In this document: in pieces, positions 1 through 64,000 of the stretch
How the letters are laid out: each line of letters starts with the position of its first letter
Numbering within the stretch: the first letter of the stretch is position 1
DNA from: Euglena gracilis
Lineage: Eukaryota
Direction: 5' to 3'
NCBI GenBank assembly: GCA_039621445.1
Contig: CP154954.1
Coordinates: 43,026,632-43,090,631, forward strand
DNA: 64,000 bases
Notes under the pieces: model-generated
Databases searched by the model: none
Seen by the model: the letters and a program-made list of their open reading frames with translations, nothing else
What the model was told of the DNA's origin: nothing
Made by a program: the position numbers and the translations under genes

Positions 1-3000
1 TCCACCTCGGTGGACAGCGCCAGAGGAATATTTTCCCTGGTGGGGGGGGGACCCCGGACCCCCCCCCCCCGTGGGGTACCTGCGGCTTTTTTCCAGTGCC
101 CAGCAGCGTGGCTCTGGCCTAATGACCCCCCCCGGGGGCTTTAGGCAAGAGCCTGATTGCCCAATCCAATCTTTCCAATCCGATTGGCACACGCCGCCGC
201 CGCCGTGGGGCCAACCACGCGGTGACGGTGGTGGGCTGGGGCGTGCAGAACAACGTGGGCTACTGGATCGTGCGCAACTCCTGGGGCCCGAACTGGGGCG
301 AGGGGGGCTACATGCGCATCAAGTGGGGCATCTGCAAGGTCGGCAAGTACGCCAACTTCATCGTGCAGCCCCACGGTGTGCCAGGCCTGTCCCTTGCCAT
401 TGGAATACCCTCCCACACCAGACTCCCGACGGAGGTCGTCATCTCTGCTGCCTTGAGCTGGAAAGGCTCATACGTTAGTGACAAAAACAGAGATTTGACG
501 ATCTTAAAATATGGCTTTTTGGAAAAGGTGTTAGCTGTTTCATTGTTTGGCATCGCAATAACAATATTATCGACCCGGGGGGTCCAGCCGGCTGGATGTA
601 AAAAGTTGCTGGCGCTGGATGGATCTCCGCTTGGGGATGGGAGATTCGGGGGGGGGTTCTTGCCAGCTGATGCCCAAAAATACAAAAAATAGGCAAAAGG
701 TGCTCATTTCCAGCTGGCATGGAGCTTTTCACCCAAAGATTTGAGGCGAAACCCCCCAAGCCCCTTAAAAAAAAAACATTTTTGGCCATCGTTGTTATTT
801 CGGTCCAGTCCAGCTGTTCCAGGCTGGCCAACGTTTTGCGTTCCACCCAACCCCCTCCCCGGGTCCACAGACCAGGAACCAGGTGCTGATTGAATGGACC
901 CCCCGCTCTCAGGGTGTTCAGTGAGCGTTGTTTTTTTACATGGGGGGATCTCCGACCACACCCCCCAGTCTGACCTCCCCCTCAAATAAATTCTTCCCCA
1001 GCGCTTTGCGAAGGAAACCTGCGTTTTCATCATATGGAGTGTCAATCACCTGATACCACAACTTTGGGCACTTTTTGAAGCCCCTGATTTTTTTCTGGTT
1101 TTTCTGGCTTTTTTGTTGGGGTTTTTCCCCTGGAAGGAGGAGGGGGTTCGATTCCCTCCCTCCCCCCCCTGTGTGCGCTGTGGCCCTTTGTTTAGTGCCT
1201 TTCATCCCTTCTTCTGGCACTGGCGCTGGCATTGGCCCTTTTGTCTGTGTGCGTGAAGGTGGTCAGAGCCTGGCAGGATGTACCTTCTTTACGACTCCTG
1301 CCACCAAGCGCCCGCCAGGCACAAACTCAACTTTAGTTACCCCCTCCCCCCCAATCAAGAGGATTGAAGGAAGGGGAGGGGGGAACCATCCCCCTCCACC
1401 TTCATAGAATTTCACCCCCTCACAATTTCACAATTTCACATTTCTCGCTTTCACAATCAGCACACATTGCACGGAGCTGGCTCAAATCCACAATTGAGGG
1501 AGGATTCTCCCCGTCCGTCGAACGGTCAACGTTACAACTTATCTCCGGAAATCGTTTTCAATTTCAGTTTTTTTGAAAGTTAAAAAAAAATGTCTATGGA
1601 AAAGTTGCCAACATGAAATGTCACATGATGTTCTCTGTCTTTGTCCCTGAGTTGAGGAGAGAGGGGGGTCGAGGATGGATGTTTTTTAATCTCTCAAAAA
1701 ATATGCCGGTGCCGCCAGAACACACACATGCAGGGAGACAGACACAACACATACACACACACACACCACACACACACCACACACACAAACACACACACAC
1801 ACACACAACACACACACACAAACACAACACACACAACACAACACACACACAACACACACACACACACACACACAACACACACACACACACACACACAACA
1901 CAACACACACACACACAACACACACACACAACACACACACACACACAACACACACACACACACACACACGCGTATGAGCGTGCGCGCAGACAGACACACA
2001 ACACACACACAACACACACACACACACACAACACACGCGCACGCGCACACACACACACAACACAACACAACACAACACAACACAACACAACACAACACAC
2101 ACACACACACACAACACACACCTGCAACCTGGCTGAAACCCCCATATTCCGAGATCTGCGCCCATCGCCACGTAGCCCGACCTCTCCCCGCGTCGTCCCT
2201 CGTCTCACAGCTGCACTCGGGGGCCGGCGGCTCATGCCCGACCTCGTCGCCCAGGCGGCGCCCGCTGCGGACTCTGTCGACGCGGCGGAGGCCGGGGTGG
2301 CCGTCGCTGCAGGCAACGTCTCCCCTCGCCCCGCGGTGGGAGTGGTCGGGCTGGTGGGGGCCAGGGCCTCGCCTGGCAGCTGCACCCGAGTTTTGGACCG
2401 TGGCTGCCCAGCCAAGTGCAGTCGACCCCCCTCCCCCCGTATGTAGTTCCTGCCTGCCGGTTGTCCGGCACTGAAGGTCATCCCAATGCCCTGGGTTGGT
2501 CGACTTCAGCCTGGGTGGGTTGGCTGTATGGGTGAATGGCACGCCCACCCACCCCACCCCCATGGTGGTGGGGCGGGGGGGGGGGTCCGACCCCCCCCCC
2601 CGGGCTTTTCAGTACAGCCCTGGCGCCTCCCCTCCCCCACTGAAGGTTGGCCTTGGCCATCACCTCCCTGTTCTGCGGCAGCGACCACCGCCCAGCGGGG
2701 GCGACGGGGACGGGAGAGGGGAGGAGGTCCGCCCCCCCCGCCATCCCCGGGGCCCTGCGGGTGGCGGCGGCGGCGCTGCTGGCGGTGCCGGCGGTGGTGC
2801 TGGCGCTGCTGCGGCACAGCGGCCCCCGGCCCCCCGCCCTCACCGCCCCCGCCCCCAATGCCCTCGAGCTGGAGGCCCCGGGGCAGGCCGACACACTGTC
2901 GCTCCCCGCCCCGGCGCCGCCCCGAGCCCCCCCACCTTGCTCTATCTTTTGTCCATCTTTTGACCAAAGAATCCATGTGACACACAGTACCGTGTGACTG

Positions 3001-6000
3001 GGTTGATCCCTTTCATTGTTGATGACAAAAAAGCTGAATTCCGATCTTTCTCCCCGGCACGAATTTGACCCAGCTGAGCAGACCAGCCCTGTGATGGCAA
3101 ACGATGCATGTCCCCCAGTAGAGGCCCCCCCGAACAAGGCACCGATTAAAATAGCTTTATTCGGCGTAAATGACCCAAATGGCCCATAAAAATCTGGGGA
3201 AATATCGGGCTTAGATATAGGTGATGCCCTCGACCGAGAATGCCCAAGTCCAGAGTCGTCAAAAGGAGCCTGGGGGGGTGGGGTCGGCATGAACCATTGT
3301 ATTCACCCCCACCTCTCCGGTTCGCCCGTTTCATTTCCGGGCCCGCCGTTGGACGCCACGGCACTCCCCCCCCCCGGAGTGGATGGCAGAACACCCCCCA
3401 CCCCCTGGCCGGGGGCCACGCCGGGCCCCGGCAGTCCACTGCTGCCCCCGCCTGCCACGTCCTCCGCCAGCCCCTGGGCCGCGTTTGGAAGCCGCGCTAG
3501 CGGCTTGGTTCGATCGGAGCCCCTCCTCCTGATGTTGACCGAATTGGACTCCACCGACACGCTCCGATTGCTGGGGACCCCTGTCCCTGCCTCGTTCGAC
3601 CCCGACGCCTGCGTGGTGCTGCCTCCCACTGCGGTGGCCTGGGCCCTCAGCCACAAGGCCCGCAACCGGCTGCAGCACGCGCTCAACGGCAACCCACCCC
3701 CGCCGCAACGCCCCGGCCTCCACGACCGGCAGCAGCTGCAGAAGCTGCAGGAGGCGGGCAAGCTGCGTGCGGGTGGTTGGACGCTTCCCGCCGACGTCGA
3801 CAACAAGCTGCCGGTGCGGGTGTACGACACCCGCATCCCGAAGGAGTGGCTGCTGCAGCTGGCAGCCGACCTCCGACGCCTGGACGAGTCCGACCAGGCT
3901 TGGGTGGTGGGAGGCGATTTCGCCTCGGGTGCCGACCTGACCGATGCGGACGTCGCGGCGTGCCCCGACTCGAAGCGATGGTCCGACGAGCCCCGCCACC
4001 TGGTGATCCCGCCGCGACCTCACCTGCGGGAGCTGGTCTTGGCCCTGCGGCGCCGCGCCGAGGTGGAACACCCAGCGTCGCTGATCTCCTTGGCGGTCCT
4101 CGTTGATCGCTACCGGTGCCCTGCCGATTTGGACGTGGCCGCCTTGCGCCCCCTGCTTGGAGAGGCTGCCGCCCTGTTCGATGACCCCCGCTTGCAGGTG
4201 GAGGTGGTGGCCTTGGCTGAGCGTGCGCCGGTGCTGCGCATCCCCGCCATGGTGAAGCGCTTGCCACCTGAGGAGTGGGAGCCGGGGTTCCTGCCCCGCA
4301 GTCAAGTGCTGCTCTTCCTCAACCTGCGGTGCCCCGCGGCTGGAGTGGAGGTGGCCAACCGCTGGGTGCGGGGGGCTCTCCCCGACCCGGAGCCGAGCGG
4401 CTTGGAGCTGCTGCGGGTGGAGTTCCAGCTGCCACCGACAGTGCGGCAACGGAATGCGGAGCGTGAGCTGCGGCGCGCGCTGGGCAAGGTGGCTGGCGCG
4501 GTGGGTGTGGTGTTCGGGGCGGCCCATCGCGTGCAGGGTCTGCAGACCCTTCACAGTGGCGAGGTCCTCGCCATCCTCGTCGTGCCGCGGGCGGAAGCGC
4601 TGCAGTGGATGCGCGGCAGCGGCAGTGGCGGCCTGTTCATTCGGCCGTTCTGGACGAAGGAGACGGCACCGGCTTTGCAGCGGGAGCAGTTCAACCTGCT
4701 GTACCTGCGAGGCCGGAGGGCAGATGCCGCAGCGCTGTGGGACGCCCTTCACGACGTGCCGGGCGTCGTCGGTCTTCTTCCTGCGGAGAAGGACCTCGCG
4801 GTGCGGATCAGCGTGCGGGGTGGCGCAGACCCTGCGGTCATCCAGGGGAAGGTCCGCGCGGTGCTGAACGACCCCAAGGCGGCCCTGCGGCAGCCCACAC
4901 CCGGGGCATCATGGTGGAGGCTGGGACCCCTGTCCGACGCCGACGTCTTCCGAGTGCGGGAGCTCATTGCGGCGGTGGGCTTGGACCCTCTCCGGGGTGA
5001 GGTGCGCCTCGGTGCTGCGGGGCCATTCCGACGGGTGGCCTTCTTCCAAGCGGCTGGGCAGCCCACGCGGACCTCCCTGGACGATGGTGGCTGGGGGCAG
5101 AGGTCCTGCAGCGCGCAATTGACTCCGGCCAGTCCTCCCCAGCGACGCCCGCCGACCGCAGGCACTCCATCAACTGCCCGGCCTGCTCCCTCGCGGCTCT
5201 CTTCGGCACCTGGCCTGCCGTCCTCGTCGACCTGGGGTGGTGCGCGGAAGACTCCCGCTCCACAGCAGCCCCCCGCCGCTGATCTTCGACAGCCACCTCC
5301 GTCGCAGCCATCGCGGGCGCCACGTCCACCAAACTCCAGCCAATCCCCGAGACCCCGCGCCAGCACCGGGCTCCCGGGCTGCACGGCGTGCGGCCCTCAA
5401 GGCGTCGTCGGCAGAGATCGTTCCCTTCGGGGTACCTGCTGCCTCATCGTCGTCTCCCATGGAGGCTGTGCTGGCGGAGATGCGGGCTCTGCGCCAAGCC
5501 ATGGAGCGGCAGCAGTGGCAGTTGGAAGAGCTGCGCCGTGAGAACGCCGACCTGCGGGCCCAGCTTGCAGCGACGCGACACGGACCTGCAGTGGGGCACG
5601 CCGCGTCTTTTCAGCATCAGCCGTACGCTCTTCCGTCGCCAGCTGGTGCCCCTGTTCCTCATCAGCTGCGTTGTGCGGAGCTGCTGAGCCAGGATGAGCG
5701 GGTGGCGGCCGAGCTTGCAGCAGCCCCGTCGACTCCTCGAGGGCATGCTGCAGTCCCTGGTGGTGCGCAGCCGATGGACGGCCCGGAGGAGGACAGCCGC
5801 GGCCGTACTCGGGATGTGGGAGAGCTCACTCCGGAGAAGCCGGCGCTGAAGAAGCCAGCGCGTGCTGCCTCGGAGGGGGCGCGGCGCGATGCCTGAGAGC
5901 GTGCTGTTGGGGGCTGCTGCCCCCCCTGGAGGAGTCCCGGCCTCGGTGCTGCGGGTCGGGACTTGGAACATGAGCCACTGGACGGCTGCAAAGGTGTCCA

Positions 6001-9000
6001 TGGTGGCTGCTTTGGTGTCGGCTGACGTGCTGGCGGTACAGGAGACGCACCTGGCGCAGGTGCCGCTGCTCTCCGCCCACACGACAGCGGCAAATGCTGG
6101 TCTTCATCTGCACCATGGGCGTCCTGTGCAGACCACCAACCGCTCCGAGCACGGGAAGTCTTGCGGCGTGGGCTTCCTCTGGCGCCAGGGCATCGCCGTC
6201 CTCCCCGCCATGCCGGCCTGCCCCGCGTGGCGTCGCCTGCACGCGATGCGACGACTGCATGGAGTTCGTCTCGCCCCACGTCCCGGACTGCCGCTAGGGC
6301 TGCTCTTGCTGTCCGTCTACGCGCCACTCGCACACCAAGCAGAGCGCCGCCCCTTCGACCTGGAGTTCGCAGCGCTGGTCTTCGCCCTGGACATGCAGGT
6401 GCCCACGCTGCTGCTGGGCGACTTCAACGGATCCCTGAGCCCGGCAACCGATTTCCTCAACTCTGGTCGCCGCCCTCCTTGCGGCCTGCTCGCCGATCTC
6501 CTTGGCCCTGGTCGTCCCTGGGTGGATGTTCATCGAGTGCTGCTGCCGGCGCCACTGCCCTTCACATACCACCAGCCTGGCTCCGGTGGATCGACAATGG
6601 CATCACGGATCGATCTGGTCCTGGCCAACATCGCGGCGATGAGGCTGGTCCGGGAGGCCTCCGTGCTCGAGGGGCTCGCAGATGGCGGCCACTGCCCTGT
6701 GCTGGTGTCCTTGTCCCTCGACGCGGGCCGCATCGATTGGCAGCCGCCTCGCCCTCGCCCCCCACCGCTGCTCTACGAGGCCTCCTCCGACCTCGCGTCT
6801 TCGGCCCAGTGGTCCGACCTCGTGGAGCGCTGGCTGCTCTCCCCGGCTGTCGTGGCACTCCATCCCCAACCTGGCGAGTCGCTCGACTCCCTCGCGGCTG
6901 CTCTCCGTGCGGCGTTGGAGCACCTGGTGTCGCTGGCTGGCGGCTGGACTGTGCGGCCCCGCAAGCGGCGCTTGGCGTACGACTCCAAGGAGGTGCGCTG
7001 CCTCCGCGGCCAGCTGGATGTCCTTCACCGCCTTGCTGCGCAGTGCCGCCGCGCGTTGCTGGGTGCCTCGTCTCCCGGCTGCTGGCCACACCACTGGATG
7101 GCTCTGCTCGATGACCTGGAGCGCCGTGGGGTGGCCCTGCCGCGGGATGTGCCGGTGGCTGTGCTGGCAGCGGCAGTGCAGAACGCCATCTCTGCCCGAC
7201 TCCCAGACCTGCAAGCCCTCCTGCGGCGTCATCGGGCGGAGCGTTGCAAGCGGTTCAAGGCTGCGCTGCCCCGCTTGTGGAAGGAGGACCTGGGCGTGAT
7301 CCAACGGTGGCTGCAGACCCCTGGGGTGCCGTGGGGCTCGCGCCCTGTCCTGGACGCCTTGGGGCAGCAGTGCCTCACCGCGGCGGCTGTGGATGGGGCT
7401 GTGCGCGCCTTCTGGGTCGACCAGGTGCTGCGGCAACATGCGGGGCTAGATGAAGAGGAGCGCTGGAGGGCGTTCATCGGCTCCCGCTTCGGTACCTACA
7501 TTCCCGTCACCACATGGCCCTCCTCGCCCTGGACTGCAGCGCGGGTGTCTGCGGCCCTGCGTTCGATGCGGGAAGGTGCTGCGCCGGGTCTGGCCGGGGT
7601 CCCCATCGCGGTGTGGAGGTCGCTGCCACCTCCGTGGCCGGAGGCTGTCGCGCGTCTGCTGACGCTCGTGCAGGCACAGCAGCGCTGGCCATCCTGCTGG
7701 CTCGATGCCTACGTGGCTATGATCCCCAAGGCGTCCGGCGGTGCGCGCCCACAAGACCAACGCCCCATCACGGTCCTCGAGGTCCTGTACCGGCTGTGGG
7801 CGAAGGGGATCGTGACCACCTGGACACCAACTCTGCAGAACGTCTTCCTCTCGGATACCGCCTTCGGCTTCCGCGCTGGCCGCGGTACTTTACACGCAGC
7901 GCAAGTGGTGCAAGACATCATGCGCCTGCAGCGCCACCGCCGCGCGGAGCTGTGGGTGGCCTCCTTCGACCTGGCGAAGTGCTACGACAGCTTGCCGTGG
8001 TGGGCTGTGTTCCGGGTGTTGCGGCAGTCGGGCGTGACAGAGGACGTGGTGGCCACATTCGCCGCGTTCTACCGGGACGTGCGCAGGCGGTTCCGCTATG
8101 GCACCGTCTTCGGCGAGCCGTGGCAGGCGTGCAACGGCCTCGCGCAGGGCTGCCCGGCAAGCCCCGACTTGCTGAACATCCTGTTCGAGACCTTCCATCG
8201 GTGGGCAACCGCTCAGCGCCTGGGGGTGGATGTTGCGGGCCTCCACGTGGCATCCGTCAGCTTCGCCGACGACCTGGTGCTGCTGGCCCCATCCCAACCG
8301 GCTGTGGAGGCGCTGATCGCGGCGTACCTGGAGTGGTGCGCATTGCTGGGCGTGAAGGTCACGAAGGTCCAGGTCTGGTCCACGCTGGGCCCGGGGCAGG
8401 CCGTGTCCATCGGCGACTCCTCCGTCCTGACCACGGCCGAGTTCCGCTTCGTCGGGGTGGAGCTGGGTCTGCCCAACCGGACGGGGGACTCCGCGCATTG
8501 GCTGCCCAGGCTGGACAAGGCGCTGTCCGCTGCTCAACGACTGCGTAGCCTCCCGCTGCCCGCCGCCCTGAACGCGGTTCTGTGGCGGACGACGGTGCTG
8601 CCCAAGGCCCTCTACGGCTGTGAGCTGCGCAATATCACGGCCGCACAGCTGGCCCCGCTGGTGGCTGCGGCGAAGTCTGCAGTGTGCACCAAGCCGCCGC
8701 TGACGCTGAATGCCTGGAACGCCCCGGAGGTGGCGCTGGGCTGGCCGCTGGGGGACTCCGCGCCGCTGCACCCCATGGCCTTCACCCGCCTGCTCCAACT
8801 GCGCTGGCTGCACCTCCTGGCGAACGGTGAGGGCATCGCGAGCATCATCCACCGGGCTGTGGCCTGCCCTTCCATGGTGTGGCGCGAGCCCTCCCTGGCG
8901 CTGCGGTCCGCTCTGGCGGCGGTGGGCTGGTCCATCGAGCGGAACACGCAGTGCAGTCGATCCGCCTCCTGGCCGCGGTTGCTCCCGGAGCCGTCACTGA

Positions 9001-11561
9001 CGGGCGTGTCCTTGCTGACCCCGGACGACATCAACGACCCCCACGAGCAGGCGGTGTACACGGACGGCTCGGTTTGCGCTGGAGGGGGGGGGAGCCGCGG
9101 TGTGGCGTCCAGTGGACGGGGAGTCCCTGCTGCTCCACGTCCCAGCGCCGCGCGCAGCAGCACCCACTGCGAACTGCTCGCCCTGGAGCTGGCGCTGAGC
9201 TTGCAGCCATCTCAGGTCCTCACCGACTCGCTGTGCGCGCTGCAGCTCCTCCGTGGCTGGGGCTCGATGTCGGAGTCGCGGCGATTATGCTGCCTGGATC
9301 GAGTGGAAGTGCGTCGGGTGCTGGCAGCTGCCAAGGCGTGCATCCTGCCCGTGGTGCTGGAGAAGGTGCGGGCTCATGACGACCGCGGGCTCCAGCGTGG
9401 GCTGCCGAAGGCGGTGGGCAATGATGCTGCCGACGCCCTGGCCAAGCAGGCTGCGGCGGGGATGACCTCCCTCTCTGTCCAGCCCCCGGAGGACGTCCCG
9501 ATGGTGGGCCCGGCGGGCGACCCGGTCGTGCTGCTGGATGGCAATGGTTCGGTGGTGCTCAGCGTCCCCTCCTCCTTCCCGGCGGCGTGGTGGCGACGTT
9601 GTCGGCGACTGTGGTCCTCCAAGGGACCTCGCCCCCGGCTGGACATCCTCTTCCCCGTGGGCTTGGACTTCGACTGGGCCTCCTCCACCGCCGTCTTCCG
9701 CCGGCCGGTGGTCCAGCCCGGCGGCTTCGTGCACAAGGTGGCCCCGCGGGTGATCAAGTGGGTCGCCCGTGTACGTGGCGGCTGTCTCGCTACGCGGGAG
9801 CGTCTGGCACGACACGGCATCGGCGGCGTGGTGTCACCTGTCTGCCTGTGCTGCGGGGTGGAGGCGGAGGACGACGCCCACGTGCTGGCGGGCTGTCCGG
9901 CTACCGGCGCTGCCCCCCCACTCCCGGCCCTGATGGATGTGTGGGCGCTGGCCTGTGCCACCTCGAAGCTCGGCGTGCCGCTCCCCCCGGCGACCTGGCT
10001 GACGGCGCACTGCTTCCCTCTGCTGGCGGCGCTCATCCCCTCCACTGTGCTGCACCACCACGCCCTTCCCACGGCGGATGCGGCGCGGTTCCTGCTGGCG
10101 CTGCACGTGGCCCTGGCTGAGCGCACGGCTGAGCTCCTCCGTCGTCGCGGTGAGCTCATCGCCACCTCCCCTGTGGTGGCAGCAGCGCCCTCCGACCGAC
10201 CCCCTGCTGACGACGCGGACCTGTTGATGACACCAGCAGCAAGCAGCCCCTCCTACGCACTCCCCCCGGGGCTGCGTCTCAGCGTCCCCGAGCTGCGGTC
10301 CCTGGAGCTGCGGCAGCGACAGCAGCCCCCTGCTCCGCCGCCCCCTGCAGGCCCCCCGCGGGCCCCCCCCTGTGGAAGCCCCCGCCGTCGGTGGCTGCAG
10401 TCCCGCTTGGTCGTGCTGCTGCGGGAGCATACGGTGGTCTGTCCTGCCAGCCGCGGCTGCCGGTCGGAGGTCTTTCTGGATCTCTTTGAGGAGTTGGTGG
10501 GGGAGCACTACACCACGACACCTGGCTCCTTGCCAGCTCACCGCCTGTCCGGCTTCGCCAAGGCGTTGGCCAACCTGGTGGGCTCCGCGGACCTGAGCCC
10601 CCCCCTCCAGCGGCACTCCTTGGGTGGCGGTCGGTGGCTGTATAACCGCACCCCCAGCATGCATCGGGATGCGGACCGGTGGCGCCAGCGGGCTGAGCGC
10701 GAACTAGCTGCCCGTCCGGTTCCCCGTTCCGCGGCAACCATCGAGGAGGTGGATGCAGGCCTTGCTGCTTGGCTGCGGTATCACCCCCACCTGCGGGCGG
10801 CAGCGGTGGAGCAGGGGTTGCCGAGCAAAGCGCTCCTTCTGCTGTGGGAGGTGGACAAGGGCATGCCCTTCCCGTCCACCGCGGGCAGCTCGGAGTCCGC
10901 GCTGGTCTTGGGCTTCACCCGTCGCCTGCGTCGCCAGGTTGGCCTGGACGACGAGCTGCGGGATTACATGATCCCCCGAGATGTGGTCGGTGCCCTGGGA
11001 CCGGGCCTGCGGGACAGCCACAACCAGCGCTGGCCGGTGCAGATCGTAACACCCGCCCCTGGGGAGCCAGCTGCCTGGTACGAGCTGTTCCAGCAACGGT
11101 GGAAGGATTACCTGTCATCTTTACGCGTCTCGGCGCCGGCGGAGGAGGCGGATCACCGGCGGGCGCGAGCGGTGGAGGACCTGGCTCCAGTGAAGAGGCG
11201 GCGGACAGCCCCTCCGGCACGAGCAGCGTCAGCCAAGCCCCCCGCCCCGCCGCGATCGTCAACCAGGGCACGGTCTCCAGCCGCCGAGGCCGACGTGCCC
11301 CCACCGAAGCGTCAGTCCACCTTGGACTGTTGGCGGCAACCTGCGAGGGCCCCGCTACCCCGTCATGGGCGAGCGGCTGAGGGTCCACCGACCTAATGGA
11401 GGAGGGATGGGGCGCTTGGCATCGTGGTGATCTCGGTCATCATGGCCTAGACAGCGCCCCGCGGTGAGGCCCCCCTCGCCGCTCCGACCGAACCCCCCCC
11501 CCCCGCCAGCCCCTGGGCCGCCGCCTCCCTGCGGCCGCCCTCAGGCCCCTTCGCCGCCTGA
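1..11561 (+). CDS. Papain-family (C1A) cysteine protease, copy A, 3' part only; multi-exon; last exon interrupted by a LINE
   Basis: Exons: ~1-18 (STSVDS, tentative), ~193-384 ([12 protein letters not shown]...[19 protein letters not shown], catalytic His and Asn), 2211-~2377 (Ala/Pro linker after CACAG), 2740-~2915 (hydrophobic [20 protein letters not shown]), ~3412-3482 plus 11510-11561 (GSPLLPPP...SPWAA / [11 protein letters not shown]-stop). Each exon has a counterpart in copy B. Confidence 0.85.
193..384 (+). CDS. Protease copy A exon carrying catalytic His/Asn
   Basis: NHAV, VGWG, RNSWG and WGEGGY motifs of C1A peptidases; essentially identical to 24283-24468. Confidence 0.95.
1740..2121. 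repeat. Compound (CA)n/(CAACA)n microsatellite in intron
   Basis: Directly visible. Confidence 0.97.
3464..3482 (+). repeat. Left target-site duplication of LINE (CCGCCAGCCCCTGGGCCGC)
   Basis: Identical 19-mer at 11503-11521; its first 2 C overlap the element's C tail, so the TSD is 17-19 bp. Confidence 0.92.
3532..5896 (+). CDS. LINE ORF1 (probably one ORF broken by a frameshift near 5330-5400); C-terminal coiled coil
   Basis: First ATG inside the element is at 3532, in the 3289..5541 frame. Protein-like sequence continues in the 5237..5896 frame ([36 protein letters not shown]), whose stop overlaps the ORF2 start (ATGCCTGA). Confidence 0.75.
5889..11396 (+). CDS. LINE ORF2 polyprotein: AP-like endonuclease, reverse transcriptase, RNase H, CCHC knuckle, C-terminal extension
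   Basis: [137 protein letters not shown]. Confidence 0.97.
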   Translation: MPESVLLGAAAPPGGVPASVLRVGTWNMSHWTAAKVSMVAALVSADVLAVQETHLAQVPLLSAHTTAANAGLHLHHGRPVQTTNRSEHGKSCGVGFLWRQGIAVLPAMPACPAWRRLHAMRRLHGVRLAPRPGLPLGLLLLSVYAPLAHQAERRPFDLEFAALVFALDMQVPTLLLGDFNGSLSPATDFLNSGRRPPCGLLADLLGPGRPWVDVHRVLLPAPLPFTYHQPGSGGSTMASRIDLVLANIAAMRLVREASVLEGLADGGHCPVLVSLSLDAGRIDWQPPRPRPPPLLYEASSDLASSAQWSDLVERWLLSPAVVALHPQPGESLDSLAAALRAALEHLVSLAGGWTVRPRKRRLAYDSKEVRCLRGQLDVLHRLAAQCRRALLGASSPGCWPHHWMALLDDLERRGVALPRDVPVAVLAAAVQNAISARLPDLQALLRRHRAERCKRFKAALPRLWKEDLGVIQRWLQTPGVPWGSRPVLDALGQQCLTAAAVDGAVRAFWVDQVLRQHAGLDEEERWRAFIGSRFGTYIPVTTWPSSPWTAARVSAALRSMREGAAPGLAGVPIAVWRSLPPPWPEAVARLLTLVQAQQRWPSCWLDAYVAMIPKASGGARPQDQRPITVLEVLYRLWAKGIVTTWTPTLQNVFLSDTAFGFRAGRGTLHAAQVVQDIMRLQRHRRAELWVASFDLAKCYDSLPWWAVFRVLRQSGVTEDVVATFAAFYRDVRRRFRYGTVFGEPWQACNGLAQGCPASPDLLNILFETFHRWATAQRLGVDVAGLHVASVSFADDLVLLAPSQPAVEALIAAYLEWCALLGVKVTKVQVWSTLGPGQAVSIGDSSVLTTAEFRFVGVELGLPNRTGDSAHWLPRLDKALSAAQRLRSLPLPAALNAVLWRTTVLPKALYGCELRNITAAQLAPLVAAAKSAVCTKPPLTLNAWNAPEVALGWPLGDSAPLHPMAFTRLLQLRWLHLLANGEGIASIIHRAVACPSMVWREPSLALRSALAAVGWSIERNTQCSRSASWPRLLPEPSLTGVSLLTPDDINDPHEQAVYTDGSVCAGGGGSRGVASSGRGVPAAPRPSAARSSTHCELLALELALSLQPSQVLTDSLCALQLLRGWGSMSESRRLCCLDRVEVRRVLAAAKACILPVVLEKVRAHDDRGLQRGLPKAVGNDAADALAKQAAAGMTSLSVQPPEDVPMVGPAGDPVVLLDGNGSVVLSVPSSFPAAWWRRCRRLWSSKGPRPRLDILFPVGLDFDWASSTAVFRRPVVQPGGFVHKVAPRVIKWVARVRGGCLATRERLARHGIGGVVSPVCLCCGVEAEDDAHVLAGCPATGAAPPLPALMDVWALACATSKLGVPLPPATWLTAHCFPLLAALIPSTVLHHHALPTADAARFLLALHVALAERTAELLRRRGELIATSPVVAAAPSDRPPADDADLLMTPAASSPSYALPPGLRLSVPELRSLELRQRQQPPAPPPPAGPPRAPPCGSPRRRWLQSRLVVLLREHTVVCPASRGCRSEVFLDLFEELVGEHYTTTPGSLPAHRLSGFAKALANLVGSADLSPPLQRHSLGGGRWLYNRTPSMHRDADRWRQRAERELAARPVPRSAATIEEVDAGLAAWLRYHPHLRAAAVEQGLPSKALLLLWEVDKGMPFPSTAGSSESALVLGFTRRLRRQVGLDDELRDYMIPRDVVGALGPGLRDSHNQRWPVQIVTPAPGEPAAWYELFQQRWKDYLSSLRVSAPAEEADHRRARAVEDLAPVKRRRTAPPARAASAKPPAPPRSSTRARSPAAEADVPPPKRQSTLDCWRQPARAPLPRHGRAAEGPPT
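11397..11504 (+). other. Structured LINE 3' UTR ending in a C12 run
   Basis: Stems GGGGCGCT (11409-16)/AGCGCCCC (11453-60) and GCGGTGAGG (11461-69)/CCTCGCCGC (11474-82); C run 11493-11504. Confidence 0.75.
11503..11521 (+). repeat. Right target-site duplication of LINE
   Basis: Identical to 3464-3482. Confidence 0.92.
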
Positions 11562-12139
11562 GCCTGCAGCGGCGGCGGCGCGGCCTGCCCCCTCCCCCCC
11601 TTCCCGGCAGGGGGCGGGGGAGGCGTTGAGGCACGCACTCTGACTAAATATTTCATACCCCTCCTTTGAGAGTCCTTTGCGGGCAAAGGAGTTGGTTTCC
11701 TTTTCCCGGGGTTGGGGGCCACCCACAAAAGTCTCAGGGGCATGACCATTTAGTTCCCCTGTGCCCCCCAACGTCCAACGACCCCTTCCCCCTGGTCAGA
11801 GAAACAGAGGTTGCCGGGGAGCACAATGCCCTGGCCTGTCCCGCCGAATTGGCAAAGCGTTGGTGTTTTGGGTTGTATTCGTTGGGTGGTTTTTGCAGTG
11901 AATGCAAAATGGGCGTTGCCTTTCTCCCATGCAGTGCCACCTCCCCCACCCCTGCGGCACCTTTCGGCTGGCTTCCATGTCGGCCGGCATTGCCACCACC
12001 CCGTCCGCATCGATGCCCTGCCCACGGCTGGCCCCCGCCGAAGGGAAGCGAAGGGAAGGGGGAAGGGATCTGTGGGTCACACCGCCTCACTGCAGGGGCC
12101 CAATGCACGCACACGGGGTGTGTTTTCCAGGTTGCCAGT

Positions 12140-12330
12140 TGAAATAGGCTGACACATAATCACTTGACTCATTGCTTCACATCACAAGAAGAGGAAAACT
12201 CTGAAAAAGAGTGAGGGGGAAATTCAGCATTTGGGGCTTTGCCCTAATAATTGCACAGTGCCCCTATAAGTGCACCCCTTGGATCTGAAACTTCGTCCTT
12301 GAAATGTGCACACCCGTGCACTGTTTTGGG
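12140..12330. repeat. Interspersed repeat (CCCTAATAAGTGC-motif family), related copy at ~19449-19780
   Basis: Shared TGACAC..AATCACTTGACTCA..GCTT..ACAAGAAG..GAAAAAGAGTG segment and repeated GCCCTAATAA motif. Confidence 0.7.
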
Positions 12331-14104
12331 GGTCCATGGTTTCAGCAGACGTTTGTGTGGTGTTTTCGAACTGCAGCCTAACCTTCCCGTGTGCACACCT
12401 CCCCCCGGGGGGTCCTTTTGGGCGTCTGGTCTCACTGGAAATCCCCCCCCCAGGCAGCCGTCACCCGGTGATTTGCCAGGGGACCACTTCCCAGGGTTGG
12501 TGGGCACTTGGCCTCCCCCCGCCTGCCCGCCTCCAAGCAGCCTTGCCGGCCGGCCGTGCCCGCCCCCAACGCCAGCCCCGACGACTGCTGCCGCCCGGTG
12601 GCCAGGGGGTGGCCAGGGCAGGGGGTGCCCTGGGACCGGGACCCCCCCCGGGGGGGGGGGGCTGAACCAACCCAACGGGGACGTGGCCAAACCCTGCCGG
12701 TGGCCCCACCGCCTCCCAGCCCTCGACCTCACTGCAGTCAGACACCGCACCCGGTAGGCTGCCAGGGGGGAGGGCCGGACTGTGACCAATGCTGGGGGGG
12801 GGGACATTCTTCAGGGGGGCATTTATCCCTTTTCTTCTTATTTGCTGTGTTCCATGTTTTTTCTTTTTGGGGAGGAACAGAGGAGGTTGCGGGACGGTAA
12901 GAGTTCAGAAAACACCCCAAGAGAGGTTGCGAATTGAAAGTCAAATCCCAAATTAAGGTTCAATTTGGGTTTTGGGGGAGTCGGATCTCTCATTTTATTT
13001 GCACAATTCCATATTGTCCTGTTTAAGAGAATTTCGATTAATATAATTAATTAATTACAATTGGGCCATTTGGTGTCGCTTTGGGCCGACTTCATTCATG
13101 TTAAGTCGGCTATTTTTAGGTCATCTGGGCCATCTTGGGGCACTTTTGGGGCATTTTGGTCCAGTATTTCAGGTCCTATTCCTTTCCAATTTGGAATGGA
13201 TGCCCACAGCAGCTATTTTTTCACTTGTCCTCCGCATTTTTACGCACAATCCCACATGAGTACCGCTTAATCCCGTGTAATTCCAAAAAAAAATATCCGC
13301 ACCATCCCCCCCCCCTGTTGCTCCCGCCAGCACCATATTTTTTTTTACTTCGACCTGGCACTGGTTCACGAGCCCCGAATGATTGAATGCTGAATCCGTC
13401 ACGGAACCTGTGGGACGGGGCAACCAGCGGTCCGGTCCTCCGGCCCCCGTCGAGGCTGGCGAGTTCCCCCTCCGCCCATCGCATCGTTGCCTGCCTCCTC
13501 TGCTGGCCTCTCGCATCGCGGCCTCCCCCCTCCGACCCCCCTCCCTGCCGATCCCCGGCCTGGGCCGTCGGGCTTGCAGTCCCCCCCCCCAATTGCCTCA
13601 AGTTGTGTATCGTTCTGTTGGATACCGGTGGGGTCCCCCGATGGTTCCACCCTCGCCCCCCATCCCCCTCGACGCCATTTTGGGTTGGCTCGCATGGCCG
13701 CCCGCCGTGCCCCGGAAGCCGTGGCGGAGCGGAAGTGGCCCCGTAGAGTCTTGGGGGGGGGGGCTGCGGGGGTCGACAGGCGGCTGGGGGTTTACCAGGC
13801 CGGTCGCCCGCTCCCCCGGGTCGGTGGGCTTCCCGCCGGGGCCCTCCCAGGCGGGGAGCCCGTTGGGCTGCCCCCGTGGCCCCCGGCCCCTCCCTCCCTC
13901 TTTGTTCGGCGCTGCACGGCGCTGCCCCACCCGGGGGAATTCCCCTCCACTCCACGGCGGCCACGCAACCACCCCCTCGAAGTACGGAGCCCCTATGGGG
14001 TCGAGGATTTGGGTCAACTTTGTTCCAGCCAGCCCAAATTTTCAGCCTCTGAGCCCCCCCCCCCCTGGTTGCCATGCAATTCGCTGCTCCGTGCACCTGC
14101 TTTA

Positions 14105-14200
14105 CACACAACGCACGCACACACAACACAACACAACACAACACAACACAACACAACACAACACAACACAACACAACACATATACTACACAAACAACACA
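14105..14200. repeat. (ACAAC)n microsatellite
   Basis: Directly visible. Confidence 0.95.
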
Positions 14201-15576
14201 ACTGGCGCACACACATTGACACATTAACATTCACACTCGCTCACCCCACTCTCACTTGCTCACTCACATTCAACTTCACTCACTCATTCACCCACTCATT
14301 CATTGAAGCACTCGCACACAAAGTCACTCATTCACACTCATTCATTCACTCACACATTCACTCATTTGTACTCCTCCACCCAGCATGCATGCACTCATGC
14401 GCACACACACATCCTTCCCCACAATGCATGTACGCACATGCACAGAACACACACAGGATGGGAATCCTCCTGCCCAGCCCCAGGGCTTCGCAATTCTCTC
14501 CCACCCCACCCCCACACTGCCAAGTGGGTGCTGCTCTCTGCACAGCTGCCCAGCAGCGTGTTCCATGTGCGGCGTTCCCCTGGATCTTGGCCGACGTCCT
14601 TCTTGGTGCTCTCTGAGGAGGAGGCACACAGAAGATTTGCAGTTTGAAGTTGATTTACATCATAGCATAGTGTGTTTACATTTACATCGCAGTATAGTAT
14701 GATCATATTTACACCACAATATAGTACCCTCCCCACCCTCCGGGAAACTGTCCTCCGGGAAACTGTCCTTACCCCCTGTGCCCGCTAACCTGTCCTCATA
14801 GGGACCTGTGTCCTACCCTTGCACTAAGGCGGCACATCTCGCACTTAAGCTTTTTTTTGGTTGGTGTGCGCATTTTTGCACACGTCCAGAATTTTAATTT
14901 TGGCATCGGCGTTAAAATAGGCGAGAGCGAGAGGGAGCACGATTGGACAAAATCCGAGTGAATTACCATTTTTGGCCCCAGCTCTCCCAGGAATTATGTG
15001 TTTTTTGCAGGTTTTTTTTGTGCTCGGAATGACACGAAAACCCCCGGACCTATCCCCTCAAAATGGCCAAAATGGGGGGGGGAACACCGGGAAAAAAAGC
15101 CAAAATCCCGGGACCGCAACCTCCCCTTCCTTTGTGGGAACGACATTTTTTTACGCAGACCAGACTGCCAAAAACCCAAAAATGGCAGCGTGTTGCAGGA
15201 CATGGAGGAAGCAGGGATTTTGACAGGCAGGATGCCTGAGAGCAGGTGTCACCCCAGCATATGGCACAACACCCAGCATATGTGTTTAGAACTCTCCAAT
15301 GGCCGTCTCATTAACTTAGGATATTGACTGAACGATTTGGGGAGGTGTGCCGAAGCCTAAAACGATACCCTTGGCTGTGTCAGAAATTGGTGGTCGGTGT
15401 GGGCAAATGCGCAATGGACGGTGTGCGCAAATGCGAACACCAACCATTTGCCTAATTGTGAAAAGGGCCATGTGTGCCAGCTGCGATTGGGGTGTTTGTT
15501 AAATTGTACAAGTGGTGTTTTTTTGTGCAAATGTGAAAAGTCTGTTTGTTCGGTTTGCACAGCTGCGCACACCAAC

Positions 15577-15708
15577 CAGGCTGTGTTTTAGTCGGGTGCC
15601 GACCCCACCCCGGGAGGGGGGGTGCCTGCCTGGGCAGGCACCACTGGGCAGGCACTCACAGGCACTCCGGACCCCCCCCCCCGGCCGGGGTGGGTAAAAA
15701 ACAGCCTG
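15577..15708. mobile_element. hAT-like MITE, 132 bp
   Basis: TIR CAGGCTGTGTTTTA / TAAAAAACAGCCTG; perfect 8-bp TSD ACACCAAC; related to 18604-18903. Confidence 0.88.
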
Positions 15709-16649
15709 ACACCAACCATTTGTGCCACTGAGCACACGTGCCGCTTAGAAGGTGCGGCACCACAGCAGTTTGGAAATACTAAATGCGAGATATTTTGCAC
15801 AATTTCAGTACAACTAAAGGACCAGCCCGCGGGCTTGAATTTGGGCCATTGGCAATTGAGCATGTGAAAAACCATTTCTTAGCTCCTGAAACAGCAAAAT
15901 GAACGGCACTTGCAGTTTTTGTCCTGAAAAACTGATTTCAAAGGTGCCCTCCACCCCTATTTGTTTAGTTCGAAAATGAGGCACAGTACGCTGGCAAAAA
16001 GGAAAATGGGCGTGTCAGCTGGCTTGAGGATCCCTGTGTTCAGGTTGCCAATGCAATACACTGACACGCTTCATTTGACCCTCTCAGACATATTTTACAA
16101 CACCACCACTTTGAGCACAACACTGCACACGCTGCTCTTCTCCCTTCCCGTTCTTCTCTTGTCTCAGAAGGCAGCAAAAAGAAAAACCTCCCAACCTCTG
16201 TCTCTTCTGGCACACCGGGGGGGGGGGGGTCTGCGGTCCTGGAGCACCCATGGGAAGGTCGACGATCGTGGGAAGTGTGCGGGCAGTTGCCACCGATGCC
16301 CTCCTGTTTGAGCCCAATGGGCCCCCATCCAGTCTGAGGGGAGGGGGGCCTTCTTCCAACCTGAACCCCCTCCCCCCCCATCAACGAGTTTGATTTCTTT
16401 TCGGGAAATGCCCTCAGCGGCCCAGCAGTTAGATTGTGGGGGGTCCCTGGGGGGGGCACACGGCGCCTCCTCTGTGGTCTTGAGAAGAAGCGTGGGGGGT
16501 GAGCAGCGGTTGCGGAATGTCCTCCTCCCCCGTCCCGGCGCCCCCCCTGAGTCGGCCCCGCTCGCCATCCAACACGGGCCTCCTCCGACGGGGGGAGGAG
16601 GCCGGCGGCGCGAGTGACAGACAGAAGGAGGACAGCGGCACTGCGCGGG

Positions 16650-16663
16650 GTCCTCCGCCGCAG
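16650..16663 (+). promoter_or_regulatory. Candidate splice acceptor (possibly spliced-leader trans-splicing) upstream of protease B start
   Basis: TCCTCCGCCGCAG ends 13 nt before ATG 16677; a similar CCCACAG precedes ATG 34583. Function is inferred. Confidence 0.4.
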
Positions 16664-16676
16664 GGCCCGTCGCCAA

Positions 16677-27140
<10,464 letters not shown>

Positions 27141-27639
27141 ACCTGCATGGCCCATGCCTGCGACGCCCCCCCCACCCCGGGGATTGGAGCTCCGGGCCAG
27201 GGGATGGGGCGTTGGGCGTTGGGCATCGCCCCCACCGGCTTCACGATGCTGACCCCCCCATGTTGGTCTGGCTTTCCGGTTCGGGGAGCAGGCGAGGATG
27301 GCTAGGCTCAGTCAACGCTTCTTTCTAAGGATGGTTGTGTTGCAATTATTGATAAAAGCAGGGCAGGTCAAAACATTTTGAAAAGGCAGTCAACCTCCTC
27401 CTTGTATTAATCCTCCTCCCCCAATCTCCGCCACCCCCCGCCAATGTCAGCTAAAAGTTCAAAGTGATCCCGGATTCCCCCGGTGCGGCAGGTCAGAAAT
27501 AGAACCCCAATTTTGGGTCTGTGGTCTGTCTTTCCGTTATTGTGGGCCTTTTGGCCAACCCCAAGGCCATTTAGTCACTTCGAACCTCAAACCTGCCCGG
27601 GGCTGAAAACTAACCTGGGGGGAGGGGGGTTCTGCATCC

Positions 27640-30600
27640 ACTGGAAATAGCCTGGCGCAGCGACGCATTTATTAACGGCATGCGGACATCAGCAGAAGGC
27701 TGGATCGAACCCTTCTTCCCCGCCTTTGCTTGTCCTGCCCTACTCCTGCTTCCAGTCTGGGCGCTGCAGGGCCGACACATCGTCACCCCGCCACCCTCGC
27801 CGCAATCCCACACCCACTGCGGGCCCCGGGCAGGCACCTATGGCCGACCAGGGCCGACCAGGGCCGACCAGGGCCGACCAGGGCCGACTATGATTTTCAG
27901 GACCCCCGTAGGTGGGGGTTCCGACCAGGGCCGACCAGGGCCGACCAGGGCCGACCAGGGCCGACTTGCATGTGATTGGCCGACCGAAGGGGAATGGATG
28001 AAGGAATTCGGCAGCTTTCCCTCTGGACCAAGCACCTCTGATGATGCTGGGCGGTGCTGGGCGATGCAGGACGATGCTGGCCCGGCAGCATCGACCGCGG
28101 GTTACCGCGGGTTTCGGGACTGTCATAGGTGGGTTGCCGACCGCAGCCGACCGCAGCCGACCGCAGCCGACCGCAGCCGACCGCGCAACTTCTTTCTGAT
28201 TGATGTCATTTTTTCAGTGAGAATGAGGAATTTTATCCCAGATTTTGAGATTTTTCTGGCTCGTCTGGCTCATGTTGTCACTTTTGGCTACTTTTGGCCG
28301 CTTTTGGCCATTTTAGGTCGCTTTTGTCCCCTTTTGGCCGATTTGTCACCATAATTCACCAATTTTGACTTATTTTGACCATTTTTGGCCACTTTTTGCG
28401 CACTTGTTGTAATTTTGGGCCATTTTGTCCTGCTCTGGGGCCATTTTTGACCATTTAAAGCCATTTTCGACCTTTTTTTGTTATTTTGCCCATTTTTTGG
28501 TCTCTTTTTGGTCCAATTTGACCATTTTTGAGCATTTTGTGCCAGTATATTGTATATTTTGAAGAACTCAACCCATTTTTGGATAATTTCCCCACAAATC
28601 TCCAGTTTTACACCCATTTTGGCCATTACGGATCAGTTTTTGCTAACTTGGGGGCCATTTGTCACTGATTTGGCAAATATTGGGCTAATTTGGGTCAATA
28701 TGAGCATATTTTATGGCATATTGGCCATTTTACGCCCTTTTGGTAATTTTGGGTCATTTTTCACAATCTTTTTTTCTGTGACGGATACCCCCACCTATGG
28801 CCGACTATTTGCCGACCAGGGCCGACCAGGGCCGACCAGGGCCGACCAGGGCCGACCAGAGCACCAAAATGGGAAGTGACCATAGGTGCCTGGCCCCGGG
28901 GGGGGGGGGGGGGATGGCTGCCAGTGGAAGGTCCAGGTTCGAGGTTGGGTCATTTTGAGCATCACAAACCCTCCCTTGCAATGATTCAAGGAGACTCAAG
29001 GGATTCCTCCTCCATTTCTGTTTTCAGGGGTTTAATTTTTTTTGGGCAATGGGCGGTTCCACTCAAAAAGACACGGGCAGCAAGTGGGGAGGGGGGGAAT
29101 TGACATCCCCCCCCCGGGCAATTGACGCCCCCGGGCAATTGACGCCCCTGGGCAATTGTCACCCCTGGCTGTGCTGGCCAATTTTTTTTTGTCACCCCGG
29201 GAAATTGTCACCCCCCTCCGTGCTGCCCAATTTATCACCCCCCTCCACAGAAAATGTTTGTGAACTTTCTTTTCGCCGACACGCCTCGATTGATCCTCTA
29301 TTTCGCTACAACGTGATGAGAAATGTCACGTACCAAATGCTCTGCACAATATCACAACCATAGCTGCGTTTTTGCACGCTCGCTGGTGCTTCAGATGGTG
29401 TTCTTGGTCATTTGGATTTAATGTGGCCTACATGGGTGGGCAATTGACGCCCCCGGGCAATTGATGCCCCTGGGCAATTGTCACCCCCCTCTGTGCCGGC
29501 CAAATTGTCACCCCGGGAAATTGTCACCCCCCTCCGTGCTGCCCGATTTGTCGCGCGACAATTGCCTGGGGGGGGCAGGTACGCAATTGCCGCATTTTTT
29601 TTCCCGAAGGCCTCCAATATCAATCCCCCCCTGCCGCTAGCGGTCATGCCAAAACCATACAAAGCACAGCGGGATCTGGCATTTGGGATGACTCTCTTCC
29701 CCTCCGAAACGTGAAAGGAGGCTTTCGATCTAGGGTCACGAGACTCCAGAACCCCCCCAAGCATGCCCACGGAAGTTCTCGACCGTTTGTCAGTTTGTCG
29801 GGGAGGGGCCACCGATGTTCAAGGAGCCGTCCCACTGGAGCATTCCGCCCCCTTCCTTGGGGAGGTTGAGGCACCGGACATCCTCGCTGTCAGGGGAGGG
29901 GGAACCAGTGTTGGAGCGCATTGTTGGAGACCTCCACTGGTCACGTGGCCCGCAGTGCCCCCTGCCCCTGCCCCAACCCAGTGCCCCCGTGCCTTCCCAG
30001 CCCTCGACCACACATTCACTTAACCCCTGTGTGACCCCCCGGGCAGGTTTTTGAAAGTGGGAGGGTGGGTGTGGGCCATTGGACCCCTCCCCTCCCGGGG
30101 AGGGGGGTGCCTCATGGTCAGCCCAACCCGGCCGAGCCACGTTGGCAGGGAAATTTCAAAGGGTTCAAGGCCTATTTCGGGTCATTTTGGTTGGCAGAGT
30201 GAGTGGGTGCCGCCCCCCCCCCCCGGAGGGGTGCGGCTGGGTGGGGTTTTCGAAGAAGAAAAAAGCGGGTGGGTGTGTTTTTGGTTGGGGAAAAGGGCCA
30301 ATTTCCTTCTCCGGGGGTCAGTACGTGGATCCATGCCCTCGACCTTTTCTGCAGCCAGACGACGGCGTACCCAGTCGGCTGCCGCTGCTGAGGGCTGGGC
30401 GGTGGGGGTTGGCACAGTGGGGCGGCCTGCTTGCATGGGCAGCTCCGGGGAGGTGGACGTCGGGTGCAGAGGTCGAATTGCAGCAGTGTGCAATTTGAAG
30501 CTGAAACCCCATCCCCCCTATTAATTAATAATCCCTCTGGTTTACAATTTGGCCCTCAAATTCAGCGGCCCGAGGTGATTATTTGGGTGTAATTCTCAAA

Positions 30601-31900
30601 TTCAAAAAAACTGGAGTAAAACCATCCCGCCAGGTAACACAGATTTTTTGCAGATTAGGATTTTTGTTTACACAGCGGGTGCCTTTTTTCGGGGTCCATT
30701 CTGACCCAATTTCTTGTTTTATTTGCCGTACAGTGGGGCAGGGCTGTGGGGTAGGGCCATTTTTTTGGCCGCCGAAGGACGGTCTTCATCTGAGTCGATC
30801 CTCGTAATGTTTGTGGGGACGGATTCCTGGGCCAGGGTCCAACGCCGCTTTGCCCACCGCCTGTGTGCGTTGCCTGACATGTGGAACGACTCCTCCGGCT
30901 TGGCTCAATTTGTGAGAGAACGAGATGCCCCACTCCCATCCCACAGAGAAGAAAATGAGGCGGGTGTGAGAATGGGAGTGGGAGTCCTGGGGGACCCTCT
31001 GGGGGGTGAGCCGTGGCCCCCGCCTGGCTCTCTCCGCGTTGAGTCAGCTGGTGACCCACGGGCCGCAACCCTGCGCATCGCATCGTCCGCATCGAGTCGC
31101 ATCGCTGCCCCCACCCCTTCCCAGTGTGCAGTGATCTTTGCTATTGCATGTCCCAAGTGTGGGCTTTGAGGACCTGTGCACGTGCGTCATTGCGTATGTG
31201 TTGTATCTGGGTGCAGGCACATGTGTGAGGTGCTTGTATGAGAGAGAGTTCACAACTGTCGTTACCCCATTACAATATGATGACCAGTTGCTCCACATTA
31301 ACACAATGGTCCAAAAGCAATCAGCGAAACAATTTTGGGTTGAGATTGTCAATCACATGGAAGTACACTCTTCGAATGGAAGAGATTGGGCAAACCATTG
31401 GAAAGAGAAATGGCATGCCCAATGGCCATTTTCGCAGAGGGCTTGTTTGTCCCTACAAACAGACAGCGTCCAAACAGGCTTTCCCCCCCTCCAAATTTGA
31501 GAATTTGCCGACCGAACAGGCCGACCCCACCCCAAGGGGCTTCCTGCCAAGGTCCCCCCCCCCCGAGTGGATGGAAACCCAACAAACTCCTCGGCGGTGT
31601 CGGTCTCGGCATCGGTTGCCCGGCCCACTCAATGGGGGGCCCCTCTGTCCCTCTGAGGTCCGGCCCCGCCACACTGGCCCCCTCCGCCGCCGCCAGGGCC
31701 GGGCCGCCGAGGCCCTGCCCCGGTCGACGACCCCCCGAAGCTCTGGATCTGGGGCGACGTTGTCTGCCCCGGCCGGGCACGTACGTGGGACGGTGGCCCA
31801 CCCCCTGTGGACAGCTTCGCTGCCCACAGCCCCACAGCAGTGGCGTCGACACCCCTCCGGTTTCTCCGGACCCGTGTGGAGCAGACGGGCCGGTGCTTCG
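27640..31900 (-). CDS. Possible multi-exon gene of unknown function
   Basis: Protein-like stretches on the minus strand at ~31600 (GRATDAETDTAE), ~31030-31110 (AMRLDADDAMRRVAARG), ~30770-30905, ~30340-30470 (AAADWVRRRLAAEKVE) and ~27650-27790; no recognisable domain; splice sites unresolved. Confidence 0.3.
27831..28892. mobile_element. hAT-like nonautonomous element with subterminal (GGGCCGACCA)n arrays
   Basis: TIR CAGGCACCTATGG / CCATAGGTGCCTG; perfect 8-bp TSD GCCCCGGG; 10-bp tandem arrays at ~27842-27890, ~27921-27965 and ~28811-28860. Confidence 0.9.
29095..29575. mobile_element. MITE-like element, same family as 21188-21548
   Basis: Inverted ends CCCCCCGGGCAATTG / CAATTGCCTGGGGGG and a shared interior. 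Confidence 0.75.
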
Positions 31901-34582
31901 CAGGAGGAGGGCGGTTGTTGGGGCGGGGTCGGGGCAAGGGCGGGGGGGCAGGAAGGTGCTCTCCAACATATGCCCTGGATACTTCAAAATGGTGGTTCAT
32001 TGTGCAGCCAGAAGCATGACCAGAGTGGAATTCACCTGGGCATCATGACCCCCCAAGAAACTGGGAAAGTGTTCTTTGGAAAATTTACTCCGCGAATTCC
32101 CTTTGGGAATTTGTACCCGATGACCACCATACCTACCCCCCCCCCCGGGAAACTGGCATGCCCTGAGAACCTGTCAGGGTCCCGCCTGGGAAGCTGTCAG
32201 GGTCCCCGGTACTGGCCAACCTGTCAGGTGACAGTTTTCCGGGGGGGGTAAGAACCTGTTTTCCATCTCTGTATTTGTTGAGTTTTTTTTGGAGACAATG
32301 TCTCAGGTGGCAGTCCCCCCCAATTCACCTCCCTCCAAAATTTTAGTATTTTTTTGGCGAAAAATCTTGAGATTTTCAGCAGTTTATGCAGCATTGATTT
32401 TTTGGCCAGAAAAACTCGAAAGAATTCCACTTTTTGGGTGAATGGCAACCCAGGCCAACTCTCACGGGCCAGGCTTTACGTTGGCCTGGAAAAAAAAACA
32501 AAAAAAGAACAACAGGCACCGCAAATTCATCAGCATGCATCCATCACCCGCCCACCCCTCCACCCCGCCGTAGGGTCTCTGTGCTTCGGGGGGTTGGCAC
32601 CAAGTTCGTTTTGCTGGGCTCCTGCGGCGCCCCTGAGAGGCAAAGCATCGTGTTGAACCATTGAGGTCTTCCAAACTCCCAAGCAAAATTGCGTTCTAGA
32701 TTTCTTTTCTAATCCACAAACACCTGCCCGCCATATGTGGCATCCCCAAATTAACGTACCTGCCAATTTTTTAATGAGATGGCCAACCCCCCACCCTGCT
32801 TGGTCACCAACTTTGGAAGAATATACAAAACATGCGAAAGCCTCACCCGGAGAAAGAAGCAAGAAAGCCAGGCTGTCAGATACAGGAGAAACTCTTCACG
32901 CACTATGGATCTGACCCTTTCCAATCCCTTCTATCTCTATTATACACCTTATCATTTGTCCTTGTTCTTTGCCATTTCCAATAATCGCTCTCATACGCGC
33001 AAATAGCACCACTCCTTCTTTCAGGTTCCCTTTTCCGTGTCTTTGGTGATGAAAGAGTCATCCCGGACATTTTAAAGTTTTTTTTTCCACCTTCTGAAAC
33101 AATCTTTGGGAGCCATAGCCCTCGCCTATCGTTCAAATTGGTAAATGAACAATCAGTACAACGCCAGGAGGGGAGAACATCGTGTTCATTCAAACAGCAT
33201 GGATGGACGCTGTGGAGGGGCTTGGTGTTGGGGAGTTGCCCAAAAGTGTGACATACGCCAAGTTTTGCAATTATGCAATCCCATCCGTCGATACCCAAAA
33301 GTCTCCTTCATTTCTCAAATACGAATAGTGTTAAACATTTTAACATTTAATGCCCGAGAACCTGTCAGGGTCCCGCCCAGGAAACTGTCAGGGTCCCCTT
33401 TACCGGCCATCCTGCCAGCATAGGGTCCCCGGTACTGGCCAACCTTTCAGGGTCATTTTTCATTGACTTTCCCTTGAAATGCCCTGCCCGGGAAACTGTC
33501 AGGGTCCCCAGGACCGGCCGACCTGTCAGGTGACAGTGTCCCAGGGGGGTGTAGGTAGCTGCCAGGGTGAATTTAAAACTTTGGTCAAACTCCCCGGCGG
33601 GGGCGCCTGCCTGGGCAAACTTCAAAGCACCCAGATCTGGCCCCTGGGGGCACATGGCCCAAAATGAAGGGTGGAAATGTAACCACATTCTTTGCGTTTT
33701 TTCTTGTGTTTCTCAATTTTGGCAAAAGTTGCTTTTTTTTCTTTTTTTTCTCTTGCGATTTTCCAGTTTCTGATGATTTTTTTTGGTCTGAAAAAAATAT
33801 TTTGGATCTCATTTTCCCCTAACAAAAGATTTTGATTTTTGTCATTTTGGATTATTTTTTTTTGGCCAGGAAATCGCATGTTTTTGCATCAGCATGTTTT
33901 TTGCAGCAGCATGTTCCCAAAAATTCCAAGTTTTTTTTTCAGAGAAACATCAAATTCTTGAATTTTTTGGGTATTTTTTTCTTTTTTTTGCAAATTTTTC
34001 TTTTTTTTCTTTGTTATTGTTTTCAATGATTTTCAGGTGAAAAAGTCCGAAATATGCGCCATGTTGCATAACATGTGACGTTGGGGAATGAAGAAAATTA
34101 CCAAGAGGAGGTGAATTTTTTTTGTAAGTTCTCTCCAGTAAAAGCGTTCATCCCGGGAAGGAGCTGCTGAAGGAAGTTGCATGCAACTCGTGTTTTTTCT
34201 GTGCTGTTGCGTCTTTTTGCATCGCGTTTTTCAAGGCTCCATGTTGCGCTCCCCCCTCCCCAAAAAGATGCCTGCACCCGGACAAGGCACCCCAGCCGAA
34301 GGCTCCAGAGCTCAAAACGGCCCATTTTCTGGCCCACCCATGACCCACGTCCAAGCAGGGTTGTGCCTCCCGAGTTGTGCCTGCCTACTGAGACCGAACC
34401 TGCTCCGAGGCGCCCTACCCCCCCCCCCCAATATGAGTTCGGGTCCACTGCGTGCAATTGCTTTGCCTGTGCCTGAAGACCACACAGAGGCTGTTTCAGG
34501 ACATGGGGGAGGTCGGCACCTGCCCAGCCACCCTCCCACCCACGGTCCGGCGTCCCGTCGCGGTCCCACAGCCGCCACCCCC

Positions 34583-48789
<14,207 letters not shown>

Positions 48790-50980
48790 GCCCCGTGCCT
48801 TGCGGGGGGCGCCGCCGCCCCTCGACGGGGGGGGGGGGGGGGGCAGGCCCTGCCCGCCCGCTGTTGTCGCCAGCGCCAGTCAGAGTGTGTTGGTGGCCCT
48901 CTGCGGGAACCGGGGCTGGCGGCGGACCCCGGCCGCTGGGAGGGGGCTGCCCGGGATGATGTCGGTGGATTCTGGTTGTGCAGGAAGGCTTCTTGGCGGA
49001 GATGGGTGGTTGATTTGGCACAAACCAGGGAAATTTTTTTCCAGTCCAGCACATCCACCCCCCCCCCCCCCGCGCAAACCCAGAACTACTTTGTTTTGAT
49101 GATCCTTGATGCTTCCCAGCTGCCCTGTTGCAAGGCGTTCCGATGTTGTTCCCTGTCGATTTCATTTTTGGTGCTCTTGTGATTCTTTTGCAGTTTTGTC
49201 TGAACATTTTCTCTTTGCAAACAAGTAACCTGTTGGGGTTTTGCACCAGGTTTTGCCCCCCTCTTTTGCTTCCCAGCCCCACAGAGATGTTGGAGGGGTG
49301 CCAATCCCCCCATCAGCAGCATACTCCGTGGTCGAGCATTATACCACTGCGTTTGCGATGGCCTCTCAAAGCCTGGTGCCCCCCCTCTGTCTGTACAGTC
49401 TAATGCGAAGGGGGGTCAGAGGTGGGTCAGCGCCCTTCCAGCAGGCACTGTGCGAGGGCCTGGTTGCATTTTGTCATTTTCCGGTGTGTCGTGTGTGTTG
49501 AGCATACGTCTCTTTAAGGTTTTGCAAATTCTCTCTCTCCGGGGGGGGGGGGGGGGCTTCCTCAAATTTAACCCAGCCAACCTCAGCAGCACCCTCCCAG
49601 GGGGGGTTGCCCAAATTCCAACCCATTTTGAGAATCTTTCCTGTCTTTTTGCCTCATTGGGGAATGGCCACAATTTGGTGATTTTTGCCCTCCAAGATAT
49701 GACGCCGAGTTTCGTTTCTTCCGGGTTCGACCCAAGAAATAAAGAATTACCCAAAGATACACGAAACTCCTGGTCTTGTCAGATGCATTTCCTGTTGCCA
49801 CACCAGGTTGTGTTCTGGAGGTTGGTTGACTGATCCACCCTCTTGCTTATTTTTGAAGATTTTGAAGACCAAAATTCGGTGGATTCTGAAGTCAATCACG
49901 AAAGGAGTGTATCTTCCAACACAGCAAAAAATGCAGTCAGGGACTGATTGTTAGAGAATTCTGCAAGTTGTTGTTGGCATAGGGGATAAATATGTATAGA
50001 TGAGGATTTCCACCAGTTTCCAGTGGAGTTCCGTGGTTGTTACTCTGGCACACACGCAGCAGAACTCGTGCAAAATTATGCGCACCAACCATTTCAAAAC
50101 CAACAATAGCTTTTTGCGCCCCTGATTGAAGCTGGAGAACATGATGTGATGCAGCTTTGGTACTTACTCCCTGTCTTATGTTCCTGTGGGTGCTGGACCA
50201 CCTTCCCACGAACATTGTCGGGCGTGAACATTGTGGGCATCGGCAGTTGGGCAACTCGGCCGAAATTGGGCAACTCATTCTATCAGGTATTCAATTTTGG
50301 CTCACCATTTATTTTGATGGTTCAGGGGTTCAAAAAAGGCAGTTTTTCAAGGTGTAGGTGAAATTGTTTTTCACCTGGTCTTTTAGACCAAGGATCAGGC
50401 GCAATACACTGGCTGAGAATGTGTGTAGCTGCTGATTTAAAATATTGGTAATCAGTGCAATACCCCCTGACAAGGGGTGTTTGAAAACACGTTGACAAGA
50501 GAGTGCAAAAAATGAGCGAAATTCTGTTTTTGGCTGTCTGACCCCCGGGACTTTGGCGAAAACGGTGTTTTGGGGGGGTGCGGAGATGGACTTTGTAAGT
50601 TGAAACCCCAGGGACCTTGCCGGCCCACACTGAAAAAAACGCAAAAAAAGCGGCAAAGGAATGGGACCTTTACTGCCCTTGTTGCTTCTTTCGGCTGTAT
50701 CCCCGGGTGTGCCCGAGCTGCCGGCGGTGTGCGTCCTGGGTGTTTGCCGGACTGCTTTGCTTGCGGCGCCTTGGTGTGGTGTTTTGGGGTTGTTTTCTAA
50801 AGCGCGGGGAGGAAGTGCCGGGGGGTGTGGGTGTGGTGTGACCAAGCCGGCGAGAAGGGCATAGGGAAAGGGAGGTAAGTGCGGGGTGTTGGGCAAGGGA
50901 AGCGCAGGGGGGAAGGAATAGGGTCCGCAGGGAGTGGGGGGGGGGGGTCGATTCCTGCCCGGGATGTGCCCCCACCCACC

Positions 50981-51160
50981 ATGGCTCCGCGCAAGGAAGA
51001 ATTCTTTCAGCACCAAAGGGCCGAAAGAACATTTTGGCATCAAAGTCGAAGCTCCCAAAAAAAACACGGAAGGCCTGGGGGATGGTCCTACTTTCCACCC
51101 ACCACCCATGTTATGCCACCCCCTGCCAGATGTCATCCTTAACCTTCCCCTAATCATGTG

Positions 51161-51250
<90 letters not shown>

Positions 51251-51333
51251 GTGTGTGTGTGTGTGTTGTGTGTGTGTGTGTGTTGTGTGTTCGTTCACGT
51301 TGTGTGTTGTGTGCGTGTGTGTTGTGTGTTGTG

Positions 51334-51366
<33 letters not shown>

Positions 51367-51408
51367 GTGTGTGTGTGTGTGTTGTGTGTGTGTTTGTGTG
51401 TGTGTGTG

Positions 51409-51450
<42 letters not shown>

Positions 51451-51522
51451 GTTGTGTGTGTTGTGTGTGTTGTGTGTTGTGTGTGTTGTGTGTGTTGTGT
51501 GTGTGTGTGTGTGTTGTGTGTG

Positions 51523-51559
<37 letters not shown>

Positions 51560-51584
51560 GTGTTTGTGTGTGTGTTGTGTGTGT

Positions 51585-51638
<54 letters not shown>

Positions 51639-51749
51639 GTGTGTGTGTGTGTGTGTTGTGTGTGTTGTGTGTGTGTGTGTGTTGTGTGTGTTGTGTGTGT
51701 GTTGTGTGTGTGTGTGGTGTGTGTGTGTGTGTTGGTGTGTGGTGGTGTT

Positions 51750-51822
<73 letters not shown>

Positions 51823-53985
51823 GTGTGTGTGTGTGTGTGTGCATGCGTGCGTGCGCATTATGTAACATGCACCCTGTGCCTGGCTCCGCAGTGGAGGCAG
51901 ACGAGCCCGTGCCCCCGTGGCGATCCCCGCCACCGGGGCAGGGCCAGGGGGGTTGCCCCCTGCACCAGGGATAGATGGGAAGCACTTCAGTTTTGAGGGA
52001 GGTGGTAGGGGGTGGTCCCGACCCCCCACTGGGGGGCAAGGTAGGGGGCAGTCCGGACCAGGTGTTGGGAGGGGTGCCCAGACCCTCATCCCCCCCTCTT
52101 CAGCAGGTTCCAGAAATAGCAAAGAATTTTTTAGTGCACAGCGTCGGAAAATGAACAAAAAATGCATTTTTACTCACTTTTTGCGCATGTTGCCCATTTT
52201 TTGATACGCTGGTGTTTTCCACATAAACTATATATTATATTAAAACAAAAGATTCAAATAATTTCGAAAATAAGCTTTTTCGGACGTATTTTCAAAGGGA
52301 TTTTTGAATGGTTTTGGCCCGATTGTCAGCCCTTCGCCCATTCACAAAACCAAGGACTCTCTGGGCCCATGCCAATTTCGAGGTTGGAGGTTCTCCTCAA
52401 TGCTTCTCATCTATCCCTGCCCTGCACTGTTGCTGTTGCTGCTGTCGCTGCACGTCCGCCACACGTTTGCACTGGTTGGGTCGGCGCATGCCCGTCCCCG
52501 CCCCGGGCCCCTCTGAGCCCCTGTCTTCCCACACGCTGGTGTTGGGCTGGGCCTCCTGTCAGCTGGGGGGAGGTCGGGATTGCCGAGGGCAGGGAAACAC
52601 AAATGCCTTTCTGAGTGTTTTTTTGCGGGTTTTTTTGTGTTTTTTGGTGCTTTTTTAAGGCGATTTTTTTTTATTTTTCCTGGAAATTTTTTAAATATAA
52701 AAATTTGCTGATTTGGCCCCAATTTTTCCCCGGAACCAAATTCTTGTCAATTCTTTGACATTTTCCCTTTTTTTTGCAGTCAACAAGTTGCATTTTTGGG
52801 ACAAAAAATGAAGAATTTTTCCTGAACAAGCAAAAAAAAAATGAATGCTCTAAGTCTAAGAAAAAGTGTACGGGAGCTCCTGAAGGATTTTACATGCAAT
52901 TGAGGTTTTTTTATGCTATTTTTGCCTTCGTTTGCATCTTTTTTGCGTGTGTGCCCCCCCCCCCCGCCGAGAGGTCCCCGGGCTGCGGCTACGCTCTGCC
53001 GAAAAGCCGTTGCCTCGCACGCCGCACCCTCGCCCCCCTCCTCCCTCCCCCTCCCCATGCTCCGCTGTGTGGCTCATATGGCGTCGAGAGGACCCCCTTC
53101 GGGCCCTCATATATGGCCTCCCGGGCGTTGACCTCGTGTGTGGCCATCGGTGTGGTGCTGCGACCCTCGGGCGGCAGTGATCTGGGCAGGGTGCCTCTCC
53201 CAGCCTTGAAGGCCGTTCTTTTTTTTTTGTGGATTGCCCACAGTTGTCCACCCACCATACACCTTACGCCTCTGAACCAACAACGGAATGGGCGAAACAG
53301 GTCACACGAACAAGGTTGGAGACCAGGGCGGTGCTTAAGAAAATTTGACCCCCCCCCTGGGGGGTCCAGCCAGCCAGCCAGCCAGCAGCCTTTTTCCGGC
53401 CAACGGCCTTTTTTTGAGCCCCGGACCCCCCCCCTCCCCCCAATCAACGGGATTTATTTATTTCCAGCTGCCCTTTGGGCGGCTGAACGGTGACAGATTT
53501 TTCGCTTTCGCGGGTTCAAAAATGGGCCAAAATGGGCAAAAAATGGACGAACATGGGTCAGAAAAAAGCTGTCCAGGACATTTTGGGGATCAAGGAACCA
53601 ATTTTTTGTATAATTGGCAGATGTTTGCAACTAAAAGTTATAAATGTGCAATTAGATGTGCAATTATAAATTGCACATTTTTTGCAATTTTGATTTTTTA
53701 TACCCGGTTTGACCCCGGGTCCGGCCCAGCTCCAGCCTGGGACCCCTATGGGGGGGGGGTCAGCCAGCCTTTTTCCAGCCAGCCTCTGAGCTGGACCCCC
53801 CCCGCAGGGGATCCTTGAGCAACGCTCTGTTGAAGACACCAGCCGTCCCCAATGCAATCACAGCACAGTTCAATGCAGAAGAGCAAGGGAAGCCTTTCAC
53901 GCATTTCATGTATTGCACGACATAACCGGCACAATGACGCAATGGTGAACACAACGTTAGGCACGCCAGCACGCCAGTGTGCCTA

Positions 53986-54081
<96 letters not shown>

Positions 54082-55451
54082 CACAACACAACCCAACCCA
54101 CAACACAACGCAACACAACACAACACAACACAACAGAACGCAACACAACACACAACGCAACACAACGCAACACAACACACAACGCGACACAATGCAACAC
54201 GATACAACACACAACGCAACGCAACACAACACACAACGCAACGCAACACAACACAACACGACACAACACGCAACACAACACAACACAACACACAACACAA
54301 CACAACACAACACAACACAACACAACACACAACACGACACAACGCAACACAATGCAACACAATGACAACCTTGCTCACACACACAACACAACGACACAAT
54401 GCAACCTTGCTCTTGTTGTAGTTCATCGCCGCCGGAGTCGACCGGGGGGACGCTGCGCAAATCCACCGCCCTGCTGGAGCGTTATCGTCCTGTGGCCCTC
54501 TCCCCCTCCATCAGGTATCGATGCCATTCCTCCAGGCTTTTGCCCCATTTGCCCCCTCCCAGACATCCCTCACCCAAGGTAAAACCCCCCAAATTACACC
54601 GCCCCAAATAATACCCCCCCCCCCTCGGGGTCCAACTTTGGCGACTGGGTTAATACCCCCCCCCATTTTTGGGCCGACCCGGATTTTTGACCTGAAAATG
54701 TGGGGAAAATCACAATCTCTGACAACAAATTACAAAAAAACATCGATTTTTCTGGATCATCTTGCCCCCAAAAATGCTAAATTTTATGAGAAAGGACAAA
54801 AAATGTCCCCAAAGGGGGGTTTGGGTGCTATTTTGGGTCCTACGAAACTTTGAAAAATTTCGAAATTTTTGGGGTGCTATTACCCCCCCAAATAATACCT
54901 CCCCTCGGGCCAGGACTTCGGGGGAAAAATAATACCCCGGGAGGGGGTGTTATTAGAGGGGGGTTATCGCGGAGCGCCCTCCCACCCCAAAGCATGGAAT
55001 CGTCAGTTGGGCTTGGAAGGTCCCACCCCGCGTAAAGGGCATTCGAGCCAACCCTTCACCCGCAACGGAAACCACTCCGGCAGTTGTTTGGTGTTGGCGG
55101 GAAGGGCTCAAAAGCACTTGCTGCACCACACCTGCACTGGGGGGATGGGTTATTCTTGTTGGGGAACCGCAGCCTTTTTTTGGCCAGCTCCATTTCTCGG
55201 CCGCCACCCCATCCCATTTCTTCAGAGCATCAAGAACAACCGATCTCGGTGGGGGCCTCCGCCCTCCCCCGCTGAAGCCTGCACCAGTCCCCACTTTGCT
55301 CCCAATGTAACCCCCTCGCCCTCGTTTGTGTGCGTTGCCAGGGGAGGAGGCATCCACTCGGGCCTGCCCATCCGAAGCAAACTACCCCCCCTCTCCAGTG
55401 CTTTGCTAGCCTCCCAAAAGAAGGTGGATTCCAGTAATTTTGCGGACGTCC

Positions 55452-55456
<5 letters not shown>
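50981..55456 (+). CDS. Possible multi-exon gene of unknown function
   Basis: CCACCATGG at 50976-50984; exon-like segments at ~51892-51935, ~53060-53190, 54422-54513 (AG and GT flanks; SSPPESTGGTLRKSTALLERYRPVALSPSI) and ~55342-55456. Confidence 0.35.
51163..51842. repeat. Long imperfect (TG)n microsatellite
   Basis: Directly visible. Confidence 0.97.
51966..52419. mobile_element. hAT-like MITE, 454 bp
   Basis: TIR CAGGGATAGATGGGAAGCA / TGCTTCTCATCTATCCCTG; perfect TSD CCCTGCAC. Confidence 0.9.
53324..53829. mobile_element. hAT-like MITE; relative at ~18029-18425
   Basis: TIR CAGGGCGGTGCTTAAG / CTTGAGCAACGCTCTG; TSD TTGGAGAC / TTGAAGAC (7/8). Confidence 0.8.
53987..54395. repeat. (CA)n and (CAACA)n microsatellite
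   Basis: Directly visible. Confidence 0.97.
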
Positions 55457-55540
<84 letters not shown>

Positions 55541-55709
55541 TGCATTGTGTTGCGTTGCGTTGCGGTGTGTTGTGTTGTGTTGCGGTGTGTTGTGTTGTGT
55601 TGTGTTGTGTTGCGTTGTGTTGTGTTGTGGTGTGTTGTGTTGTGTTGTGTTGCGTGTGCGCGTGTGTGCGTGTGCGTGTGTGTGTGCGTGTGTGTGTGTG
55701 TGTGTGTTG

Positions 55710-55770
<61 letters not shown>
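55455..55770. repeat. (GA)n followed by (TG)n/(TGTTG)n
   Basis: Directly visible. Confidence 0.97.
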
Positions 55771-55771
<1 letters not shown>

Positions 55772-56859
55772 CGTGGCGGGTGTGACACAAAACATGGTGT
55801 GCGGTCGCGTGCTTGTGTGTTGTACCTCCGTCGCTTAAATTCCCCCTTGAAAGTCGGCATCCTCTGGTCGTTTGCATCATACCCCCCCTTTCAAGCAATG
55901 TGAACCAATTTTTCGCTCAGCTCCACAATGGCCATTTGTTCAAAGACGTAGGACACAGCTTGTCGGCATATTCCTAAAACATTGCCTCTTCTACCACCGA
56001 AGGAGGGTGGCGCACAAAAGGACCCTCTGTTTCACATCCAATTTTTTTTCCACCCAGGCCAAGCCAAGGGCCAGGGGGAGGGATTGGGCCACCCACACCA
56101 CTCTGCCCGTGCTCTTTTGCAGAGCTCCAGGCCAGAGTAGAAGCCTGCCAAATTGCCGGTTTGAAAAGGAAACACCGCTTTGTCCCCCTCTCTGAGAAGC
56201 TACTGTTGTAAGGCAAAGGAAGAGTCCCCGCCACACCCCTGCTTAAAGGAAAATATTTTTTTTGCAAGGAGATGGGCTGAAGCTAGTCCAAAATCGGCTG
56301 GTGGTCTAGTTGACCCCAGGGGATCTCGAAGCAGCCCCACCCAGTGGAAGGTTTACCAGCCCTAAATTGCTGAACATCCCCCGGGGGGGGGGGGGCTGAA
56401 ACCAGAAGCCTTAGTGCAACTAAGGGGGGGGGGGGCTGAGTAATTTACCGGGGGGTCTGCTGATGGGTTTTGTTGGCATAGTTCGGTGAAATTATTATTA
56501 CATCATTTTCTATTATCACATTGTTTCATGACATTATTTCCAGGGTCAGGGTTAATTGCTGTTCGGAAAACGGATTAGGGTTAGGGTTGGTTGGGTTAGG
56601 TTGGGCCTAAATTCGGCCTAAAGTTTATTCCGGAGGACGGCCGAAATCTTATCCCAAACCCCATGTCCTGACAAATAACCCTAATTTTAACCCCGTCCCC
56701 GACAAATAGCCCAAACGCTAAACTTTATCTGGAGTTGGTTGGCCGTACCACACGTTTGCCCAGGTCATTTCCGGTGGGGAGCGCAAAAACACAGGCAATT
56801 TGCCTTTGGGCTTTGTTCCTTTGGGCAGGGGGGGTCGAACCAGGTTTTGAATAGTGCTG

Positions 56860-57853
56860 AGCTCTTAACGGGACTTGCAAGTAATGGAAGGCCAAAAAGA
56901 CTAATTTTGCAAATTTCTTGTAATTTGTAAATTATAAATTATGTGAAATTACAGCCTTGCAATTTACAGTGATTTTCAGTGATTTTACAATAATTTATAA
57001 ACTGTTAATGAAATGTTAACCCCCCCATAAACCCCACACCCGTTTTATTGGGGTTTTTTTCGACTTTTTTGACCTGAACTCCGTAGGTTTCGGGCCAAAA
57101 AAAAAACGGGGCGTCGGGTCGAAAAACGCTTATTTTTCGGCTCAAAGACAAGTTCTGCGCGTCCGGTAGGCCAAAAAACATCGTTTCGGGCAAAAAAAAT
57201 TTCGCTTTTTTTCGACTTTTTTTGACCTGTTTTTGACACAAAACAATGGGTGGGCGGCCCAAAACGGGGCGCTGGTGGGTCAAAAAACTTTTTTTCGGCT
57301 CAAAAACAGTTTTTCCGGGTCCGGGAGGCCAAAAAACAACGTTTTGGGCAAAAAAAATTCGAATGTTTTCGACTTTTTGACCCGAAAATGACCCAAAGTC
57401 CACAGGATTCGGGCCAAAACGGGGAGCCGGAGGGTCAAAAAACGCTCCTTTTCGGCTCAAAATGACTTTTTCCAGGTCCGGGAGGCCAAAAAACATGATT
57501 TTGGGCCAATAAGTTTTTTTCGATTTTTTTTGGGGATTTTTTTCGACTTTATTGGCCGAAAACGGCTAAGTCTGACAGTGGAAAAAATGTACAAAGTCTC
57601 CCAAATTGGCCGAAAACGGCCGTATCTCGGGCTGGGCGGGGAGTTGCAGGGAAATCAAAATACCTGTAGATAGGGCGTTCCAAGGGCTTCAATTTAGGTC
57701 TCCAGACATTTCCTTTGGTTTGCATCATTTTCGAGATATTTTGAAAATATCGATTTTTGGGCCTGAAATGGCAGAGTCCAAAGGGGGGGGGGTGCGACCC
57801 CCCCTTTTCCCCAGGGGTAAGCTTCGCTCTTACCCATAAAGGGATAAGAGCTC
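56860..57853 (-). mobile_element. Second, inverted copy of the 40860-42188 element
   Basis: TGAGCTCTTA / TAAGAGCTCA ends; about three ~157-bp units at ~57050-57560. Confidence 0.75.
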
Positions 57854-58983
57854 AGTGGCCCCCTCTTGTGCCTCCCCCCCCCAAAGGTAGACCCAGTAGT
57901 TTGCTGCGGGGAAGAATTCCAGTTGATTGACTTGAAGCTCTGGAAACGTTTCGGACCCCATGCCCCTGTCAGACAAGCCCATTTTTCCTTTGGTGTATTT
58001 GGGAGCAAAGCGTCCACCAAGCATCCCCGACCCGACCCCAGGGGGCGATCCAGATTTTCTTTTGCGCTTCTTCCATCCCACAGCCCTCGCGCTTCTCTGT
58101 GCACCGTGGGCCGATGACGTGGGACGAGGGTCGTCCGCAAGCCCTGACCTCAGCCCTTCCAGCCCACGCAAGCGCCGCCCTCTTTGCCATCGCAACAGAC
58201 ATATAGTATTTTGGGGGGTCTGTATTGTCCAATTTTTTCCCAGCCATTTTTTCTGCCGATTTTGTAAGAACCAAGAACCAGTTTTATTTATTTGCCACAT
58301 CCCCCCCCCCCCGGTAGTACCGCTCCCGCCCACCAGAGGCTGACTCCCCCTTGGATGACAGGTTGCACGGAATTGCTGTCAGCGCCAATGCAAATATCCA
58401 ATTTGTTTGCTGTATACTCACCAAAAAAACCAATGTTCAGCAAATATCAAAAAGTAAGCACCCCCTAAATAAATTTTTGAAGGAAATTTTTAGAGAATAG
58501 GCCCCTGAAATTGTGTAAATACCTGAAAAACGTGATTTTTGTTGGAGTTCTGAATTTTAATCCATCTTTCATGTGAGATAATGTCAATTTGAGAAACATC
58601 TTGTTCATTATGGAAAGTCCTGCTTTTGGACCCACGGGAAGGACTTGAAGTTTTCGGCAAGGATGGACACCCCCCAAAAAATTAGACCCCCTTGGGATTT
58701 TCTGCAACCGTCCCCAAAGCGGATCCGGGTGTTATTTTCGGGGTTTAGGCCCTCCCAAGTCACATGCAAACAAAGTGACGTTTAGACCACTGCCGATGAA
58801 CGAACGCCAATCCCTTCTCACACGTTCAGCAATGCATCCATCCCTTGGCCGAGAACACGCACGCCCATTTGTGCACGCACATCCACGCAGCCCCTTCCCG
58901 GGGGGCCATCCCTCGCCATTTGGGGCGGCTCCAACAGTGGCAAGGCTGCCCCCCCCCCCAGCCCCAGCCCCCCAGCGTTCCAG

Positions 58984-61482
58984 GCCCGTCCCGGTGGGGG
59001 CGGCGGCTTGTCGTCAGCCGCGCCGCAAGTCCCCCCCGTCCTCCATCTCCTCCGTGGCGGGAGACTCCGAGGGGGACGTCGCCTTCAGCTTCAGCGTGGC
59101 GGGCAGGGCCGCCCCCACTGCCCACCCACCTCCCCAGCCAGCTACCTCCCCCCAGTGCGCAATGAACCCCCTTGCCCCATGAACACAGGGTGTCCACACT
59201 CTCAAATTTTCACCAAACACCATAACTCCAACACCCACACAACCCTCGCCCAATGAACGTGCCCATTCTGGATCGTCCAAAGTGTCCTTTTAAGTGTCAT
59301 TTGTTGGGCTTCGGGGGCCTTTTTCATAGGACGATAGCCCATTTTGCAGCGTCCCATCTGGGGGTTGGCCGTCACACCGCTATTGACCAAGCATTTTTGG
59401 ATCCTTTTTTCCAAAAAAAAATGCCTGACAGCATCGACATTCTTTGAATGAGTTGTGCCCCAGAAGGGGTCCGGATAAAGAGAGTTACCCCCCCCCAATA
59501 TCACGACAGGCCGGCATCCGGGTTTTTCCTGTTAGTTTGGTGTTGGCAGAAAGTCCAAACGGGGCATTTCCTCCAATTTGGGCAACCCCAACCCCCGGAA
59601 GCCTGTGTCCAAACTGCCCGACACTGCCCGTTTGTTTCCGCCCCAAATTGCAACGCCGGGGGGACCGCTTCGGCGGAGCGGCGCCGCCCCGGGGGGGGGG
59701 GGCGGGGGCACCGGCGGGGGCGGCCCTGGTCGAGGGCCCCCACCGCCGTCTGCTCGCCCTCAGCCTGCAGGCCCACCTTGACGCCCGCCCCGAGGCGGTG
59801 TTTGCGAGGGACATCGCCCAGCCCCCCCCCCCCCCCGGCCCAGGCATGGGGGCGGAGGACACCCCCCACGCCAGCCACCCCGCAGCCAGCTTCAGCCTCA
59901 ACCCCACCCATATGCATGAGCCAGCCCTGAAAGGGGGTTGATTCAATTCGTGGGCCCCGGCGTCCGGCTCGTTTGCCCCCCATGTCAATGTTCGGAAAGG
60001 TCCAAAGTCACAGACGGCGAGTGAGTGAACAGGTGGCAGGCCAGGGCTCCAGCCCCAGGGGGTCCCTCCCGGCCGGGGGGGGGGGGGGGGGGGGCTGGCG
60101 GCACCGGCAACCACCCGCTGCACAGCGCGGTGGCCGCCAAGGCAGCCGACTGCGTCGCTGTCCTGGTGGACCGCCACGCCGCCCTGGACCGGCACTTCGA
60201 CCCGGCGGCGCTCGTGAACGCCGCCGGCCAGAGCCCGGCCAGGCCACCCCCGGGCCGGGGAGGCCCAGTGGTTCGGGGCAGGGTCGTGTGCAGCACAGCC
60301 ATGCACTGTACCAGCAGTCGCCTTGCATACTTTTCGACGTCCGCCCAAATACAAGCTTGTACATTTTTTTCCCGAAAATTCACCCACGCATGACCCCCCC
60401 CCCGGGACCCAGGGACCAGGGGTTGACCCCCCTGGCGGGAGGTCAACCCCCTGCATCAGGGCGGCATTTAAACCCCCTCCCCCGGGGTTGTCCAGCTCGA
60501 GGCTGGAAAGTTTGGGCTGGCTGGAAAAGGTTGCTGACTAACCCCCCATGGGGGTCCCCGGCTGGAACTGGGCCAGGACCCAATCAAAACTGTAAAAATC
60601 CCCCCCAAAAAACTGCCAATTATGCAAAAATCAGTTTTTGGCCCAAGAGTTGCCTTAGCCAGCCCTCCGGCTTCAGTGATGATTTGCCCCCCACCAAAAG
60701 CCACCAAAAATCCACCGAAACCCATTGAAAAATTTTCCTGGCCCAGCCTTCGGTCTTATGCAAGCCTCTGGAGCATGTGGCAGATTTTCCACGCAGACAT
60801 TTCCCGTGAGAATTTCTGGCTGAATTCCCCATCCACATTTTTGGGGGGGACGGGTATTTGTGGTCATCGACAGCCGGGCTTTCCAAACACCCGAGGCCTG
60901 CAGCACAGAAGACCATTTTCCCCACGTCTCCTGCTGTCCCATTTCTCCCGGCCAGTGAGGCTCGCCTCCCATACCACACCGAGATGACGGGACACTCGGA
61001 AGCCTCCGTTCACGTGAATTGTTCCCCAGAAACGGTCTTTCCGCGAGCATCAACGAAAACAACAGCAGCCCCCCAAAGTTTGTTCGCCAAGAATTGCCCG
61101 CTCGTGGCGACGTTGATGGTCGTTGGGCCGGGGCCCCCTTCAGGCCATGGGTGGCCTGGGCTCGTTGGACCTGGCGGCGGGGCACGAGGGCTGCCGCGCG
61201 GCCCTCGCCCTCTGGCGGCCGCCCCCCGCGCCGCTCGCCGTGGTCCGCCCGCAGCGGGCGAAGACCGGCGCGCTGCTCTTCGACCTCGCCGCCTCCCCGC
61301 TGGTGGACGACCCCCCGGGTCCCCCCCCCCCCCCCCTTTGCTGGGGCTTGCCTGCCCCCCCCCCGACCACGGCACCACTTTGGACCCCAATGGGATCAGG
61401 CACAGTGCTGGGGGCCGGCCAGAGACAGCGCTCGCCCAGCCAGCGCAGCCCAAGTCGTGCAGCGTAGCAGGGCAGACCTCAC

Positions 61483-61513
<31 letters not shown>

Positions 61514-63645
61514 GTTGGGGGCCCGCCGCCAGCCATTCGTCCGGTCGGGCGGCACACTCTCCAAGCTCATCGCGGGGCTCCTGCAGGCGGACGCCGCCTT
61601 CCTTGTGCAGAACCGGCCGTACGCGGATTGGCTGTGGAGCCCAGCGCCCCGGCCCCGGTGCCAATGGCACAGGTTGGCCACCCACGCCACGCATTGCACA
61701 GGGGCCACCCCACACGATGATTTTGGCCTGTTTCTGGTTTAACTCCTGTTGGTGTGGGTGGGTGGGTGATGTGGTGTGTGTGCGCTTTCTGTGGGGGGCG
61801 GTAACATTATCGGAATTTGCAGTTCAATTATTTTTTGTCTTATAATCGCCTCATAATTTGTTTGAGTATTATCATTTAGTGTATTTGTTCAATTTTTGAT
61901 GCATTTAGGTTTCAGAAGTGGACAAAATTACATGGTGGTTTCCACGGTTGTTTCTCTTGTGCTTTTTTCCCGTGTTTTCTGAAGTCAACTCTGGCGATAG
62001 TTGCTCAGCTGCACCACCATAGGTTGCCGGGGGGGGGGGCACCGTTTTCTTTTGGCCTGGGGGCAGGCTCAGCCCGCCGGACCGCTGCCCGCAGCGCAAC
62101 TCCCTGGCGGAGGGCGTGTCATGGCGCTGCCACGCGCCGGCCACCGAGATGGCGCAGCGCCTCACCACGATGTGGAAAGCCGACGACGAGGCCGGGGCGG
62201 GCCCTGGTCCCCCCCCCCCCACACACCAAACGCCATCGCTGGGGGGGGGGGGGGAGGGCGGTATCCACCCCACCGCCGCCGCCGGACCGGGCGTGGCCGG
62301 CCCTGGGCGCGGCCCTGTTCGCGGAGGCCCTCGCGGTGTACGCCCCTGACTCGTTCCTCCACCAGGCGGTCCACACTGCGCAGCCCCACCAGCCCCGCCC
62401 GCCCTAAACCAGACATGCGGGTTGGGCGCTGCCAATTCTGCTGCCAATCCTCAGCCACACAACACACACACACCACACACACGCACGCACACAACACACA
62501 CACACACACACAACACACACACACACACACACACACAACACAACACACACACACATACACAACACACACACACCACACACACGCACGCACACACACACAC
62601 ACACAACACACACACACACACACAACACACACACACACACACACATAGGTCGCCCGATGGTTCCTCTCTCATGTATGAATGTACCCCCAGCGATTCACTG
62701 GGTTGTGTGATGCCGTGTAAATGCGGGGCGGGGGGCGTAACCGGTGACGCCACCCTCCCTGGCAGGCGGGGCTGCCCCCGGCCAGGAGATCGGGAAGCAC
62801 GTGGCTCCCTTCCTGAAGCTGCTGCACTGTGCACTACACCCAGGATGCTGGGGGTAACAGGAGAGGCAGAAGGTGTTGGCTCATCATCGGCTGATAGCGG
62901 ATGACAGGTGACATAATCATCGTTCCTACAGCCAGTGTAAATAATCCAGAGGTTCTTTCCCACTGAAAGTGTCCTACGTTATAGGTCCAAAAATCTAAAT
63001 TGGATATGCCCCCCATTTTGGAGTTCCAGTGTGCTGTCTGGAGGTCCAGACAGTCGGCACCTTTTTTTTTCCAGCCAGCAGCTTCCGTCCGGGCTGCGGA
63101 CACCCGAGTGGGCGGAGGGTACGCTGTTAAATAATTGGGGATTTATACAGCTGGACCCAACCCAAAGAATGCTATGTAAAAAGAATAATTTTTTTTGACG
63201 GTCAAAGAAAGATGGTTTGGTGGTTTCCACGTTTATTAGCTCGAATTTTTGGCTAAAGGCTTTTATCAGGGGAGGAAAGAATGCGGACCACGCAATCCAC
63301 ATACTGCCACATAATTTGCTTTTGGGGGGAAATGGTTTGATATAGGTGTTGTCTTTTTTTTTAAAGAAACATTTGTTGTTCGCATTCTTTGTTGTCTTGT
63401 AAGGGACAGGCAGCACCTTGCTTTCGGGCCAGCACCTTCATCCAGCTGGCAGGACCCCTCCCTCCGACCCTTGAGAGACTTAAGAGAGACCCCCTGCGCG
63501 CGGGCACTGGTTCTGGCATGCCCCGGCCTCCTGGCGATCCAATCCGCCCCCACGGAGCAGCGGTACCACGGCAGTTGCTACGCCGCGGTCTCTCTTGCCA
63601 CCGCGGAGCAGGTGTGCCGCCGCAACAAGTCCGCCGCCCAAGCCC
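58984..63645 (+). CDS. Ankyrin-repeat-containing protein, multi-exon, incomplete at both ends
   Basis: Exons 58984-59100, 59734-59815, 60103-60236 and 61164-~61318 join to ARDI|TGNHPLHSAVAAKAADCVAVLV...NAAGQSP|LDLA (two ankyrin-type motifs). Further GC3-rich exons at ~61548-61636, ~62112-62200, ~62286-62377, ~63074-63118 and ~63554-63640. Confidence 0.8.
59101..59733 (+). other. Nonconventional intron with perfect 13-bp terminal stem
   Basis: CAGGGCCGCCCCC (59104-16) / GGGGGCGGCCCTG (59716-28); in-frame join. Confidence 0.85.
59816..60102 (+). other. Nonconventional intron with poly(C)/poly(G) stem
   Basis: GCC-CAG-C(n)-GGCC ... GGCC-G(n)-CTG-GCGGC|A; restores the ankyrin motif. Confidence 0.85.
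60237..61163 (+). other. Nonconventional intron
   Basis: CAGGCCACCC / GGGTGGCCTG perfect 10-bp stem; restores GQSPLDLA. Confidence 0.85.
62456..62645. repeat. (CA)n microsatellite
   Basis: Directly visible. Confidence 0.96.
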
Positions 63646-64000
63646 CACCGCATGCCGGGCGGCATTTTGTCGGGTCATATCGGAGCAGTGTGCCTCAACC
63701 AGAAGGGAAGAAACACCAGGGTGGCCCCTCTCGTCTTGCGACAACGACCGGGGGAGATGATGGTTTGGCTTCCCCTGGACACCCACAATGCAAATTCCTG
63801 CAGCAACTCTGAGAAAGAGGATTTCATAAGATTTTCTTCTGATCAGTGGCTGTTTTAAAAGGTTGTTGATCGGGGGTGGGCGAGTTTCCTTGGCCCAGGG
63901 TGATTTAAAATCCCCTTCTCTGCCTTTTGATCTCTGAGGCGTGTATGTATCCCTTCTCTGCAAAAGCTCTTCCCAACTCTTACCGCTGCCGTTTTCGCAA

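Follow-up and report, generated by a model that had tools for sequence, protein, structure and literature searches.

The 64-kb window, meaning the whole stretch of DNA analysed, harbors an intact, full-length 8-kb non-LTR retrotransposon (LINE) on the plus strand at 3483-11502 (~8,020 bp), as delimited by its target site duplication (TSD) and an empty site and as identified by its ORF2 domains. The 19-bp TSD, CCGCCAGCCCCTGGGCCGC, is present as direct repeats at 3464-3482 and 11503-11521. A paralog of the flanking repeat that lacks the insertion lies at 27010-27147 on the plus strand of the same window, where BLASTN matched one uninterrupted stretch to both flanks of the LINE at 77-83% identity. 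The three-sequence alignment of both flanks with this stretch places the insertion from 3483 to ~11502, with the left break after 3482. The 3' tail is oligo-C rather than poly-A, comprising eight C residues (11495-11502, plus strand) according to the sequence and the empty-site alignment, and is predicted by co-folding to be single-stranded. A variable-length TSD, a simple-sequence 3' tail, and a reverse transcriptase joined to an APE-type endonuclease in one ORF are all present, as is characteristic of LINEs, and no LTR-like direct repeat occurs among the repeat families listed. BLASTN and TBLASTN detected no second copy of the LINE in the window. In public sequencing runs of one organism, 57-67% of the LINE's sampled words are present, and contigs from two DNA runs, representing a ~89%-identical copy (~11% diverged), stop exactly at 3482, in agreement with the 5' boundary of the element. 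The summed word depth of the two DNA runs' contigs on the LINE reaches 10^4 and more, which agrees with a very high-copy family, contig depth not being the same as copy number.

The element contains two intact ORFs on the plus strand. ORF1 (3532-5541) encodes a protein of 669 aa that, in Pfam and protein searches, belongs to no Pfam family and is 97% identical to a product named EG_transcript_9974. This style of label is that of the Euglena gracilis transcriptome (PMC6366073), and, going only by the source's label, the 97%-identical ORF1 belongs to the E. gracilis transcript set. ORF2 (5889-11396; 1,835 aa) encodes an APE endonuclease (Exo_endo_phos, E = 6e-12), a reverse transcriptase (RVT_1, E = 8e-21), an RNase H (RNase_H, E = 5.5e-6), and a zinc-binding region with a weak zf-RVT match. 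Strong relatives of ORF2 number 63, with identities of 39-73%, and many of them reside on contigs of ~8.0-8.9 kb. None of the ten ORFs flanking the LINE has a Pfam match, and no recognisable host gene surrounds this copy.

The two untranslated regions are short, with 49 nt at the 5' end (3483-3531), of which all but 8 nt fall in predicted helices, and 98 nt at the 3' end. The first-pass annotation had claimed that these ends are complementary over two adjacent segments next to a small hairpin, and every string that it quoted was found in its place. In helix A, GGTTCGATCGGAGC (3507-3520) faces GCTCCGACCGAACC (11481-11494) with 13 of 14 positions paired, as 6 bp (3507-3512 with 11489-11494) plus 7 bp (3514-3520 with 11481-11487) separated by the sole mismatch, A3513·C11488; its arms include a CGG (3515-3517) and a CCG (11484-11486), respectively. 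In helix B, CCCTCCTCC (3521-3529), ending 2 nt upstream of the ORF1 ATG, pairs at 9/9 positions with GGAGGAGGG (11398-11406), which begins 2 nt past the ORF2 stop codon. Accordingly, 23 consecutive bases of the 5'UTR (3507-3529) are paired, save A3513, and the ORF1 ATG (3532-3534) starts 3 nt past the last of them (3529). Directly adjoining helix A is the hairpin HP1 (AAGCCGC-GCTA-GCGGCTT, 3489-3506), with a 7-bp stem (3489-3495 with 3500-3506) and a GCTA loop. On the 3' side, helix B takes up the earliest paired bases downstream of the ORF2 stop codon and helix A the final 14 bases preceding the tail; the two arms, 75 nt apart, bracket two hairpins predicted by co-folding, namely HP2 (11409-11460; 8 + 3 + 9 bp with three G·U pairs) and HP3 (11463-11480; 7 bp between 11463-11469 and 11474-11480, with a CCCC loop).

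The proposal that these segments could close a multi-way RNA junction was reproduced by modelling, as the minimum free energy (MFE) co-fold of 3483-3545 with 11385-11503 predicts exactly such a junction, with pair probabilities of 0.71-1.0, the range also found for the 5' arm of helix A. An extra helix of 4 bp is predicted between 3534-3537 and 11389-11392, and in the predicted internal loop between it and helix B the ORF1 AUG and the ORF2 UAA lie opposite each other, while the oligo-C tail is unpaired beside HP1. When 150, 300, 600, or 1,000 nt of flanking sequence were included per side, all 13/13 pairs of helix A and all 9/9 pairs of helix B were kept in the MFE structure, and mean probabilities in the extended context (up to 1,000 nt per side) were 0.956 for helix A and at least 0.99 for helix B. 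In addition, the 3'UTR fold is more stable for the plus strand (-51.3 kcal/mol) than for the minus strand (-42.1 kcal/mol), its plus-strand hairpins making use of G·U pairs; this strand bias, together with the G·U pairs, favours a role at the RNA level.

Comparison with controls indicates that the complementarity exceeds what random sequence provides. The co-folding gain of the two ends (-20.4 kcal/mol) had no equal among 267 interior 58-mers or 135 interior 114-mers, and not one of 1,427 random interior pairs came up to the gain of the UTRs only (-26.0 kcal/mol). In random pairs of 49 and 98 nt, a 13/14 match arose in 388 of 200,000 trials and any 9/9 match in 1,509 of 40,000, while no trial in 200,000 showed 13/14 and 9/9 matches side by side. 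At up to two mismatches, the 14-mer of helix A occurs in the 64 kb only as itself and its partner, and two or more sites were obtained in 6 of 100 shuffles. For a looser duplexfold score, in which long internal loops are allowed, 320 of 1,000 dinucleotide shuffles did as well as the real ends, a result that counts against non-randomness. Furthermore, the helix-B word CCCTCCTCC and its complement occupy eight sites in the 64-kb window against 0.93 expected, and because of this over-representation helix B adds less significance than a uniform model implies. Allowing for this common word, we estimate the joint chance at ~1e-5 per element, and the end complementarity is therefore taken as non-random and far beyond chance.

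The best explanation, to which we give somewhat less than an even chance, is that the paired segments act as a cyclization element in the RNA of the LINE itself. In a full-length transcript, the 5'UTR would join the 3'UTR via helices A (6 + 7 bp) and B (9 bp), which together with the two 3'UTR hairpins would close a four-way junction, with HP1 stacked onto helix A at its outer end. The oligo-C tail would be left single-stranded, able to base-pair with a primer ending in G at the nicked target, where the primer strand, judging from the TSD, would end in GG. Such a junction would form only in RNAs possessing both ends, and it may thereby tag RNAs with both ends intact as substrates for the ribonucleoprotein and for target-primed reverse transcription; by hiding the ORF1 start, it may also act as a switch between translation and templating. 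That the RNA takes up this fold in cells, and that the fold has such roles, is our inference. Counted in favour of cyclization are the exact geometry, the non-randomness, the robustness in context, the strand bias, the intact, TSD-flanked high-copy element, the E. gracilis transcript name borne by a 97%-identical ORF1, and the precedent of Ty1. Counted against it are that the A·C mismatch of helix A in RNA corresponds to a G·T wobble in cDNA, and that the best random control reached -25.4 kcal/mol, leaving a margin of only 0.6 kcal/mol.

Comparison with relatives contributes further to the case against cyclization. A metagenome scan and a prokaryote-genome scan yielded 20 and 2 related loci, respectively, the latter being contaminants in an archaeal MAG, and a viral scan yielded none. 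These 22 loci are distant (39-61% amino-acid identity), with 3' ends confined to L001-L005 and 5' regions to L009 and a second element of L001, and no two of the 22 supply both ends of one family, which counts against the cyclization reading. No circularly permuted contig is found among them, and an ORF1 search of the MAG behind L021 gave no match. RNAalifold, applied to six 3'UTRs including those of five distant relatives, returned no consensus structure with the 3'UTR of this LINE (energy 0). The 3'-terminal motif GACCGAAC recurs exactly at a similar place in one of five relatives, similar words being common. Inspection by eye gave six-base complementarities of the L009 or L001 5' regions to post-stop motifs in L005 or L001, which we rejected as too weak and wrongly ordered. 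Among the 30 ORF1 homologues listed (29 starting with M and one with V), none has a translated 5'UTR, and the "shorter" search also returned nothing. None of the variable places listed on the LINE (40 of 1,063) falls in the stems, which is evidence neither for nor against the pairing.

An alternative that we consider rather unlikely is that the pairing has no present function, being either what is left of a 3' end that was duplicated in inverted orientation into the 5'UTR (through template switching, for instance) and later lost its hairpin part, or a rare coincidence aided by low-complexity words. The over-represented helix-B word, the closeness of the best random control, and the shuffles that equal the loose duplex score all speak for it, as do the facts that the UTRs of the distant relatives are not alignable and, mainly, that the pairing is documented in one copy only. 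However, the joint pattern is absent from 200,000 random pairs, and a simple inverted copy would be contiguous, whereas the partners here are split by exactly the two hairpins (75 nt) and adjoin the stop codon and the tail. Moreover, 22 of 23 positions are still paired in a family with ~11%-diverged copies.

A serious rival, which we nonetheless rate as quite unlikely, is that the complementarity acts at the DNA level. After RNase H strips the template, first-strand cDNA would form the same panhandle, and its free 3' end would be held beside its target-attached 5' end, thereby aiding second-strand synthesis and full-length integration. The RNase H domain encoded by ORF2 is consistent with this scheme, and folding of the minus strand with DNA parameters gives the same junction (gain of -17.3 kcal/mol), in which helix A is a continuous 14 bp because the A·C mismatch of the RNA becomes G·T; with RNA parameters, the gain is larger for the minus strand (-31.6 kcal/mol) than for the plus strand (-26.0 kcal/mol). 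However, the minus strand forms less stable 3'UTR hairpins (-42.1 vs -51.3 kcal/mol), and the G·U pairs turn there into C·A mismatches. We know of no described LINE that uses a cDNA-panhandle step, and none was found in our literature search, which also counts against a DNA-level role.

In Euglena, most introns are removed by an unknown machinery that recognises paired ends. It is conceivable, although improbable, that the end pairing of the LINE evolved to be read as an intron by this nonconventional-splicing machinery, which would cut at ~3512 and 11491 and remove nearly the whole element from read-through transcripts, possibly as 8-kb circular RNAs, such that sense-strand insertions in genes would become tolerable. 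The code described for nonconventional introns of Euglena is 5'-N3CDG...CH'GN5-6|R, and a CGG-CCG variant is reported to be spliced in E. gracilis knock-ins, with pairing beside the motif required (PMC12501133). Known introns of this class can be as long as the LINE (4,682-8,197 bp); a transposon origin is presumed for them, and the excised form is a circle (PMC11170887, PMC11282704). As those introns are described, the LINE resembles them in host lineage, predicted base-paired ends, a candidate CDG/CH'G motif, TSD-like border repeats, a length of up to ~8 kb, and a suspected transposon origin. The first-pass annotation's suggestion that the pairing juxtaposes splice sites finds a code-compliant CGG (3515-3517) and CCG (11484-11486) in helix A, with spacers of 3 nt and 5 nt and A11492 as the first exon base, and this is the best of the compliant combinations, pointing weakly to such sites. 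However, the code is permissive, with 29 loosely compliant combinations within ~60 nt of the ends, and only three contiguous pairs (AGC/GCT) follow the CGG, inward of which the 5' strand proceeds to helix B and the 3' strand diverges into the hairpins. The implied junctions are internal rather than terminal, lying 29 nt and 11 nt inside the LINE, so 40 nt plus the TSD would remain in the mRNA, and the 3' junction reads R|R against the quoted consensus Y|R. In nonconventional introns the motif is described at +4 to +6 and -8 to -6 of the excised unit, and their suspected ancestors are MITE-like, whereas here it lies 33 nt and ~17 nt inside a protein-coding element. The absence of Pfam matches and of a recognisable gene in the flanks argues in the same direction. 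Among the 15 of 59 contig joints listed, no excision, no spliced or circular form, and no joint spanning the element was seen, which argues weakly against excision of this one copy.

Self-cleaving ribozymes sit at the 5' ends of some LINEs (R2, L1Tc), and the present element shares with these a structured 5'UTR, its non-LTR nature, and a lineage with polycistronic transcription. However, the structure predicted here is topologically bimolecular, joining the 5' end to the 3' end, rather than a local ribozyme fold, and neither a known self-cleaving ribozyme nor any other Rfam family could be assigned, as the whole window gave no Rfam match at gathering score and both ends gave, at E <= 10, only chance-level miRNA, CRISPR, and snoRNA matches (E 0.8-4.2). 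ARAGORN, which reads contiguous sequence only and to which a fold built from both ends is invisible, found no tRNA genes in the window, and a bacterial promoter/terminator scan returned nothing relevant.

LINEs are textbook elements without terminal complementarity, and a precedent for the favoured cyclization reading comes from an LTR element. In Ty1, pairing between the CYC5 and CYC3 sequences of the 5' and 3' RNA ends is reported to control reverse transcription (PMC3681743), and the likeness consists in short complementary sequences near both ends of a retroelement RNA. However, Ty1 is tRNA-primed inside particles, whereas the LINE is a target-primed non-LTR element, and its pairing, unlike that of Ty1, engages the very 3' end together with the AUG-proximal 5'UTR, closing a predicted four-way junction with local hairpins. 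In flaviviruses, conserved terminal complementarity has been proposed to let the RNA alternate between one conformation that is translated and another that is copied (PMC12168079, PMC5101012); as these are RNA viruses with an RNA-dependent RNA polymerase, the likeness is mechanistic only and implies no shared descent. In R2, structured RNA from both transcript ends is described as governing, at the target, the steps that make the first and the second strand (bioRxiv 10.1101/2023.04.07.536001), with RNA segments that bind protein and, in the abstract's description, no base pairing between them. R2 also differs, in its restriction-like endonuclease and single ORF, from the LINE described here with its APE endonuclease and two ORFs. 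Our literature search found no paper on 5'UTR-3'UTR pairing in a non-LTR element or on a LINE as a euglenid nonconventional intron. Some of the long nonconventional introns in the datasets of PMC12501133 and PMC11170887 might be LINE copies. On our best reading, what would be new is a LINE with a cyclization-type element, cyclization itself being known elsewhere (Ty1, flaviviruses).

How LINEs secure the copying of complete RNAs is an open problem. The predicted junction would bury the start codon and present the 3' tail. The same structure allows one to test whether retrotransposons feed the nonconventional-intron class; if the improbable intron reading were true, an autonomous retrotransposon, besides MITE-like elements, would be a living source of nonconventional introns. 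A LINE whose short UTRs pair would offer a compact, mutable model of communication between the 5' and 3' ends in target-primed reverse transcription.

ORF2 of the full-length non-LTR retrotransposon (the LINE, window 3483-11502, plus strand) was compared with its relatives at its 3' end. GPPT forms the C-terminal end in 36 of 63 ORF2 protein relatives, and the Thr codon preceding the stop is ACC in all six ORF2s available as DNA, giving a terminal ACC-TAA or ACC-TAG in each of them (window 11385-11396, L001 5287-5298, L002 7136-7147, L003 4683-4694, L004 3958-3969 and L005 3624-3635, where L001-L005 are distantly related loci). The ORF2 C-terminus and its stop context are unusually conserved for a LINE. 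The conserved end in the window coincides in part with a predicted 4-bp helix beside the stop codon (3534-3537 with 11389-11392).

Among the related loci, L001 (5296-5620) carries a WD40-like coding fragment 3' of one element's ORF2 stop, located between two copies of a 15-nt word and followed by an ORF1-like frame that lacks a start codon. Nested insertion, transduction of host sequence and chimeric contig assembly are each possible origins of this arrangement. In addition, members of this eukaryotic LINE family, with 44-48% identity, are encoded on L021 and L022, a pair of contigs from a bin assigned to an archaeon, which most likely reflects eukaryotic contamination of that bin.

The target of the LINE (3389-3482 and 11504-11568) is itself a repeat, with a second copy at 27010-27147 (77-83% identity). 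GC content is approximately 70% within the LINE, whereas it is 46-60% across most of the window. At 1694-2563, minus-strand ORFs made of Cys-Val repeats are spurious products of long TG/CA microsatellite stretches. LINEs usually show a 5'-truncation gradient. Across 3300-11700, the summed contig depth of ORF1 (3581-5266) was approximately 1.8-1.9 times that of ORF2 in both DNA sequencing runs, with no drop toward the 5' end of the LINE in either run; contig depth cannot rank parts of the element, and this profile, the reverse of the usual gradient, is only a hint.

At the ends of the LINE, the extreme 5' hexamer GTTTGG (3483-3488) could, by eye, alternatively pair with CCGAAC (11488-11493) in the 3' arm of helix A, the predicted pairing of 3507-3520 with 11481-11494, through five Watson-Crick pairs and one G.U pair. 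It would thereby compete with GGTTCG (3507-3512) for CCGAAC, which would give a possible alternative conformer. Helix B is the predicted pairing of 3521-3529 with 11398-11406. By eye, the first 15 nt past the ORF2 stop contain a purine-rich word of the YGG(N)TGAG type in four of five distant relatives (L001, L002, L003 and L005), aligning with GGAGGAGGG of the window, the 3' arm of helix B. If helix B is ancient, the complement of this post-stop word would be expected in the 5' UTRs of those relatives.
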